Source: an uncultured Solibacteraceae bacterium
Lineage (GTDB): Bacteria; Acidobacteriota; Vicinamibacteria; Vicinamibacterales; SCN-69-37
Length of the DNA stretch: 64,000 nt
Direction: 5' to 3'
NCBI GenBank assembly: GCA_964573795.1
Contig: CAZNMF010000049.1
Location: 1,232-65,231 of the forward strand
Positions 1 to 64,000 of this stretch are shown here, in pieces; within the stretch, counting starts at the first letter, position 1, and each line of letters starts with the position of its first letter. The translations under genes and the position numbers were made by a program. The notes under the pieces were generated by a model, which saw only the letters and a list, made by a program, of their open reading frames with translations, had not been told where the DNA came from and searched no databases.

Positions 1-23
1 TCATCCCAGACGCTGGAAGCCAT
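1..23 (-). CDS. dnaA: Possible 5' end of dnaA (only 7 codons in window: MASSVWD...)
   Basis: The reverse complement of 1-23 reads ATG GCT TCC AGC GTC TGG GAT GA and runs off the left edge. It is divergent from rpmH, as in the canonical dnaA/rpmH arrangement, with DnaA boxes in between. Identity cannot be proven from 7 codons. Confidence 0.3.
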
Positions 24-209
24 GCTGATCAACCCCGGAATCGCCATTTTCAAGACCGGTCTGGCGCTGCCTCACCGATGTTACGCCGGTCCCGTCGCGC
101 GGGCAAAAAGAGCCTGAAAACGGCCGAAAACACGCAGGTCAGACCATCGAAATACGCTGTAAGTGCCGTATTTGCTATGTGTTGGCGGCTTCAGTCCCGT
201 GAAGATTGG

Positions 210-241
210 ATTTCCACAGGTTTTTCCACAGATGTGGAAAA
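210..241. promoter_or_regulatory. Cluster of three DnaA-box-like 9-mers
   Basis: ATTTCCACA (210-218), TTTTCCACA (222-230) and TGTGGAAAA (233-241, the reverse complement of TTTTCCACA). Each differs from the TTATCCACA consensus at 1-2 positions. They lie between the putative dnaA start and rpmH. Confidence 0.6.
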
Positions 242-369
242 CTACCCGCGCCGGATGCCCTGCTTCGCGGAAAGCTGGCGAATCTACCACAGCCGTCCGC
301 CCCGCACAATCCGTGAATGAAGAGATTGGCGGAAGCTATCGACACGGGGCGAAGGGCGGCCTTCGGACG

Positions 370-398
370 TTGACAGGCCAGCCACCGGCCGTTACGAT
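370..398 (+). promoter_or_regulatory. Putative sigma-70-type promoter of the rpmH operon
   Basis: TTGACA (370-375), a 17-nt spacer, then TACGAT (393-398). This sits about 40 nt upstream of the rpmH ATG. Confidence 0.45.
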
Positions 399-440
399 TC
401 ATGTTTCTCCAGTGTGTAAGGACACCTGGCCGGGAGCCCC

Positions 441-587
441 ATGAAGCGCACGTATCAGCCCAATCGCCGCCGTCGCCGCCGCACCCATGGTTTTCTCGTT
501 CGGATGCGGACCAAGAACGGCCGGATCGTGCTCAAGCGGCGCCGCGCCAAGGGCCGCAAGCGCCTCACCGTTTCGTCCGAGTCCTGA
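441..587 (+). CDS. rpmH: 50S ribosomal protein L34
   Basis: Hand translation gives [48 protein letters not shown], the typical L34 sequence. The ORF (48 aa) is absent from the supplied track. Confidence 0.95.
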
Positions 588-622
588 GCCCGCGTGGGCG
601 CGGCCCGCGCGCGGTGGTGCGC

Positions 623-991
623 ATGTCGCAGCGGTTTCCCACGTCTGTTCGCCTGCGCGTTCGCTCGGAGTTCACCTCGGTCCAGGAACGAGGCCGCCGC
701 GTGCCGTCGCGGTATCTGACGTTGCTCGCCATGCCCAACTCGCTCGATCGTGACCGCCTCGGCATCATCGCGTCGCGACGCATGGGCGGCGCGGTCGCGC
801 GCAATCGAGCCAAGCGCATGCTTCGCGACATCTTCCGCCGGCAGGAGCCCGGCACGGCCGCCGCGCGCGGCCTTCGCCCCCTCGATCTGGTGGTGATCCC
901 ACGCCGGGAGCTGGTCACGGCGCCTCTGGCGGCCGTCGAACAGGACTTCCGGATCGCGTTGCACCGCGTCGATCGAGCGAGACCACGATGA
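623..991 (+). CDS. rnpA: Ribonuclease P protein component
   Basis: Lies inside ORF 401..991 and follows rpmH. Basic protein with the ...ASRRMGGAVARNRAKRMLRDIFR... motif region. The ATG at 623 was chosen; in-frame GTGs at 614 and 617 are alternatives. Confidence 0.85.
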   Translation: MSQRFPTSVRLRVRSEFTSVQERGRRVPSRYLTLLAMPNSLDRDRLGIIASRRMGGAVARNRAKRMLRDIFRRQEPGTAAARGLRPLDLVVIPRRELVTAPLAAVEQDFRIALHRVDRARPR

Positions 992-1224
992 CGACGACGG
1001 CGCGTCTCGCGCACGTTGCAGTGCGGGCGTATCAACTCGTGCTGAGCCCGCTCGTGGGCGGCGCGTGCCGCTTCGAGCCTTCCTGCTCGGCGTACGCGCT
1101 CGAGGCGATAGAACGGCACGGCGCCGCCCGCGGCCTCTGGCTCGCGCTGCGGCGCATCAGCCGCTGCCATCCATTTGCGCGGCCGGGCATCGATCCCGTC
1201 CCGCCGCGGATGGATCACGTCTGA
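988..1224 (+). CDS. yidD: Membrane protein insertion efficiency factor YidD
   Basis: 78 aa with the CRFEPSCSAYALEAIERHG and RCHPF motifs. Has a 4-nt ATGA overlap with rnpA. Confidence 0.9.
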   Translation: MTTTARLAHVAVRAYQLVLSPLVGGACRFEPSCSAYALEAIERHGAARGLWLALRRISRCHPFARPGIDPVPPRMDHV

Positions 1225-1238
1225 GACGGTTGGCCTTC

Positions 1239-2936
1239 ATGGAAAAGCGCGTTTTTCTGGCAATCCTGCTGTGCTTCGCGGTGCTCGCGGTCTATCAGGT
1301 GATGTTTCCGCCCGCCAAGCCCGCGCCGGCGGCCGCCGCCGTGACGCCGAGCGCTGCGACTACGCCGCCAGCGACGAGCGATCAACCCGCATCTGCACCG
1401 GCATCCGCGCCGTCCGTCGCGGCTCCATCGGCTGCCCCGCTCGTCGCCGACGCCGCAGCGCGCGACATCGTCGTGGACACCGACGCGGTTCATGCGGTGT
1501 TCTCGACGGCCGGCGCCACGCTGAAGCAGTGGCAGCTCAAGCGGTATCTCGAGTCGGACGCGCCGCTCGAGCTCATCCCGCAGGACGTTCCCGCCAACTA
1601 TCCGCGCGCGTTTGCGATCACGACCGACGATGCGGCGCTGTCGAAGACGCTGGCCACGGCGCTCTTCAGGCCGAGCGCGGCGTCGCTGACGCTCGGCGCG
1701 ACGCCGGGACAGTTGACGTTCGAGTTCAAGGACGCCAGCGGCCTCAACGCACGCAAGACGTTCTACTTTCAGCCTGAAGGCAAATCGTACGTGCTGCGTG
1801 TGGAAGCGGCGATCGACGTGAACGGCGTCTCGAAGCCCGTGACGATCGCGTCGGGGCCGGCGCTTGGCCTCGGCTATCAGCCCGACGGCTCGCGTCACGT
1901 GCCGGTGCGCGCGATTCATCATCTCGACGGCAAGGTCACGCGACTGACCGCGAGCAATCTCCAGAAGCAGTCGCACTATCAAGGCGACATCAAGTTCGCG
2001 GGCGTCGAGGATCAGTACTTTCTGAATGCCGCCCTGCCCGGCGATCAGAAGGTCACGATCGACTACGAGCCGCTGACGCTGCCGGTGCCGGGCGCCGCGA
2101 GCACGGAGACGCGCGGCCTGATCGACTACCGCGTCTCGGTTCCCGGGGCGCTCGCGCTGCCGTTCTTCCTCGGCCCGAAGGACTTCGACACGCTGCAAAA
2201 CGTCGATCCGCGGCTGCAGCTCGTGCTGGCGATCGACTTCGGCATGTTCCGCGCGATCGTCGTCCCGCTGCTGATCGCGCTGAAGTGGATCAACGGCTAT
2301 CTCGGCAACTACGGCTGGTCGATCGTCGCGCTCACGGTGATCATCAACCTGATCATCTTCCCGCTCCGCCACCGCAGCATGGTGTCGATGAAGAAGATGC
2401 AGGCGGTCCAGCCTGAAGTGAAAGCGATCCAGGAGCGCTACGCGAAGTACAAGATCACGGACCCCGAGCGCCAGAAGATGAACCAGGAGATGATGGCGCT
2501 CTACAAGCAGAAAGGCGTCAATCCTGCGAGCGGCTGCTTGCCGATGCTGTTGACGCTGCCGATCCTCTACGCGTTCTACGCGCTGCTCGGCGCCGCGATC
2601 GAGCTGCGCGGCGCGCCGTTCGTCGGCTGGATTCACGACCTGTCGCGCCACGATCCGTTCTACGTCACGCCCGTGCTGATGGGCGTGTCGATGCTGTGGC
2701 AACAGCGGATGATGCCGACGACGGCCGACCCGATTCAGCAGAAGATGTTTCTGCTGATGCCGGTGATCTTCACCGTGTCGTTCCTGTGGGCGCCCTCGGG
2801 CCTCGTCATCTACTGGTTCGCGAGCAACGCCCTGGCCATCGGCCAGCAGTATTTGACGAATCGTATGATCGCCGCGCCGGCGCGTCCGGCGCCGGCGCGC
2901 CGCAGCGCAGGCAACGGCAAAGCGAAATCTTCGTAG
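1239..2936 (+). CDS. yidC: Membrane protein insertase YidC
   Basis: Inner ATG (MEKRVFLAILLCF...) of ORF 1065..2936. N-terminal TM segment, Ala/Pro-rich linker, and a conserved C-terminal 60-kDa insertase core (...PLRHRSMVSMKKMQAVQPEVKAIQERY...GCLPMLLTLPI...). Confidence 0.9.
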   Translation: MEKRVFLAILLCFAVLAVYQVMFPPAKPAPAAAAVTPSAATTPPATSDQPASAPASAPSVAAPSAAPLVADAAARDIVVDTDAVHAVFSTAGATLKQWQLKRYLESDAPLELIPQDVPANYPRAFAITTDDAALSKTLATALFRPSAASLTLGATPGQLTFEFKDASGLNARKTFYFQPEGKSYVLRVEAAIDVNGVSKPVTIASGPALGLGYQPDGSRHVPVRAIHHLDGKVTRLTASNLQKQSHYQGDIKFAGVEDQYFLNAALPGDQKVTIDYEPLTLPVPGAASTETRGLIDYRVSVPGALALPFFLGPKDFDTLQNVDPRLQLVLAIDFGMFRAIVVPLLIALKWINGYLGNYGWSIVALTVIINLIIFPLRHRSMVSMKKMQAVQPEVKAIQERYAKYKITDPERQKMNQEMMALYKQKGVNPASGCLPMLLTLPILYAFYALLGAAIELRGAPFVGWIHDLSRHDPFYVTPVLMGVSMLWQQRMMPTTADPIQQKMFLLMPVIFTVSFLWAPSGLVIYWFASNALAIGQQYLTNRMIAAPARPAPARRSAGNGKAKSS

Positions 2937-2946
2937 ACGGTGCACC

Positions 2947-3399
2947 ATGAGCAGCGACCTTGATACGCAGGTGATCGACTTCGTCCGTCGCGTGACGGCA
3001 GCGATGGGGCTCGACTTGACGGCCGACGTCGAAGAGACGGCGGACAACGTGCGCGTGAACCTGTCAGGCACCGGCGCAGAGGTCCTGTTGCGGCGCAAGG
3101 GCGAAGCGCTCGACGCGCTGCAGGTCATCGTCAACACCGCGTTTCGTCGCGACGCCCGCGGCGATCGCCACTACGTCGTCGACGCGCTCGGCTTTCGCAA
3201 GGACAAGGACTCCGAGCTCCGGCAGATGGCGCAGTACCTCATCGACAAGGCGAAGAGCTCGGGCACGCCGCAGGAGATCGGCCCGCTCAATCCCTATGCG
3301 CGCCGGATCGTGCATCTGGCCGTCTCGGAGGATTCGGGCGTCACGTCCGAGAGCATCGGCGACGCGTTTCTGAAGACCGTGATCATCTCGCCGAAGTAG
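2947..3399 (+). CDS. jag: Jag/KhpB-type RNA-binding protein (KH + R3H)
   Basis: 150 aa in the conserved position after yidC. C-terminal R3H-like segment ...LNPYARRIVHLAV... Confidence 0.8.
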   Translation: MSSDLDTQVIDFVRRVTAAMGLDLTADVEETADNVRVNLSGTGAEVLLRRKGEALDALQVIVNTAFRRDARGDRHYVVDALGFRKDKDSELRQMAQYLIDKAKSSGTPQEIGPLNPYARRIVHLAVSEDSGVTSESIGDAFLKTVIISPK

Positions 3400-3421
3400 C
3401 CGCGCGCGGCGGCGCAGGCCC

Positions 3422-4783
3422 GTGTTCAGCACGACCGACACCATCGTCGCAATCGCGACGCCCCCCGGACGCGGCGGCCTCGGCGTCGTGCGCGTGTCGG
3501 GCGCCGACGCCTGCCGAATCGCGCGCGCGCTGCTCCGGCGCGAGGCGCCGCTCGAGCCGCGATACGCCACATTCGGACGGATCGCCGAGGGGACCGGCGC
3601 GGACACGCGCGTCCTCGACGAAGTCGTCGTCACCTGGTTCGAGTCGCCGCGCTCGTACACGACAGAAGACGTCGTCGAAATCGCCGCGCATGGCAGCCCC
3701 GTGCTGCTCGCGCGCATCGTCCAGCTCGCGATGGCCGCGGGCGCGCGGCTGGCCGAGCCGGGCGAGTTCACGCTTCGCGCGTATCTGCACGGCCGTCTGG
3801 ATCTCGTGCAGGCCGAGGCCGTGGCCGATCTGATCGATGCGGTGACGCCGCTGCAGGCGCGGGCCGCCATGGATCAGCTCGAAGGGACGTTGACGTCCTC
3901 GGTGAAGGCGATTGACGCGGCGCTGTTCGATCTCGCCGCGCGCCTGGAGGCGTCGCTCGACTTCCCCGATGAGGGCTTTCACTTCATCACGCGCGGTGAG
4001 ACGGCGGCCGCGTTGGCGGACATCCGGGAAGGACTGGCGGCGCTGGCGCGTGACGGGCGCGCCGGCCGGCTGATCCGCGAAGGCGGGCTCGTCGTCATCG
4101 GCGGACGACCCAACGCGGGCAAGTCGAGTTTGTTCAATGCGCTGGCCGGGGCGTCGCGAGCCATTGTCACGGACGTTCCGGGCACGACGCGCGACGTGCT
4201 CACCGAGCGCGTGGATGTGGGCGGCGTGCCGCTGACGCTCGTTGACACGGCGGGCCTGCGCCGGACGGACGACGTGATCGAAGCGGAAGGTGTCGGCCGC
4301 GCACGCCAGGCGATGGCCATTGCGGCGCTTCGACTGCTCGTCGTGGATCGATCCCGTCCGATCGACGAGGACGATCGCGTCGAAGCGCCTGCCGAGCGCT
4401 CCATCCTCGTGCGGAGCAAGTCGGACCTGCCGCGCGATCCGTCGTGGCCAGCAATCGAGGAATGGTCCGTGCCGTCGGTCGACGTTTCGGTCGTGACCGG
4501 CGAGGGACTCGATCGTCTGCGCGCGCTGATTCTCGACGCGTTGGCGGATCGCGACGACTGGCGCGACACGCCGGTGATCTCGAACGTCCGTCATCTGAAG
4601 CACGTGCAGCGTGCGCTCGAGGCGCTCGATCGCGCGAGGGCGTCGCTCGACGCGGGGGCGACCGAGGAGCTGGCGCTGGCCGAGCTCGCCGCCGCGCGAC
4701 AGGCGCTCGAGGAGCTGACCGGCCGGCGAACCGCCGACGATTTGCTCGAGCGAATCTTCTCGCGCTTCTGCGTCGGGAAATGA
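3422..4783 (+). CDS. mnmE: tRNA modification GTPase MnmE
   Basis: 453 aa with TIVAIATPPGRGGLGVVRVSG at the N-terminus, G-domain GRPNAGKSSLFNAL, DTAG, and the C-terminal FCVGK. GTG start. Confidence 0.95.
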   Translation: MFSTTDTIVAIATPPGRGGLGVVRVSGADACRIARALLRREAPLEPRYATFGRIAEGTGADTRVLDEVVVTWFESPRSYTTEDVVEIAAHGSPVLLARIVQLAMAAGARLAEPGEFTLRAYLHGRLDLVQAEAVADLIDAVTPLQARAAMDQLEGTLTSSVKAIDAALFDLAARLEASLDFPDEGFHFITRGETAAALADIREGLAALARDGRAGRLIREGGLVVIGGRPNAGKSSLFNALAGASRAIVTDVPGTTRDVLTERVDVGGVPLTLVDTAGLRRTDDVIEAEGVGRARQAMAIAALRLLVVDRSRPIDEDDRVEAPAERSILVRSKSDLPRDPSWPAIEEWSVPSVDVSVVTGEGLDRLRALILDALADRDDWRDTPVISNVRHLKHVQRALEALDRARASLDAGATEELALAELAAARQALEELTGRRTADDLLERIFSRFCVGK

Positions 4784-6621
4784 TCGCGGACATGGATCGC
4801 GTCGACGTCATCGTGATCGGCGCCGGTCACGCCGGATGCGAGGCGGCATGGGCCGCCGCGCGCATGGGATGCCGCGTGGCGATCTGCACGCTGTCGATGG
4901 ACACCATCGCGCTGATGCCCTGCAACCCTGCGGTCGGCGGCACGGCGAAGGGCCATCTCGTGCGTGAGATCGACGCGCTGGGTGGCCTGATGGGCCACGC
5001 GATCGACGCGACGGGCATCCAGTTCAAGCTGCTCAATCGGAGCCGCGGACCCGCGGTGTGGTCGCCGCGCGCGCAGGCCGACAAGCGCCGGTATGGCGCG
5101 TGGGTGCGCGAGGCGCTGTCACGCGAGCCGAATGTGCGCTGGCTCATCGGCCGCGCGGGTCGGATCGTCGTCGATGACGGCCGCGTGACGGGGCTCGAGC
5201 TCGAGGATGGCTCGCGTATCGCGTGCCGCGCGCTCGTCATCACGACGGGCACGTTTCTGAACGGCCTGGTGCACGTCGGCGACGAGCAGCGGCCGTCGGG
5301 CCGCGCCGGCGAGCCGCCGACGCGCGCGCTCGCGGAGTCGCTGCGATCGATTGGCGTCGAGATGGGCCGGCTGAAGACGGGTACGCCGCCGCGGCTCGAT
5401 CGGCGCAGCATCGATTTCTCGCGCTTTCCCGAAGAACGGGGCGACGATCCGATCGTTCCCTTCTCGTTCATGTCGCCGCCGATCGCGCGCGAGCAGATCC
5501 CGTGTCATCTCGTCTACACGACCGAGCGGCTGCACGATCTCGTGCGCGACAACATCGGCCGATCGCCGCTCTACAACGGGCAGATCTCCGGCATCGGTCC
5601 GCGCTACTGCCCGTCGCTCGAGGACAAGGTGATGCGCTTCCCCGAGAAGGAGCGCCATCAGATCTTTCTCGAGCCGGAGGGCGTGGACGTCGACGAGATC
5701 TACGTGAACGGCCTGTCGATGAGCCTGCCGCGGGACGTGCAGGAGTCCATCGTGCACGCGCTGCCCGGCCTCGAGTCCGCGCGCGTGCTGCGGCATGCGT
5801 ACGCGGTCGAGTACGACTTCGTCCAGCCGACGGAGCTGCATCGATCGCTCGAGACCAAGCGTCTGCCAGGCTTGTTCCTCGCCGGCCAGATCAACGGCAC
5901 GTCCGGGTACGAGGAGGCCGCGGCGCAAGGGTTGATGGCCGGCATCAATGCGGCGCACGCGGTGCGCGGGGACGCGCCCGTCGTGCTCGGACGCGACCAG
6001 GCGTACATCGGGATCCTCGTCGACGATCTCGTCACGCGCGGATGTCTCGAGCCGTATCGCATGTTCACGTCACGCGCGGAGCATCGTCTGCGCCTGCGGA
6101 TCGACAACGCGGACCTGCGCCTGACGCCGATCGGCCGCGAGATCGGGCTCGTCGACGAAGCGCGGTGGCGATCGTTCGACGCGCGACGCGAGCGGCTCGC
6201 GCGCAATCTCGATCGCGCGGAGCAAACGCGCGTGGCGATCGACGGAGACACGACGACGGCCGCGCAGGCGCTGTCGCGGCCGCCGGTGACGCTGGAAGAC
6301 CTGCGCGCGGCGGGATTCGCGATCGAGCACGACGCGCGGCGTGGCGATCTGGACGCGGCGACGCTGACCGCGGAGCTGAAATATCGTGGCTATCTCAAGC
6401 GCCATGACGCACAGCTTGCGCGCACGCAGGCGGACGAGGCGCGACGGATTCCCGCGACGTTCTCTTACTCGGCGATTCCTGGGCTCTCGCGCGAAGTCGT
6501 GGAGCGGCTCACCCACGTGCGCCCGGAAACAATCGGCCAGGCCGCGCGGGTGCCGGGCGTCACGCCCGCCGCCATCGCCATCGTCGCCGCGCGCGTGTCG
6601 CGTTGGACGCCTGAGAGCTGA
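4780..6621 (+). CDS. mnmG: tRNA uridine 5-carboxymethylaminomethyl modification enzyme MnmG (GidA)
   Basis: Inner start MIADMDRVDVIVIGAGHAGCEAA... (FAD-binding GxGxxG). The rest of ORF 4444..6621 is typical GidA. ATGA overlap with mnmE. Confidence 0.95.
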   Translation: MIADMDRVDVIVIGAGHAGCEAAWAAARMGCRVAICTLSMDTIALMPCNPAVGGTAKGHLVREIDALGGLMGHAIDATGIQFKLLNRSRGPAVWSPRAQADKRRYGAWVREALSREPNVRWLIGRAGRIVVDDGRVTGLELEDGSRIACRALVITTGTFLNGLVHVGDEQRPSGRAGEPPTRALAESLRSIGVEMGRLKTGTPPRLDRRSIDFSRFPEERGDDPIVPFSFMSPPIAREQIPCHLVYTTERLHDLVRDNIGRSPLYNGQISGIGPRYCPSLEDKVMRFPEKERHQIFLEPEGVDVDEIYVNGLSMSLPRDVQESIVHALPGLESARVLRHAYAVEYDFVQPTELHRSLETKRLPGLFLAGQINGTSGYEEAAAQGLMAGINAAHAVRGDAPVVLGRDQAYIGILVDDLVTRGCLEPYRMFTSRAEHRLRLRIDNADLRLTPIGREIGLVDEARWRSFDARRERLARNLDRAEQTRVAIDGDTTTAAQALSRPPVTLEDLRAAGFAIEHDARRGDLDAATLTAELKYRGYLKRHDAQLARTQADEARRIPATFSYSAIPGLSREVVERLTHVRPETIGQAARVPGVTPAAIAIVAARVSRWTPES

Positions 6622-6627
6622 TCGCGC

Positions 6628-7239
6628 GTGTCGCCCTTCCCCGCTTTGATCCGCGCGCGCGTCGATGCATCCGGGCTGTCAGTCGCGGACGATCTCGTCG
6701 CGAGGCTCGGTGCGTATCTCGACGTGCTGGCGCGCTGGAATCGGCGGATCAATCTCACGTCGTTCGATCTCGACGCGCCTACTGACGCGGCGATCGATCG
6801 TCTGATCGTCGAGCCGCTGCGCGCCGCGGCGTTCGTCCGTGAGTCCGATCGCGTCGCTCTCGACATCGGATCCGGCGGCGGGTCGCCTGCGATTCCGATC
6901 GCGGTCGCGTGCCCGTGGCTGCGCATGACGCTCGTCGAGATCCGCGCGCGAAAGGCGGCGTTTCTGCGCGAAGCCGTGCGCACGGTTGATCTCGCCGGCG
7001 CGCGCGTCGAAGCCGTGGCGTTCCACCGGCTGGCTGCGGACCATTCACTTGCCAAGCAAGTGGATGTCGTCACGATGCGCGCGGTGCGTGCGGATGGGGA
7101 GATCTGGAAGGCGATCGAAGTGTTGCTTGCGCCTGGCGGGCGCGTGCTGTGGTTCGGCGGCGATCGAGGGGCGATTGAAGGTACATCGTTAGCGCCGGTC
7201 GCCAGTAATGACGTTGTCCTCGTGCTCGCACGTCGCTGA
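6628..7239 (+). CDS. rsmG: 16S rRNA (guanine527-N7)-methyltransferase RsmG (GidB)
   Basis: 203 aa following mnmG. Contains ...WNRRINLTS... and the SAM motif DIGSGGGSPAIPIA. GTG start. Confidence 0.9.
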   Translation: MSPFPALIRARVDASGLSVADDLVARLGAYLDVLARWNRRINLTSFDLDAPTDAAIDRLIVEPLRAAAFVRESDRVALDIGSGGGSPAIPIAVACPWLRMTLVEIRARKAAFLREAVRTVDLAGARVEAVAFHRLAADHSLAKQVDVVTMRAVRADGEIWKAIEVLLAPGGRVLWFGGDRGAIEGTSLAPVASNDVVLVLARR

Positions 7240-7353
7240 AGTCGTCGCATGGTTGTAATTGGGCCAAAAGACCAAAACATGCAACCAGCGACCCCTATGA
7301 CATGGTGCCGGCCGGTCCAGACGGGACGCACGTTCCCTCGCGCAAAAGTGACG

Positions 7354-7369
7354 TGTTCCACGTGGAACA
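7354..7369. other. parS-like centromere site, perfect 16-bp palindrome TGTTCCACGTGGAACA
   Basis: Matches the established parS consensus TGTTNCACGTGAAACA at 15 of its 15 specified positions... one position (G for A in the right half) makes it perfectly symmetric. It lies about 800 bp upstream of parAB, in the origin-proximal region. Confidence 0.75.
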
Positions 7370-7404
7370 TGTCGGTCGTCTTCTCTTGTCGACGACGGTC
7401 GCTC

Positions 7405-7632
7405 CTACTTGCGTCGTTCCTTTGATGGATGGCCGCGCTCGGCCATGAAGCGATCGAAGTCGCCCCAATTCAGCTTCCTTGGCTTCTGTTTGCTTCGGCC
7501 GTACCAGACGATCGCGCCGCGCGATACTTTCAACGTATCGAACTTCACGCCGTCGCGGTACACATCAAACGACACATCCGTTGATCGCAGTTCCTGCCAC
7601 GGCACATTGAACTTTGCCCAATGCTCAGCCAT
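7405..7632 (-). CDS. Hypothetical 75-aa protein (family not recognised)
   Basis: ORF MAEHWAKFNVPWQELRSTDVSF...ERRK. It is the only minus-strand ORF in the first 24 kb that does not overlap a recognised gene. It sits in locally lower-GC DNA and has a purine-rich stretch before the ATG. Confidence 0.5.
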   Translation of the reverse strand: MAEHWAKFNVPWQELRSTDVSFDVYRDGVKFDTLKVSRGAIVWYGRSKQKPRKLNWGDFDRFMAERGHPSKERRK

Positions 7633-8166
7633 TTAGTCCCTGCCTTGAAGTGAGAAAGCGTGTCACGCGTCGCCTGGGCTCCACGTCAGGCTTACGCTCA
7701 GGTCGCACGCGAATCCTACTTCGCCTTGAAGGGAAGAACAGCCCGTTGTTTCCAGACATCACGACCACGAGCTGCCTGCGGGTCAGGTCATCGCGGCGCA
7801 GTCATCTCTCCCAGCGTCTCCAATTTTCGCGGCGTGCAACGACATGCGTGGCCGGCTCGCCGCCTGGTCTGTGCCAACTCACAACTTTCCCTCGAGCGTG
7901 ACGCCCAGACGCGACAAACATCACGCGCTCGGCGAGCCGAATGGCCACGGATTCGCCTCGCATGCTCTTCCCTGTCGCTGCCCTACCAATCTCGTCAGCC
8001 AGACGCCGCGCCATCAAGGCTTGGACTTCGGCGCCACACTTTCACGCGCTCGACCATCGCCCGTGCGTCCCGTTCGAAAACCTGACTTGACGGAAGGCGC
8101 GCTCAACGTCGACAATTTCGCCTGTCGCGTCAGAGCCTAGCCAGAAGATATTTGGTCATATAACAT

Positions 8167-9015
8167 ATGAGCGAGCGCGCCCGCATCATTGCCGTCGCCA
8201 ACCAAAAAGGCGGCGTCGCCAAGACGACCACGGCCATCAATCTCGGTGCGTCGCTGGCCATGGCCAATCAGCGTGTGCTGCTCGTCGACCTCGACCCGCA
8301 GGGCAACCTGACGAGCGGCGTCGGACGAAAGGGAAGTCCGGGGCCCGGCGGCACCGCCTATGAGGCGCTCACCGGCGACGACGATCCGCGTGGGTTCGTC
8401 ATTCCGACGGGGGTCGACCACCTGTCGCTCATCCCGGCGGACCGCGACCTCACGGGCGCCGAAATCGAGCTCGTCGGTCTCGATGCCCGCGAGCGCCGGC
8501 TGGAGCGCGTGCTCGCCTCGCTCGCGCCGGACTTCGACTACATCTTCGTGGACTCGCCGCCGTCGCTCGGCCTGCTCACCCTCAACGCGCTCGTCGCCGC
8601 CGACGCGGTGCTGATTCCCCTCAACTGCGAGTACTTCGCGCTCGAGGGCATCGCCGAGCTGATGGCGACGATCGACCGCGTGCGCGCCGCGCTCAACCCG
8701 CGCCTCGCCGTCGAAGGCGTGCTGCTGACGATGTACGACGACCGGACGAACCTGGGTCAGCAGGTGAGCGCCAACATCCGTGAGTTCTTCGGCGACCAGG
8801 TCTACCGCACCGTGATCCCGCGCAACATCCGGCTCGGTGAGGCGCCGAGCCACGGCGTGCCGGTCATCCTCTACGACGCGCGCTCGCGCGGCGCAGAGGC
8901 TTATGTGGCATTCGCACATGAGTTCATGGCGCGCACACGCCGGCCCGCGCCCGACGCCGATGCCGCTGGCACGCCGCCGCCGGACCAGGCGCCGCCGCAC
9001 TCGGAGCAGGAATAG
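8167..9015 (+). CDS. parA: Chromosome partitioning ATPase ParA/Soj
   Basis: Deviant Walker A motif AVANQKGGVAKTTTAINL, plus LLVDLDPQGN. Has a Pro/Ala-rich C-terminal tail. Confidence 0.95.
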   Translation: MSERARIIAVANQKGGVAKTTTAINLGASLAMANQRVLLVDLDPQGNLTSGVGRKGSPGPGGTAYEALTGDDDPRGFVIPTGVDHLSLIPADRDLTGAEIELVGLDARERRLERVLASLAPDFDYIFVDSPPSLGLLTLNALVAADAVLIPLNCEYFALEGIAELMATIDRVRAALNPRLAVEGVLLTMYDDRTNLGQQVSANIREFFGDQVYRTVIPRNIRLGEAPSHGVPVILYDARSRGAEAYVAFAHEFMARTRRPAPDADAAGTPPPDQAPPHSEQE

Positions 9016-9025
9016 GAGCCCGCAC

Positions 9026-9910
9026 ATGGCCGAGAAACGACCCGCGCTCGGACGAGGCCTGAGCGCGCTGATTCCACCCGCGCCGCCACCACAGCCGGCC
9101 GCCGCGCCTGCGCCGCCCGCGCCCGGCGCGCCGGCCCGCCCCACGGAAATCGACATCGATCTGCTGACGCCGAATCCGCGCCAGCCGCGCACGAGCATCG
9201 ACGAGGGCACCCTCGAGGAGCTGGCCCAGTCGATCCGCAGCAACGGCGTGATCCAGCCGATTCTCGTGCGGCCGTCGGGCGGCCGGTACGAGATCGTCGC
9301 CGGCGAGCGGCGATGGCGCGCCGCACAGCGCGCGGGCCTGCTCAAGGTCCCCGTCACGATCCGCGAGATCGACGATGCGAGCCTCCTGCAGGTCGCGCTG
9401 ATCGAGAACATCCAGCGCGAGGATCTGAATCCAATCGAGGAGGCGCAGGCCTATCGCCGGCTGGCCGACGAGCTGAAGCTCTCGCAGGAATCGATCGCCG
9501 GCGCGGTCGGCAAGGACCGCGCGACCGTCGCCAACTACGTGCGCCTGCTCCGGCTGCCGGCCGAAGTGCGGAACGACTTGGCGTCGAACGCGCTCAGCAT
9601 GGGGCACGCGCGCGCGCTGCTCGGCCTGGCCGACGAAGCGGCCCAACGGAGGCTGGCGCGCGAGGTCGTCTCGCGGCAGCTGTCCGTGCGAGAGACGGAA
9701 GCCCTCGTCCGCCGCGAAACGACGCCGGCACCGGTGCCCGCGCCCAAACCGGTCGACCCCAACACGCGTGCCGCCGAAGAACAGTTGAAGCTGGCGCTCG
9801 GCACGCGCACGCGCATCATCCGCAAGGGCCGGGGCGGCCGAATCGAGATCGACTTCACCTCCGAGGACGAGCTCCACCGGCTGTTCGAGCGGTTGACCGA
9901 AACGCGATAG
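9026..9910 (+). CDS. parB: Chromosome partitioning protein ParB/Spo0J
   Basis: Inner start MAEKRPALGRGLSALIP. Contains the ParB box ...IQPILVRP...YEIVAGERRWRAAQRAG... and the HTH ...SQESIAGAVGKDRATVANYVRLL... Confidence 0.95.
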   Translation: MAEKRPALGRGLSALIPPAPPPQPAAAPAPPAPGAPARPTEIDIDLLTPNPRQPRTSIDEGTLEELAQSIRSNGVIQPILVRPSGGRYEIVAGERRWRAAQRAGLLKVPVTIREIDDASLLQVALIENIQREDLNPIEEAQAYRRLADELKLSQESIAGAVGKDRATVANYVRLLRLPAEVRNDLASNALSMGHARALLGLADEAAQRRLAREVVSRQLSVRETEALVRRETTPAPVPAPKPVDPNTRAAEEQLKLALGTRTRIIRKGRGGRIEIDFTSEDELHRLFERLTETR

Positions 9911-9967
9911 CTCTCGACGTCGGCCATGACCGGACATCGACGCGGATGTCGCCAGCGCCGCGTCGAG

Positions 9968-9997
9968 TTGCCCGTATTTGGCGCCGAATGGTATAAA
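9968..9997 (+). promoter_or_regulatory. Putative sigma-70-type promoter upstream of atpH
   Basis: TTGCCC (9968-9973), an 18-nt spacer, then TATAAA (9992-9997). This is an AT-rich patch in otherwise GC-rich DNA, about 190 nt before atpH. Confidence 0.35.
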
Positions 9998-10183
9998 TTT
10001 ACGTTTTGCCGAAGGGCAGTGCGACCGGCCTATGGGCCTCGACTTCCCGCGGCCAACGCCGTTGGGGATGCTGCCCGGTCGTGCGTGCGCCACACAAGTC
10101 ACGGGCGCGGCACGAAGACCGGCCGAATGCCGCCTCCTCGCCGGCCGGCGAAGGATTCACGAGAGAGCGATCGAGCGCCGTTC

Positions 10184-10732
10184 ATGAGCGATCAGTCTGT
10201 CGCCCGTCAATACGCGAATGCCTTGTTCGACGTCGCGGCCCCGCGCGAGCGCGTCGACGTCGTGCGTCGCGATCTGTCGGCCGTGACTGCGCTCGTCGCC
10301 GATCATGCCGAGCTCTCGACGGTGTTCGCGGCACCCTTGATCGTGCCGCGGAAGAAGCGCGCGCTCGTCGAGGCGCTGCTGGTGCAGGTCGGCGATCTCG
10401 CCGACGAAGTGCGGCGGCTGCTGCTGTTTCTGGCGGATCGCGATCGGCTCCGGTTGCTGGCCGCGATTCGGGACGCGTTCGAGGCGCGCGTGATGGACGC
10501 GTCCAAGGTCGCATCCGCCGACGTGGTCACGGCCGTGCCGCTGCCGGCCGGTGACGAAGCGGCGTTGGCCGCGGCGCTCGGCAAGGTGACCGGCCGGCAG
10601 GTGACGATTCAGTCGCGCGTCGACCCGTCGATCGTCGGCGGTCTCGTCGCGCGCGTCGGCAGCCTCGTCATCGACGGCAGCGTCGTGCGGCAGATGGCGC
10701 GGCTGCGCGAGCGGCTGCTCGGCGAGGCATAG
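10184..10732 (+). CDS. atpH: F0F1 ATP synthase subunit delta (OSCP)
   Basis: Inner start [18 protein letters not shown]..., with C-terminal ...[21 protein letters not shown]... Directly precedes atpA. Confidence 0.9.
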
Positions 10733-10805
10733 CAGCGCATCGCCCGGCGCGTGTGAGACGCCCGGGCACGAAGCGGGCCCCGAGACGCGCCCGCGAAGGA
10801 CGGCA

Positions 10806-12329
<1,524 letters not shown>

Positions 12330-12352
12330 CGCCGGCGACACGCGAGACCCAC

Positions 12353-13219
12353 GTGCCATCTCTCATCGACATGCGGCGGCGCATCCGCGCCGTGAAATCG
12401 ACGCAGCAGATCACCAAGGCCATGAAGATGGTCGCGGCGTCCAAGCTGCGCCGCGCGCAGGAGCGCGTGATCGCGACGCGGCCGTTCGCGCGCCAGGCGC
12501 GCCACGTGCTGGCCAGCGTCGCGTCGCGCATCGATCCGCACGCCCATCCGCTGCTGCAGCGGCGGCACGGCGCGCAGGTCGGCCCGACGCTCGTGATCGC
12601 GATCACGGCCGATCGCGGCCTGTGCGGCAGCTTCAACACGAACGTCATCAAGGCGGTCGGCGCGTTCCTGCGCGAGAACGCGGGCCGCGCGGTCTCCCTC
12701 GGGCTCGTCGGCCGCAAGAGCCGCGACTTCCTCGGACGCCGCGGCCTGCCCGTGCGGTTCGACTACGTCAACCTGCCGAAGGTGATCACGTTCGCGGAAG
12801 CGGAAGCGATCGCCGCGCCGGCCGTTGCGGACTTCATCGAGGGCAAGGTCGACAGCGTCTATCTGATTTACAACGAGTTCAAGTCCGTCATTCAGCAGAA
12901 GGTCGTCGTCGAGCCGCTGCTGCCGCTCGCGCCGATCGCCGACGAGCCGGCCAGCGCCGATGCGACGGAATATCTGTTCGAGCCGTCGCCCGAGCGGATC
13001 CTCGACGTGCTGTTGCACCGGCTCGTGGTCGCGCAGGTCCTGCGCGCGCTGCTCGAGTCGAACGCCGCGTTCTTCGCGGCGCAGATGACGGCGATGGACG
13101 CGGCAACGCGCAACTCGTCGGAGATGATCGACAGCCTGACGCTCTACATGAACAAGCTGCGCCAGGCGGCGATCACGCGCGAGATCATCGAAGTGGTGTC
13201 GGGCGCGCAGGCGCTGTGA
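12353..13219 (+). CDS. atpG: F0F1 ATP synthase subunit gamma
   Basis: GTG start gives (M)PSLIDMRRRIRAVKSTQQITKAMKMVAASKLRRAQ, a classic gamma N-terminus. C-terminus is ...ITREIIEVVSGAQAL. Confidence 0.9.
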   Translation: MPSLIDMRRRIRAVKSTQQITKAMKMVAASKLRRAQERVIATRPFARQARHVLASVASRIDPHAHPLLQRRHGAQVGPTLVIAITADRGLCGSFNTNVIKAVGAFLRENAGRAVSLGLVGRKSRDFLGRRGLPVRFDYVNLPKVITFAEAEAIAAPAVADFIEGKVDSVYLIYNEFKSVIQQKVVVEPLLPLAPIADEPASADATEYLFEPSPERILDVLLHRLVVAQVLRALLESNAAFFAAQMTAMDAATRNSSEMIDSLTLYMNKLRQAAITREIIEVVSGAQAL

Positions 13220-14725
<1,506 letters not shown>

Positions 14726-14728
14726 ATC

Positions 14729-15154
14729 ATGGCGATTCCCGCTCATCTGACGCTGGAGTTCGTGACGCCCGAGCGCGCCGTCTACCACGAGCAGGTCGAC
14801 GAGGTGGAGCTGCCGGGCGAAGCGGGCTATTTCGGCGTGCTGCCCGGCCATGCGCCGCTGCTCGCGGCGCTGCAGACCGGCGAGATGTGGTATCGCCAGG
14901 GCTCGGTGAAGGTCTACGCGTTCATCGACGGCGGCTTCGCGGAGGTCCTGCCGGATCGCGTGTCGATTCTCGCGCAGGTGGCGGAGCGGGCCGAGGACAT
15001 CGACACCCAGCGCGCGGAGGCCTCGAAGCGCCGGGCCGAAGAGCGGCTCTCGCGTCCGACGACGACCGACTTCGATGCCGAGCGGGCGCGCATCGCGCTG
15101 CTGCGCGCGATCACGCGTCTCAACGTGTCGCGCCAGGGCCGGCCCCGCGCGTAA
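14729..15154 (+). CDS. atpC: F0F1 ATP synthase subunit epsilon
   Basis: 141 aa following atpD. Typical N-terminal beta-sandwich sequence ...LEFVTPERAVYHEQVDEVELPGEAGYFGVLPGHAPLL... Confidence 0.9.
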   Translation: MAIPAHLTLEFVTPERAVYHEQVDEVELPGEAGYFGVLPGHAPLLAALQTGEMWYRQGSVKVYAFIDGGFAEVLPDRVSILAQVAERAEDIDTQRAEASKRRAEERLSRPTTTDFDAERARIALLRAITRLNVSRQGRPRA

Positions 15155-15160
15155 TCGCTC

Positions 15161-15931
15161 ATGCTGCGCATCACCTCGGCGGTGGCGTCCCATCCGGGTT
15201 TGCGCCGGGAGGAGAACGAGGACTCGTACTGCGTGCGGCCCGACCTCGGCCTCTTCCTCGTGGCCGACGGCATGGGCGGGCACGCGGCCGGTGAGATCGC
15301 GTCGAAGCTCGCCGTCGACGCGATCGAGGCCTTCGTCGCCGACACGAAGAACGCCGACGTCAATCGGACGTGGCCGTTTCCCTTCGATCGCTCGCTGTCG
15401 CTCGACGGCAATCGTCTGAAGGCGGCGTTCCGGCTCGCGAATCGACGCATCGCCGACGCCATGGACGGCAACGAGGCGCTGCGCGGCATGGCGACGACGG
15501 CGGCCGCGCTGCTCGTGGGCCGGGAGCAGCCGGTGGCCGCGCACGTCGGCGACAGCCGCATCTATCGCTGGCGCAAGAGCCAGCTCGAGCAGCTGACGCA
15601 GGATCACTCCTGGGTGAGCGAGCAGGTGCGCGCCGGAATCATCTCGGAGTCGGACGCGCGGCGCCATCCCTGGCGCAACGTCGTCACGCGCGCGCTCGCT
15701 GGCGGCGACGATCCGGACATCGACGTCGCCGTCGTGCCGGTCGAGCCCGGCGATCGGTTCCTGATCTGCTCCGACGGCCTCTCGAGCGTCGTCGGCAAGC
15801 CGGTCATCGAGCGGATCCTCGCGACGAACGCGGATCTCGAGTCGATCTGCCAGGCGCTCATCAACGCGGCCAACGACGGCGGCGGACCGGACAACATCAC
15901 CGTCGCGATGCTGCAGGTCGATGTGGACTAA
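15161..15931 (+). CDS. PP2C-family Ser/Thr protein phosphatase
   Basis: Contains NEDSY, VADGMGGHAAGEIAS, and a C-terminal ...DGGGPDNITV... Confidence 0.85.
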   Translation: MLRITSAVASHPGLRREENEDSYCVRPDLGLFLVADGMGGHAAGEIASKLAVDAIEAFVADTKNADVNRTWPFPFDRSLSLDGNRLKAAFRLANRRIADAMDGNEALRGMATTAAALLVGREQPVAAHVGDSRIYRWRKSQLEQLTQDHSWVSEQVRAGIISESDARRHPWRNVVTRALAGGDDPDIDVAVVPVEPGDRFLICSDGLSSVVGKPVIERILATNADLESICQALINAANDGGGPDNITVAMLQVDVD

Positions 15932-16736
15932 CCTCGCCAGCCTGCTGCGTCATCGCGGCCTGATCCAGAGCCTGGTCGTTCGCGAGCTGAAAGCGCGCTA
16001 TCGCGGATCGGTGCTCGGCTTCTTCTGGTCGTTCGTCAACCCGCTGCTGCTGCTGTCGGTCTACACGTTCGTGTTCGCCTACATCATGCCGAACGAGGAG
16101 GAGCGCACGCGGCCGTACTCGGTGTTCATGTTCTGCGCGCTGCTGCCCTGGACGTGGTTCCAGACATCGATCAACGAAGCGGCGGGCTCGCTGATTTCCG
16201 GCGGGAACCTCATCAAGAAAGTGCTGTTTCCAGCCGAAGTGCTGCCGATCGTCACCGTGCTTGCGAACATGGTGCACTTCCTGCTGGGCCTCCCGATCCT
16301 CGCGGCGTTCATGGTGGGCAGGCACCACTACCCGTATCCGGCCAATTTGCCGTGGTTTCCGCTGGTGGTGCTGATTCAGCTGATCTTCACGATTGCGTTG
16401 GCGCTCATCGTGTCGTCGCTGACCGTGCACTTTCGCGATCTGCGGGATCTCGTCTCGAACCTGTTGACGTTCTGGTTCTTCGCGACGCCAATCATCTACG
16501 ACTACCAGGCGAAGAACGTCCAGGCGCTGAAGTGGCTGTTCAACATCAATCCGTTCTTCCATCTGTCCGTGTCGTATCAGGAGATCCTGTTCTTCCATCC
16601 CGAACATCCTGGCGACACGTTCATGAACGGGCATCTGATGTGGCTGCTGGTCATGGGAGCCGCGTCCTGCCTGCTGTTTCTCGTGGCGTACTGGCTCTTC
16701 GACCGCCTGCGTGACTCGTTCGCGGAGGTCGTATGA
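15921..16736 (+). CDS. ABC-2 type polysaccharide/O-antigen exporter permease (Wzm/TagG-like)
   Basis: 271 aa and multi-TM, with N-terminal ...LIQSLVVRELKARYRGSVLGFFWSFVNPLL... typical of ABC-2 permeases. Overlaps the PP2C stop by 11 nt. Confidence 0.85.
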   Translation: MWTNLASLLRHRGLIQSLVVRELKARYRGSVLGFFWSFVNPLLLLSVYTFVFAYIMPNEEERTRPYSVFMFCALLPWTWFQTSINEAAGSLISGGNLIKKVLFPAEVLPIVTVLANMVHFLLGLPILAAFMVGRHHYPYPANLPWFPLVVLIQLIFTIALALIVSSLTVHFRDLRDLVSNLLTFWFFATPIIYDYQAKNVQALKWLFNINPFFHLSVSYQEILFFHPEHPGDTFMNGHLMWLLVMGAASCLLFLVAYWLFDRLRDSFAEVV

Positions 16737-18052
16737 CGCCCGCCATCGAGCTCGATCGCGCCACGAAGATCTATCGTCGCTACGGCGGCCGGCAGTTCGC
16801 CACGCTGAAAAGCGCGCTGCTGCAGCGCAGCGTCATGCGCGATCTGCAGCCGCGCGAGACGTTCACCGCGGTGCAGAACCTGAGCTGTCAGGTCGCCCAG
16901 GGCCAGACGCTCGGCGTGATTGGCCGGAACGGATCGGGCAAGAGCACGACGCTGAAGCTCGTGGCCGGCATCACGAAGCCAACGAGCGGCACGGTGCGCG
17001 TGCGCGGCCGCATCTCGGCCCTCATCGAGCTGGGCGCGGGCTTTCATCCGGAGATCTCCGGGCGCGAGAACGTCTTCATCAACGGCATCATGCTCGGGCT
17101 CTCGCGGCACGAGATTCAGCAGCGCTTCGACGAGATCGTCGAGTTCGCGGAGCTGCGGGAGTTCATCGACGCGCCCGTCAAGACGTACTCGTCCGGCATG
17201 TACATGCGGCTGGGGTTCGCCGTCGCGATCCACGTCGACCCGGACGTGCTGCTCGTGGACGAGGTCCTCGCCGTCGGCGACGAGGGCTTCACGCACAAGT
17301 GCCTCGACAAGTTCGGCGAGTTCAAGCGCCGCAACAAGACCATCCTGCTCGTGACGCACTCGCTCGGCCTCGTCGAGCGCTTCTGCGACGAAGCGCTGTG
17401 GCTCGATCACGGCCAGAAGCGCGAGCAGGGCGATCCCAAGCGCGTCATCGGCGCGTACATGACCGACGTCGAGCGGCAGGAAGAACACGAGCTCGCGGCG
17501 GCCGACGCGAAGCATCAGCAGGAAGCGGATGCCGCCGACGCGTCGCCGCAAGGCGCGATCGAAGCGCACGGCATCGTCGAGGACATGACGCGCGCGACCG
17601 AGGGCCGGTGGGGCATCGGCGGCGCGCAGATCTCCGACGTGACGCTGTTCGGCGATCACGGCCAGCCGACGCAGATCTTTCACACCGGCGAGCCGGTGAC
17701 GATTCAGTTCACCGTCTCGACGCCGAAGCCGATCGCGGACTTCGCCTTCGGCATCGGCGTCTTCAACGCCGAAGGCGTCTGCGTCTACGGCACGAACACG
17801 GACATCGAAGAGTACGAGCCGGCGGAGCTGGCCGGATCGTCGAACGTGCGGCTGGAGATCGACGCGCTCGATCTGGTCGAAGGGACGTACAAGCTCGACG
17901 TCGCAGTCCACCGGCGCGACGGCACGCCGTACGACTATCATCGTCTTCTGCACACGTTTCGTGTGAAGTCGCGGCTCAAGGACATCGGCATCTACCGGCC
18001 GAAGCATCGCTGGACGTTCTCGCCGACGGTGACCTTCCGGCTGAAGCCCTGA
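16733..18052 (+). CDS. ABC exporter ATP-binding protein with Wzt-like C-terminal domain
   Basis: Walker A GRNGSGKST, signature YSSGMYMRL, Walker B LLVDEVLAVGD. An extra beta-rich C-terminal domain of about 170 aa resembles Wzt carbohydrate-binding domains. ATGA overlap with the permease. Confidence 0.9.
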   Translation: MTPAIELDRATKIYRRYGGRQFATLKSALLQRSVMRDLQPRETFTAVQNLSCQVAQGQTLGVIGRNGSGKSTTLKLVAGITKPTSGTVRVRGRISALIELGAGFHPEISGRENVFINGIMLGLSRHEIQQRFDEIVEFAELREFIDAPVKTYSSGMYMRLGFAVAIHVDPDVLLVDEVLAVGDEGFTHKCLDKFGEFKRRNKTILLVTHSLGLVERFCDEALWLDHGQKREQGDPKRVIGAYMTDVERQEEHELAAADAKHQQEADAADASPQGAIEAHGIVEDMTRATEGRWGIGGAQISDVTLFGDHGQPTQIFHTGEPVTIQFTVSTPKPIADFAFGIGVFNAEGVCVYGTNTDIEEYEPAELAGSSNVRLEIDALDLVEGTYKLDVAVHRRDGTPYDYHRLLHTFRVKSRLKDIGIYRPKHRWTFSPTVTFRLKP

Positions 18053-18073
18053 TCGCCCGCGGCCGTCTTCGCG

Positions 18074-18559
18074 GTGCCCGTCATGCCTGTGCTCGATCGC
18101 TCGTCCGCTCGCACGCTCGTCGAGTCGTGGCGCCACGCCGGCCGCCGCGTCGTGTTCACGAATGGCGTGTTCGATCTGCTGCACCCGGGGCACGTCCGCT
18201 ACCTGCAGGCCGCGCGGGCCCAGGGCGACGCGCTCATCGTCGCGGTGAACTCCGATCGATCGGCGCGCGGCAACAAGGGGCCGGAGCGGCCGGTCACACC
18301 GGAACGGGAGCGCGCCGAGATCGTCGCGGCACTCGACTGCGTCGACGCCGCCGTCATCTTCGACGAGCCGACGCCCGACGCGATCGTGAAAGCCATTCAG
18401 CCTGACGTGCTGGTCAAAGGCGCGGACTGGGCGGCGGATCAGATTGTCGGCCGCGACACGGTCGAGGCTCGCGGCGGCATCGTCGTCCGCGTGCCGATCG
18501 AGCCGGGCTGGTCGACGACTTCGATCCTCCAGAAGATTCAACGTACCTCGCAGCCGTGA
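18074..18559 (+). CDS. D-glycero-beta-D-manno-heptose 1-phosphate adenylyltransferase (RfaE/HldE domain II-like cytidylyltransferase fold)
   Basis: Contains [35 protein letters not shown] (HxGH nucleotidyltransferase motif). The start is GTG at 18074 or ATG at 18083. Confidence 0.8.
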
Positions 18560-21500
18560 TCGGTTCGTCCTCGTCTCTCGCGTTTCGCTCGCTGCTGAAG
18601 TCCGCGGCGCATCGTGCCGGTCTGGATCGGTCCGCCCCCGAGACGACGGGCCTCACGCCGCAGGCGCTCGCCTGGCATGCCGCCGTCCTCGCGCAGGAGA
18701 CGCCGATCCTGCTCGTCGTGCCGACGGACGCCGATGTCGAGCAGGTGGTCGCCGATGCGCGGCTGTTTCTCAGCGTCCTCCTGGGCCTGTCCGATCGCGA
18801 CGTGGAGGACGCCGTCCTCGGGTGCCCATCGCAGGAAGTCGATCCCTATCGCGGGCTCGCGCCACACCTCGAGGTCGCGTCAGCGCGCGCGCGCGCGTTG
18901 TTCGCGCTCGCCTCCGGCAGCGCGAAGCTCGTGGTCGTCTCGGCGCGCGCGTTGCTGCCGAAGCTCAGCGATCCCGAACGTTTCGCCCGCGCCGGCATCT
19001 CGCTGCATGCCGGCGTGGAGATCGCACCGCAGGACCTGGGCGATCGGCTGGCCGTCGCGGGCTTTGCGCCGGAAGATCCCGTCGACGAGCACGGCGAGCT
19101 CTGCGTGCGCGGCGGCGTCGTCGATTTCTATCCCGCGTCCGAGACGACGCCGATCCGCCTCGAGTTCATCGGCGACATCGTCGAGTCGATCCGCCGCTTC
19201 GACAGCGCGACACAGCGATCGCTCGCGGCAATCGATCGCGTCACGATCGCGCCGCAGCGCGAGCTGTTGCCGGATCCCGTGCGGCCGGACGATCCGGCGG
19301 CCGCGGATCGATCCGCCACGATCGTCGACTACGCGCGCCGCGCTCGCGCGCAGGTCATCGTCTTCGAGCCAGACGACGTCGCCGAGCGTGGAAGCAGCCT
19401 CGAGCGCCAGTGGCGGCAGTCGGCCGAGGACGCCGCGGCCCGTCATCCGTCGGCCCTGCCGTACGAGTCGATCGCGGCGGATTGGGAGCTCGTCACGACG
19501 TGGCTGTCGCGCGCGCATCGCGTGAGCGCGCTGGCCATCGACGAGTCGCGGGAGTCGGCGCACATCGCCAGCGTGCCGGCGCTGGAATATCGCGGCCGGA
19601 TCGGCGATTGGGCCGCCGAGATCCGCCAGGCGCGCGAGCGCGGCGAGACGGTCGTGTTCGTCTCCGCCACGCCCGGGCGCGCCGAGCGCATCATCGAGAT
19701 TCTCGCCGACTACGAAGTGCGGGCGCGCGCGGTGCGCGAGGCCGACGATCTCGCCAATGCGGCCGTGCTCGTCGCCACGGGCCGTCTGTCGCGCGGCTTC
19801 CACCTGCCGTCGGGCGGGATTCTCTTCTTTGCCGAGACCGATCTCTTCGAGGAAGAGCGCCGCGTGCACGAGCGCCGCCGCGCGTCGACGCGCAGCTTTT
19901 TCTCCGACTTCCGCGATCTGAAGATCGGCGATCTCGTCGTCCACGTCGACAACGGCATCGGACGATTCGTCGGCCTCAAACGGCTGACGGTCACGCCCGG
20001 CCAGCCGCCGCAGGAGTTCATGGAGCTGCGGTACGCCGGCGAGGACAAGCTCTTCGTTCCGCTCGAGCGGCTCGATCTCGTCCAGAAGTACACGGGCGGC
20101 GCGGCGCCGGCGCTCGACAAGCTCGGCGGCACGACGTGGGAGAAGGCGAAGACGCGCGTCAAGAAGGCGATGCGCGACATGGCCGAAGAGCTGCTGAAGC
20201 TCTACGCGGCGCGCAAGGCCGTGGCGGGACACGCCTTCAGCCCGGACTCGCACTGGCAGCAGGAGTTCGCCGACGCCTTCGAGTACGACCTCACGTCCGA
20301 TCAGCAATCGGCGATCGCCGACATCACGCGCGACATGGAGTCGACGACGCCGATGGACCGGCTGCTGTGCGGCGACGTCGGCTATGGCAAGACCGAGGTC
20401 GCGATGCGCGCGGCGTTCAAGGCCGTCATCGACGGCAAGCAGGTCGCGTTCCTCGCGCCGACCACGGTGCTCGCGTTTCAGCACGCGCGGACGTTGAAGG
20501 AGCGGTTCGCCGGTTTTCCCGTGCGGATCGACATGGTCAGCCGCTTCAGATCGAAACAGGAGCAGCAGGAGATCCTCGAGCAGGTCTCGCGTGGCCAGAT
20601 CGACATCATCGTCGGCACGCACCGGCTGCTGTCGAAGGACGTCGCGTTCCGCGATCTCGGCCTGCTGGTCGTCGACGAAGAGCAGCGATTCGGCGTCGCG
20701 CACAAGGAGCGCATCAAGCAGCTCCGCAAGCGCGTCGACGTGCTGACGATGACGGCGACGCCCATTCCGCGCACGCTGAACATGTCGCTCGTCGGCATTC
20801 GCGACATGTCCGTGATCGAGACGCCGCCGCGCGATCGGCTGGCGATCCAGACGCAGGTCGCCAAGTTCGACACGGAGGTCATCACGCGCGCGATCCGCAC
20901 CGAGCTCGAGCGCGGCGGACAGGTGTACTTCGTCCACAACCGCGTCGAGTCGATCTACTCGATGGCGAACCTCGTCGGCCGGCTCGTGCCCGAGGCGCGG
21001 CTCGTCGTCGGCCACGGGCAGATGGGCGACGACGCCCTCGAGAAGGTGATGGTCGACTTCGTCTCGCACCAGTTCGACGTGCTGATTGCGACGACCATCG
21101 TCGAAAACGGGCTCGACATCCCGAACGCGAACACGATCGTCATCAATCGCGCGGATCGCTACGGCCTCGCGCAGCTCTATCAGCTTCGCGGCCGCGTCGG
21201 CCGCGCCGATCGCCGGGCGTACGCGTATCTGCTGATTCCGGCGGAGCAGACGTTGTCGCCGATCGCGCGCCGGCGGCTGGCGGCGATTCGCGAGTTCAGC
21301 GATCTCGGCAGCGGGTTCCGCATCGCGGCGCTGGATTTGGAGATCCGCGGCGCGGGTAATCTGCTCGGCGGACAGCAGAGCGGCCACATCGAGGCCGTCG
21401 GCTTCGACATGTACACGAAGCTCCTCGATCAGACGATCCGCGAGCTGAAGGGCGAGGACCTGGAAGACGAGCGCCGCGCGGCCGTCAATCTGCGGCTCGA

Positions 21501-22119
21501 CCTGCGCGTCGACGAGCACTACGTGCCGGACACGAACCAGCGCCTCATGGTCTACCGGCGGCTGGCGAGCGCGAGGACGCTCGACGAGGTGTCGAGTGCC
21601 GTCGACGAGACGCGCGACCGCTACGGCCCGCCGCCGGCGTCGGTGCAGCATCTCGCGGAGTACGCGCGCGTGCGCGTGCTGGCCGATCGCATCGGCGTCG
21701 AGACCCTCGACCGCGAGGGCCAGATCGTGACCATGAGATTCAGGCCGGACGCGAAGGTCGAGCCGGGCGTGCTGGCGCGGCTGCTGCAGACGCGCGGCGA
21801 CCTCGCCCTTGTGCCTCCTGTCGTGCTCCGACTCGATCTGTCGAAGCCCGCTGCGGCGCCGTCAGGGCCGCCCAGTCGTCCGAGGGTGCCGACGGCCGGA
21901 CGGCTCGTCCCCGCGTCGAAGACACCGAAGAGCCGCGAGCCCGAGACCATCCCGGCCGAGTCCTGGTGGGCGACTCGCGCGACGGCGAAGGTCGAGCCAG
22001 GCTTCACGCGCGGAGAAATTCTCGCGGAGGCGCCGCCCGATCCGGCAGCCCCAGGCGGGCTCTTCGAGCGGCTGGGTGACGTGCTGAATCAGTTGAGCCA
22101 GGCGCTCGTTACGGGCTAA
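18556..22119 (+). CDS. mfd: Transcription-repair coupling factor Mfd
   Basis: 1187 aa with helicase motifs [14 protein letters not shown] and [10 protein letters not shown]. The TRG motif region and CarD-like domain are recognisable. GTGA overlap with the previous gene. Confidence 0.95.
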
Positions 22120-22168
22120 GATCTTGATTCTGCGTCAGTTGTCGACGCGGCAGTGGAGTAGGGATCCA

Positions 22169-23413
22169 ATGAGAACGTGGCCGGCACTCGTCGTCACCGC
22201 CGTCTTCGCGAGCGCCGTGTCGCTGGCCGCGCAGGCGCCTGCTCAGACGCCGTCGACTCCGCCGGCCGCACCGCCGCCTGCGTCGCCCGCGCCAACACCG
22301 GCGCCCGAGGCACCGTCGTCCACGGCAGCGCCGAGCGCAGAGCCTGCGGCGAGCACGGCCGCGGCGTCGACCTCGTCGGCGCCGAAGAGCGCGATCGTCG
22401 AGCGCGTCCTCGTGCGCGTGAACGGCGAGATCCTCACGCAGTCGCAGCTCACGCAGCGGCAGATTCAGGCCCTTCGCGACATGGATCCTGCCAAGCGCAA
22501 CGACGCCAACCTCGAGGCGACGGTCGCCGAGATCACGCCCGACCTGCTCGTGACGGCCGTCGACGAGCTCCTGCTCGTCCAGCGCGGCCGCGAGATGGGC
22601 GTGAAGTTCACCGACGATCAGTTCAAGGACGCGCTCGACAACATCAAGAAGGACAACAAGCTCGACGATGAGGCGTTCAAGGCAGCGTTGAAACAGGAGG
22701 GGCTGACGCTCGACGAGCTGCGGCAGCAGCTCGAGAAGACGTTCCTGATCCGCGCCGTCCAGCAGCGCGAGATCGGCCCGAGCATGTCCGTCACGCAGGA
22801 AGAGCAGCGCCAGTACTACGAGAAGCACAAGGCCGATTTCATGACGCCGCTCACGGTGACGCTGCGCGAGATTCTCGTCACCGTGCCGACCGCCAACCAG
22901 CGCGGCCAGACCGTGTTCAGCGTGGCGTCCGACAACGCCGCCAAGGCCAAGATCGAGGCGCTGCGCGCGCGCGCCGTCGCGGGCGAGGACTTCGTCGCGC
23001 TCGTGAACGAGGCATCCGAGTCGTCGACGAAGGCGTCGGGCGGGCTCATCGGTCCCGTGAATTTCGCCGATCTCACGACCGCGCTGCAGGACGCGGTGAA
23101 CGCCCTGCAGCCCGGCGGCGTCACGCCGCCGCTGCGCGGGACGCGCGGCTATCAGATCTTCAAGCTGGAGACGCGATCGACGCCGGAGCTGCGGCCGTTC
23201 GACGCCGTCCGCCCGGAGATCGAGCGCGCGATTCGCGACGAGCGGATCGATCCCGAGACGCAGAAGATGCTGGCGCGCCTGCGCACGCAGGCGGTCATCG
23301 AGTGGAAGGACGACAGCTTCAAGGCGATGTACGAGAAGCAGATCGCCAAGCAGGCCGCGTCGGCCGCGACGCCGTCGTCATCGTCATCGGCGCCGGCTCC
23401 GGTCGACAAGTGA
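22169..23413 (+). CDS. SurA-like periplasmic chaperone / parvulin-type peptidyl-prolyl isomerase
   Basis: Inner start MRTWPALVVTAVFASAVSLAAQ (signal peptide), then a Pro/Ala/Ser-rich linker. Has a SurA_N-like region and a rotamase-like segment (...GGLIGPVNFADL...RGYQIFKLE...). Confidence 0.75.
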   Translation: MRTWPALVVTAVFASAVSLAAQAPAQTPSTPPAAPPPASPAPTPAPEAPSSTAAPSAEPAASTAAASTSSAPKSAIVERVLVRVNGEILTQSQLTQRQIQALRDMDPAKRNDANLEATVAEITPDLLVTAVDELLLVQRGREMGVKFTDDQFKDALDNIKKDNKLDDEAFKAALKQEGLTLDELRQQLEKTFLIRAVQQREIGPSMSVTQEEQRQYYEKHKADFMTPLTVTLREILVTVPTANQRGQTVFSVASDNAAKAKIEALRARAVAGEDFVALVNEASESSTKASGGLIGPVNFADLTTALQDAVNALQPGGVTPPLRGTRGYQIFKLETRSTPELRPFDAVRPEIERAIRDERIDPETQKMLARLRTQAVIEWKDDSFKAMYEKQIAKQAASAATPSSSSSAPAPVDK

Positions 23414-24453
23414 AGATCGGCGCCGTCTCGATCGAACATCCCGTCGCGCTGGCGCCGATGGCCGGCATGACGGACACCGCGTTCCGCCGCCTCGTCAAGC
23501 GCAAGGGCGGATGCGGTCTCGTCGTGACCGAAATGGTCAGCTCCGAGGGCCTCGTGCGCGGGATCGATCGCACGCTCGAGTACGCGGAGTACACCGAGGA
23601 AGAGCGCCCAGTCTCGATCCAGATCTTCGGCGGCGATCCCGCCGTGATGGCCGACGCCGCGCAGGTCGTCGAAGGCATGGGCGCGGACATCGTCGACATC
23701 AACATGGGATGTCCGGTCCCGAAGATCGCCAAGCACAACGCCGGATGCAGTCTGATGCGCGAGCCAGAGCACGCGGCGAGTGTCGTGCGCGCGATGGCCA
23801 AGGCGGTCAAGATTCCCGTGACCGTCAAGATGCGTGCGGGCTGGAACGAGCACGAGATCAACGCGCCCACGCTGGCGCGCATGGCGCAGGACGCCGGCGC
23901 CGCCGCGCTCGCCGTCCACGGACGCACGGCCGCCCAGTCGTACACGGGCGAGTCGGACTGGACGCTGATCGAACGCGTCGCGGCCGCGGTGTCGATTCCG
24001 GTGTTCGGATCGGGCGATTGCGTCCTGCCCGACGACGTCGTTTCGCGCCTCGCGAGCGGACGCGTGGCAGGGGTGCTCGTCGGCCGCGGTGCGCTCCGCA
24101 ATCCCTGGATCTTCAGCCAGGCCGCAAGCGCGATCGACGGCGGCCTGCCCTCGGCGGTTTCGCTCGCGGAGCGAGGCCGGTTCCTGCTCGACTATGTCGA
24201 CCTGCTGCTCGCCGAGCGCGTTGCCGAGAGCGACGGGTTCAGGCACTCGGCTCCAGGGCATGCACCGGCGCCGCCGGCGGCGGCCAGGGGCCGCGAACGC
24301 TGGGTGATCAACAAGCTCCGTGCGTTGGGATCCTGGTATACGAAGGGGCTCGACGGCGGAAGCCAGCTTCGGGTCGCCATCAACAGCGCCGAGTCAATCG
24401 AGGCGCTGCGCTCGATCATCGGCAGCTTCTTCATGAACGAAGCCGCTGCATAG
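23410..24453 (+). CDS. tRNA-dihydrouridine synthase (Dus family)
   Basis: GTG start overlaps the previous stop. Contains LAPMAGMTDTAFRRL, INMGCPVPKI, and HGRTAAQSYTG. Confidence 0.9.
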   Translation: MKIGAVSIEHPVALAPMAGMTDTAFRRLVKRKGGCGLVVTEMVSSEGLVRGIDRTLEYAEYTEEERPVSIQIFGGDPAVMADAAQVVEGMGADIVDINMGCPVPKIAKHNAGCSLMREPEHAASVVRAMAKAVKIPVTVKMRAGWNEHEINAPTLARMAQDAGAAALAVHGRTAAQSYTGESDWTLIERVAAAVSIPVFGSGDCVLPDDVVSRLASGRVAGVLVGRGALRNPWIFSQAASAIDGGLPSAVSLAERGRFLLDYVDLLLAERVAESDGFRHSAPGHAPAPPAAARGRERWVINKLRALGSWYTKGLDGGSQLRVAINSAESIEALRSIIGSFFMNEAAA

Positions 24454-24454
24454 G

Positions 24455-24811
24455 TCAAAAGGCCAATTTGTTGGCCGCGTCAGCGGCATCAACGTCGACC
24501 CACTCGACTTCAGAGACGATGGCGCGCTCGCAGTACTCCCAAAACAATCGTCCCAGCACTTCGTGCTTGGGGTCGTTCAGGTAGCCGACAAGTCCTTCGG
24601 CGCCATCAAATTCGAGCACGGCTGCGTATTTGTAGGTCGTGTCACCAAGCGACCTGCCATATCCAGGATCGATCTCGACTCTGCGTCCAACCGAGAGCCG
24701 CCTGACCGTCTCGATAGACCTGCACGTCTCAATCACGGATTGGGCAAATGCCAATTTCTGAGACTGATCCAGTCCGGCCTTTGGCTCGAAGAGCACGATG
24801 TGCGCAATCAT
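24455..24811 (-). CDS. Dabb (stress-responsive alpha/beta-barrel) domain protein
   Basis: 118 aa with MIAHIVLFEPKAG... and ...YKYAAVLEFDGAEGLVGYLNDPKH..., the typical Dabb pattern. Last gene of the EBP operon. Confidence 0.7.
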   Translation of the reverse strand: MIAHIVLFEPKAGLDQSQKLAFAQSVIETCRSIETVRRLSVGRRVEIDPGYGRSLGDTTYKYAAVLEFDGAEGLVGYLNDPKHEVLGRLFWEYCERAIVSEVEWVDVDAADAANKLAF

Positions 24812-25209
24812 CGGGATCGCTTGGGGCCGCGCGACTGCGGCGGGCGACGGGGAGGCCGGCGCTGGCCGTCACCAGCGTCACTGGTCTTCGCGGAGATCAG
24901 GCGGCGTTTGAAGCGCGCGCGCTTCTCGTCGCGCGTGAGTTTGTACTTGGCTCGTGGATCGACATGAGCGCCGCCTGGCCGCCATTCGCGATCCCGCGCC
25001 GCGCTCGCCCGTCGTCGTGCCGCGAACGCGTCGTCGGCTGCCTGCGGCGAGTCCCAGAATCGCCCGCGATCGAACCACTTGAGTGCCACGTTCGGCTGCG
25101 TGCGCTGGAGCTGACGGAGCGTCGGCAGCAGATCCTCGGCCCGTCTCGCGCGAAAAGCCGTCGGCTGCGCGCCCGCGACGATCACCCAGCAGCAGAATCG
25201 CTTCGTCAT
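24808..25209 (-). CDS. Hypothetical 133-aa protein with strongly basic C-terminal tail (family not recognised)
   Basis: ORF MTKRFCCWVIVAGAQPTAFRARRAEDLLPTLRQLQRTQPNVALKWFDRGRFWDSPQAA..., then an Arg/Lys/Pro-rich tail. The ATG lies 3 nt after the EBP stop, and there is an ATGA overlap with the Dabb gene. Confidence 0.55.
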   Translation of the reverse strand: MTKRFCCWVIVAGAQPTAFRARRAEDLLPTLRQLQRTQPNVALKWFDRGRFWDSPQAADDAFAARRRASAARDREWRPGGAHVDPRAKYKLTRDEKRARFKRRLISAKTSDAGDGQRRPPRRPPQSRGPKRSR

Positions 25210-25212
25210 CGC

Positions 25213-26598
<1,386 letters not shown>

Positions 26599-26778
26599 GA
26601 AAGCGACGGTATCTTGACACGAAGCGCGGGCCGAATCGAGGGTGAGGCCTGCGGCGGAGTCGCCGCCAGGAGGCAGCCAGTTAAAGTCACCGTCGAACGT
26701 CGCCGATATTGTGGGTGAACGCGCCCTCGGGCGCGCGGCCGAGTGCACAACCTCCCTCGGCCGCTGGATGGGTGAGCG

Positions 26779-27000
26779 ATGCTGCTAGAACGAAAGACCG
26801 TATCGATTCCGCGGGCGTGCGAGCTGGTCGGTGTCAGCCGCCGCACCATTTACAACTGGATCGCCGGGGGCAAGGTGCAGTACGTCCGGACAGCCGGCGG
26901 TTCCGTCCGTATTTTCGAGGACACGCTCTGGCGTAATCCGGACGCCTCGAACGACGAGCAGGGAGCGGCCTGGACGCAGCGACTCAGTCGTGGCGCCTGA
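26779..27000 (+). CDS. Small excisionase/MerR-superfamily HTH DNA-binding protein
   Basis: 73 aa with ...SIPRACELVGVSRRTIYNWIAGGKVQYVRTAGGSVRIF..., the pattern of HTH_17 / excisionase-family domains. Confidence 0.7.
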   Translation: MLLERKTVSIPRACELVGVSRRTIYNWIAGGKVQYVRTAGGSVRIFEDTLWRNPDASNDEQGAAWTQRLSRGA

Positions 27001-27235
27001 CCCATCGACGGCACCGCCATCGCCTCTCGATCCCGCTGCGCTGTCGCAGGTCTTTCACCGGCTGAACAACCAGCTCGGTGTGATCCTCGCGAACGCCGAG
27101 CTGCTCGAAGCTCGTCTGACCGAAGACACCCAGCGCGCCAGGGCCAGCCAAGTGGTCTCCGGCGCGCTGGAAGCGATCTCGGCGATTCAGGATCTCCGAC
27201 GGATCGTCGGCCTGAACAACCCGGCCAACCGCTAG
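26990..27235 (+). CDS. Stand-alone DHp-like (HisKA helix-hairpin only) small protein, about 81 aa
   Basis: C-terminal part of track ORF 26831..27235. GTG at 26990 overlaps the HTH gene's end by 11 nt. The sequence ...QVFHRLNNQLGVILANAELLEARL...RARASQVVSGALEAISAIQDLRRI... resembles the H-box helix (HDFNNLLTVILGxAELL type) plus a second helix of histidine-kinase dimerisation domains. No ATPase domain follows. High GC3 from the H-box onward. Start codon uncertain. Confidence 0.5.
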   Translation: MAPDPSTAPPSPLDPAALSQVFHRLNNQLGVILANAELLEARLTEDTQRARASQVVSGALEAISAIQDLRRIVGLNNPANR

Positions 27236-27261
27236 CGCCCATGTCGGCGCGATGACAACCC

Positions 27262-27275
27262 TGACAGCCCTGTCA
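27262..27275. promoter_or_regulatory. Perfect inverted repeat TGACAG-CC-CTGTCA (candidate enhancer/UAS)
   Basis: 6-2-6 palindrome, with an extra direct TGACA at 27253-27257. Centred about 150 bp upstream of the -24/-12 promoter at 27420-27435. Confidence 0.4.
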
Positions 27276-27419
27276 ATCGGCCGACACCAAACGGCCGGGA
27301 TGTTCGCGCCGCTTCACGGCAATTCACAGTCCATCAGCAGACGCTAACTGACGCTCGGAAAGCGATTTAGGGGCACTTGATTCCTCGCGTGGCTTCCGGC
27401 GCCTCACCCGATTTTCACA

Positions 27420-27435
27420 TGGCATCGCTGTTGCC
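27420..27435 (+). promoter_or_regulatory. Sigma-54 (-24/-12) type promoter TGGCAT-N5-TTGCC
   Basis: The sequence tGGcatcgctgttGCc has exact GG-N10-GC spacing and matches TGGCAC-N5-TTGCW at all but one position. It lies 40 nt upstream of the sigma-factor ATG and is followed by the RBS GGAGGAGG (27462-27469). Confidence 0.65.
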
Positions 27436-27474
27436 TTGGTGACTGGTCCCGGCCGTGTGCCGGAGGAGGTCTCA

Positions 27475-28290
27475 ATGCAACGCGTGCCCTTGGCGGCATC
27501 TGAACAGCGGCGGGTCGAAGCGGGTCTCCCGTTCGTCGAGTCGCTGGCCCGACGCATGGCGTCGACCATGCCGCACTCGATCGACCTGGGCGATCTCGTG
27601 CAGGACGGCGTGCTCGGGCTGATCGACGCCGCGCACCGCTTCGACGAGGCGCGCGGGATCAAGTTCGAGACGTTCGCCGAGCGCCGCGTCCGCGGGGCGA
27701 TGATCGACGCGCTGCGCCGGGACGCGTGGCCGCGCGGCGTCCGCCGCGTCCGCCGCGAGCTCGAGGCCGCGCGCGAGCAGTTGCGTCGCGAGCTCGGCGC
27801 CGAGCCGACGATTGCCGACCTCGCGCGCCGCGTCGGCGCCGACGAGGCGCAGTTGGAGCGCACGATCGTCCGCATCAGCACCATCGAGTCCACCTCACCG
27901 CTGGCCAATCTCGAGACGATGGACAGCTCGACGCTGCCGCCGGTGCTCGTGCCGAGCGAGCCCGTGTCGCCGGAACGGCTGTTCGAGCAGAGTCAGACGC
28001 GCGAGCGCGTCCGCGCCGCGCTGGTGCAGCTTCCCCCGCGCGAGCGGCGGATCCTGTCGCTCTACTATTTCGGCGATGCGACGATGAAGCAGATCGGCCA
28101 GGAGATCGGCGTCAACGAATCGCGCGTCTCGCAGCTGCACGCGCGCGCCATTCAGCGCCTGCGCCGCCTGCTGACCGCGCCGGCGCGCACCGAGCCCGTC
28201 AAGGGGCCGCGCCTGGTCGCGAAGACGACGCGGCAGAAGTATCCGGTCGCGCGCCCGCGTCCGGCCGTGCTGCCGAGCCGCGCCGCGTAG
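27475..28290 (+). CDS. FliA/WhiG-family (sigma-28-like) RNA polymerase sigma factor
   Basis: Inner ATG after a strong RBS. Region 2 is DLVQDGVLGLIDAAHRFDEARGIKFETFAERRVRGAMIDALRRDAWPRGVRR (the D-W-x-P-R hallmark of FliA-type sigmas). Region 4 is ...RERRILSLYYFGDATMKQIGQEIGVNESRVSQLHARAIQRLR... Confidence 0.85.
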   Translation: MQRVPLAASEQRRVEAGLPFVESLARRMASTMPHSIDLGDLVQDGVLGLIDAAHRFDEARGIKFETFAERRVRGAMIDALRRDAWPRGVRRVRRELEAAREQLRRELGAEPTIADLARRVGADEAQLERTIVRISTIESTSPLANLETMDSSTLPPVLVPSEPVSPERLFEQSQTRERVRAALVQLPPRERRILSLYYFGDATMKQIGQEIGVNESRVSQLHARAIQRLRRLLTAPARTEPVKGPRLVAKTTRQKYPVARPRPAVLPSRAA

Positions 28291-28351
28291 GGCCGCGCGA
28301 CCGGCGTCCAACATCGAACACGACCGCCGAGGCGGATCGGTCGAATCGACG

Positions 28352-29905
28352 CTATCGCAGCGTTTCGCGCGCGACGCGCACCAGGTCGCGAAGACGGAAC
28401 GGCTTGGGCACCCAGCGGCAGCCGCTCTCTTCGAGGAAGCGCTCCGCCTCCGTGCCCGCGACGTCACCGGTCACGAAAATCAGCCGGCGCGCGATGTGCG
28501 GCATCTTGGCCGAGACTTCGCGGAAGAACGCCATGCCGTCGACCTTCGGCATCTTCAAGTCGCAGATGATTACGTCGTAGTGCGTCTCGCGCACTTTCTT
28601 CAGCGCCGCTTCGCCGTTCTCCGCGCGATCCGTCCGGAACCCTTCATCGGCCAGCGCCGCCGCCACCGCGTCGCCGAGCGCGGGCTCGTCCTCCACGACC
28701 AGCGCGCGCGTGCCCTTTGGCACGTCCGGCAGCGGCTGCGCGGGCGCCGGCTCCTGCGTGCGCAGTGACGCGCCGCTCACCGGCAGCTCGAGCAGAAACG
28801 ACGCGCCGCCTTCCGGCAGCGACGACACGCTGATGCGGCCACCGTGCTCCTGCGCGATCGCGTACGCGACGGTCAGCCCGAGTCCTGTGCCCTTGCCGAC
28901 GGGCTTCGTCGTGAAGAACGGCTCGAAGACCTTGTCCTGCACCTGATCCGGCACGCCAGGACCGTCGTCGGCGACTTCGAGGACGACGGCGTCGCTCTCG
29001 GCGTCGTGCCAGGAGCGCAACGTGAGCGTGCCGCGGCCGTGTGCCTCGAGCATCGCCTGCTCGGCGTTGATCACCAGATTGAGGACGATCTGCTGGATCT
29101 GGTGCGGATCGACGAAGACCGGCGGCAGCGACGAGGCGAGCGAGTCGGCGATGGCGATCTGGCTGCCACGCTGGTCGTAGGCGCGCAAGGCGAGCGTCTC
29201 GCGCACGACCTGATTGATGTCGACGGTCATGCGCGTCGTGTGACGCTTGCGCGCGAACGTCTGCAGGTTGCGGACGATGCGCGCGGCGCGCTCGGCGGCG
29301 TTGTGGATGGCGTCGAGATCGCGCCGCGTGACGTCGTCGACGCGCTGGCCCGTGAGCCGCTCGGCGCACGCCAGGATCGTGGCCAGCGGAGTGTTCAGCT
29401 CGTGCGCCACGCCCGACATCGTCTGGCCGAGGGAGGCCATCTTCTCGGATTGCGACAACTGATGGGCGAGCTCGCGGCCCTGATCCTGCAGCTTCTTGCG
29501 ATCCGTCACGTCGCGCATGATCGCTTCGACGCGCAGCGTCGCGCCGGATGCGAGCGTCTCGGCGCGCGCGGTGACCTCGATCCACATCGCCGTGCCGTCG
29601 AGGCGCCGCACGCGCACGAGCGTGTCGCGGGCCGCGCCGTCGCGCGCGAGCTGACGCAGGAGCTCGGCGCGCGCCAGCTCGTCGACGAAGCGATTGGGAT
29701 CGAACGGGCGCACCTCGGCGGCCGGGGCATCGTCGGGCCAGCCGAACATGACGCGCAGGTGGCGATTGGCCGCGAGCGTCGCCGTCTCCGCCGGTCCGAT
29801 CAGGCCGATGTAGACGCCCTCGGGAAGGTTGTCGAAGAAGTGGGCGAACGCGTCGAGCGAGAGCGCCGACGAATCGCGGCGGCGAGCGGGGGAACGCGGC
29901 GTCAC
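28352..29905 (-). CDS. Soluble hybrid sensor histidine kinase (PAS-HisKA-HATPase-REC)
   Basis: PAS-like segment (...GTAMWIEVTARAE...IMRDVTDRKK...), H-box SGVAHELNTPLATI, N and G boxes (LVINAEQAM, DDGPGV, GKGTGLGL), and C-terminal REC (ALVVEDEP...DVIICDLKMPKVDG). No TM segment. The start is set at a GTG 2 nt after the upstream stop; the track ORF's N-terminal extension overlaps the PCYCGC gene and is rejected. Confidence 0.85.
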   Translation of the reverse strand: MTPRSPARRRDSSALSLDAFAHFFDNLPEGVYIGLIGPAETATLAANRHLRVMFGWPDDAPAAEVRPFDPNRFVDELARAELLRQLARDGAARDTLVRVRRLDGTAMWIEVTARAETLASGATLRVEAIMRDVTDRKKLQDQGRELAHQLSQSEKMASLGQTMSGVAHELNTPLATILACAERLTGQRVDDVTRRDLDAIHNAAERAARIVRNLQTFARKRHTTRMTVDINQVVRETLALRAYDQRGSQIAIADSLASSLPPVFVDPHQIQQIVLNLVINAEQAMLEAHGRGTLTLRSWHDAESDAVVLEVADDGPGVPDQVQDKVFEPFFTTKPVGKGTGLGLTVAYAIAQEHGGRISVSSLPEGGASFLLELPVSGASLRTQEPAPAQPLPDVPKGTRALVVEDEPALGDAVAAALADEGFRTDRAENGEAALKKVRETHYDVIICDLKMPKVDGMAFFREVSAKMPHIARRLIFVTGDVAGTEAERFLEESGCRWVPKPFRLRDLVRVARETLR

Positions 29906-29907
29906 GC

Positions 29908-30426
29908 TCAGCCGCCGGCGGGCGGTTGCGGCGTCGGCGTGTGACCCATGTGGCGCCCGCCGAAGCGCTGTTCGACCGCAGCGCGGATTTGCGCCACCGA
30001 CGCGCCCGCGTCGTGCATCTGCATCGCCATCTGCGCGACGTCCACGCACACTTCGCAGCCGATGCCGTGCTCGTCCCATTCGACGACATGGCCCTGGCTG
30101 TCTCGACGCTTGACGTAGCAATCGTGGTTCGCCTGATGCCCGCCGCGCTCGCAGCCGCAGAAGCACGGCACGTAGCGCAGGACTTCCGGATGCCGCGCGG
30201 CGAACGCGTACGCGCTCTTCACGACGGGCACCGGACGGACGGCGTACGACAAGCTCGACGGCAGCGGCGGCAAGTCGCTCGCGACGATGTTGAAGCCGGA
30301 AGACGCGCCGCTCGCCGGCGCGCTGGAGGCGCTCGACGACGAGGACGCGCCCGGCGAGCACGAGCCCGCCGCGATCGCAGCGGCCAGGACGGCCGCGGCC
30401 GTCGACGCGCGAGTCGATGTGCGCAC
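29908..30426 (-). CDS. PCYCGC-motif (lipo)protein
   Basis: 172 aa with a GTG start. Signal/lipobox-like N-terminus ...AAAIAAGSC, a Ser-rich linker, then ...VLRYVPCFCGCERGGHQANHDCY...CEVCVDVA... matching the PCYCGC-motif domain pattern. Confidence 0.75.
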   Translation of the reverse strand: MRTSTRASTAAAVLAAAIAAGSCSPGASSSSSASSAPASGASSGFNIVASDLPPLPSSLSYAVRPVPVVKSAYAFAARHPEVLRYVPCFCGCERGGHQANHDCYVKRRDSQGHVVEWDEHGIGCEVCVDVAQMAMQMHDAGASVAQIRAAVEQRFGGRHMGHTPTPQPPAGG

Positions 30427-30462
30427 GCGGGAATCTTATCATCCGCTGTAGACTGGCCGGAC

Positions 30463-31416
30463 ATGGCGCGACTCCCCAGAATCAGCGAGATCACCGGCAC
30501 ATCGGCTGGCACCGGCTTCTTCCTGTGCGCGAAAAAGGAGCGGCGGACGGGGCGATCCGGCGCGTTCCTCGTGCTCGTGCTGCAGGACGCCAGCGGCAGC
30601 ATCGACGCGAAGATCTTTCAGGACGTCGACATCGCTCAGGCGCAGTTCGAGACGGGTGAGTTCGTCGCGGTCCAGGCCAAGGGCAATCTCTTCAACCAGC
30701 GGCTCGAGCTCATCGTCGACAAGATCCGGCGCGTGATTCCCGAGGACGAGAAGAACGGGTTCCGGCCGGAGGACTGCATTCCGTGCTCGCCGCGGCCCCT
30801 CGACGAGATGTGGGCCGAGCTGACCTCGCGCGTGGCGAGCGTCGAGTCGCCGGCGATCCGCGATCTGCTGGAGCGGTTCGTGGCGCGCTACGGCGATCGG
30901 CTGCGCGTCTGGCCCGCCGCGCGACAGGTGCATCATGCGTATCGCAGCGGCCTGCTCGAGCACGTGCTGAAAATCATGGACGTGGCCGTGTTCATGGCCG
31001 ACACGTACGGCCTGCGGCGCGATCTCGTGATCGCCGGCGCGCTGCTGCACGACATCGGCAAGCTCCAGGAGCTGACGTACGACGTCGCGATCGACTACTC
31101 GGTCGAAGGCAACCTCGTCGGCCACATCGTGATCGGCGTCGGGATGCTGAAGGAGATCCTGCGGGAGACGCCGGAATTTCCTGAAGAGACGGCGCTCGAG
31201 ATCGAGCACCTGATCCTGTCGCACCACGGCTCGAAGGATCTCGGATCGCCGGTGCCGCCGATGACGCCGGAAGCCTTCGTGCTTGCCGCGGCCGACGACA
31301 TCGACGCGAAGATGCACCAGATTCGCCGGCACCTCGCCGAGGATGGATCAGACGGCCGGTTCACGACCTATCACCGCTATCTCGAGCGCGTGCTGCTGAA
31401 GCCCGCGAAGTCCTGA
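30463..31416 (+). CDS. YhaM-like 3'-5' exoribonuclease (OB-fold + HD domain)
   Basis: Inner start MARLPRISEI. N-terminal OB-fold (...FLVLVLQDASGSIDAKIF...) and HD domain (HHAYRSGLLEHVLK...GALLHDIGK...ILSHHG). Confidence 0.8.
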   Translation: MARLPRISEITGTSAGTGFFLCAKKERRTGRSGAFLVLVLQDASGSIDAKIFQDVDIAQAQFETGEFVAVQAKGNLFNQRLELIVDKIRRVIPEDEKNGFRPEDCIPCSPRPLDEMWAELTSRVASVESPAIRDLLERFVARYGDRLRVWPAARQVHHAYRSGLLEHVLKIMDVAVFMADTYGLRRDLVIAGALLHDIGKLQELTYDVAIDYSVEGNLVGHIVIGVGMLKEILRETPEFPEETALEIEHLILSHHGSKDLGSPVPPMTPEAFVLAAADDIDAKMHQIRRHLAEDGSDGRFTTYHRYLERVLLKPAKS

Positions 31417-31899
31417 TCAGGACGCCGCGGCCGTTTCGCTGCTGCTCGCGCTCGTCTTCGGACCGAGCGCAAACGTCATCGTGCCGTCGCAGACGACGAC
31501 GCCGTTGACGCGCGCCGCTCCGCTCAGGATGCCCATCCGGCTGCGCAGACGCTTGACGATGGCCTCGATCTCGACGGTATCGCCGGGATGGACTGGACGC
31601 CGGTAGCGGACGCGCTCGATGCCCATGAAGAGCGGAATCCGTTCCCGGTTTTCGGGCTTGGCCAGAATGAGGATGGCGCCCACCTGCGCGATCGCTTCCG
31701 TCAGGATCGTCGGCGGCAGCACTGCGCGATCGCCGCCGACGCCGTGCCAGAGATAGCGATCGTTCTGGGACACGTTCTTGATCCCGATGATGCGGCGATC
31801 GGCTTCCAACTCCGTCACGCGATCGACGAGCAGGAACGGATAGCGATGGGGAAGAATGCGTTCGATCGCGGCGTAGTCGAGCGGAAGCTGTAAACTCAT
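31417..31899 (-). CDS. fabZ: 3-hydroxyacyl-ACP dehydratase FabZ
   Basis: Contains ...ILPHRYPFLLVDRV...IGIKNVS...GHF-equivalent region and PGDTV. 160 aa. Confidence 0.93.
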   Translation of the reverse strand: MSLQLPLDYAAIERILPHRYPFLLVDRVTELEADRRIIGIKNVSQNDRYLWHGVGGDRAVLPPTILTEAIAQVGAILILAKPENRERIPLFMGIERVRYRRPVHPGDTVEIEAIVKRLRSRMGILSGAARVNGVVVCDGTMTFALGPKTSASSSETAAAS

Positions 31900-31943
31900 T
31901 TTTCTGCCAGTATAATTCCAGTTGCCGTCCTCCCCGTCCGTTC

Positions 31944-33725
31944 ATGCAACCGCCATCCGTTCAACCGCAGCCGACGACCCTGTCCGGGAACGAGCGTGAC
32001 ATCCTGCTGACGCTGTTCGATCTCGGCCGGAAGATCGCCTCGGTCATCGAGCTCGACGAGCTGCTGCCACGCATTCCTGAGCTGGTCGGCCGGTTGATTC
32101 CATTCGACGCGTTCGCGGTCTATCTCGTCAGCGAAAAGCGGCAGATGTTCAAGCTCGGCTACGCCATCGGGTATCCGGACGACGCCGCGCGCGCCGAGCT
32201 CAGCCTGTCGGACGGGGTGCTCGGACGCGTGGTGACGACGCAGCAGCCGCTCGTCATCGGCGACGTCACCGCCGACCCGAGTTACGTCAGCGTCGTGCCA
32301 GGCATGCACGCGACGCTCGCGGTGCCGCTGATCCACAAGTCGAAGGCGATCGGCGTCCTGAACGTGCTCAGCCGCGAGCGCGATCGCTATTCGGAGCGCG
32401 ACGTCGCCATCCTGCGCCAGTTCGCCGCGCACGTTGCCACCGCGCTCGTCAACGCGCGCCTGTTTGCGCAGGAACGTCACGACGCCGAAGCGTTCGAGAC
32501 GCTGGCGGAGGTCGGCCGCGAGATGGCCGGCCTGCTCGATCTCGATCGGCTGCTCGCGCGCATCGCGCAGCTCGGACGGCGGCTCGTCGACTATCGGACG
32601 TTCGGCATCCTGCTCCTGAACGAGGCGACCGGCGAGCTCGAGATCAAGGCCGCCGTGCAGTACGGCGAACAGGTCGTCCTGCCGAAGGTACCGGTCGGCG
32701 AAGGCCTCGTCGGGTACGCGGCCAAGTATCGCGAGCCGGTCTACGCGCCCGACGTCTCGAAGGATCCGCGCTATATCCAGGTGCTCGAGGACGTGCGCTC
32801 CGAGCTCGTCGTGCCGATGCTCGTCAAGGATCGCTGCGTCGGCGTGTTCGATCTCGAAAGCCCCGACCTCGACGCGTTCTCCAAGCGCGACATCGAGATC
32901 CTCAAGCTGCTGGCGAGCCAGGCGGCCGTGGCGATCGAGAACGCGCGGCTCTATGCCGAGCTGTCCGCCAACGAGGCGCGGCTCGAGCGGGAGCTGCGCT
33001 TCGCGCAGCGCGTGCAGACGGCGCTGCTGCCGACGCAATTGCCGAAAAAGGTCCGCGGCGTGGATCTGGCCGTCTCGTTCGCGCCGGCGCGCGAGCTCGG
33101 CGGCGACTTCCACGACCTGCTCGTCCCCGAGTCCAACACGCTCATCGTGGCGGTGGGCGACGTGTCGGGCAAGGGCGTGCCCGCCGCGCTGTATTCCGTG
33201 TTCGCCGGCGAGCTGGTGCGCGGCCGCACGTTCCGCCGCCGCTATCTGCCGGAGCGATCGTCGCCAGCCAAAGTGCTGATGTCGATCAACACGATCCTCC
33301 ACGAACGACAGTTGGAGGAGTACTACTGCACGCTGTGCTACGCGTTCTTCGATTTGAAACGGCGGACCGTGACGCTCGCGAATTCGGGCGTGCCGTATCC
33401 GATCCGCGTCACCCATGGCGTCGTCAGCCAGATCGAGCTGCCGGGCGTGCCGTTGGGATCGTTCTTCGGTGTGAGCTACGACGAGGTCACGCTGCCGCTG
33501 GAGATCGGCGACGTGTTCTTCTTCGGATCCGACGGCGTGTTCGAGGCGATGAACGCGGCAAGTGAGGAGTTCTCGTCCGCGCGCGTCATGGAGATCGTCC
33601 GCGACGCCCGCACGCAGTCCGCCGCCGAGATCGTCGATCGCGTCTCGCAGGCGATCGAAAGCCATCGCGCCGGCTTTCCTTCCAACGACGACACGACGAT
33701 GATCGCGCTCCGGATCACGGAGTAA
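31944..33725 (+). CDS. GAF-GAF-PP2C (SpoIIE/RsbU-type) serine phosphatase
   Basis: Two GAF-like modules (...GVLGRVVTTQQPLVIGDV...AVPL...; ...GLVGYAAKYREPVYAPDV...VVPM...), followed by ...RELGGDFHDLL...VAVGDVSGKGVPAAL...GSDGVFEA...NDDTTMIALRI. Confidence 0.85.
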   Translation: MQPPSVQPQPTTLSGNERDILLTLFDLGRKIASVIELDELLPRIPELVGRLIPFDAFAVYLVSEKRQMFKLGYAIGYPDDAARAELSLSDGVLGRVVTTQQPLVIGDVTADPSYVSVVPGMHATLAVPLIHKSKAIGVLNVLSRERDRYSERDVAILRQFAAHVATALVNARLFAQERHDAEAFETLAEVGREMAGLLDLDRLLARIAQLGRRLVDYRTFGILLLNEATGELEIKAAVQYGEQVVLPKVPVGEGLVGYAAKYREPVYAPDVSKDPRYIQVLEDVRSELVVPMLVKDRCVGVFDLESPDLDAFSKRDIEILKLLASQAAVAIENARLYAELSANEARLERELRFAQRVQTALLPTQLPKKVRGVDLAVSFAPARELGGDFHDLLVPESNTLIVAVGDVSGKGVPAALYSVFAGELVRGRTFRRRYLPERSSPAKVLMSINTILHERQLEEYYCTLCYAFFDLKRRTVTLANSGVPYPIRVTHGVVSQIELPGVPLGSFFGVSYDEVTLPLEIGDVFFFGSDGVFEAMNAASEEFSSARVMEIVRDARTQSAAEIVDRVSQAIESHRAGFPSNDDTTMIALRITE

Positions 33726-33731
33726 GCGATC

Positions 33732-33864
33732 GCCCGGGTCTGAAGACCGGGCTATATCGGGCTACGGGCTACAGGCTACGGGCTACAGGCGACGGGCGAC
33801 GGACATCAAGCCTCACCCGCGTGTCTGTCTGCGTACAGATGTAGGCCGGGTCTTCAGACCCGGC
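33732..33864. repeat. Pair of mutually inverted GC-rich hairpins about 113 bp apart (REPIN/BIME-like doublet)
   Basis: Left hairpin gcccgggtcTGAAgaccgggc (33732-33752, one bulge). Right hairpin gccgggtcTTCAgacccggc (33845-33864, perfect 8 bp), preceded by GTAG. The two are reverse complements of each other. Confidence 0.45.
33759..33802. repeat. 7-bp tandem array (GGGCTAC)n, 6 units
   Basis: GGGCTAC GGGCTAC AGGCTAC GGGCTAC AGGCGAC GGGCGAC, read directly. Located inside the hairpin doublet. Confidence 0.85.
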
Positions 33865-33874
33865 GATCAGAAGC

Positions 33875-33903
33875 CCCCGGACCGGAGATCAACCGGTCCG
33901 GGG
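33875..33903. other. Perfect 11-bp stem hairpin CCCCGGACCGG-agatcaa-CCGGTCCGGGG
   Basis: Read directly. Lies between convergent genes and has no U-tract on either strand, so it is not a canonical intrinsic terminator. Confidence 0.4.
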
Positions 33904-34201
33904 ATGGAGCGAGGTCGGAACGGGGAAACGTACACGAGAACGGAAAGAAGAGAACGCGGAAGTGAGCCGCCACTTGTCGGTGAACGAACGGCCGGAGTGC
34001 GACGATGCCAGCGCCTGCCTGTCGTTGTTGACGCACCCCGGTGACGCCTGACGGCTCGCGCCATTGGACTTCAAGACGCGTGCCGTACCGCGCGCGCGAA
34101 AACGCGCGCGTCGCGCCGGCAAAAATTGGTGATGTCCGCTTCAAAGGACCGCACGTGCGAGGCCAGTGCCCCGCGCCGGGGACAGCCGCCCCGGCCCGCG
34201 A

Positions 34202-35398
34202 TCAGGCCTGCGCGACGTGCGCGGCTGCCGTCGTCTCGCACGGATTGATCATCGTCGCGAACTGCGCGGCGATCAGGCGGGCGAGGGCGACGACGTCGCC
34301 CGACGGTTTGGTCTCGTAGACTTCGGCGGCCAGGACGCCGTTGCAGCCCTCGGCGGTGACGAGCGGGACTGCGATCGCGCTCGTGGTGCCTGGGCCGGTG
34401 CCCGGAACGGTCTGCGGGCGCACCGTGCGGTAGGACAGAGACGTCACGTTCTCCGCGTCGACATCCAGCGCGTTGAGCTTGAGGAGGACCCGCTCCGAAT
34501 AGCCGTGCGTGAGGACGGGAAGCAGGCTCGTCCGCTCCTGGTTCACGACCCAGAGAATGAGACCGCTGGCCTCGAGAACCTTCGCGGTGCGCTCGAGCAG
34601 CGTCTGCATGTCGCGTGCGTCCATCACGCGAGCCAGATCCACGCAGAGCTCGGCGGCTTCAGTCAGGTTGACCGGCGGCAGGGCTGGCGGTGCCGGAACG
34701 GTGAGCTTGATGGGCGCCGGTGTGGTCGCGCTCGTCGCGGCCGGCGACTTGACCGGCGGCGGCAGCTCACGAAGCATGTCGGCGATCGTCGCCGGAGTCG
34801 CTTCGGACGCGCGGCTGGCACGGCCGGCGGCGAACGACAGCACCAGCACGGCCAGAAGCGCGAGCGGCGCCATGACAAGCCGGACGATCGACTGCTTGTT
34901 CAGCGTGGCCGATGCGGTCTCGATCGCGGCCGTACGGGCGGCCGTGAGCTCGCTGGCGACGAGTTGGGCCGGCGCTGCGCTGTCGGTGAAGATGACGTCC
35001 GACGCGACGAATCGCTGATCGCTTTGCAGCGCCGTCCGCGCGCGCTTGTCCTGGCTCATCAGATCCGCGATCGCGGACGTCGCGGCTTCGACATGGCCTG
35101 CAGCCGCCGGGCTGCCGACCGCATCACGCAAGCGCATCAGGCCCGCATCGAACTGCTCGGACAGCTCCGTCGCGCGCCGCATCCAGAAGTCCGGGCTCTG
35201 GTTGGCGGCCAGATACGACGCCTGTGCCGCGCGCAGATCGGAGAGCGTCACGGACAGCGCGGCGGTCTCCGTCTCGACGGTCGAGAGGCGTGACTGTCCG
35301 GCAGTGATGGATTGATGGAGGCGGAAATCCTGGAGGGCGGTTCCGGCGGCAATCAGACAAGCAAGCGTCAGCAGAACACGAAAGCGGGTGCTCTTCAC
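34202..35398 (-). CDS. Membrane-anchored protein with helical N-terminal region and C-terminal GAF-like domain
   Basis: 398 aa with a GTG start. Signal/TM at the N-terminus and a second TM (...IVRLVMAPLALLAVLVLSFAAG...). The C-terminus (...LILWVVNQERTSLLPVLTHGYS...AIAVPLVTAEGCNGVLAAE...) looks GAF-like. Confidence 0.65.
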   Translation of the reverse strand: MKSTRFRVLLTLACLIAAGTALQDFRLHQSITAGQSRLSTVETETAALSVTLSDLRAAQASYLAANQSPDFWMRRATELSEQFDAGLMRLRDAVGSPAAAGHVEAATSAIADLMSQDKRARTALQSDQRFVASDVIFTDSAAPAQLVASELTAARTAAIETASATLNKQSIVRLVMAPLALLAVLVLSFAAGRASRASEATPATIADMLRELPPPVKSPAATSATTPAPIKLTVPAPPALPPVNLTEAAELCVDLARVMDARDMQTLLERTAKVLEASGLILWVVNQERTSLLPVLTHGYSERVLLKLNALDVDAENVTSLSYRTVRPQTVPGTGPGTTSAIAVPLVTAEGCNGVLAAEVYETKPSGDVVALARLIAAQFATMINPCETTAAAHVAQA

Positions 35399-35483
35399 CT
35401 GTTCGCCCTCATATATTGGGCGTTACTATAGCAGTCCCCTCTGGTCAGGTGATCCGAAAATCGTCAGTGTTCGCGCGGAAATG

Positions 35484-37247
35484 TCACGAGCGCGGGCGAA
35501 GGACGACGTACGCCGGCAGGCCAGCCGCACGGATGCGCTGCATCAATTCCCTGGCGGGAGAGACATCGGGGCTCTCCGCCTGGAACTTGATCTTCGTGTA
35601 GCTCTTCAACGCCGCCGTGACGGCGGGATCGGCGAGCGTCGTGCGATCCATCACGAAGCAGTTCTTGCACCACGTCGCCCAGAAGTCGACGAGCACCAGG
35701 GTGCGCTCGCGCTTGGCCGTCTCGAGGCCCTCGACCAGCGACGCGTGCCAGCCCTCTTTCAGCTTTTCCTGCACGCCTGCGGAGACGCTGGCGGGATCGA
35801 CCCAGCGGTTGGCGAAGCCTTCGTACGCGAGGTAGCCGTAATACGCCGCGGTCGCGAGGATGAAGACGCCCATCGCCTGCTTGACGCGGACCATCCACAT
35901 GCCCGGCTTCGGCAGCGCGGACAGGCCGGCACCGGCGATCGGCCACGGCAGCGCCATGCCCAGGCCGAGCACGAACGGCAACGCGAGCGCCGACGTGTGG
36001 CTGGCCGCGTACATGTCGCTCGCGAACACGACGACCTGAATGACGACGGGCGCGACGCAGGCGCCGGCGAGCAGCGCGGCGACCGCGCCCATGCCGAACG
36101 CAAGCATGGCCGTGCCGCGGCTTTCCTGCTTGAACTGAATCTTGCTCGAGTAGCGCGAGAAGTCGATGCTGATGACGTCGAACATCGCCAGCGCGAGCAC
36201 GACGAAGAGCAGCGCGATGCCGACGTTGAACCACGGCGACGCGTTGATCGTGCCGAACGTGCCGGCCGTGAGGATGACGACGAGCCCGAGCACGCCGTAG
36301 GTCAGCGCCATGGCCGCGCCGTAGACCGAGCCCAGGACGAAGCCGCGTCCGCGGCCCGCGCCGCCCTTGGCTCCGGCGCCGATGATCGCCAGGTTGATCG
36401 GAATCATCGGCAGGACGCACGGCGTCAGGTTGAGCGCCAGGCCGCCGAGAAAAACGATCGCGAGAATCGCCAGCGGCCCGCGGCCATCGAACATGCCCTG
36501 CTGTTTGACGCCGTTCTCCGCGTCGTGCAGGAACGTGAGGAACTCGGCGGACGTCATGTAGCCGCCGGTGGCGAGGATGTCGAACTGATCGAACAGCGCG
36601 ACGGTCTCTTCCGGCGTCGCGGCCGCGATCGTTGTCGATGCCGCAGGCGCCGGCGCTGCGGCCGGCGTCGCGTCCGCGCCTGGCGTCTCGCCTTTGCCGA
36701 ACGCAATCGTGCCGAACACGTCGCGGTGCTGCGCGGCCGGAAGCGCCCGCGTCGCCGGCGTGATCGTGAACGTCCACTGCGTGCCGACGTGCGTGGGACG
36801 GAAGCACGTCGTGTCGTTGCAGGCCTGGTAGTAGAGCTCGCCCGGTACCGTGACCGCGCCGGCCGGCGCGGCCTTGCCGATCTCGAATTGCACGCCGACG
36901 ATCATCGTCTTCTCGTACACGGCGAGTGGCTGGTCAAAGCCGGGCAGCGGAAGATCGATCGACGCGGGGAAGACGAGCTCGCGGACGGTGACGCCCGCCG
37001 GCGGGGTGAACGTCAGATTCGTCGGCTTCAGCGACGGGTCGCTCGGCCTGTGCGACTGGATGTGCAGGTCGTCGGGAATGACGACGCGCAGGGCGGCGCG
37101 CAGGGTCGTGCCCGGATGGGCTTCCGCGCGCTCGACGAGTCCCTCGCCGACCAGCGGCCCTGGACCCAACTGTCGCGCCCGCGGCACAGCCGCCGCGGCC
37201 GTCAGCAGCAGGGCGGCGCCGATGAGAACGAGTCGTCGTGGGCTCAT
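35484..37247 (-). CDS. dsbD: Thiol:disulfide interchange protein DsbD-type (N-terminal domain + CcdA-like TM core + C-terminal thioredoxin)
   Basis: Inner start MSPRRLVLIGAALLL (signal). TM core with ...LNLTPCVLPMIP... and ...AGACVAPVV..., and C-terminal thioredoxin fold DFWATWCKNC. The track ORF 35484..38234 extends spuriously upstream into nuoG. Confidence 0.85.
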   Translation of the reverse strand: MSPRRLVLIGAALLLTAAAAVPRARQLGPGPLVGEGLVERAEAHPGTTLRAALRVVIPDDLHIQSHRPSDPSLKPTNLTFTPPAGVTVRELVFPASIDLPLPGFDQPLAVYEKTMIVGVQFEIGKAAPAGAVTVPGELYYQACNDTTCFRPTHVGTQWTFTITPATRALPAAQHRDVFGTIAFGKGETPGADATPAAAPAPAASTTIAAATPEETVALFDQFDILATGGYMTSAEFLTFLHDAENGVKQQGMFDGRGPLAILAIVFLGGLALNLTPCVLPMIPINLAIIGAGAKGGAGRGRGFVLGSVYGAAMALTYGVLGLVVILTAGTFGTINASPWFNVGIALLFVVLALAMFDVISIDFSRYSSKIQFKQESRGTAMLAFGMGAVAALLAGACVAPVVIQVVVFASDMYAASHTSALALPFVLGLGMALPWPIAGAGLSALPKPGMWMVRVKQAMGVFILATAAYYGYLAYEGFANRWVDPASVSAGVQEKLKEGWHASLVEGLETAKRERTLVLVDFWATWCKNCFVMDRTTLADPAVTAALKSYTKIKFQAESPDVSPARELMQRIRAAGLPAYVVLRPRS

Positions 37248-37267
37248 GGCGCGCGGACGCGGTGGTC

Positions 37268-39043
37268 CTACTTCACTTCCTTGAGCGGAATCACTTCCGC
37301 GCGGGGCAGCGGGCCGAAGTCCTCGCCGAACTTGATTGGCGGCAGGTCCTGGAACATGAAGTCCCACTTCCAGCGCTCGGACGGATTCGAGGCCTGCAGC
37401 CAGTGCTTCGCAGAGACCGGGCGGTTGAACGTGACCGTCGCCAGAGCCGCGTAGCCTGGGACGTCCTTCAGCCGCTCCGCGATCGCGTGGCGGATCGCGT
37501 TCGCCGACGTGTAGCTGATCGTCGCGCCGAACACCGGGCCGAGCTTGCCGAGAATCTGCCAGTCTTCGATTGCGTCTCCCGGCGGCGTGATGACCATCGA
37601 CGCGGCCTGCACGTGACCCGTGACGTTCGTGTAGGTCGCGTCCTTCTCGACGAACGCGGAGCCCGGCAGCACGATGTCCGCGGCCTCGGCGAGCGGCGTG
37701 TGCAGCACGCCCTGGACGATGAGCGTCTGAATCTTGCCGGCAGCACGCGCCGCGAGGATCCAGTCGACGTCGCCGATCGAGCCGTCTGGGCCGGGATCGA
37801 GCACGTAGAGCACATTCGCCTGGCCGGATTCGACGACGGATTTGATGGCGGAGAGATCGGCGGGCGCGCTCTCGCGTCCGACGGGGAAGCCGAGATCGCG
37901 CGCGCCGCGCACGTTCGGCGCGTCGACGGCCGGGATGCGGAACTTCGTGTTGGCCGGCTGCGGCTTCTCGCGGTAGCGCCAGCCGAAGCTCACGCCGCCG
38001 GCCTGGCCGGCGATCTCCTGCAGGACGAACAGCTCTTCGAGCGACGCGTGACCCGAGACGAAGAAGTACACGTTCGACGGTCCGCCCGCGGCCGTGACGG
38101 CATCGCCAACGGCGGTCAGCGCGTCGCCCCAGGGCAGCGCGTCGGCCGTCGCGCCGCGCCGCACGTGCGGCTGCAGCAGGCGGCGGTTGCCTTCGACCCA
38201 GTGATAGTCGAAGCGGCCGATGTCGCACATCCAATAGCTGTTGATTTCAGGGTTCAGGCGCGGCGTCATGCGCACGAGGCGCGCGCCCTTGGCCCATTCC
38301 GGCTTGGCTTTGATCCACGCCGTCGTGTTGCAGCCGCGCTCGCACAGCGTGCAGATCGTGTCGACCGCGTGCGGGTTGTCCCACGGCCGCGACTTGAACC
38401 GGTAGTCGCGCGTCGTGATCGCGCCGACCGGGCAGACGTCCATCAGGTTGCCCGAGAGCAGCGACACGACGCCGTGCTCTTCGAACGTGGCGATTTCGCT
38501 GCCGTAGCCGCGATTCGCGATGGCGATCTGCGCGTCGCCGTCCACTTCGCGCATGAACCGCACGCAGCGCGTGCAGAGAATGCAGCGGTTGCGGTTGAGC
38601 ATCAGCGTCGGGCCGAAGTCGACGTCGGCCTTGACGCCCTCGCCGTCGAACACGCGGCGCGGGAACTCCATCCGGCTGCGCTCCGGTCCGAACGTGTACG
38701 AGAAGTCCTGGAGCGGACACTCGCCGCCTTTGTCGCAGACGGGGCAGTCGAGCGGATGATTGGCGAGGAGGAACTCGAACACGCTGGCGCGCGCGGCCTG
38801 GACCTCGGCCGAGCCCGTCGTGACGACCATGCCGTCCGTGCAGATCGTCGAGCACGACGTCTGCAGCTTCGGCATCTTCTCGATCTTCACGATGCAGACG
38901 CGGCAGGAGCCGTCGACGCCGAGGCCGGGGTGGTAGCAGTAGTACGGCACGGAGATGCCGCTCTTGATGGCGGCCTGAAGGACCGTCTGTCCCTTCTCTA
39001 CCGTGACTTCGCGGCCGTCGATTGTCAGCGTGACGGTATCCAT
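37268..39043 (-). CDS. nuoG: NADH-quinone oxidoreductase subunit G-like Fe-S protein (orphan, no other nuo genes nearby)
   Basis: Start MDTVTLTIDGREV. The 2Fe-2S region is CYHPGLGVDGSCRVCIV, with HPLDCPVCDKGGECPLQD, CILCTRCVRF, CPVGAIT and CTLCERGCN, followed by a truncated molybdopterin-oxidoreductase-like domain. Confidence 0.8.
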   Translation of the reverse strand: MDTVTLTIDGREVTVEKGQTVLQAAIKSGISVPYYCYHPGLGVDGSCRVCIVKIEKMPKLQTSCSTICTDGMVVTTGSAEVQAARASVFEFLLANHPLDCPVCDKGGECPLQDFSYTFGPERSRMEFPRRVFDGEGVKADVDFGPTLMLNRNRCILCTRCVRFMREVDGDAQIAIANRGYGSEIATFEEHGVVSLLSGNLMDVCPVGAITTRDYRFKSRPWDNPHAVDTICTLCERGCNTTAWIKAKPEWAKGARLVRMTPRLNPEINSYWMCDIGRFDYHWVEGNRRLLQPHVRRGATADALPWGDALTAVGDAVTAAGGPSNVYFFVSGHASLEELFVLQEIAGQAGGVSFGWRYREKPQPANTKFRIPAVDAPNVRGARDLGFPVGRESAPADLSAIKSVVESGQANVLYVLDPGPDGSIGDVDWILAARAAGKIQTLIVQGVLHTPLAEAADIVLPGSAFVEKDATYTNVTGHVQAASMVITPPGDAIEDWQILGKLGPVFGATISYTSANAIRHAIAERLKDVPGYAALATVTFNRPVSAKHWLQASNPSERWKWDFMFQDLPPIKFGEDFGPLPRAEVIPLKEVK

Positions 39044-39083
39044 AACGGGTCGATCATATCCCAAGGAAACGGGGGAGTTTCCG

Positions 39084-40112
39084 CTACCGCCCTTCGCGAT
39101 CCAGCAGCTCGTGCAGCAGCACCTGGATGATGGCCGCGGTGGGGACGGCGAGCAGCGCGCCGACGATGCCGAGCAGCTCGGAGCCGATGAGCAGGGCCGC
39201 GATGACCGTGACCGGGCTGACGCCGACCTGGCGCTCCATCACGCGCGGGACCAGGAAGTGGTTCTCGATGAACTGCTGTGTCGCGAAATAGATGATGGCG
39301 AAGACGCCCGTGTGGACCGACACCGTCATTGCCACGAGCACGGCCGGAATCGCGGCGAGGATCGGGCCCACGACGGGGATCAGCTCGCCGATCGCCGCGA
39401 GCAGCGCGAGCACGTAGAAGTACGGCACGCCCAGCAGCCAGAGGCCGAGCGCGGCCGTCGTGCCGATGATGCCCGACAGCAGCAGCTGGCCGCCGAGCCA
39501 CGCGCTGACCTTCACCGTCACGCTGTGAATCACCCGCGCCAGCATCGCGCGATGTTCGCGCGCGAAGAGACGGACGAACGCGACCTGCAGCGCCGGCGCT
39601 TCGAGCAGCAGGTAGGAGGGCAGCACGAGCACCGTGACGAGCGCGCCAATCACGCCGAGCACGCCCTGGAGCGCGCCGAGCACCCCCACCAGCGCGACGC
39701 CCGGGTTGGGCGTCTGCCGCAGCAGCTCGCTCCATGAGTACGTGTGCGCGATGAGGTGATTGCGCAGCAGCACGTCCTGGAACGTATCGACGTAGGCCGG
39801 CAGGTTCGTCCACAGCTCGCGGCCCTGCGTGATGAGCGGTGGGATCACGAGCGTAATCGCGAGCACGATCGCGGCGATCAGGCCGAGATAGATGATGAGG
39901 ATTGCGACCCAGCGCGGCATGCGCCGGCCGGCCGCGCGTCGCTCGAGCCAGCGCACGGCCGGGCTCATGCCGATCGCCAGCAAGCCCGCGACATAGAGCA
40001 GCAGCAGGACCTGCCGCAGCAGGAACGCCGCGTAGAGCAGCACGATGCCCGAGAGCGCCGTGAAGACGCCGAAGACGATCAGGCTGCGCGGGTTGCGGCG
40101 GGTCGCGTTCAC
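39084..40112 (-). CDS. AI-2E family transporter (PerM/YhhT, UPF0118)
   Basis: 342 aa and polytopic, with the typical C-terminal ...LIGSELLGIVGALLAVPTAAII... segment. Confidence 0.85.
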   Translation of the reverse strand: MNATRRNPRSLIVFGVFTALSGIVLLYAAFLLRQVLLLLYVAGLLAIGMSPAVRWLERRAAGRRMPRWVAILIIYLGLIAAIVLAITLVIPPLITQGRELWTNLPAYVDTFQDVLLRNHLIAHTYSWSELLRQTPNPGVALVGVLGALQGVLGVIGALVTVLVLPSYLLLEAPALQVAFVRLFAREHRAMLARVIHSVTVKVSAWLGGQLLLSGIIGTTAALGLWLLGVPYFYVLALLAAIGELIPVVGPILAAIPAVLVAMTVSVHTGVFAIIYFATQQFIENHFLVPRVMERQVGVSPVTVIAALLIGSELLGIVGALLAVPTAAIIQVLLHELLDREGR

Positions 40113-41317
40113 CGGCTCAGGAATCTGGCGGTGAAATCCGCCATGTCGTCGTAGATCGCGTCGAGCTCGTCAGGCGGCGCCAGATAGACGATGCGGAAGA
40201 AGCCGTCGGCCGGCGCGGTGCCGAACCCCGATCCGTACACGCACAGGATGCCCGTGTCGCGCAGCAGGGCGAGGATGTAGTCCTGATCCGTCGTGCCGCG
40301 CGGCAGCGTGACCTGCGGCATTGCGTAGAACGCTGCGCGCGGCATCACGCAGCGCATCCCCGGAATCGCCGACAGCCTTCTGGTCGTCAGCTCCGCGCGT
40401 ACGTGCAGGGCGTGCGCGAACGCGGCTTGATGGGCGCGATCGCCGTTGAGCGCCGGCTCGATCGCGTACTGCATCGGGCCAGGGCTGCACAGACGGCCGT
40501 CGGCCATCTTCCTGATGCCGGCGAGCACCTCATCGAGCCGACGGCAGTTGCTGACGACGAGCCATCCCGTCCGCCAGCCCGGCGCGAGATACGCCTTGGA
40601 CAGCGACGAGAAGGAGATGATTGGCGCGTCGGGCGCCAGCGATCCGATGAGCGGCGTGGGGCCGTCGAACGAGACGTCGCCGTACACCTCGTCGGCGAGG
40701 ATCGTCAGACCCGCGCGATCGGCGAAATCGATCACCGCGCGCCGCGTCGCTTCGGGATACACCGCGCCCGTCGGGTTGTTCGGATCGATGACGACGATCG
40801 CGCGCGTCGACGAGGTCGTGCGGCGGCGGATGTCGTCGAGATCGGGCTGCCAGCCGCGCTCGGGATCGGTGCGATAGTAGACGGCGCGCGCGCCGATCTT
40901 GGCCAGCACCGCGGTGTAGAGCGGATACGTCGGCGTCGGCACCAGCACTTCGTCGCCGGGATCGGCGAGCACGCTGAGCGCCAGCTCGATGCCCTCGGAC
41001 GTGCCTTGCGTGACGACGACGCGATCGGCGGGAACGGGCATGCCGCGGCGGGTGTACTCCTGCGCGACGGCGGCGCGCGCCGGCTCGATGCCGGCCGACG
41101 GCACGTAGCCGTTGTGGCCGTCCCGCATGGCGCGCTCGACCGCCTCAATCAGGTGCGGCGGCGTCCTGAACCCGAATTGGACGGGATCGCCGATGTTCAG
41201 ATAGCGCACCCGGCGGCCCGCCGCTTCGACCTTCTTCGCTTCGACGACGATGTTGCGGATCGCGTAGCTGAAGGCGTTCACGCGGGCAGAGACGTGGGCC
41301 GCGGCGCTCGTGGGCAT
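40109..41317 (-). CDS. Class I/II pyridoxal-phosphate aminotransferase (AlaA-like)
   Basis: 402 aa with ...YLNIGDP...GYVPSAGI..., ...VIDPNNPTGAVY..., and the PLP-lysine context SFSSLSKAYLAPGWRTGW. Confidence 0.9.
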   Translation of the reverse strand: MPTSAAAHVSARVNAFSYAIRNIVVEAKKVEAAGRRVRYLNIGDPVQFGFRTPPHLIEAVERAMRDGHNGYVPSAGIEPARAAVAQEYTRRGMPVPADRVVVTQGTSEGIELALSVLADPGDEVLVPTPTYPLYTAVLAKIGARAVYYRTDPERGWQPDLDDIRRRTTSSTRAIVVIDPNNPTGAVYPEATRRAVIDFADRAGLTILADEVYGDVSFDGPTPLIGSLAPDAPIISFSSLSKAYLAPGWRTGWLVVSNCRRLDEVLAGIRKMADGRLCSPGPMQYAIEPALNGDRAHQAAFAHALHVRAELTTRRLSAIPGMRCVMPRAAFYAMPQVTLPRGTTDQDYILALLRDTGILCVYGSGFGTAPADGFFRIVYLAPPDELDAIYDDMADFTARFLSR

Positions 41318-41415
41318 AGAGCCCTATCGTAGCGTAGTGGCCGGAAAATCCCGGCGCGCGTGCAGGTGCAGGCATCGAGGCGAGGGGCCGATAGATGGGG
41401 AAGAGAGCACGAGGC

Positions 41416-41550
41416 GGGCGGCCACGGGGGGCCGCCCCTACGCGGGCTGCCGTCGGCGGTCTGCGGTCCGAGGATCCGGTGGCCCTTGTGGCCGCCTCGC
41501 AGGTCACTGCGGATTGGCCGACGCTGCAGGGGCGGCCCCCGTGGCCGCCC
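41416..41550. repeat. Second pair of mutually inverted GC-rich hairpins about 114 bp apart (REPIN/BIME-like doublet)
   Basis: Left hairpin gggcggccACGGGGggccgccc (41416-41437), followed by CTAC, which reads GTAG on the other strand. Right hairpin gggcggccCCCGTggccgccc (41530-41550), preceded by GCAG. Same overall geometry as 33732-33864 but with different stem sequences. Confidence 0.45.
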
Positions 41551-41574
41551 GTCACCCGTCGCCCGTGGCCCGCT

Positions 41575-42189
41575 ATGTCCAAAAACTTCGCATCCACACT
41601 CCTCGTTCTCGCCGCGCTCGTCGCGGCGCCGCAGCTGGCCTCCGCGCAGGGCTTTGCGCTCGGGCCGCGTATGAGCTTCGTTCGCGGCGACGTGCCGTCC
41701 GGCACGCCGTCGACGCGCTTCCTTGGCGGGACGGTGCGGATGGGATCGTCGAAGCACGTCGCGTTCGAGCTGGCGCTCGACTATCGCAGCGAGACCAGCG
41801 TGGACGGCCTATCCCGGCTGCGCGAGCGGCCGTTCCAGGGATCGATGCTGCTGTTCCCCGTGCGATCGACCGTCGCGCCGTATCTGCTCGCGGGGTACGG
41901 CATCTATCAGCAGACCTACGACACCTTGGATCCGGCCAACGGTCTGGCGCTCTCGTCGACCGTCTCGCGCAAGAGCGGCGCGCACATCGGCTTCGGCGCG
42001 GAAGTGCTCGTCGTCCGTCACGCGGCCTTCTACATCGACTATCGTCTGCGTTTCGTCCGGTTCGGATCGCCGGAAGGCGACGAGGATCCCGTCGACATCC
42101 CGGGGCAGTCGGTCATCCCCGGCCTCAAGAACGTGCAGTTGTCGCATCAGGGGTCGATGATCACGAGCGGCGTGGCATTTTATTTCTGA
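41575..42189 (+). CDS. Outer-membrane beta-barrel protein (OmpW/porin-like small barrel)
   Basis: Inner start MSKNFASTLLVLAALVAAPQLASAQG (signal peptide). Alternating-hydrophobic beta-strand pattern and a C-terminal ...GVAFYF. Confidence 0.65.
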   Translation: MSKNFASTLLVLAALVAAPQLASAQGFALGPRMSFVRGDVPSGTPSTRFLGGTVRMGSSKHVAFELALDYRSETSVDGLSRLRERPFQGSMLLFPVRSTVAPYLLAGYGIYQQTYDTLDPANGLALSSTVSRKSGAHIGFGAEVLVVRHAAFYIDYRLRFVRFGSPEGDEDPVDIPGQSVIPGLKNVQLSHQGSMITSGVAFYF

Positions 42190-42215
42190 GATTCAGTGTC
42201 ACAATCTGCCGGACG

Positions 42216-42701
42216 ATGATCGGTCCCGGACTGCTCGTGTTGCGGCTCGCGCTGGCGACCGTGCTGGTGGCGCATGGCAGCCACGAGTTGTTCGGGCTGT
42301 TCGGCGGGCCCGGCGCAGGGCCCGGCGGGCTGGCGCAGACCGCCGCGCACTTTGCGAGCATCGGCCTCTCGCCCGGGATCTTCTTTGCGGTGTTGATCGG
42401 CCTGGTCCGGCTCGCAGGCGGCGCGTTGATCGGTGTCGGATACTTCGCGCGCTGGGCCGCGCTCGCGGTCGCCATCCTCGAAGGCCTCGAGACCTGGAAG
42501 GACTTCGCGCGCTGGGGCCTCTTCCTCAACTGGACGCTCGATCCCACCCGCGGCCACGGCATGGAATACGCCATCGTCACGATCGCGGCGCTCGTGTGTG
42601 TGACGCTGGCCGGATCGGGCGAGTGGTCGATCGACGGCGTGCGCGCGCGGTCGGCGGCCTCGCGCGCGGCCGGGCGAGCCAGGCTCAGGGATAGAGTCTG
42701 A
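42216..42701 (+). CDS. DoxX-family membrane protein
   Basis: MIGPGLLVLRLALATVLVAHGSHELFGLFGG..., four hydrophobic segments, 161 aa. Confidence 0.75.
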   Translation: MIGPGLLVLRLALATVLVAHGSHELFGLFGGPGAGPGGLAQTAAHFASIGLSPGIFFAVLIGLVRLAGGALIGVGYFARWAALAVAILEGLETWKDFARWGLFLNWTLDPTRGHGMEYAIVTIAALVCVTLAGSGEWSIDGVRARSAASRAAGRARLRDRV

Positions 42702-42719
42702 TGACGCGTCCAGTGCGTG

Positions 42720-42783
42720 TATCTCGCTATCTCTCTATCTCCCTATCGCACTATCTGATCATCGAGCTATCGGGTTATCTGCC
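42720..42783. repeat. 8-bp tandem array, 8 units, consensus (C)TATCTCN
   Basis: TATC (or CATC) begins at 42720, 42728, 42736, 42744, 42752, 42760, 42768 and 42776, an exact 8-bp period read directly. Confidence 0.85.
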
Positions 42784-42786
42784 TCT

Positions 42787-42814
42787 TTCGAACTTCGTAC
42801 TTCGAACTTCGAAC
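42787..42814. repeat. 7-bp tandem array (TTCGAAC)n, 4 units
   Basis: TTCGAAC TTCGTAC TTCGAAC TTCGAAC, ending 9 nt before the SDR start codon. Confidence 0.85.
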
Positions 42815-42822
42815 GTCCGTCG

Positions 42823-43563
42823 ATGGATCTGACCTCTCGAGTCGTGTTGCTGACCGGCGGCCGCCGGATGGGCGTGACGATCGCGACGGCGTGCGCGCTG
42901 CGGGGCGCGGACGTCGCGGTGGTGTATCGCAAGTCGAAAGACGATGCGGAGGCGGTGCGCGACGCGGTGACGGCGCAGGGACGCCGGGCCGAGCTGGTGC
43001 AGGCCGATGTCTCCGATCCGGCGTCGGCGACGGCCATGATCGCCGCCGTCGATCGCGCGTTCGGCCGGCTCGACGTGCTCGTCAACATGGCGTCGATCTA
43101 CGAGTCCGTCCCGCTCGATCAGCTGACGGTCGATCATTGGCGCCGGCAGCTGTCCGTCGACTTGCACGGCACGTTTCATTCGTCGCTCGCGGCGATTCCG
43201 CTGCTGCGCCGCAGCGGCGGCGGCCGCATCATCAACTTCAGCGACTGGCTGGTCGCCAGCGAGCGGCCGCGCTACGCGGGATACGTGCCGTACTACGTCG
43301 CGAAGGCCGGCGTGAAGGCGCTGACGGAAGCGCTCGCCCTCGAGCTCGCCTCCGATCGGATCCTCGTCAATGCGATCGCGCCGGGCCCGATTCTCGCGCC
43401 GCCGGGCACGACCGACGACGAGAGCGCGGCGGTCGCGCGCGCCACGCCGCTCGGCCAGTGGGGCGGGCCGGGCGAGATCGCGAAAGCCATCCTCGCGCTG
43501 ATCGACTCCGACTTCATCACGGGCGAGACGATCCGCGTCGACGGCGGACGCCACATCGCGTGA
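42823..43563 (+). CDS. Short-chain dehydrogenase/reductase (SDR) family oxidoreductase
   Basis: Contains VVLLTGGRRMGVTIA, NMASI, the active-site YxxxK (YYVAKAGVKAL) and PGPI. Confidence 0.9.
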   Translation: MDLTSRVVLLTGGRRMGVTIATACALRGADVAVVYRKSKDDAEAVRDAVTAQGRRAELVQADVSDPASATAMIAAVDRAFGRLDVLVNMASIYESVPLDQLTVDHWRRQLSVDLHGTFHSSLAAIPLLRRSGGGRIINFSDWLVASERPRYAGYVPYYVAKAGVKALTEALALELASDRILVNAIAPGPILAPPGTTDDESAAVARATPLGQWGGPGEIAKAILALIDSDFITGETIRVDGGRHIA

Positions 43564-43573
43564 GAAGACCCCT

Positions 43574-43629
43574 GACAACTCAGACCTGAGAACCCAGAAC
43601 TGAGAACCGAGAACCGAGAACCCAGAATC
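43574..43629. repeat. 7-bp tandem array (GAGAACC)n, 8 units
   Basis: GACAACT CAGACCT GAGAACC CAGAACT GAGAACC GAGAACC GAGAACC CAGAATC. Fills the SDR-nitroreductase spacer. Confidence 0.85.
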
Positions 43630-43634
43630 GCATC

Positions 43635-44261
43635 ATGAGTGACGACGAGCATCCGAAGGTCGCGGCGGCGGATCACGCGATCCTCGACGTCATTCGGCAT
43701 CGCTGGAGCCCGCGCGCGTTCGACGCGGCGGCCGACGTCAGCGATGCGGAGCTGCGGCAGCTCTTCGAAGCCGCGCGCTGGGCGCCTTCGTCGGCCAACG
43801 AGCAGCCGTGGCGGTTCGTCGTGGCGACGTCGCGGCGGAATCCGCGCGCGTTCGCGGCGCTGCTCGACACGCTCGAGCCGCGAAACCAGGCGTGGGCGAG
43901 GCACGCGCCGGCGCTGGTGCTCGTCGCCATCCGGCTCACGTTCGAGCGAAACGGCGCGCCGAACGCGATGGCGTGGTGGGACGCCGGGCAGGCCGTGGGG
44001 TTTCTGTCGCTTCAGGCGACGGCCATGGGCCTCGCGACGCGGCAGATGGCCGGCTTCGACGTCGAGCGCATCCGAACGGCCTGCAACGTGCCGTCGCTCT
44101 TCGAGCCCGCGATCGTGATGGCCATCGGCTATGCGGGAGATCCCGACCGTCTCGAGGTCGAGAAACATCGCGCCGCCGAGCTCCAGCCGCGCCAGCGCCG
44201 GCCGATCGACGAGTTCGTCTTCGACGGCACGTGGGGGATGGGGTTTGGAACGTCGAAGTAA
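43635..44261 (+). CDS. Nitroreductase-family protein
   Basis: Contains ...RHRWSPRAFD...EAARWAPSSANEQPWRFVV... 208 aa. Confidence 0.85.
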   Translation: MSDDEHPKVAAADHAILDVIRHRWSPRAFDAAADVSDAELRQLFEAARWAPSSANEQPWRFVVATSRRNPRAFAALLDTLEPRNQAWARHAPALVLVAIRLTFERNGAPNAMAWWDAGQAVGFLSLQATAMGLATRQMAGFDVERIRTACNVPSLFEPAIVMAIGYAGDPDRLEVEKHRAAELQPRQRRPIDEFVFDGTWGMGFGTSK

Positions 44262-44287
44262 GAATCCGATCGGGAAACGCGACGTCC

Positions 44288-45133
44288 TTACCCCTCCGCC
44301 AGCGCCAGCACGCGCTCCAGCGTCTTCCTCGCGCTCTTGACCGGCAGATTCGACACGTAGAAGTGACGCACGCCGCACGCGCGCAGCGTGCGGATCGTCT
44401 GCGCGCATACCTCATCCGGCGTCGCACCCGCGGAGAACTCGCGCGTGAGCTCGTCGACGGGCACAGGCAGGAAATGGCGCAGCGTCTCGAGCGTCTTCGA
44501 GCTCGCGCTGCGGTAGTAGAACACGCCGAACACGCCGGGCAGCGCGATGCGCTGCCGCTCGTACTCCGTCTGGAAGCGCTCGATCGCGGCGCGATGATGA
44601 TGCGAGACGATCTGCGTCAGGAAGTACTCGCCGTTGAACGTGCCGTCGGTGAGATAGCCGATCTGCCGCGCGGTGTCGGCGTGCGGGTTGGCCCAGCCGC
44701 CGAGCGACAGGCCCGGCACGTGCGCCGCGATGTGGCGGCGCAGCTCCCACGCGTGACTCACGCAACGCGGCGGCCCGACGGTGCGATCGCCGCCGAGCAC
44801 CACGAGCGATCGAAACCCTTCCTGCCAGGCGCGCTCGGCGTAGCTCAGACAGAAGTCCAGCGAATGCTTCGTCGTCAGAAACGGCACGACGTGATCGCGC
44901 GGCACGTCGGTGCCGAGGTTGATCACGAGATGCCGCAAGTTGTGCTCTTCACGCGCGCCGACGGCGCTGTCGGTGAGGAACACGAACGTGCCCGCGCGCA
45001 CGAGGCCGCGGACCGCGTGGTACGTGTCGATCCACGCGTCGCGGCCCGCCGCCGCATCGAGCTCGGCCCGCGGCGGCCGCAATTCGACGGACACGACGGG
45101 ATCCTTCAACAGGGCCTGCACGAGCGCGGACAT
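44288..45133 (-). CDS. Methylenetetrahydrofolate reductase (MTHFR/MetF) family protein
   Basis: Inner start MSALVQALLKDPVVSVELRPPR... (SxExxPP-type N-terminus). About 281 aa and TIM-barrel-like. Assignment to the family is by eye only. Confidence 0.6.
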   Translation of the reverse strand: MSALVQALLKDPVVSVELRPPRAELDAAAGRDAWIDTYHAVRGLVRAGTFVFLTDSAVGAREEHNLRHLVINLGTDVPRDHVVPFLTTKHSLDFCLSYAERAWQEGFRSLVVLGGDRTVGPPRCVSHAWELRRHIAAHVPGLSLGGWANPHADTARQIGYLTDGTFNGEYFLTQIVSHHHRAAIERFQTEYERQRIALPGVFGVFYYRSASSKTLETLRHFLPVPVDELTREFSAGATPDEVCAQTIRTLRACGVRHFYVSNLPVKSARKTLERVLALAEG

Positions 45134-45221
45134 CCCACGAAGTATAACGAGCGCGCGCCGAGCACCGCGCGGGTCCGCCGCCCACGCGCCGCTGAGATGA
45201 GGGCAGGTAGCTCGATGGCCA

Positions 45222-45295
45222 GATGATCCGCAGATAGTCCGATAGCCAGATGCGAGATAGTGCGTCAGCGCGATAGTGAGATAGCGCGATACAGC
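45222..45295. repeat. 8-bp-period array of GATAG-containing units (reverse complement of the 42720 array)
   Basis: GATAG, GATGC or GATAC begins at 45233, 45241, 45249, 45256, 45272, 45280 and 45288. This is an 8-bp period with one 1-nt slip. Units such as GAGATAGT and GCGATAGT are the reverse complement of CTATCTCN. Confidence 0.7.
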
Positions 45296-45327
45296 GGCTC
45301 TCGTCCTCCTTGCCATAACATGGACCG

Positions 45328-46299
45328 TTGATGGCCACCGCTCTCGCCGCGCTGATGGCGCTGCCCGCCGTCGAGCTGGCGCCGCATCGCACGCCGGTCG
45401 ATCGGCTGGCGCGTCTCGAGCGCGCGCTCGGGCCCGAGTGCCCGCGCCTGCTGATCAAGCGCGACGATCTGCTGTCGTTCGCGCTCGGCGGCAACAAGGT
45501 GCGCAAGCTGCAGCTGCTCGCGGCCGAGGCGCAGCGCGCCGGCGCCGACACGCTCATCACCTGCGGTGCGGTGCAGTCGAATCACGCACGCGTGACGGCC
45601 GCGACGGGCGCGGTGCTCGGCTGGCGCGTCGTCCTCGTGCTCAGCGGCGACCCGCCGGCGCAGCCGACGGGCAATCTCTCGCGCGATCGGGTCTTCGGCG
45701 CCGACGTACGCATCGTGGGGGATCGCAGGGCACGCGCCGCGATGATGGAAGACGTCGCGGAGGAGATGCGCCGCGCCGGCCGACGTCCGTTCGTGATTCC
45801 GCTCGGCGGATCGACGCCGATCGGCGCCGCCGGCATGGCGCGCGCGATCGCGGAGCTCGGGGCCGACCGCATCAGACCCGACGTCATCGTTCACGCGTCG
45901 TCGTCCGCGGGCACGCAGGCCGGGCTGACGATGGGGTGCGCGTTGTTCGGTCTGAAGACGACGGTGCTCGGCATCAGCGTCGACGAGCCGGCAGACGTCC
46001 TGCGCGCGAACGTCGAGTCGCTCGTCGGGCGCATGGCGGAGGCGCTCGGCGCGCGCGCGGAGACGGTCCTGCGATCGCATCCGACCGACGTCGACGACAG
46101 TCAGATCGGCGATGGCTATGGCATCGCGACGCCCGCGTCGGAGGAGGCGTTGACGCTCGTGGCGCGAACCGAGGGCATCATCCTCGATCGGGTGTACGAG
46201 TCGAAGGCGATGGCCGGTCTGATGGCGCGCATCCGCGACGGACGTTTCACCAGGGATCAGACCGTGTTGTTCTGGCACACAGGGGGGTTGAGTGAGTAA
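45328..46299 (+). CDS. PLP-dependent ACC deaminase / D-cysteine desulfhydrase family protein
   Basis: Contains ...LLIKRDDLLSFALGGNKVRKLQLL... (PLP lysine motif GGNKxRKL) and ...GAVQSNHARV... Confidence 0.85.
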   Translation: MMATALAALMALPAVELAPHRTPVDRLARLERALGPECPRLLIKRDDLLSFALGGNKVRKLQLLAAEAQRAGADTLITCGAVQSNHARVTAATGAVLGWRVVLVLSGDPPAQPTGNLSRDRVFGADVRIVGDRRARAAMMEDVAEEMRRAGRRPFVIPLGGSTPIGAAGMARAIAELGADRIRPDVIVHASSSAGTQAGLTMGCALFGLKTTVLGISVDEPADVLRANVESLVGRMAEALGARAETVLRSHPTDVDDSQIGDGYGIATPASEEALTLVARTEGIILDRVYESKAMAGLMARIRDGRFTRDQTVLFWHTGGLSE

Positions 46300-47716
46300 C
46301 GACGCGAACGGGTTGTCGCTGACGTGTCTCGGCGCCGCGCGAACGGTGACCGGATCGAAGCATCTGTTGCAGGTGGACGGTCATCGCATCCTCGTCGATT
46401 GCGGGCTGTTTCAGGGGCTGAAAGCGCTTCGCGAGCGCAACTGGCAGGCGCTGCCGGTCCGCGCGGACTCGATCGAAGCGGTCGTGCTCACGCACGCGCA
46501 CCTCGATCACTGCGGATATCTGCCTCGACTCGTCGCCCAGGGCTTCCACGGCCGCATCTTCTGCACGCCCGCGACGGCCGAGCTCACGCGCATCGTGCTC
46601 GCCGACGCCGCGCACCTGCAGGAAGAAGACGCCGAGCGCGCGAATCGCAAGGGCTACACGAAGCACCATCCCGCGCTGCCGCTCTTCACGACGCAGGACG
46701 CCGAGCGCGCGATGACGATGCTGCAGCCGGTTGGCTACGACCGCGTCGTGCCCGTCGCGCCCGGCATCTCCGCATCGTTCATGAACGCCGGGCATCTGCT
46801 CGGCTCGGCCTACGCGCGCGTGCATCTCGACTCGCGCGGCAAGACGATCCTGTTCGGCGGCGATCTCGGCCGGTACAGCCGGCCGGTGCTGCCCGATCCG
46901 ACGCCCGTGACGGAAGCGGACGTGCTGCTCGTCGAATCCACGTACGGCAACCGTCTGCACGAGGCGGACGACGACGGATCGCGGATCGCGGCGATCGTCA
47001 CGCAGACGGCCGCGCGCGGCGGCAAGGTCATCATTCCGGCGTTCGCGCTGGGCCGCGTCGAGGAGCTGCTCTATTGGGTACGGCGGCTCGAGGACGAGAA
47101 GCGCATTCCCGTGCTGCCCGTGTACGTCGACAGCCCGATGGCGTCGGCCGTGCTCCAGGCGTATCGCCAACGTCTGGACGAGCTCGACCCCGAGATCGCG
47201 CGCACGCCGGCCAATGCCGCGCACGCCCGCGCCGAGCGCAATCTGTGCACGTTCTGCACGGCGCGGCTGAAGGTCGTGTCGACGATTCCCGAATCGCGCG
47301 CCGTGCAGGAATCGACCGATCCGGCGATCGTCATCTCGGCGAGCGGCATGGCGACGGGCGGGCGCGTGCTGCACCATCTCGCGCGCGCGCTGCCCGACGC
47401 GAAGAACACGGTGCTGTTCGCGGGCTACCAGGCGGCGGGGACGCGCGGCCGCCAGATGCTCGACGGCGTGCGCACGACGGTCATTCACGGCCAGGAGGTG
47501 CGCGTCGCCGCGCACATCGAGGCGATCGACTCGATGTCGGCCCACGCCGACGCGAACGAGATCATGCGCTGGCTGAAGAACTTCGCGAAGCCGCCGGCGC
47601 TGACGTGCCTCGTGCACGGGGATCCCGAGCCGATGGACGCGCTGAAGGCGCGCATCGAGAAAGAGCTGGCGTGGACCGTCCGCACGCCCAATCACTTCGA
47701 ACGCATCGATCTCTGA
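46292..47716 (+). CDS. MBL-fold beta-CASP family hydrolase (putative RNA-processing nuclease)
   Basis: HAHLDHCG motif, later ESTYG, and a C-terminal ...SAHAD... (beta-CASP motif C context). GTG start overlaps the previous gene by 8 nt. Confidence 0.8.
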   Translation: MSNDANGLSLTCLGAARTVTGSKHLLQVDGHRILVDCGLFQGLKALRERNWQALPVRADSIEAVVLTHAHLDHCGYLPRLVAQGFHGRIFCTPATAELTRIVLADAAHLQEEDAERANRKGYTKHHPALPLFTTQDAERAMTMLQPVGYDRVVPVAPGISASFMNAGHLLGSAYARVHLDSRGKTILFGGDLGRYSRPVLPDPTPVTEADVLLVESTYGNRLHEADDDGSRIAAIVTQTAARGGKVIIPAFALGRVEELLYWVRRLEDEKRIPVLPVYVDSPMASAVLQAYRQRLDELDPEIARTPANAAHARAERNLCTFCTARLKVVSTIPESRAVQESTDPAIVISASGMATGGRVLHHLARALPDAKNTVLFAGYQAAGTRGRQMLDGVRTTVIHGQEVRVAAHIEAIDSMSAHADANEIMRWLKNFAKPPALTCLVHGDPEPMDALKARIEKELAWTVRTPNHFERIDL

Positions 47717-47726
47717 GGCTGACGCG

Positions 47727-49688
47727 GTGACGCCCATGTCCCGACGCTATCTGCTCGAGCAAATCGACGACGCGGCCGTCGTCCAGTACTACGCGGACGG
47801 TTTCGACGCGCTGCCGCCGGATCAGAAGATCCTCGCGTGGCATCTCTATCAGGCGGCGCTGGCGGGCCGCGACATCTACTACGACCAGCGGTATCGTCAC
47901 GCGCTGGCGATGCGCGACGTGCTCGAGGCGATCCTCACGCACGTCCGCGCCGACGAGCCCGGGCTCGCGGAGACGATCGCCGAGATCCGCCGGTACACGA
48001 AGCTGTTCTGGATCAACTCCGGGCCGCACAACAACATGACCGCGCGCAAGCTCGTGCTGGCGTGCGGCCGCGACGCGTTCCGCCGGGCCGCGCACCTCGC
48101 GCACGGGCGCGGCGCCGCGTTTCCGACTGGCGACGACGAGCCGCTCGACGCGCTGCTCGATCGGCTCGACGGTCCCTTCTTCGATCCGGACGTCGATCCG
48201 ATGGTGACGTCGAAGTCGCCGGAGGCGGGGCAGGACATTCTGTCGGCCAGCGCGAACAATCTGTACGACGGCGTCGCCATGGCCGATCTCGAGGGCTTCC
48301 AGGAGCGCTTCGGTCTGAACTCGCGTCTCGTCAAACGCGACGGCGCGCTCGTCGAAGAGGTCTACCGCGCCGGCGGCCGCTACGGCGACCAGATCACGCG
48401 CATCGTCGAGCACCTGCGATCGGCGCTGGCCTACGCGCCGCCGCCGACGCGCAAGGCGCTCGAGGCGCTGATCCGCTTCTATCTGTCGGGCGAGGACGCC
48501 GATCGCGTCGAGTACGACATCGCGTGGGTGGCCGACAAGGACGCGCCAATCGACACGATCAACGGCTTCATCGAGAACTACCTCGACGCGCGCGGCGTGA
48601 AGGGCGCGTGGGAAGCGCTCGTGTTCTACGTCAACGCTGCGAAGACGGAAAGCCTGCAGCGGCTGGCCGAGGCCGCCGCGTGGTTCGAGGAGCGGATGCC
48701 GTGGGACCCGCAGTGGCGCCGCACCGACGTGGTCGGCGTGACGGCGTGCGCGATCGACGTGATCGTCGAGACCGGCGAGGCGGGCCCGACGACGGCGATC
48801 GGGATCAACCTGCCGAACGATCAGCGGATTCGCGAGCAGTTCGGCAGCAAGTCCGTGTCGCTCGCGAACATCAACGAGGCGTACGAGCAGTCGCTGCCGC
48901 CGAGCTATCGGCGCGAGTTCTGCTGGTCGGAGGAAGAAGTCGCGCGGGCCGAGCGGTGGGGCGCGCTCGCGAGCGAGGTCACGACCGCGATTCACGAAGT
49001 GCTCGGCCATGGCTCGGGCCGCGTCGCCGAACGGCTCGAGGGGCAGCCGCAGCTCGCGCTGAAGGAGACGTACTCGTCCATCGAGGAGTCACGCGCGGAT
49101 CTCGTCGCGCTCTACTTCATGCCCGAGCCGAAGATCGCGGAGATCGGCCTGCTCCCGGCCGAGCACCAGGCGGAGATCGTCCAAGCCGAATATGAAGCTT
49201 ACGCGCGCAACGCGCTCGTGCAGCTCCGGCGCGTCCGGCAGGGGACGACGATCGAGGAGGATCACATGCGCAACCGCCAGATGATCGTGCGGTGGCTGCT
49301 GGCGAACACCGACGCGATCGACGTCCGCGAGCGCGACGGCAAGACGTACTACGTGATGGTGGATGCGGCGGCGTTTCGCGAGGGCGTCGGGCGCCTGCTC
49401 GCCGACGTGCAGCGCATCAAGTCCGAAGGCGACTACGACGCGGCCATGGCGCTCGTCGAAGAGCACGGCACGCGCTTCGATCCGGCGCTGCGCGACGAGA
49501 TCGTGCGCCGCGTCGATCGCCTGAACCTGCCGTCGTACACGGGCTTCGTGCAGCCGCGCCTGGAGGCGGTGATCGACGATGGCCGCATCGTCGACGTGCA
49601 CATCTCGTATCCCCAGGACCTCGAGACCCAGATGCTCGAATATTCCGGCCGGCGTCCGGCGATCGCGGCGGCGATGGATCGACAATAG
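47727..49688 (+). CDS. Peptidase family M49 (dipeptidyl-peptidase III-like) zinc metallopeptidase
   Basis: HEVLGHGSG (HExxGH) and IEESRADLVALY (EExRA[ED]), the two M49 zinc-binding motifs. Alternative ATG start at 47736. Confidence 0.75.
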   Translation: MTPMSRRYLLEQIDDAAVVQYYADGFDALPPDQKILAWHLYQAALAGRDIYYDQRYRHALAMRDVLEAILTHVRADEPGLAETIAEIRRYTKLFWINSGPHNNMTARKLVLACGRDAFRRAAHLAHGRGAAFPTGDDEPLDALLDRLDGPFFDPDVDPMVTSKSPEAGQDILSASANNLYDGVAMADLEGFQERFGLNSRLVKRDGALVEEVYRAGGRYGDQITRIVEHLRSALAYAPPPTRKALEALIRFYLSGEDADRVEYDIAWVADKDAPIDTINGFIENYLDARGVKGAWEALVFYVNAAKTESLQRLAEAAAWFEERMPWDPQWRRTDVVGVTACAIDVIVETGEAGPTTAIGINLPNDQRIREQFGSKSVSLANINEAYEQSLPPSYRREFCWSEEEVARAERWGALASEVTTAIHEVLGHGSGRVAERLEGQPQLALKETYSSIEESRADLVALYFMPEPKIAEIGLLPAEHQAEIVQAEYEAYARNALVQLRRVRQGTTIEEDHMRNRQMIVRWLLANTDAIDVRERDGKTYYVMVDAAAFREGVGRLLADVQRIKSEGDYDAAMALVEEHGTRFDPALRDEIVRRVDRLNLPSYTGFVQPRLEAVIDDGRIVDVHISYPQDLETQMLEYSGRRPAIAAAMDRQ

Positions 49689-49693
49689 ATCGC

Positions 49694-50863
49694 ATGCTCG
49701 TCGTTCGCCGCGCGCTCGTCGCCTGGCTGCTCGTCGTCAGCGCGTGCGGCCCGCGCTCACCACAGTCCTGGCTCGGCACCGCCGAGACGATTGCGCCGGG
49801 CGTCGAGCTGTACCGCAGCGCGGACGAGACGCTCGTCGAGAACAACGGGCCGATCGCCCTCTGCCTGTTGAAGCTCGACCTCACGAAGGTCCGGCTGTCG
49901 AGCGCGCTGTCGAACGACGAAGTCCTCGACGCGGAGTCCGTCGCCGACATCGCGAAGCGCCACGCCGCGATCGCCGCCGTCAACGGCGGCTTCTTCAATC
50001 GCGCGAACGGCGAGCCGCTGGGGCTGTTGAAGGTGGGCGGCGAGCTCGTCAGCGACAGCGCCGCGCTCAAGGGCGTCGTCATCATTCCGCCGCCGGGCCA
50101 GCCGCCGCCGGCGCTGATCTTCGATCGGCTCGCGGCCAAGATGACGCTGACCTTCACGGCCGAGGGGCAGGCCTGGTCCGTCCCGATCGACGGCGTCGAC
50201 ACGACGCGCGAGCGCGGGAAGCTCATGCTCTACACCCCCGCGTACCATGCCGATACCGACACGGCGCCGACGGGCACGGAATGGGTGCTCGACGGGCGGC
50301 CGCTTCGCGTGACGACGATGAGGCCGGGCGCCGGCCGCACGGGGATTCCGCGATCGGGCGCCGTGCTGTCGTTCGGCGGGACGACGCTGCCGCCGGCACT
50401 GACCGCGCTCACCGAGGACGTGACCGTCACCCTGACGACGACGTGGCGCAGCATGAGGGGATTGCCCGCCGCGGCGCTAGAGACGGCCCGCGACATCATC
50501 GGCGGCGCCGGCCTGCTCCGGCACGACGGCGCGCCCGTCAGCGACTGGAAGGCGGAAGCGCTCAGCAGCGACGCCTTCACGGGCGTCCGGCATCCCCGGA
50601 CGATGATTGGCGTCGACGTGCAGGGCCGCGCGTGGCTCGTGACGGTCGACGGCCGGCTGCCGAATTACAGCGTCGGCATGACCTTCGACGACCTGCAGCG
50701 GCTCGCGGCCCGGCTGGAGCTGACGGACGCGCTCAATCTGGACGGCGGCGGATCGACGACGATGGTCGTCGGCGGCGAGGTCGTCAACAAGCCCTCGGAT
50801 CCGGGCGGCGTGCGTCCCGTGAGCGACGCGCTGATCGTCACGAGCGCGGGACGGGTAGAATGA
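49694..50863 (+). CDS. Phosphodiester glycosidase (DUF2233/NAGPA-like) family protein, secreted
   Basis: Inner start MLVVRRALVAWLLVVSACG (lipoprotein-like signal). Contains ...AAVNGGFF... and ...ALNLDGGGSTTMVV... Confidence 0.7.
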   Translation: MLVVRRALVAWLLVVSACGPRSPQSWLGTAETIAPGVELYRSADETLVENNGPIALCLLKLDLTKVRLSSALSNDEVLDAESVADIAKRHAAIAAVNGGFFNRANGEPLGLLKVGGELVSDSAALKGVVIIPPPGQPPPALIFDRLAAKMTLTFTAEGQAWSVPIDGVDTTRERGKLMLYTPAYHADTDTAPTGTEWVLDGRPLRVTTMRPGAGRTGIPRSGAVLSFGGTTLPPALTALTEDVTVTLTTTWRSMRGLPAAALETARDIIGGAGLLRHDGAPVSDWKAEALSSDAFTGVRHPRTMIGVDVQGRAWLVTVDGRLPNYSVGMTFDDLQRLAARLELTDALNLDGGGSTTMVVGGEVVNKPSDPGGVRPVSDALIVTSAGRVE

Positions 50864-50870
50864 ACGCCGC

Positions 50871-51827
50871 ATGAACGCGTTGTATGCACAGTTGTGTCGC
50901 CATGACGCCCAGGCGTGGCGGAAGGCGATCGACACGCTCGCCGCAGAAATCCATCCCATCGACCGCAACGCGACGCGCATCTGGTTCGCGTTCTATCCGC
51001 TGGATCTGTTCCTCGCGCTCGAGGCGTCCGAGGATCCGGCGGCGGCTGCGCGCACGCTCGGCCTGATGGGGAACTGGCGCCTGTCGGAGCAGATCGACAC
51101 GTCGCACCGTTTCCTGTACGCGCATCGCTACTGGCCGCAGGTCAAGTCGGCCGTGCAGCACGCGCCGGCGGCGCTGCCCGACGATCTCGCGGCGCTCGTC
51201 AGCGCGGTGGCGGAGTCGGCCGCGCGGACCGCGCGCGTCGATCGCGAGTTCCTGCTCGGCATGGGCGCCGTCGCGCTGATGACGCTCCGGCAGGCCGGTC
51301 CGGAGGCGTTCGCGGCCGCCCCGGGAAAGATTCATCTGTCCGAGCGCGCCCGCGCGATGTCGCCGCACCAGGTGATGACGCAGCGTGCGCGCGACGACTG
51401 GCAGGGCCTCTTCGGTTTCCTCCGCGGCCTGAAGAAGCGGTGGACGATCAGATTCGACGAAGGCGATCCGGAGGCGGCGTTCGCGCTGATCGACGGCCAG
51501 GAGATTGCGACCGCGGCGCAGACCGACAAGCGCGACTATCACTCGCGCGATCCGCGCTGCACGCCGAACGAAGGGCCGATTCCCGTCGAGTGCCGCGCGG
51601 CGTCGTGCGGCACGTGCTGGGTGGGCGTCATCGCCGGCGCCGAGAAGCTCTCGCCCGTCGTCGATCGCGACGAGCGCCGGCGGATGAAGGTATTCGGCTA
51701 TCTCGATTCGCCGGAAGAGCGTCCGCTGATTCGCCTCGCGTGCCAGGCGCGCGCGCACGGCGCGGTGACGATCGTCATTCCGCCGTGGAACGGCGTCTTC
51801 GCTAGTTGCTGCCGTCGGGAGGCCTGA
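50871..51827 (+). CDS. Two-domain protein: unrecognised about 200-aa N-terminal domain + C-terminal plant-type 2Fe-2S ferredoxin-like domain
   Basis: C-terminal ...ECRAASCGTCWVGV... (C-x4-C-x2-C) plus ...RLACQA..., spaced as in 2Fe-2S ferredoxins. The N-terminal part is not recognised. Confidence 0.6.
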   Translation: MNALYAQLCRHDAQAWRKAIDTLAAEIHPIDRNATRIWFAFYPLDLFLALEASEDPAAAARTLGLMGNWRLSEQIDTSHRFLYAHRYWPQVKSAVQHAPAALPDDLAALVSAVAESAARTARVDREFLLGMGAVALMTLRQAGPEAFAAAPGKIHLSERARAMSPHQVMTQRARDDWQGLFGFLRGLKKRWTIRFDEGDPEAAFALIDGQEIATAAQTDKRDYHSRDPRCTPNEGPIPVECRAASCGTCWVGVIAGAEKLSPVVDRDERRRMKVFGYLDSPEERPLIRLACQARAHGAVTIVIPPWNGVFASCCRREA

Positions 51828-52395
51828 GCGACGCGAGCTCGCGATCGATACGATCGCGAATTTCCTGAATCTCGTGCTCGCTCCTGGCGTTGCGCAGATC
51901 CTCGATCGCCTTCTTGATCAGCGACTGGCCCAGCCAGTTGGTGAACGCGAACTGCAGCGTCTCGATCGCGGTGATGCCGCCGGAGCTGTTCATCTCCTTC
52001 GGGGTCACCATGCTCAGGAACTCCGAGTGCGTCATCGGATTGCCGCGGCGCGTCGGGCCGTTGATGAAGTCGTAGCCGTTCATGAAGTCCCGGAAGTCGG
52101 TCTGCTTCGCGAGAATCTTCACGTAGTACCGCAACTGGCTGTCGTCGAGCTTGAGCGTCGGCGAGGAGTCGAGCGCCCGCTTGATGCGCGTGAGATCGGC
52201 CATCGTGACGGTCGGCGGGGGCGTAGCCGGCGTCGCCCGTGGAGCCGCCGGAGGCTCGGCCTGGACGGGAGGCGGCTGTCCCGATGCGGCCGGATTCTGC
52301 TCACGGGCCGAAGCGGGCGCGGTCAGGAGCGTCGCGGCCACGGCCACCGCCGTGACCAGGGCCGTGCCGCGCGCGTCAGTCTTCATCACGATCAT
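51802..52395 (-). CDS. Secreted hypothetical protein (family not recognised)
   Basis: Signal peptide MKTDARGTALVTAVAVAATLLTAPASA, a Pro/Ala-rich linker, then a structured C-terminal half. The start is one of the Met codons at 52395 or 52386. The 3' end overlaps the convergent gene by 26 nt. Confidence 0.5.
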   Translation of the reverse strand: MIVMKTDARGTALVTAVAVAATLLTAPASAREQNPAASGQPPPVQAEPPAAPRATPATPPPTVTMADLTRIKRALDSSPTLKLDDSQLRYYVKILAKQTDFRDFMNGYDFINGPTRRGNPMTHSEFLSMVTPKEMNSSGGITAIETLQFAFTNWLGQSLIKKAIEDLRNARSEHEIQEIRDRIDRELASLRPPDGSN

Positions 52396-52458
52396 AGGAC
52401 GCCTTTTCGAGGCACGCAGTCGACCGAGCAAGGGATGTGCCACGCCGTTCAGCGCCGA

Positions 52459-52956
52459 TCAGTTCGCCGGCTGCAGCAGGGGCGTCAGATTGGCCCACGT
52501 CTCGCCGTCGAGCGCCGCCAGCGTCCGGAGATACAGATCGACGTCGCCGGCATCGAACGACGATCGCACCGTCTCGGCCGCAGCAGCGATGCGATCGGCC
52601 GACGGGGCGGCGAGGGACTCGTCGGCGATCAGACCGTTCTCGTGCGCGATGCCCAGCGCATCGAGAAAGGCGCCCATCAGCGGGCGCTGCGCCGCGAAGT
52701 GGTAGGCGATGAGCGCGCGCGTGGCGATCGCGTCCGAGACGTCGCCGACCTGCGCGAGATGCCTGGCGCGACGGTCGATTGACAGGCTCTGCAGCGTCTT
52801 CGGCCGGAAGTTCAGACGCCGCGCCAGCATCAGCAGGGCTTCGGCGTGCTGCGCCTGGATCTCGGCGGACTCCGTGTCGCGCCAGAACGCTTCGGCGGCC
52901 ATCACGCGCTTTTCGACGGGCATGTCCTTCCACAAACGAGACGGACGATCGGACAT
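52459..52956 (-). CDS. Hypothetical 165-aa cytoplasmic protein (family not recognised)
   Basis: Inner start MSDRPSRLWKDMPVEKRVMAAEAFW... Helical-looking with coding-like GC3. Confidence 0.5.
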   Translation of the reverse strand: MSDRPSRLWKDMPVEKRVMAAEAFWRDTESAEIQAQHAEALLMLARRLNFRPKTLQSLSIDRRARHLAQVGDVSDAIATRALIAYHFAAQRPLMGAFLDALGIAHENGLIADESLAAPSADRIAAAAETVRSSFDAGDVDLYLRTLAALDGETWANLTPLLQPAN

Positions 52957-53017
52957 AGGCAGGATCTTAGAGCAAAACGGCGGGCGACCCGGCGCATTTT
53001 CATATACTTGCCTACCC

Positions 53018-54226
53018 ATGTCGGATCGCCCGCCAGACCGGCTGTTCACGCCGCGATTCTTCATCATGTTCGGCTACACCTTCACGGTGTTCGCCTCCGT
53101 GTTCCAACTGCTGCCCACGGCCCCGTACCGCGTGCTCGCCATCGGCGGATCGACGGCCGTCGCGGGTCTGTTTCACGGCTTCCTGACGTTCTCGTCGGCC
53201 AGCTCCGGGCCGATCACGGGCGTGCTGAGCGATCGCATCGGCCATCGGCCCGTGCTGATCACGGTGTCGCTGATTCTCTCCGTGTTCTCCGTCAGCTATG
53301 CCTTCATCAGCGAGTACCGCATCATGCTCGCGGTCGTCGTGGTCCACGGGATGATCTGGTCGGCGCTGCTGGCGGCCTCGGGCGCCTACATGACGGCGAC
53401 GATTCCCGAGACGCGCCGCGCCGAAGGCCTGAGTTACTGGGGGCTCGCGACCATCCTGGCGACGGGCACGGCGCCCATCCTGGGCTTCTGGGTCTACCGC
53501 CACGGGTGGGCCGCCCTGTGCTTCGAGATGGCCGGTCTGAACATCCTGATGGCGGTCATCGCGTGGATGCTGCCCGACGATCGCCGCGAAGCGAGCCAGC
53601 AGCCGGGCCCGTGGACCGAGCTGTCGCTGCGGCCCGCGAACGTCCACGCGTTCGTGCGCGCGCACGTCGAATGGCGCGTCTTCTGGCTGTCGATCACGAC
53701 CGGCGCGATCACATTCGGCTACGGCGCGCTGACGAGCTTCTCCGCGCTGTTTGCCGACGAGCTCGGCGTCTCGCCTCGCAGCCTGTTTCTGTCCGTGATG
53801 GCGATTGCCGTGATCGTCGGCCGTCTGGCGATCGGCCGCGGCCTCGACAGCCGCGGCCCGCGCCGCGTCCTGCTGCCGTGTCTGGTCGTGCCGTCGATCG
53901 GGCTGTTCGTGCTCGCGGCCGCGAACGGCGCATGGACGATTGGGGCGGCTGCGCTGATCTTCGGCGCGGGTTTCGGCCTGATGCAGCCGTCCTACACGTC
54001 GTACGTCCTGGCGCACGTCGCGCCCCACCGGCGAGGCGCGGCGTTCGGCGCGATGCTCGCGGCGTTCGACACGGGGATCGGATCGGGCGCATCGCTGTTC
54101 GGCGTCATGAGCCAGGCGTTCGGATCGCGTGTGGCGTTCGCGGCCGCGGGTGTCCTGGCTGCGTTGTCGATGCCGTATTTCGTGCTGGCGGAGCGGCGCC
54201 TCGGATTCCTCGCGCCGCCGAGATAA
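53018..54226 (+). CDS. MFS transporter
   Basis: Inner start MSDRPPDRLFTPRFFIMFGYTF... 12 hydrophobic segments and the loop motif ...GVLSDRIGHRPVL... Confidence 0.85.
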   Translation: MSDRPPDRLFTPRFFIMFGYTFTVFASVFQLLPTAPYRVLAIGGSTAVAGLFHGFLTFSSASSGPITGVLSDRIGHRPVLITVSLILSVFSVSYAFISEYRIMLAVVVVHGMIWSALLAASGAYMTATIPETRRAEGLSYWGLATILATGTAPILGFWVYRHGWAALCFEMAGLNILMAVIAWMLPDDRREASQQPGPWTELSLRPANVHAFVRAHVEWRVFWLSITTGAITFGYGALTSFSALFADELGVSPRSLFLSVMAIAVIVGRLAIGRGLDSRGPRRVLLPCLVVPSIGLFVLAAANGAWTIGAAALIFGAGFGLMQPSYTSYVLAHVAPHRRGAAFGAMLAAFDTGIGSGASLFGVMSQAFGSRVAFAAAGVLAALSMPYFVLAERRLGFLAPPR

Positions 54227-54230
54227 GAGT

Positions 54231-54277
54231 CCGGAAAAACAAAACCGGGTTTCCCCGACGAGCGTGGAAACCCGGTT
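54231..54277 (-). terminator. Intrinsic terminator for the DUF349 gene (12-bp stem followed by TTGTTTTT on the minus strand)
   Basis: aaCCGGGTTTCC-N11-GGAAACCCGGtt (54243-54277). The minus-sense downstream sequence is TTGTTTTTCCGG. Confidence 0.55.
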
Positions 54278-54286
54278 CCTTCGTGA

Positions 54287-54321
54287 GACCGGGCTTCCTC
54301 GACGCCTCGAGAAGCCCGGTC
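54287..54321. other. Second strong hairpin, gACCGGGCTTC-N13-GAAGCCCGGTc
   Basis: 11-bp perfect stem between convergent genes. It shares the CCGGGYTTC core with the neighbouring hairpin and with 33845-33864. Confidence 0.45.
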
Positions 54322-54335
54322 CGAGAGCAACGTGC

Positions 54336-57287
54336 CTAGACGACAGCCGCTTCCGGCCTCTGGTGCGGCGCCTGAGACTGGCGGCGCGGCTGGCCCTGGT
54401 CGTGCGACGACGACCCATGGTGACGGCGCGTCCGGTCCGTCACGCGGCGGCAGGCCTCGCGGAACCGGACGGCATAGCCGTGCGCTTCCGGGCTGTCGAT
54501 CGGCGGCAGGCGCTGCCACGCGCCTTGCGCATCGCGGACGGCATCGGCCGCGGCACGCGACTTCGACTCCTCGGCGCCGCGTCCACCCATGGCATTGCTG
54601 GCAAAGGCCGACCGCAGCTTCGCCGCGAGCAGCTCCGCTTGCGACTGGTGCGCGACCTGCGGCTCGTCGACGTCGGCCGCGAGCCCTTCGACCCGCAACA
54701 CGAGCTTCTCCATCTTGTGGAGCACGGTGGCGGGGTCGAGGTCGGTTCCGGCGAACGACTCGGGGCGCTTGGACAGCAGCTGTCCGAGCGCATGCTGCCA
54801 ACGCTCGACGAGCACCTTCATGCCGGGCACGGGCACCGGCACGCTCTGGCTCCACGTCGCGCGCACGCGCTTGACCTGATCGCCGAGATCCGCCGGCACC
54901 TCTTCCAGTGCCGCCAGCGATTCGAGCTCGACGACGATGGCCTCGCGCTCGGCGAGCTTGGTGGCCAGGCCGATCTCATGACGATGGTGATAGCGCTCGA
55001 AGAAGCGATCGGCGGCGGCGCGGAAGCGCGTCCAGATCGCCTCGGACTTGTTCTTGCGCACTGGACCGATCGTCTTCCATTCGGCCTGCAGGCGTTTCAT
55101 CTCCGCGGCAGCGGCATCCCAATCGGTGGACTCGGCCAGCGCTTCGGCGCGCTCGCAGAGCGCTTCCTTGCGCGCCAGGTTGTCGGTCCAGACCTTCTTG
55201 CGATCGATGAGATCTTCGCGGCGGCGGGTGAAGAACGTGTTGCACGCCGCACGGAACCGCTGCGCCAGCGCGCGATCCTGATCGCCCGCGACGCGCCCGA
55301 GCGCCTGCCACGCGGCCTGCAGCTCCTGGAAGCGCGCGGCCGTCTTCGCCCAATCCGTGGACGAGACGAGCTGTTCGGCTTCTTCGACGATCGACGTCCG
55401 CTTCGAGGCGGATTCGGCACGCTCGGCGCGGCGCGCGGCGAAGTAGACCTCGCACCGCGCGCGGATGAAGTCGGTCGCCGTGCGGAAGCGATCCCAGAGA
55501 CGCTGCGCGCTCTGGCGCGGGGCCTCGGCGACCTGCTGCCATTCGGCGTGCAGCTCGCGCAGCGCGCGAGCCGTCGCCGCGAGATCCGACGCCTTGCCGG
55601 CCTCTTCTTCGACCTTGAGCGAGGCGACGATGGCCTCGGCCATCGAGATCAGTTGTTCCTGACGCTGCGCGTTGGCGAAGCGGCGCCATTCGTCGAGCTC
55701 GCGGAGCTCGTGGACGCGCGGGGCGATCGTCTCCTGCAGCGTGCGAAGTGCCGACGCGGCGCGATCGACATCGTGGCTCGCGCCGGTCTGCGCCGCGGCA
55801 TCGAGTCCCGCGGTGATGTCGCGCATCAACCGCTCGCCTTCGCGGAGCGTGATCGTCTCGGCCTCGGACACGCGGCGGGCGCGCTCCGTGAGACGGTGCA
55901 GGTGCGCGAGCGCCTCCTCGCGCGCTTTGGCCGCGTCGGCCTCGTGCGCGGCGTCGTGCTCCAGCCACACGGCCTCGACGGCCCGCAGGCGCGCAATGAG
56001 ATCCGTGGCCGGGCGCGAGGCCGTCTCGAGCGTGGCGGCAAGGCCGCGTGCCTCACGGCTGAGCGTCGTCCAGCGGGCGCGCGCCGCGGCGGCATCCTCG
56101 AGGGACGTCAAGCCTTCGGCCTCGACGACCAGCGCGTCGAGCAACGCGCGGGTCTGCTCCACCTGGGCGCCCAGCTCATGCCGCTTCCGGCACGCGGTCA
56201 CCGCCTTGGCGAATCGCTCTGCCAATCGGTCAGCCTCCGGGCCGTTGCCGACGAGCGGAAGCAGCGATCGCCACTCTTCTTCGATCGGAACCAACTGCGC
56301 AAGCACGTCGTCGCCGTCGAGCGTCTCGACGCGCTCGCAGAGCGCGATGCGCGTCGCGATGGCCTCGGCGCGGAGGCGCTGGCGATCGGCGAGCTCCTCG
56401 GCCTCGCGATCGCGGCGGACGAACGCCGCCTCGGCTGCGGCCGTGGCGCGCGAGAAACGATCGACGGCCGCTTCGTCGGAGACGCCGAGCGCGCGCCACG
56501 CGTCGATCAGGCGCGCCAGCTCGGCGCGTCCGACCGCGGCGTCGGTCAGCTCCGGCAGATGTTCGACGGCTTCGATCAGCGTGCTCTCACGGCGCTGGCG
56601 CTCGAGCGCGGCGGTCTGGCGCGCGGCTTCGGCGGCCTCCCGCTCCTGGATGATGGCGCGCGCGCGGCGGCTGACGGCTTTCTGATGGGCGCGGACTTCG
56701 ATCGACCGAAGCTGCGCGAGGTCGGTTTCCGGCGTCGCCACGCGCTCGAAGGCCGCCAGGGCCACGTCGCGATGCTCGCCGTGGAGGGCGACGTCGAGCA
56801 GCTCGTTGGCGTCGTTGACCCGCGCCAGCGCGGCGGCGGCCGTCGCCTCGTGCTTCGCGTGACGCGCGATGCTGCCGAGCGCGCGCTCGTCGGTGATCCG
56901 GGAGAGGGCTTCGGCGCGGACGGCCTCGCTGGCCTCGCTCTTGGCGATCGTCGACAGCCGGCGGCCGTCGGTGAGCGCGCGGACGGCCTCGAGCGGAAGG
57001 GCCAGGTCTCCGGTCTCGGCGCTTGCCGGCCGCGACGCGAGCGTCACGAGCCGATCGGCGGCTCGATCTCTGACCTCGGCGTCGGCGTCGCCGGCCGCGA
57101 TCCGCCCGAGCGACGCGGCGTCGCTCACCATGACGACGGCCGCACGCCTGACCTTGGCGTCCGGATCGGCCTCGGCGAGCGCGGTCAGCTCGGCGGGATC
57201 GTCGAGCTCCCGGATCGCCTCGAGGCGAACGGCAGGATCAGCGTGCTTCCAGCGGGGTTGCGGTTTGAGTTTGTCGAGGAGGCCCAT
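54336..57287 (-). CDS. Large DUF349-repeat protein with N-terminal HEAT-like repeats
   Basis: 983 aa. The N-terminus has repeated ...DPAVRLEAI...DPDAKVRRAAV...DAEVRDRAA... The body has about 9 repeats of the pattern ...EALCERAEAL...TDW...A..E...LQAEWK.IGPV......W.RF..A.D.FF.R., as in DUF349. Confidence 0.8.
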   Translation of the reverse strand: MGLLDKLKPQPRWKHADPAVRLEAIRELDDPAELTALAEADPDAKVRRAAVVMVSDAASLGRIAAGDADAEVRDRAADRLVTLASRPASAETGDLALPLEAVRALTDGRRLSTIAKSEASEAVRAEALSRITDERALGSIARHAKHEATAAAALARVNDANELLDVALHGEHRDVALAAFERVATPETDLAQLRSIEVRAHQKAVSRRARAIIQEREAAEAARQTAALERQRRESTLIEAVEHLPELTDAAVGRAELARLIDAWRALGVSDEAAVDRFSRATAAAEAAFVRRDREAEELADRQRLRAEAIATRIALCERVETLDGDDVLAQLVPIEEEWRSLLPLVGNGPEADRLAERFAKAVTACRKRHELGAQVEQTRALLDALVVEAEGLTSLEDAAAARARWTTLSREARGLAATLETASRPATDLIARLRAVEAVWLEHDAAHEADAAKAREEALAHLHRLTERARRVSEAETITLREGERLMRDITAGLDAAAQTGASHDVDRAASALRTLQETIAPRVHELRELDEWRRFANAQRQEQLISMAEAIVASLKVEEEAGKASDLAATARALRELHAEWQQVAEAPRQSAQRLWDRFRTATDFIRARCEVYFAARRAERAESASKRTSIVEEAEQLVSSTDWAKTAARFQELQAAWQALGRVAGDQDRALAQRFRAACNTFFTRRREDLIDRKKVWTDNLARKEALCERAEALAESTDWDAAAAEMKRLQAEWKTIGPVRKNKSEAIWTRFRAAADRFFERYHHRHEIGLATKLAEREAIVVELESLAALEEVPADLGDQVKRVRATWSQSVPVPVPGMKVLVERWQHALGQLLSKRPESFAGTDLDPATVLHKMEKLVLRVEGLAADVDEPQVAHQSQAELLAAKLRSAFASNAMGGRGAEESKSRAAADAVRDAQGAWQRLPPIDSPEAHGYAVRFREACRRVTDRTRRHHGSSSHDQGQPRRQSQAPHQRPEAAVV

Positions 57288-57357
57288 AAGGTCCGGGCCG
57301 CATATAAGAAAAGGCCGTGCCGTACCGCGAACGTCCGGGCAGGTGATCCATGAAACC

Positions 57358-57382
57358 GACTATCTGATAGTCCTGGCAGGAC
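57358..57382. promoter_or_regulatory. Two abutting perfect palindromes, GACTATC-T-GATAGTC and GTCCTG-G-CAGGAC
   Basis: Read directly, 70-95 nt upstream of the DUF349 start codon. Their 1-nt centres make RNA hairpins unlikely, so they look like DNA operator sites. Confidence 0.35.
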
Positions 57383-57639
57383 TTGTACCGGTTTCAGGCG
57401 TTCGGCCTCGACGACGACCGCGTAACCGAAATCCGGTCTTCTGAATCCCGAATCCAACGGACGGGAGCGGTACGTAGCACGCCGATGTGAAGGCCCTGTT
57501 GCGTCTACCGTCCGGCCGGGGGGAGAGCGGTTTCGAGCGCTGAAGCGCTCCGTTGCCCACGGGCGCGGGGTCACGCGAACAGCGCCCGGCGGTTGGGGCG
57601 GGAGTCCCTAGGGCCAAATGCTGGAAGCGCGGTGGGGGT

Positions 57640-59454
57640 CTACAGCAGCGCCTCGAGCCGCGTGACCAGCGCATCCAGCTGATCGATGACCGCCTGGACC
57701 GTCTCGGGCGAGCTGAGATCGACGCCCGCCGCCTTGAGCAAGGTCATCGGGTGATCGCTGCCGCCCGCCGACAGCAGATCGAGGTAGCGGCCGAGCGCCG
57801 CGTCGCGTGCGCCGGTGATCTCGGCGGCCAACTTCGCCGCCGACGCGAAGCACGTCGCGTACTGATAGACGTAGTACGGCGAGTTGAAGAAGTGCGGGAT
57901 GCGCGCCCACGTGATGGGCGTGAGGTCCTCGAGATCGACGGCGTCGCCGTAGTAGGCCTCGAAGCGCTCCTTGTAGAGCGCGTTCAGGACCTCGGAGGTG
58001 ATCGGCTCGTCGCGCTCGACGCGCGCGTGCGCCGCCAGCTCGAAGTCGGCGAACAGGACCTGCGTGTAGAACGTGCTCGTGATGTTGTCGATGGCGTGCT
58101 GCAGCAGGACGATCTGCTCGACCCGATCGGTCGCGCGCGCGAGCAGGTGCTCGAGCAGCAGCACCTCGCTCAGCGTCGACGGCACTTCGGCGACGAAGAT
58201 CGTGTAGTCCGAGTACACGAACGGCTGGCGCTCCTGCGACAGCATCGTGTGCATCGAGTGGCCCATCTCGTGCGCCAGTGTGAACACGTCGTCGAGCGTG
58301 TCGGCCCAGTTGAGCAGCATGTATGGATGGACGCCGTAGACCGGCGCCGAGTACGCGCCGCTGCGCTTGCCGTCGTTCTCGTAGACGTCGATCCAGCGCT
58401 CGCGGAAGCCGCGCCACATGCGGCCCTGATAGTCCGCGCCCAGCGGCGAGACCGACGCGACGATCGGCTCGAGGACGTCGGCGTACGCGTACCGGCGATC
58501 CCATTCGACGAGCGGGATCGAGAAGTCGTACGGATAGTAGCGATCGAGCCGCAGCGCGCGTCGGCGCAGGCGGTGATAGCGCCGCAGCGGCTCGGCGCCG
58601 GCTCGCGTCGTCGCGATGAGGTTGTCGACGACCGATCGCGGGATGTCGTTGCCGTGCAGCGCGGCTTCCAGCGTCGTCGCATAGCCGCGGGCGCGCGCGT
58701 GAAACCAGTCGCGCTGGCAGAGGCCGTGGTAGAGCGTGGCGTAAGTGTTCAGCGTCGCGGCGTACGGGCCGTAGTGGCCGAGAAACGCGGCGCGCCGGTC
58801 GGCCTGATTGCGGTTCGTCGCCAGCACGGCGCGGTACTGGCCGTAGGACATCGTCACGCGATCGCCCGTGCTCAGGGTGACCTCGGGGAATTTCGCGTCG
58901 GCCGTCGAGAGCGCGAGATACGCCTCGCCGGGCGCGTCCGACAGCCGCGCGGACAGCGACAGCAGGCGCTCGCCGCGCTCGTCGAGCACGTGCTCCTGCT
59001 GGCGGAACACTTCCTCGATCGCGAAGCGATAGACGGCCAGGCCGGCGTCCGACGCCATCCATGCGCGGACGGTCTCGAGCCCCAGCGCCAGCAACTCCGG
59101 GCTGAACCACGACGTCGCCTGCTGCCACCGCGCCATCAGCGCCTGAACCTGCTGCTTCCGCGCGTTGACGTCGTTGTCGCGCTGGTCCTCGTCGTACTTG
59201 AGCGACGGGTAGAAATAGACCTTGTACGCGAGCTGACCGAGGCGATCGCTCAGCTCGAACGCCTCGCGCAGCCGCGCGGCGCCCTGGGCCAACGTGCCCT
59301 TGAAGGCCGCGTAGCGATCGATGAGCGCGTCCAGCTCGGCGCGCGCGAGATCCCACGCGTCCCAGCTCGCGTAGATGTCGGAGAGGTCCCACTTGTCGGC
59401 GTCGCGGATGTCCGCGCGTGCGCGAGGACGCGTCGTTTCTGGTGCGGCCATCAC
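57640..59454 (-). CDS. pepF: Oligoendopeptidase F (M3B family)
   Basis: 604 aa with the zinc motif TLAHEMGHSMH and a downstream ...EVPS... glutamate. Confidence 0.9.
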   Translation of the reverse strand: MMAAPETTRPRARADIRDADKWDLSDIYASWDAWDLARAELDALIDRYAAFKGTLAQGAARLREAFELSDRLGQLAYKVYFYPSLKYDEDQRDNDVNARKQQVQALMARWQQATSWFSPELLALGLETVRAWMASDAGLAVYRFAIEEVFRQQEHVLDERGERLLSLSARLSDAPGEAYLALSTADAKFPEVTLSTGDRVTMSYGQYRAVLATNRNQADRRAAFLGHYGPYAATLNTYATLYHGLCQRDWFHARARGYATTLEAALHGNDIPRSVVDNLIATTRAGAEPLRRYHRLRRRALRLDRYYPYDFSIPLVEWDRRYAYADVLEPIVASVSPLGADYQGRMWRGFRERWIDVYENDGKRSGAYSAPVYGVHPYMLLNWADTLDDVFTLAHEMGHSMHTMLSQERQPFVYSDYTIFVAEVPSTLSEVLLLEHLLARATDRVEQIVLLQHAIDNITSTFYTQVLFADFELAAHARVERDEPITSEVLNALYKERFEAYYGDAVDLEDLTPITWARIPHFFNSPYYVYQYATCFASAAKLAAEITGARDAALGRYLDLLSAGGSDHPMTLLKAAGVDLSSPETVQAVIDQLDALVTRLEALL

Positions 59455-59501
59455 GCGATCATATGCGCGTCACCGGCAGCACGCGAACCCGGCGCGGGCG
59501 G

Positions 59502-60137
59502 CTACGTCGCGGCTGCCGTCGTGCGGCGAATCCACTGGGCCGCGGTGTCGAGCACGCGCTCGAAGGCGCGGCCATCCGGATCCTGACGCGCGGGCAGCGC
59601 CAGCGAATGGTCGCCGCCGTCGACGAGCGACAGCGTCGCCTGCGGCAACCACGTCATGAGCTCGGTCATCTCGTCCGGCCCGCCGAACGGATCGCGCGAG
59701 CCGTGCAGGAACAGGATCGGGCGCCCAACCGACGGCAGGTGCCGATCGCGGCGCTGCGCCGGGCGGCCGGGCGGATGGAGCGGATAGCCGAAACAGACGA
59801 GCGCAGCAGGCGCCGGTGTCAGCGCGCCGCCGGCGGTCACCTGTGTGGCGATGCGGCCGCCCATCGACTTGCCGCCGATGCAGAACGCCGCCGCGCCGGC
59901 GTGGGCGGCCGTGATCGTCCGCCACGCCTCGAGATAGGCCGCCTCGAGCACGGGATTGCGGTCGGGCAGCCGGCGTCCCGCGAGGCGATAGGGAAAATCG
60001 AACGTGACGATCGTCACGCCGCGCGCCGCGAGGCCGCGGCCGGCCCGCTGCATCCACGGATGGTCTTCGCCGGCTCCCGCGCCCGGTGCGAGCGTGAGCA
60101 GGGGGGCGCCCGCGTCTGCGGCCCGGTACGTGCGCAT
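59502..60137 (-). CDS. Alpha/beta hydrolase (dienelactone-hydrolase / KANL3-Tex30-like fold)
   Basis: 211 aa with nucleophile elbow GGKSMGG, ...FLHGSRDPFG... and ...GGDHSL... Confidence 0.7.
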   Translation of the reverse strand: MRTYRAADAGAPLLTLAPGAGAGEDHPWMQRAGRGLAARGVTIVTFDFPYRLAGRRLPDRNPVLEAAYLEAWRTITAAHAGAAAFCIGGKSMGGRIATQVTAGGALTPAPAALVCFGYPLHPPGRPAQRRDRHLPSVGRPILFLHGSRDPFGGPDEMTELMTWLPQATLSLVDGGDHSLALPARQDPDGRAFERVLDTAAQWIRRTTAAAT

Positions 60138-60163
60138 GCGCCGATTCTATCGGCTTGATCACG

Positions 60164-60181
60164 CTACATCTATGAATGTAG
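60164..60181. promoter_or_regulatory. AT-rich inverted repeat CTACAT-ctatga-ATGTAG (candidate ArsR-type operator)
   Basis: 6-bp perfect arms, ending 5 nt before the ATG of the ArsR-family gene. It sits inside a 48-bp divergent spacer that is unusually AT-rich for this genome. Confidence 0.35.
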
Positions 60182-60185
60182 ATTT

Positions 60186-61180
60186 ATGGATGTGACTGGC
60201 GTCTCGGCGTTGCTCCGGCTGCTCGGCGACGACACGCGGCTGCGGCTGCTTCGCCTGCTGTCGCTGGAGGCGCTGAACGTATCGGAGCTCACCGCCGTGC
60301 TCGGCGTGGCGCAGTCGGGCGTCTCGCGCCATCTCGGGCTGCTGCGCGACGCGGGCCTGGTCGCCGAAGAGCGCACGGGCGGGTACACGTGGTACCGCCT
60401 CGCGCCGGCCTTCGGCATGCCCGACGAGACGCGCGCGCCGCTCTGGACCTGGCTCCGCGACGAGTTCACCAAGGTCACGCCCGCGACGACGGCCGACGAT
60501 GCGCGGCTGCAGGAGGTGCGGCGGCTGCGGAAGGAAAGCTTTGCGGACCACGGCGCAGGCCAGGAGCGGGGACAGCTCGTTCCCGGCCGGAGCTGGGCCG
60601 CGTGGTCGCGCGCGCTCGCGCTGCTGCTGCCCGCCGTCGACGTCGCCGATCTCGGCTGCGGCGAAGGCTATCTGACCGTCGAGATGGCGCACTGGGCGCG
60701 TCGCGTGGTCGCCGTCGATCGCTCCACGTCCGCCCTTGCGCACGCCCGCGCGCTCGCGGCGCGCCGCAAGGCGCGCAACATCACGTGGAAGCGCGGCGAG
60801 CTGGAGCGGCTGCCCGTCGACGACGCCGCGATCGACGTGGCGCTGCTGTCGCAGGCGCTGCACCACGCCGAGCGTCCCGAGGCCGCGCTGGCCGAGGCGC
60901 ACCGCATCCTGCGTCCCGGCGGCCGCGTGCTCGTGCTCGATCTTCGGGAGCACGACGAGTCGTGGGTACGCGCGAAGCTGGGCGATCGATGGCTCGGTTT
61001 CTCCGAGGCGCGGCTGCACGAGCTGCTCGCCGGCGCGGGCTTCGAACGCGTCGTCGTCCGCGTGGGCGCGCGGACGCCTGGCGATGCGTTCACGGTGTTG
61101 ATCGCCGCCGGCACGAAGGCGCCAGCGGTGCCGGCGGATCGACGCGCCGGCGCCGGAACGAAGAGGAAGGAACGACACGA

Positions 61181-61184
<4 letters not shown>
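60186..61184 (+). CDS. ArsR/SmtB-family winged-HTH fused to a class I SAM-dependent methyltransferase domain
   Basis: N-terminus is ...[48 protein letters not shown]... The C-terminus has SAM motif [12 protein letters not shown] and ...[11 protein letters not shown]... Confidence 0.85.

Positions 61185-64000
<2,816 letters not shown>

What the first reader, a model, noticed from the sequence alone, without database searches (positions are those of the whole stretch)
42720..45295. Inverted 8-bp-period GATAG arrays bracket the SDR / nitroreductase / MTHFR-like block, both upstream of inward-facing genes
An array of 8 x (C)TATCTCN (42720-42783) lies 40-103 bp upstream of the SDR gene. Its reverse complement, units such as GAGATAGT and GCGATAGT (45222-45295), lies 89-162 bp upstream of the oppositely oriented MTHFR-like gene. 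Relative to each gene, the array therefore has the same orientation and a similar distance. A related perfect palindrome, GACTATC-T-GATAGTC, occurs at 57358-57372. This looks like a shared cis-element, possibly a multimeric binding platform for a GATAG-recognising protein, co-regulating three redox or one-carbon genes. It could also represent the ends of an old insertion.
Basis: inference. Interest (0 to 1): 0.6.

Follow-up and report, generated by a model that had tools for sequence, protein, structure and literature searches.

The report
Two conserved inverted octamer-repeat arrays
Two inverted copies of one 64-base element, each built of eight 8-base CTATC repeats, sit upstream of a reductase gene pair and of an MTHFR-fold gene in a soil acidobacterium. 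They are real, conserved and probably a protein-binding platform, but they are one family among very many short-repeat arrays that fill the gene spacers of this bacterial order.

Summary
Array A (42719-42783) and the reverse complement of array B (45230-45293) are homologous copies of one 64-bp element. Both carry the same ordered series of eight degenerate octamers (consensus TATCKSNC) and are 70-89% identical.

Both copies occur in all five close lineages recovered. They are absent from relatives at or below about 80% protein identity, although the gene order is kept across about 80 Vicinamibacterales genomes. The block is therefore not an insertion.

Orthologous arrays are 84-94% identical. 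Four-fold degenerate sites are 69-73% identical and adjacent spacers 59-67%. The TATC core varies least. This points to purifying selection.

The arrays also gain and lose whole units in register, and array B is truncated or missing in some strains.

The MTHFR-fold gene has a conserved TATACT box 7 nt before its ATG, which implies a leaderless mRNA. Array B therefore lies about 70-160 bp upstream of the transcription start and acts on DNA.

My best reading (confidence about 0.4) is a cooperative protein-binding platform with 8-bp phasing. No binding protein was identified.

The arrays belong to an order-wide population of intergenic 7- and 8-bp arrays with more than 100 unit types, and about half of these have an inverted partner within 200 bp.

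The parts
42216..42701 (+). DoxX-family gene, upstream neighbour of array A
   Evidence: Pfam DoxX, E 3e-13. Called as a 161-aa DoxX gene in relatives.
42719..42783 (+). Array A: eight octamers in exact register (TATCKSNC). One copy of the 64-bp element.
   Evidence: Sequence; TRF period 8; nhmmer E 4e-19. Present in five lineages, with 9 units in L163. Invariant in 9 same-species contigs.
42787..42814 (+). Separate heptamer array, TTCGAAC x4, between array A and the SDR start codon
   Evidence: TRF period 7, 4.0 copies. Unit number and sequence differ in the L165 lineage.
42823..43563 (+). SDR gene. Its best NCBIfam matches are pteridine reductase and TmpR-type, both below cut-off.
   Evidence: Pfam adh_short_C2, E 3e-46; NCBIfam PRK09135, 177 bits against a cut-off of 288.
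43572..43627 (+). Heptamer array, GAGAACC-type x6-7, in the SDR-nitroreductase junction. Specific to the window's lineage.
   Evidence: TRF. Absent in L165, L163, L001 and L182, where the junction is 7-10 nt. Two extra units in strain contig L181.
43635..44261 (+). Nitroreductase-family gene
   Evidence: Pfam Nitroreductase, E 5e-25.
44288..45133 (-). Divergent MTHFR-fold gene (281 aa)
   Evidence: Pfam MTHFR only E 0.034, and no PDB hit by sequence. The AlphaFold model has pLDDT 85.9. The top 50 Foldseek PDB hits are all MTHFR/MetF, best 5ume_C with E 6e-11 and TM 0.71.
45141..45146 (-). TATACT box 7 nt upstream of the MTHFR-like ATG: inferred -10 element of a leaderless mRNA
   Evidence: An exact TATACT lies near the start in 82 of 134 loci, against a background of 0.9% of 100-nt windows. 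In 75 loci it is followed by ATG or GTG within 4-10 nt.
45203..45229 (-). Partial duplication of the gene-proximal tail of array B (element positions 40-65)
   Evidence: Second nhmmer hit next to the core. Present in the window and L165 lineages, absent in L163.
45230..45293 (-). Array B core: the second, inverted copy of the 64-bp element
   Evidence: nhmmer E 5.5e-19; alignment with array A; 78% identical to A in the window. Unit indels and replacement among strains.
45316..45321 (+). TAACAT, a possible -10 box of the divergent PALP gene
   Evidence: Conserved in the clade and found in 21 of 117 loci. A weak inference.
45331..46299 (+). PALP gene (D-cysteine desulfhydrase / ACC deaminase family), divergent from the MTHFR-like gene
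   Evidence: Pfam PALP, E 9e-38; NCBIfam.
57358..57372 (.). Perfect palindrome GACTATC-T-GATAGTC, 71 nt upstream of a DUF349 gene start (57287, minus strand). Its relation to the arrays is unproven.
   Evidence: Sequence. CTATCNGATAG occurs once against 0 expected. Pfam DUF349.

Best explanation
Arrays A and B are two paralogous, inverted copies of one degenerate 64-bp tandem-array element made of eight octamers (consensus TATCKSNC, that is CTATC every 8 bp).

**Origin (inferred).** The element arose in a small clade of Vicinamibacterales from the short-unit arrays that constantly form in the intergenic DNA of this order. One copy was then duplicated into a spacer 2.4 kb away.

**Maintenance (shown).** Both copies have since been kept under purifying selection. 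One lies upstream of the SDR-nitroreductase pair. The other lies about 70-160 bp upstream of the transcription start of the leaderless MTHFR-fold gene.

**Mechanism (inferred).** The element acts on DNA as a multi-site platform. A protein that reads one CTATC core per 8 bp binds cooperatively along the array, with successive sites spiralling round the helix at about four sites per three turns. This is the geometry used by ribbon-helix-helix repressors on MET boxes and on omega heptads. Binding would modulate the adjacent promoters of pterin/folate-type redox genes in parallel.

Because each unit is a separate site, the function tolerates gain and loss of units.
For: **Shown**
- A and the reverse complement of B align over 64 bp with the same order of unit variants, at 70-89% identity.
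- A profile of the element finds only these two places per genome in 1.65 Mb.
- Both copies are present in five lineages.
- Orthologous copies are 84-94% identical. Four-fold degenerate sites of the five flanking genes are 69-73% identical, and the spacers touching the arrays 59-67%.
- Variable columns number 6 of 32 in the TATC core and 15 of 32 in positions 5-8 (p = 0.03). Across 55 units, positions 1-4 and 8 are nearly invariant.
- Orthologues are more alike than paralogues, so the conservation is not due to gene conversion between A and B.
- Unit indels keep the register: +1 unit in L163, -2 units in L183, and a x6 amplification of one unit in L168.
- The spacer from the TATACT box to array B stays 47-49 nt in four lineages, while the PALP side takes up a 22-nt longer spacer with a hairpin insertion.
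- TATACT followed by ATG is conserved in 75-82 of 134 loci. This places array B upstream of the transcription start, so it is not in that mRNA.
- The flanked genes share a theme: a pteridine-reductase-like SDR, a nitroreductase and an MTHFR fold.

**From the literature**
- MetJ operators are tandem 8-bp MET boxes (PMC4239095).
- The omega repressor binds 7-10 contiguous 7-bp repeats that overlap three promoters, one dimer per repeat (PMC9499535).
- TTTTGAT heptad repeats in the ctxAB promoter recruit regulators (bioRxiv 10.1101/2021.05.14.444153).
Against: - No binding protein was identified, and no regulator gene is adjacent.
- Only two sites are known, because whole genomes of the clade could not be scanned.
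- The geometry differs. Array A ends 39 nt from the SDR start codon, where no promoter could be placed. Array B ends about 70 nt from the MTHFR-like start.
- Array B is dispensable or replaceable in nature. Its core is replaced by hairpin elements in L181. A contig whose MTHFR-like protein is 98% identical has only 45 bp between the two genes.
- The same genes do without the arrays in all more distant relatives.
- The order holds at least 116 unit types in similar arrays, and identical units often recur in neighbouring spacers whatever the gene. Local spread of a repeat family can therefore mimic a regulon.
- Mosaic recombination between lineages (L168, L181) weakens simple divergence comparisons.
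Confidence: 0.4

Rival explanations
1. Non-adaptive repeat DNA. The arrays are products of replication slippage and local duplication, like the other 7-8-bp arrays of this order. They are tolerated in promoter-poor spacers and have no gene-specific role. Their apparent conservation would come from recent exchange between lineages or from a selfish property of the repeat family.
For: - Period-7 and period-8 arrays number 119 and 58 in 1.62 Mb, more than 95% non-coding, with 116 unit types.
- The PALP-MTHFR-like spacer is ancestrally about 65 bp. It has been expanded independently by arrays of unrelated units in 28 of 118 loci.
- The same unit recurs in several neighbouring spacers in other genomes.
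- Array B shows copy-number and presence/absence polymorphism within a species.
- Mosaic lineages show frequent recombination.
Against: - Neutral DNA of this age should be about 30-40% diverged, as the touching spacers and four-fold sites are. The arrays are only 6-16% diverged, with the ordered unit variants retained.
- Recombination tracts would have to end at both borders of both arrays in every lineage.
- Array A is invariant in 9 strain contigs.
- The substitutions avoid the TATC core.
Confidence: 0.25
2. RNA-level element. The sense-strand CUAUC repeats lie in an untranslated leader or intercistronic RNA. They bind a single-strand-binding factor (S1, cold-shock or KH-type protein, or Rho) to tune translation or termination.
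For: - Many arrays of this order, and the TAACTGA heptamers of Beggiatoaceae, abut start codons (PMC4679880).
- Array A lies between two co-directional genes.
- Array A is 75% pyrimidine on the sense strand and forms no stable structure (z -0.6).
Against: - The MTHFR-like gene has a conserved -10 box 7 nt before its ATG, so array B is not in its mRNA.
- There is no upstream gene on that strand whose transcript could carry the reverse complement of B.
- A and B show the same pattern of constraint, which argues for one shared level of action.
- No Rfam family matches.
Confidence: 0.12
3. Sequence-independent structural spacer. The arrays serve only to lengthen or insulate the DNA between closely packed promoters, or to provide a supercoiling-sensitive segment. 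Any 7-9-bp array would do.
For: - In 28 of 118 loci the same divergent spacer is filled by arrays of unrelated units that reach to within 12-45 nt of both start codons.
- The ancestral spacer of 40-65 bp forces the two promoters to overlap.
Against: - A purely structural role does not explain conservation of the specific TATC core and of the order of unit variants in both paralogues.
- It does not explain why the second copy sits in a non-divergent spacer (DoxX-SDR).
Confidence: 0.12
4. Terminal inverted repeats of an old insertion, or substrates for inversion of the 2.4-kb block.
For: Two 64-bp arms about 78% identical, in inverted orientation, bracket three genes.
Against: - The gene order and orientation are the same in about 80 genomes without the arrays and in all contigs of the clade.
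- There is no target-site duplication at the outer ends.
- None of the genes scanned is a transposase or recombinase.
- The block has the GC3 of its surroundings.
Confidence: 0.04

Closest known systems
Intergenic heptamer simple-sequence repeats of Xanthomonas and Nostoc (GGGNATC), cyanobacterial STRR repeats, and TAACTGA repeats of Beggiatoaceae
   Same: - Tandem units of 7 (here 7-8) bp, strongly over-represented and almost all non-coding.
- Unit number varies between close relatives.
- Some occur as inverted pairs.
- Function unknown.

Sources: PMC4692102, PMC4679880.
   Different: - Here there are more than 100 unit types rather than one dominant motif, and they are not G-quadruplex sequences.
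- About half of the arrays have an inverted partner array within 200 bp.
- The A/B pair is degenerate, ordered, paralogous and conserved across species, which has not been reported for those repeats.
Tandem operator arrays of ribbon-helix-helix proteins: MetJ MET boxes (8 bp, two or more in tandem), omega/ParB of pSM19035 (7-10 contiguous 7-bp repeats at three promoters), and ParG tetramer boxes (own knowledge)
   Same: - Contiguous sub-sites with a 7-8-bp period and a tolerated variable number of units.
- The same array type is placed at several promoters.
- metF belongs to the MetJ regulon (PMC3228920, PMC4239095, PMC9499535). That its operator holds about five MET boxes is my own knowledge.
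   Different: - No cognate protein is known here, and the unit sequence is unrelated.
- MET boxes are palindromic and overlap the core promoter, whereas array B lies at about -70 to -160.
- MetJ itself is confined to Gammaproteobacteria.
TTTTGAT heptad repeats of the Vibrio cholerae ctxAB promoter
   Same: A tandem short-unit array upstream of a promoter whose copy number varies between strains and which recruits regulators (bioRxiv 10.1101/2021.05.14.444153).
   Different: That array is AT-rich, has a 7-bp period, sits at a single locus and has known binding proteins.
REP/BIME-type intergenic palindromic elements
   Same: Genome-specific families of short intergenic repeats. They are often hairpin-forming and are gained and lost between relatives. 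GC-rich hairpin elements of this kind sit beside or replace array B in L163, L168 and L181.
   Different: - A and B are direct-repeat arrays with no partner within 200 bp.
- As single strands they do not fold.
- No RAYT-type transposase was seen.

Membership tests
Intergenic long-unit simple-sequence repeat (heptamer class) | Head-to-tail copies of a 5-11-bp unit, more than chance gives | tested here: met
   Eight units in 8-bp register. Observed 4 and 8 pattern matches against 0.00 and 0.20 expected. TRF period 8.
Intergenic long-unit simple-sequence repeat (heptamer class) | Non-coding location | tested here: met
   Both arrays lie between called genes. The coding reading is rejected: GC3 is 0.53 against about 0.85-0.9 in genes, the frame is not kept in L165, and variation follows an 8-nt rather than a 3-nt period.
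Intergenic long-unit simple-sequence repeat (heptamer class) | Unit-number variation between close relatives | tested here: met
   +1 unit in array A of L163. In array B: x6 amplification in L168, -2 units in L183, truncation in L181.
Ribbon-helix-helix tandem operator (MetJ / omega type) | Contiguous sub-sites with a 7-8-bp period and a conserved core in each unit | tested here: met
   TATC plus C8 nearly invariant in 55 units; exact register in array A.
Ribbon-helix-helix tandem operator (MetJ / omega type) | A cognate ribbon-helix-helix (or other) protein that binds the array | not testable with these tools
   No regulator lies next to the block. The rest of the genome is not available.
Ribbon-helix-helix tandem operator (MetJ / omega type) | Array overlaps the core promoter it controls | tested here: not met
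   Array B lies about 70-160 bp upstream of the inferred start of the leaderless MTHFR-like mRNA. No SDR promoter could be located.
Ribbon-helix-helix tandem operator (MetJ / omega type) | The same array type at several promoters of one regulon | tested here: inconclusive
   Two sites within 64 kb, both facing redox/folate-type genes. A genome-wide scan was not possible.
Transposon or insertion with terminal inverted repeats | Inverted repeats at both ends | tested here: met
   64-bp arms, 78% identical.
Transposon or insertion with terminal inverted repeats | Target-site duplication, a transposase, and presence or absence of the block as a unit | tested here: not met
   The outer flanks differ. 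The three genes inside are metabolic. The block is present in about 80 genomes that lack the arrays.
Invertible DNA segment (inverton) | Both orientations occur; an invertase lies nearby | tested here: not met
   The orientation is the same in all contigs. None of the genes scanned is a recombinase.
Structured cis-regulatory RNA (riboswitch or leader) | Match to a known family, or a fold more stable than shuffled sequence | tested here: not met
   No Rfam match in the window. Folding z-scores are -0.63, +1.67 and +1.79.
Methylenetetrahydrofolate reductase (for the gene facing array B) | MTHFR TIM-barrel fold | tested here: met
   Model pLDDT 85.9. The top 50 PDB matches are all MTHFR, with TM about 0.7 and 15-20% identity. 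Sequence-level membership is marginal (Pfam E 0.034). Activity was not tested.

The most novel reading that the evidence does not exclude
Vicinamibacterales carry a previously undescribed, order-wide population of self-propagating 7-8-bp tandem-array elements, about half of which have an inverted partner array within 200 bp. These repeatedly colonise gene spacers. In one clade a member of this population was duplicated and domesticated as an operator for a still unknown cooperative DNA-binding protein. That protein reads CTATC every 8 bp and controls a small pterin/folate redox regulon. This would be an independent re-invention of the MetJ/metF logic.
Probability: 0.15. Interest if true: 0.65.

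Novelty: new member of a known kind. Interest (0 to 1): 0.42.

Why it matters
Short-unit (heptamer-class) repeat arrays are over-represented in the spacers of several bacterial phyla, and their function is still unknown. This is a case where two paralogous copies of such an array can be followed through five lineages. They evolve like constrained sequence while still gaining and losing units. That gives a concrete, testable candidate for a repeat array recruited as a regulatory platform.

The work also shows that an abundant soil order, Vicinamibacterales, is rich in such arrays. That affects assembly, gene-start calling and promoter prediction in these genomes. One example is a false 342-aa open reading frame that runs through array B.

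The practical value is limited, because the clade is known only from metagenomes.

Tried and rejected
**Readings tested and rejected**
- Coding or leader-peptide reading. An ATG overlapping the DoxX stop opens a 43-codon frame through array A, and a 342-aa frame extends the MTHFR-like gene through array B. I rejected this because GC3 is about 0.53, the frame is not kept in L165, and variation follows an 8-nt rather than a 3-nt period.
- Long-range pairing of A with B. Within-genome A/B identity (0.70-0.86) is no higher than between genomes (0.73-0.89), so there is neither co-variation nor concerted evolution.
- Insertion or inversion: see the rival explanations.
- Known RNA family: none found.
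- The idea that lineages with an array upstream of the MTHFR-like gene carry the same unit upstream of the SDR gene. This is seen only in the window's clade. Elsewhere, repeated units recur at spacers of other genes.

**Leads that went nowhere**
- Link to the SahR-like regulator at 60186-61184. Its own upstream region shares only one TATCGG unit with the arrays. The published SahR motif could not be retrieved.
- Sequence and profile searches of the MTHFR-like protein against PDB sequences found nothing. Only the fold comparison worked.
- The metagenome scan with the MTHFR-like protein returned no relative above 78% identity. The close relatives came from exact-protein look-ups instead.
- The contig of protein P0121, which seems to lack array B, has no DNA on file.
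Full report
**Source and gene map**

The window is a 68% G+C stretch of a Vicinamibacterales (Acidobacteriota) genome. The closest genome hit for the MTHFR-like protein is a Vicinamibacterales MAG at 94% identity.

| Coordinates | Strand | Feature |
|---|---|---|
| 42216-42701 | + | DoxX gene |
| 42719-42783 | + | Array A |
| 42787-42814 | + | TTCGAAC x4 heptamer array |
| 42823-43563 | + | SDR gene |
| 43572-43627 | + | GAGAACC-type heptamer array |
| 43635-44261 | + | Nitroreductase gene |
| 44288-45133 | - | 281-aa MTHFR-like gene |
| 45203-45293 | - | Array B |
| 45331-46299 | + | PALP gene |

The 281-aa gene has only a marginal Pfam MTHFR match (E 0.034) and no PDB match by sequence. Its AlphaFold model (pLDDT 85.9) matches MTHFR/MetF structures in all of the top 50 PDB hits, with TM about 0.7. 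The SDR scores best against pteridine-reductase and TmpR-type models, below their cut-offs.

**The observation**

Array A is eight octamers in exact register. Array B is the reverse complement of the same motif and is less regular. The phased TATC patterns occur only in these two arrays, 4 and 8 times against 0.00 and 0.20 expected by shuffling. Tandem Repeats Finder and the inverted-repeat search both find them. Orientation and distances are as stated.

**What the arrays are**

Aligning A with the reverse complement of B shows more than a shared motif. The two carry the same ordered series of unit variants:
- TATCTCNC, two to three times
- TATCGCRC
- TATCTGAT
- CATCNNGC
- TATCGGGY
- TATCTGCC

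They are 70-89% identical over 64 bp, so they are paralogous copies of one element.

A profile of the element finds exactly these two places per genome in 1.65 Mb of window plus fetched loci, plus a partial tail duplication next to B.

**Distribution among relatives**

Exact-protein look-ups recovered five lineages that carry both arrays where the contig reaches them:
- the window's species (L164, L172-L181)
- L001 / L165 / L167 / L161 / L162
- L163
- L168
- L182-L184

Relatives at about 80% protein identity or less lack both arrays. These are L002, L169, L170 and the remaining 150 or so loci.

The gene order M49 peptidase - beta-CASP - PALP / MTHFR-like - nitroreductase - (aminotransferase) - SDR - DoxX is kept across about 80 genomes. 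The block is therefore ancestral, and the arrays are later arrivals in two of its spacers. This rules out the 'old insertion' reading. So do the lack of a target-site duplication, the lack of any transposase or recombinase among the genes scanned, and the constant orientation in every contig.

**Constraint**

Between the three main lineages, identities are as follows:

| Sequence class | Identity |
|---|---|
| Orthologous arrays | 84-94% |
| Four-fold degenerate sites, five flanking genes | 69-73% |
| Spacers touching the arrays | 59-67% |

Variable columns are 6 of 32 in the TATC core against 15 of 32 in positions 5-8 (p = 0.03). In 55 in-phase units, positions 1-4 and 8 are nearly invariant, giving the consensus TATCKSNC.

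Orthologues are more alike than paralogues, and within-genome A/B identity is not raised. So there is no gene conversion between A and B and no pairing constraint. As single strands the arrays do not fold better than shuffled sequence, and no Rfam family matches. The arrays therefore evolve like sequence under purifying selection on a phased short core.

One caveat applies. Lineages L168 and L181 are mosaics, so recombination is frequent and different segments may have different histories.

**Turnover**

The arrays still behave as simple-sequence repeats:
- Array A has nine units in L163.
- Array B carries a perfect six-fold amplification of CGATAGCC in L168.
- Array B lacks exactly two units (16 bp) in L183, whose MTHFR-like protein is identical to that of L182.
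- In L181, whose MTHFR-like protein is identical to the window's, the 64-bp core of B is replaced by two GC-rich hairpin elements.
- A contig whose MTHFR-like protein is 98% identical has only 45 bp between the two genes. Array B seems to be absent there, but its DNA was not retrievable.
- Array A is invariant in nine contigs of the window's species.

**Position relative to promoters**

An exact TATACT lies near the start of the MTHFR-like gene in 82 of 134 loci. The background is 0.9% of 100-nt windows. In 75 loci it is followed by ATG or GTG within 4-10 nt.

This is the signature of a -10 box of a leaderless mRNA. Leaderless genes are predicted at about 13% in Acidobacteria (PMC3160421).

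In the window the box is at 45141-45146, so array B lies about 70-160 bp upstream of the transcription start and is not part of that mRNA. The spacer between the box and the array is 47-49 nt in four lineages, while the PALP side varies. No promoter could be placed for the SDR gene. Array A ends 39 nt before its ATG.

**The wider setting**

Counts in 1.62 Mb of Vicinamibacterales sequence:

| Unit length (bp) | TRF arrays, 3.5 or more copies | Perfect repeats, 3 or more copies |
|---|---|---|
| 6 | 3 | 5 |
| 7 | 119 | 43 |
| 8 | 58 | 9 |
| 9 | 18 | 4 |
| 10 | 6 | 1 |

- More than 95% of the period-7 and period-8 arrays are non-coding.
- Shuffled sequence gives no perfect repeats at unit lengths 6-12.
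- The 177 arrays of period 7-8 fall into 116 unit types. TATC-type units are confined to the window's clade, apart from one array in L007.
- 94 of the 177 have an inverted partner array within 200 bp, against 18 in a reversed-unit control. Examples inspected in five loci form long hairpin-shaped elements, and the same unit often recurs in several neighbouring spacers.
- The PALP / MTHFR-like spacer is ancestrally about 65 bp. It has been expanded independently by arrays of unrelated units in 28 of 118 loci.

Over-representation of heptamer repeats in bacterial spacers, their variability between close relatives, and occasional inverted pairs are already described for Xanthomonas, Nostoc and Beggiatoaceae. 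Their function there is unknown (PMC4692102, PMC4679880). I found no description for Vicinamibacteria or Acidobacteria in the held library.

**Interpretation**

*Shown:*
- Two paralogous, inverted, clade-specific copies of a degenerate octamer array.
- Conservation above the neutral level, focused on a phased CTATC core.
- Tolerance to in-register unit changes.
- A DNA-level position for copy B.

*Inferred:* the arrays are a platform for cooperative binding of a protein that reads one core per 8 bp. At that spacing successive sites spiral round the helix at roughly four sites per three turns. This matches MetJ on tandem 8-bp MET boxes (PMC4239095) and the omega repressor on 7-10 contiguous heptads at three promoters (PMC9499535). 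That metF itself carries a run of MET boxes in E. coli is my own knowledge.

I put this at about 0.4. No binding protein is known, the geometry differs at the two sites, array B is dispensable in some strains, and the abundance of other unit families makes local spread of a repeat family a serious alternative.

| Rival reading | Confidence |
|---|---|
| Non-adaptive repeat DNA | 0.25 |
| RNA-level element | 0.12 |
| Sequence-independent spacer | 0.12 |
| Insertion or inversion ends | 0.04 |

**Verdict**

The finding is real and more specific than described. Its 'shared cis-element' reading is supported as to homology and constraint, but not yet as to function. Its 'old insertion' reading is rejected. 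It is a new, well-documented member of the known class of intergenic short-unit tandem arrays, in a phylum where they had not been described. It also has an unusual feature: paralogous copies that have been conserved.

Noticed in passing
loci L001-L184 (for example L039:9540-9660, 10840-10965, 11715-11830; L048:10885-11005; L059:13355-13525; L031:11380-11525): Vicinamibacterales spacers are full of period-7 and period-8 tandem arrays, about 11 per 100 kb with 116 unit types. Of these, 53% have an inverted partner array within 200 bp. The pairs inspected in these loci form 100-130-bp hairpin-shaped elements whose arms are tandem repeats. Copies with the same unit sit in neighbouring spacers, which suggests spread as elements.
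   Followed up: partly
window 43572-43627; L181:4500-4584: The GAGAACC-type heptamer array fills the SDR-nitroreductase junction only in the window's lineage; relatives have a 7-10-nt junction. One strain contig has two more units, so this is a copy-number polymorphism inside an apparent operon.
   Followed up: partly
window 33734-33863: A CGGGCTA x6 heptamer array (33758-33802) lies between two inverted copies of an 18-bp hairpin, CCGGGTCT(GA/TC)AGACC(C)GG, at 33734-33751 and 33846-33863. The array unit continues the 3' arm of the first hairpin. It differs by one base from the octamer CGGGCTAT that is amplified in array B of L168.
   Followed up: partly
window 45141-45146 and upstream of the MTHFR-like gene in 82 of 134 loci: A TATACT box 6-8 nt before the start codon is conserved across the order, which implies a leaderless mRNA. 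The divergent PALP gene has TAACAT in a similar place in this clade.
   Followed up: yes
L163:3945-3990; L168:440-470 (minus strand); L181:2767-3000: GC-rich hairpin elements (for example GCCCGGCGGGCTAAAGCCCGCCGG) are inserted between array B and the PALP promoter in some lineages. In L181 they replace most of array B.
   Followed up: partly
window 60140-64000: A gene for an ArsR-type HTH domain fused to a SAM-methyltransferase domain (60186-61184, the SahR-like architecture) lies directly upstream of a B12-dependent methionine synthase gene (about 61.2 kb to the window end). Its 46-bp upstream spacer is only 41% G+C and holds the inverted repeat CTACAT-N6-ATGTAG.
   Followed up: partly
window 57358-57372: The perfect 7-1-7 palindrome GACTATC-T-GATAGTC lies 71 nt upstream of a 983-aa DUF349 gene (start 57287, minus strand). 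It contains two CTATC cores in inverted orientation. No relative covering this region was available, so conservation is unknown.
   Followed up: partly
window 44288-45316 (minus strand): A 342-aa open reading frame extends the MTHFR-like gene through array B in frame. It is an artefact of the repeat, because the frame is not kept in L165, and it could mislead gene callers.
   Followed up: yes
contig of P0121 (JGI sample 3300056388; no DNA on file): In a relative whose MTHFR-like protein is 98% identical, the PALP and MTHFR-like genes are only 45 bp apart, which implies an allele without array B.
   Followed up: no
window 6600-8180 and 24400-25230: Two stretches show lower G+C (62-67%) than their surroundings and have no long high-GC3 gene in a crude GC3-based call. 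They were not examined further.
   Followed up: no

Follow-up and report, generated by a model that had tools for sequence, protein, structure and literature searches.

What does a protein that joins a DNA-binding domain to a methyltransferase fold do directly in front of metH, the gene for cobalamin-dependent methionine synthase? The question is raised by a gene towards the end of a 64,000-nucleotide stretch of DNA, which we refer to as the window. We asked which parts of this protein and of its promoter are conserved among relatives, to which known family it belongs, and which adenosyl compound it may read.

The regulator joins an ArsR-type winged helix to a methyltransferase-like domain

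The gene and its protein domains are laid out as follows.

60186-61184, forward strand: longest open reading frame of the regulator, 332 aa, beginning at an in-frame ATG
60192-61184, forward strand: SahR-family regulator coding sequence from the conserved start codon GTG, placed by start-codon alignment of relatives
60204-60407, forward strand: ArsR-type winged helix-turn-helix (wHTH), aa 7-74 (Pfam HTH_5/HTH_20, NCBIfam NF033788)
60573-60605, forward strand: invariant 'lid' motif of 11 residues, aa 130-140, directly before SAM motif I
60633-61115, forward strand: class I SAM-methyltransferase-like sensor domain, aa 150-310 (Pfam Methyltransf_11/25/31)
60648-60668, forward strand: SAM motif I, DLGCGEG, within the sensor domain

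The first-pass annotation had read the gene as a fusion of an ArsR wHTH with a class I methyltransferase fold, and Pfam, NCBIfam and AlphaFold2 (AF2) all bear this out. Pfam places HTH_5 at aa 15-59 (7.5e-12), together with HTH_20, in the N-terminus and Methyltransf_11/25/31 at aa 151-258 (1e-23 to 3e-20) in the C-terminal half. In the AF2 model (pLDDT 82.7), a long helix connects the wHTH to a plain Rossmann fold of seven strands. The helices and β-wing of the wHTH reach pLDDT values of 81-94 (residues 11-100; 73 for residues 1-10) and the Rossmann fold 90-98, and residues 118-135 are of low confidence (pLDDT <50). A sequence search of the PDB with the regulator returned separate ArsR or methyltransferase chains and no full-length relative.

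Conservation follows both functional halves. The recognition helix reads AQSGVSRHL, and Q43, S47, R48, H49 and L50 are invariant in both paralogs described below and in the Rhizobium and Leptospira proteins. In the SAM pocket, D155, G157, G159, G161 and the acidic D178 at the end of β2 are invariant throughout the family, including 24 close homologues. The lid motif is likewise unchanged across these 24 proteins, and it distinguishes a family branch with PG[RKQ][ST]W from one with F[FY]xxxAxxW[DE]; both types of this segment are common among 150 cluster representatives. Motif I, D178 and the seven-stranded sheet thus make up an intact SAM-binding Rossmann fold by sequence and by the AF2 model, and the closest solved folds to the sensor domain found with Foldseek are SAM- or SAH-bound methyltransferases. 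The C-terminal half therefore appears to be a methyltransferase Rossmann fold retained as a pocket, predicted to hold an adenosyl ligand.

The NCBIfam model NF033788, 'metalloregulator ArsR/SmtB', recognizes the protein with 70.9 bits (cut-off 55). This label, along with weak sub-threshold matches to arsenite methyltransferases (53 bits, cut-off 263), would speak for an ArsR/SmtB repressor that senses metal or arsenic and is joined to an arsenite methyltransferase of the ArsM kind. However, the only cysteine of the protein is C158, which lies within SAM motif I, and the protein therefore has neither a CXC metal site nor the ArsM cysteine triad. There are no ars genes nearby either, and in 73 of 74 loci the regulator is partnered by metH. 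We regard a metal or arsenic sensor as effectively refuted and the database label as misleading.

Scarcely more probable is that the protein is an active small-molecule methyltransferase that uses its winged helix for dimerisation only, as in Rv2258c and plant-type O-methyltransferases, and that it adjoins metH through the shared methyl cycle. In Rv2258c-type enzymes (PDB 5f8e), an N-terminal winged helix, which serves as a dimerisation module, likewise precedes a class I SAM/SAH-binding fold. The best structural matches in Foldseek are indeed such wHTH-methyltransferase enzymes, namely Rv2258c (E 2e-18), TnmJ and RedM, and the SAM-binding motifs of the window protein are all intact. However, the superpositions are poor, with TM-scores of 0.40-0.45 (0.45 for Rv2258c) and an r.m.s.d. 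of ~15 Å, and the model suggests no substrate-binding cap beyond ~30 residues between β5 and β6. Moreover, the N-terminus scores above the curated cut-offs of ArsR DNA-binding families, QSxVSRHL is invariant, and no specific enzyme model of NCBIfam comes near its own cut-off.

The regulator gene forms a conserved pair with metH

The surroundings of the regulator gene contain the following features.

61181-64000, forward strand: metH, cobalamin-dependent methionine synthase, the 5' 2.8 kb, continuing past the window end (NF007024, TIGR02082, four Pfam domains)
61181-61184, forward strand: GTGA stop/start overlap of the regulator TGA (61182-61184) with the metH GTG (61181-61183)
61163-61171, forward strand: Shine-Dalgarno-like GAGGAAGGA, putatively for metH, inside the regulator 3' end
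59502-60137, reverse strand: divergent Abhydrolase_11 gene (Pfam PF20408, 5e-45)

The identity of metH is clear from NCBIfam (1557 bits against NF007024, cut-off 1497; TIGR02082 likewise above its cut-off), and its Pfam domains include S-methyl_trans, Pterin_bind and B12-binding. The overlap of the regulator stop codon with the metH GTG, already seen in the first-pass annotation, is present at 61181-61184. Together with GAGGAAGGA, the 3' end of which lies 9 nt upstream of GTG 61181, it suggests that regulator and metH would be translationally coupled.

To follow this gene pair among relatives, we employed a comparison set of 80 metagenome loci and two named Vicinamibacterales MAG loci, with proteins 59-74% identical. 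Related loci are numerous, as a single metagenome scan gave several hundred of them; a scan of genome contigs with the single regulator protein gave three, one of them irrelevant (L003). The closest proteins (≤79% identity) stem from soil and freshwater metagenomes, and the few close relatives that carry a name belong to the Acidobacteriota, order Vicinamibacterales. Among the distant cluster members, one is named as Verrucomicrobiota.

The adjacency, whose conservation the first-pass annotation had left to be surveyed, is kept almost throughout: in 73 of the 74 loci with enough downstream DNA, the window counted, the regulator is directly followed by metH on the same strand, with locus L015 as the exception. 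Three additional long contigs show the same order. The spacing is tight in 63 of the 73 junctions, comprising NTGA overlaps (18), 1-nt overlaps (4), other overlaps (16, some of which are probably start-codon miscalls) and gaps of 0-15 nt (25). Since nothing methionine-related was seen beyond metH on the long contigs, we take the operon to consist of two genes, the regulator and metH.

The divergent Abhydrolase_11 gene has its start codon 30 nt from the operator described below. In 29 of the related loci fetched, such a gene adjoins the regulator, mostly in divergent orientation and in about two thirds of cases within 250 nt of the operator; a regulatory link between the two is speculative. The stretch marked out in the first-pass annotation begins at 60138, which is the first intergenic base after this divergent gene and not the beginning of the regulator gene.

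The absence of a SAM or B12 riboswitch, as initially noted, was confirmed with Rfam, which gave no match in the whole window at the gathering score and none between 59400 and 61600 at E≤1. In particular, no SAH, SAM-II/SAM-SAH or SAM-I riboswitch was found at the regulator-metH locus.

A conserved palindrome overlaps the putative −10 box

Between the divergent gene and the regulator lie the following elements; the palindromic sites have no strand.

60155-60160, forward strand: putative −35 hexamer TTGATC (TTGCCA, TTGACA or CTGGACA in relatives), from conservation
60164-60181: inverted repeat CTACAT-N6-ATGTAG, perfect in the window, overlapping part of the conserved operator
60168-60183: putative operator, register A, ATCTATGAATGTAGAT (ATC-N10-GAT; in the window a perfect ATCTA-N6-TAGAT)
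60176-60191: half-degenerate site in register B, ATGTAGATTTATGGAT, 8 bp downstream of register A
60168-60191: 24-bp imperfect palindrome made up of registers A and B together, with 9 of 12 palindromic pairs matched in the window
60179-60184, forward strand: TAGATT inside the operator, a −10 hexamer by its inferred role

Around the start codon, 75 nt can be aligned free of gaps in 82 of 83 loci, the nine-base core that served as alignment anchor being contained in the same number. Among the 81 distinct promoters of this alignment, a TTG-containing hexamer is found 17 nt (18 nt in the window) 5' of TAGATT, and TAGATT is present in 82 of 83 loci at a constant spacing to both the −35-like box and the start codon. 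The consensus can be written as TTGcca - 6 nt - cATCnATnnATgTAgATTtATaGAT - (A/G)TG. Little or no variation is seen in its elements ATC, AT, ATGTAGATT and AT.GAT, and the columns upstream of about −40 are random and G+C-rich. We conclude that TTGCCA/TTGACA - 17 nt - TAGATT would represent a promoter of the σ70 type. The −35/−10 pair of the window is weak (8 of 12 positions, 18-nt spacer), and a simple scan for σ70 promoters and terminators between 59900 and 61400 made no call, so that the assignment rests on conservation and not on a consensus score.

The same alignment corrects the start codon. The first-pass annotation had let the gene begin at ATG 60186, which falls in a column that usually reads ATA. 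The column of 60192-60194, 7 nt past TAGATT, holds ATG in 50 and GTG in 31 of the 81 promoters; the gene calls of most homologues begin at this position, and L002 has no in-frame ATG upstream of it. As judged from the aligned sequences, GTG 60192 and not ATG 60186 is the conserved start codon. No Shine-Dalgarno sequence was seen before it in the aligned promoters. A start codon only 7 nt after the −10 box and the lack of a ribosome-binding sequence suggest a leaderless or nearly leaderless mRNA, and the regulator-metH transcript probably begins at or near GTG 60192.

In place of the conserved operator, the first-pass annotation had singled out CTACAT-N6-ATGTAG. This repeat is real, perfect and AT-rich (40-45% GC around it against 68% for the window). 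It is the sole exact match in the window, and none of 100 shuffled sequences yields one; with up to two mismatches 21 of 100 shuffles match, and therefore only the perfect repeat is non-trivial. Its arms, however, are not what is conserved, as the left arm CTACAT is absent from relatives and L001 carries GCATAT in those columns. What is kept in 82 of 83 loci is a palindromic operator over the promoter. Its three ATC bases are retained in 81, 81 and 79 of 81 promoters, and A41/T42 and the TAGAT arm are also invariant. Thus, the conserved operator is ATC-N10-GAT at 60168-60183, ~4 bp off the repeat described initially.

The variation of this site is equally informative. An intact ATC-N10-GAT is present in register A in 58, shifted by +8 in 13, in both registers in one and in neither in 9 of the 81 promoters. 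In the 13 shifted relatives, ATG has changed to ATC and the GAT of register A is lost, giving a perfect register-B site. The association of C47 with non-G50 (14/1 against 6/60) yields a Fisher p of 3e-10, which overstates independence insofar as the register-B loci may form one clade. The pairing of GAT loss with ATC gain indicates that the site moves by 8 bp and does not vanish. Such a compensatory register shift is the pattern expected of a functional 16-bp unit. A conserved palindrome of this behavior at the gene's own promoter also argues against an enzyme that merely dimerises through its winged helix; no operator is associated with Rv2258c-type enzymes.

No further copy of the operator was found within the 64-kb window, and 392 kb of related loci contained only four extra matches to the pattern, all of them away from regulator promoters and therefore taken as chance. 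Less strict matches, to ATCT-N8-AGAT, occur at 4955, 32020 and 60670; they were rejected, as the inner A/T positions are missing.

The regulator belongs to the SahR family

SahR is an ArsR-family repressor that responds to S-adenosylhomocysteine (SAH) through a methyltransferase-like sensor domain, in the accounts given in PMC4239095, PMC8877191 and bioRxiv 10.1101/2022.10.17.512643. It was described in 2014 from Desulfovibrio alaskensis and ~60 Proteobacteria (Novichkov et al. 2014, as reported by Leyn et al. 2014, PMC4239095). According to the text of PMC4239095, from which the published SahR and SamR motifs are taken here, its core regulon comprises sahR, ahcY, metH, metF and metK, and its operator is a 20-bp palindrome. 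The same source describes SamR, a SahR homologue of ~30% identity whose gene adjoins metH in Xanthomonas. SamR recognizes a 24-bp palindrome that shares the core 'ATC-10 nt-GAT' with SahR, is proposed to respond to SAM, and governs a large regulon including metB, metE, metF, metK, metX and hom, with ahcY outside (PMC4239095).

To place the window protein, we compared it with a rhizobial and a Leptospira protein from a plasmid collection, encoded in a regulator-metF locus of R. leguminosarum and a regulator-ahcY-ferredoxin-metH locus of Leptospira interrogans. The R. leguminosarum protein upstream of metF is ~31-32% identical over 323 aa (E 4e-34). It is a putative SahR by gene context, and its gene of 1026 nt including the stop codon agrees with the 1023-nt sahR of Ensifer aridi (PMC8877191). 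The Leptospira protein heading ahcY-metH is 31% identical over 316 aa (E 5e-45). The ATC-N10-GAT core is contained both in the rhizobial sahR-metF promoter (ATATCTTTATATCTTGAT) and in the Leptospira regulator-ahcY-metH promoter (GGATATCAAGATATCTTGATATCC). A further relative, 40% identical to the window protein and carrying its PGRSW segment, is divergent from metK-ahcY, and the same core precedes its gene (TATCAAGATAGGATGATA).

Like SahR, the window protein thus combines an ArsR wHTH with a SAM-methyltransferase-like sensor domain, has an ATC-N10-GAT palindrome at its own promoter, which predicts autoregulation, and is paired with a core SahR target, metH. Also like SahR, it would be a protein sensor in place of SAH or SAM riboswitches. 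Unlike the published SahR proteins, it stems from Acidobacteriota and not from Proteobacteria, the inner bases of its operator are ATCnAT..ATGTAGAT against ATATCA-N8-TGATAT, the segment before motif I is PGRSWAAW and differs from the rhizobial and Leptospira type, ahcY is under a separate paralog, and the promoter looks leaderless. It resembles SamR in adjoining metH, in the 24-bp palindrome at 60168-60191 and in that ahcY is under another regulator; this is resemblance only, and in contrast to the large SamR regulon only the regulator-metH operon is demonstrated here.

With architecture, context and operator frame all matching, we place the gene in the SahR family, as an acidobacterial and largely ordinary member. 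The precedent of this family is a regulator (as set out in PMC4239095), which again argues against the enzyme. A literature search for SahR in Acidobacteria gave false matches only.

The predicted feedback of SAM or SAH on genes of the methionine/SAM cycle is shared with the SAH, SAM-II/SAM-SAH and SAM-I riboswitches, MetJ and McbR. The riboswitches are RNA sensors, and the protein folds of MetJ (ribbon-helix-helix) and McbR (TetR-type) are unrelated to the regulator; the regulator-metH locus contains none of these systems.

A second paralog precedes ahcY and bears on the ligand

The four Vicinamibacterales-type ahcY genes examined are each preceded by an ArsR-methyltransferase gene of 313-323 aa. 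These ahcY-linked paralogs (L087-L090, L057) have the two-domain architecture of the window gene and occur in the same genomes, and they are followed by ahcY instead of metH; in L087 and L057, both paralogs share one contig. They are 38-39% identical to the window protein and 31-34% to the rhizobial protein. Their recognition helix reads PQSTVSRHLK against AQSGVSRHL, and the segment before motif I is FFxxxAxxWDxxR against PGRSWAAW. The palindrome ATCCG-N6-CGGAT (N7 in L090) is found at 5 of 5 promoters and again has the ATC-N10-GAT frame, with inner bases that differ from the metH type. In L048, the only locus in which ahcY, the best-conserved target of SahR, is near the regulator, it has no metH-type operator upstream, and Rfam finds no riboswitch in its leader. 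A CRISPR-DR20 match in this leader was dismissed as chance (19 bits, gathering score 42, E 0.35).

A rough neighbour-joining tree, which carries no support values, puts the window protein among the PG-type and the ahcY-linked paralog among the rhizobial and Leptospira proteins. This separate grouping makes the pair look ancient rather than a recent duplication. As ahcY is under its own paralogous regulator, the regulon of the window protein may be metH only, and its ligand may differ from SAH.

This bears on the main competing reading, which we consider rather unlikely: the protein would be a co-repressor that senses SAM, as has been suggested for SamR of Xanthomonas. SAM would promote DNA binding, an ample supply of the methyl donor would thereby repress metH, and the ahcY-linked paralog would be the SAH sensor. 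MetJ is a known SAM-responsive co-repressor system. The different operators of the two paralogs, ATCnA..TnGAT at metH and ATCCG-N6-CGGAT at ahcY, are easiest explained if the paralogs read different signals. Furthermore, it is the ahcY-linked paralog, and not the window protein, that groups with the rhizobial and Leptospira proteins and shares FFxxxAxxWD with them. SamR, too, adjoins metH, has a 24-bp palindrome and is suggested to respond to SAM (in the text of PMC4239095). However, the 40%-identical PGRSW protein is divergent from metK-ahcY, a classical SAH-type context, and this segment is therefore no mark of a ligand switch; the use of PGRSWAAW as such a marker is weakened accordingly. 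In addition, metH is a core member of the SAH-responsive SahR regulons, as listed in PMC4239095, and no sequence feature discriminates SAM from SAH. By analogy with SahR, we favor SAH over SAM as the likelier ligand of the window protein.

Model of methyl-cycle control

Taken together, we consider it likely that the gene encodes a SahR-family repressor of the regulator-metH operon that acts via 60168-60183, most likely with SAH as its signal. The protein is predicted from its sequence to bind DNA and to repress: its ArsR winged helix, presumably as a dimer, would bind the 16-bp ATC-N10-GAT palindrome, which in the promoter of the regulator gene itself follows the −35-like box and extends over TAGATT, the −10 box. 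An operator over the −10 box is the classical geometry of repression by occlusion, and a regulator bound there would exclude RNA polymerase and silence both regulator and metH, which would be read from one, probably leaderless, transcript. SAH, accumulating as the by-product of methylation, would bind the sensor domain, by analogy with Desulfovibrio SahR. The SAH-bound regulator would then leave the DNA, more metH and more regulator would be made, and the output of metH would pull homocysteine back to methionine.

More elaborate, and improbable in our estimation, is a split of methyl-cycle control between two SahR-family paralogs that parted long ago and whose operators do not overlap. SAH would be read by the ahcY-linked protein, and SAM or a different adenosyl compound by the metH-linked one, combined with a leaderless metH promoter and an operator that hops by 8 bp while one intact site is kept. 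If true, the two paralogs would form a protein circuit with two inputs that gauges the ratio of SAM to SAH, the 'methylation potential'.

The adjacency, the conserved operator, the SAM motifs, the homology to proteins in SahR contexts and the lack of a riboswitch thus support the initial proposal that a protein sensing the methyl cycle is encoded in front of metH. The proposal was right in kind and is not new, since the architecture, the context and the operator core of SahR and SamR have been published, with part of the family studied by experiment in Proteobacteria, and the regulator-metH system opens no new mechanism class. What is new is the occurrence in this phylum, the correction of operator, promoter and start codon, the seemingly leaderless design, the operator's shift of register and the presence side by side of two paralogs whose operators differ.

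Vicinamibacteria are an abundant, barely cultured soil lineage, and our analysis extends SahR-type methyl-cycle control from Proteobacteria to them. In the 81 aligned promoters, a promoter and its operator have been mutagenised by nature in an unusually clean way, with a compensatory register shift among the changes. Together with their regulators, ATCnA..TnGAT and ATCCG..CGGAT are candidate orthogonal sensor-operator modules of the SAH/SAM type and possible biosensors.

A second, ahcY-linked regulator and other relatives

In Vicinamibacterales, ahcY is directly preceded by a second ArsR-methyltransferase paralog, which shares 38-39% identity with the window protein and has a putative operator of its own, ATCCG-N6-CGGAT (spacer N7 in L090). 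The metH-linked and the ahcY-linked paralogs lie together on one contig in L087 and L057. The ahcY-linked copies, by comparison locus, are as follows.

Loci with the ahcY-linked ArsR-methyltransferase paralog
L087, 2951-3901
L088, 3057-3998
L089, 2972-3943
L090, 2885-3847
L057, 3-425 (-)

On the minus strand of L048 (1290-1400) and at 3944-4000 of L089, repeated CTTTCGTG / TTCGTGCTTTCGTG units were observed 5' of ahcY, and in L048 this region also carries an inverted repeat, CCACGAACACACGAAGA ... TCTTCGTGCTTTCGTG, on both sides of TAGATTT. A search of the L048 ahcY leader against Rfam returned a chance match alone (CRISPR-DR20, E 0.35). The repeats could form a structured leader or be a protein-binding site.

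Beyond these paralogs, a relative with 49% identity (L094, 4960-5948) has the same TAGATATG leaderless-style promoter and an ATC-N10-GAT site, ATCACTTGATATAGAT. Neither metH nor any other methionine gene is found within 5 kb of it. In L095-L097 (3718-5930), a regulator with 40% identity from a cluster of 152 sequences, with a PGRSW-type segment before SAM motif I, is divergent from a metK-ahcY operon, and the 116-bp spacer between them contains a classical TATCA-N8-TGATA site.

Neighborhood of the metH-linked regulator

Among related loci whose downstream DNA extends beyond 1 kb, L015 (1510-2546) is the only one with no metH after the regulator gene, and no convincing ORF was identified there. 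In L091 (10996-14708), metH is broken into two ORFs, 372 and 865 aa long; the same metH from another assembly (L092, 10996-14709) is intact at 1237 aa, and the split is probably an assembly frameshift rather than real.

ATCT-N8-AGAT occurs four times in the window against 0.34 expected. The three additional matches, at 4955, 32020 and 60670, have a G+C-rich interior without the conserved inner positions, one of them falls within the regulator gene itself, and they probably reflect chance.

Upstream of the locus lie two genes that are syntenic with L091/L092, which supports placement of the window in the same lineage. Next to them, an Abhydrolase_11 gene adjoins the regulator gene.

54336-59454 (-), DUF349 gene (983 aa) and Peptidase_M3 gene (604 aa)
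59502-60137 (-), Abhydrolase_11 gene (PF20408)

Among the loci fetched, an Abhydrolase_11 gene neighbors the regulator gene, mostly divergently, in 29 related loci. As its start codon in the window lies 30 nt from the predicted operator, the Abhydrolase_11 and regulator genes may share a common control region.
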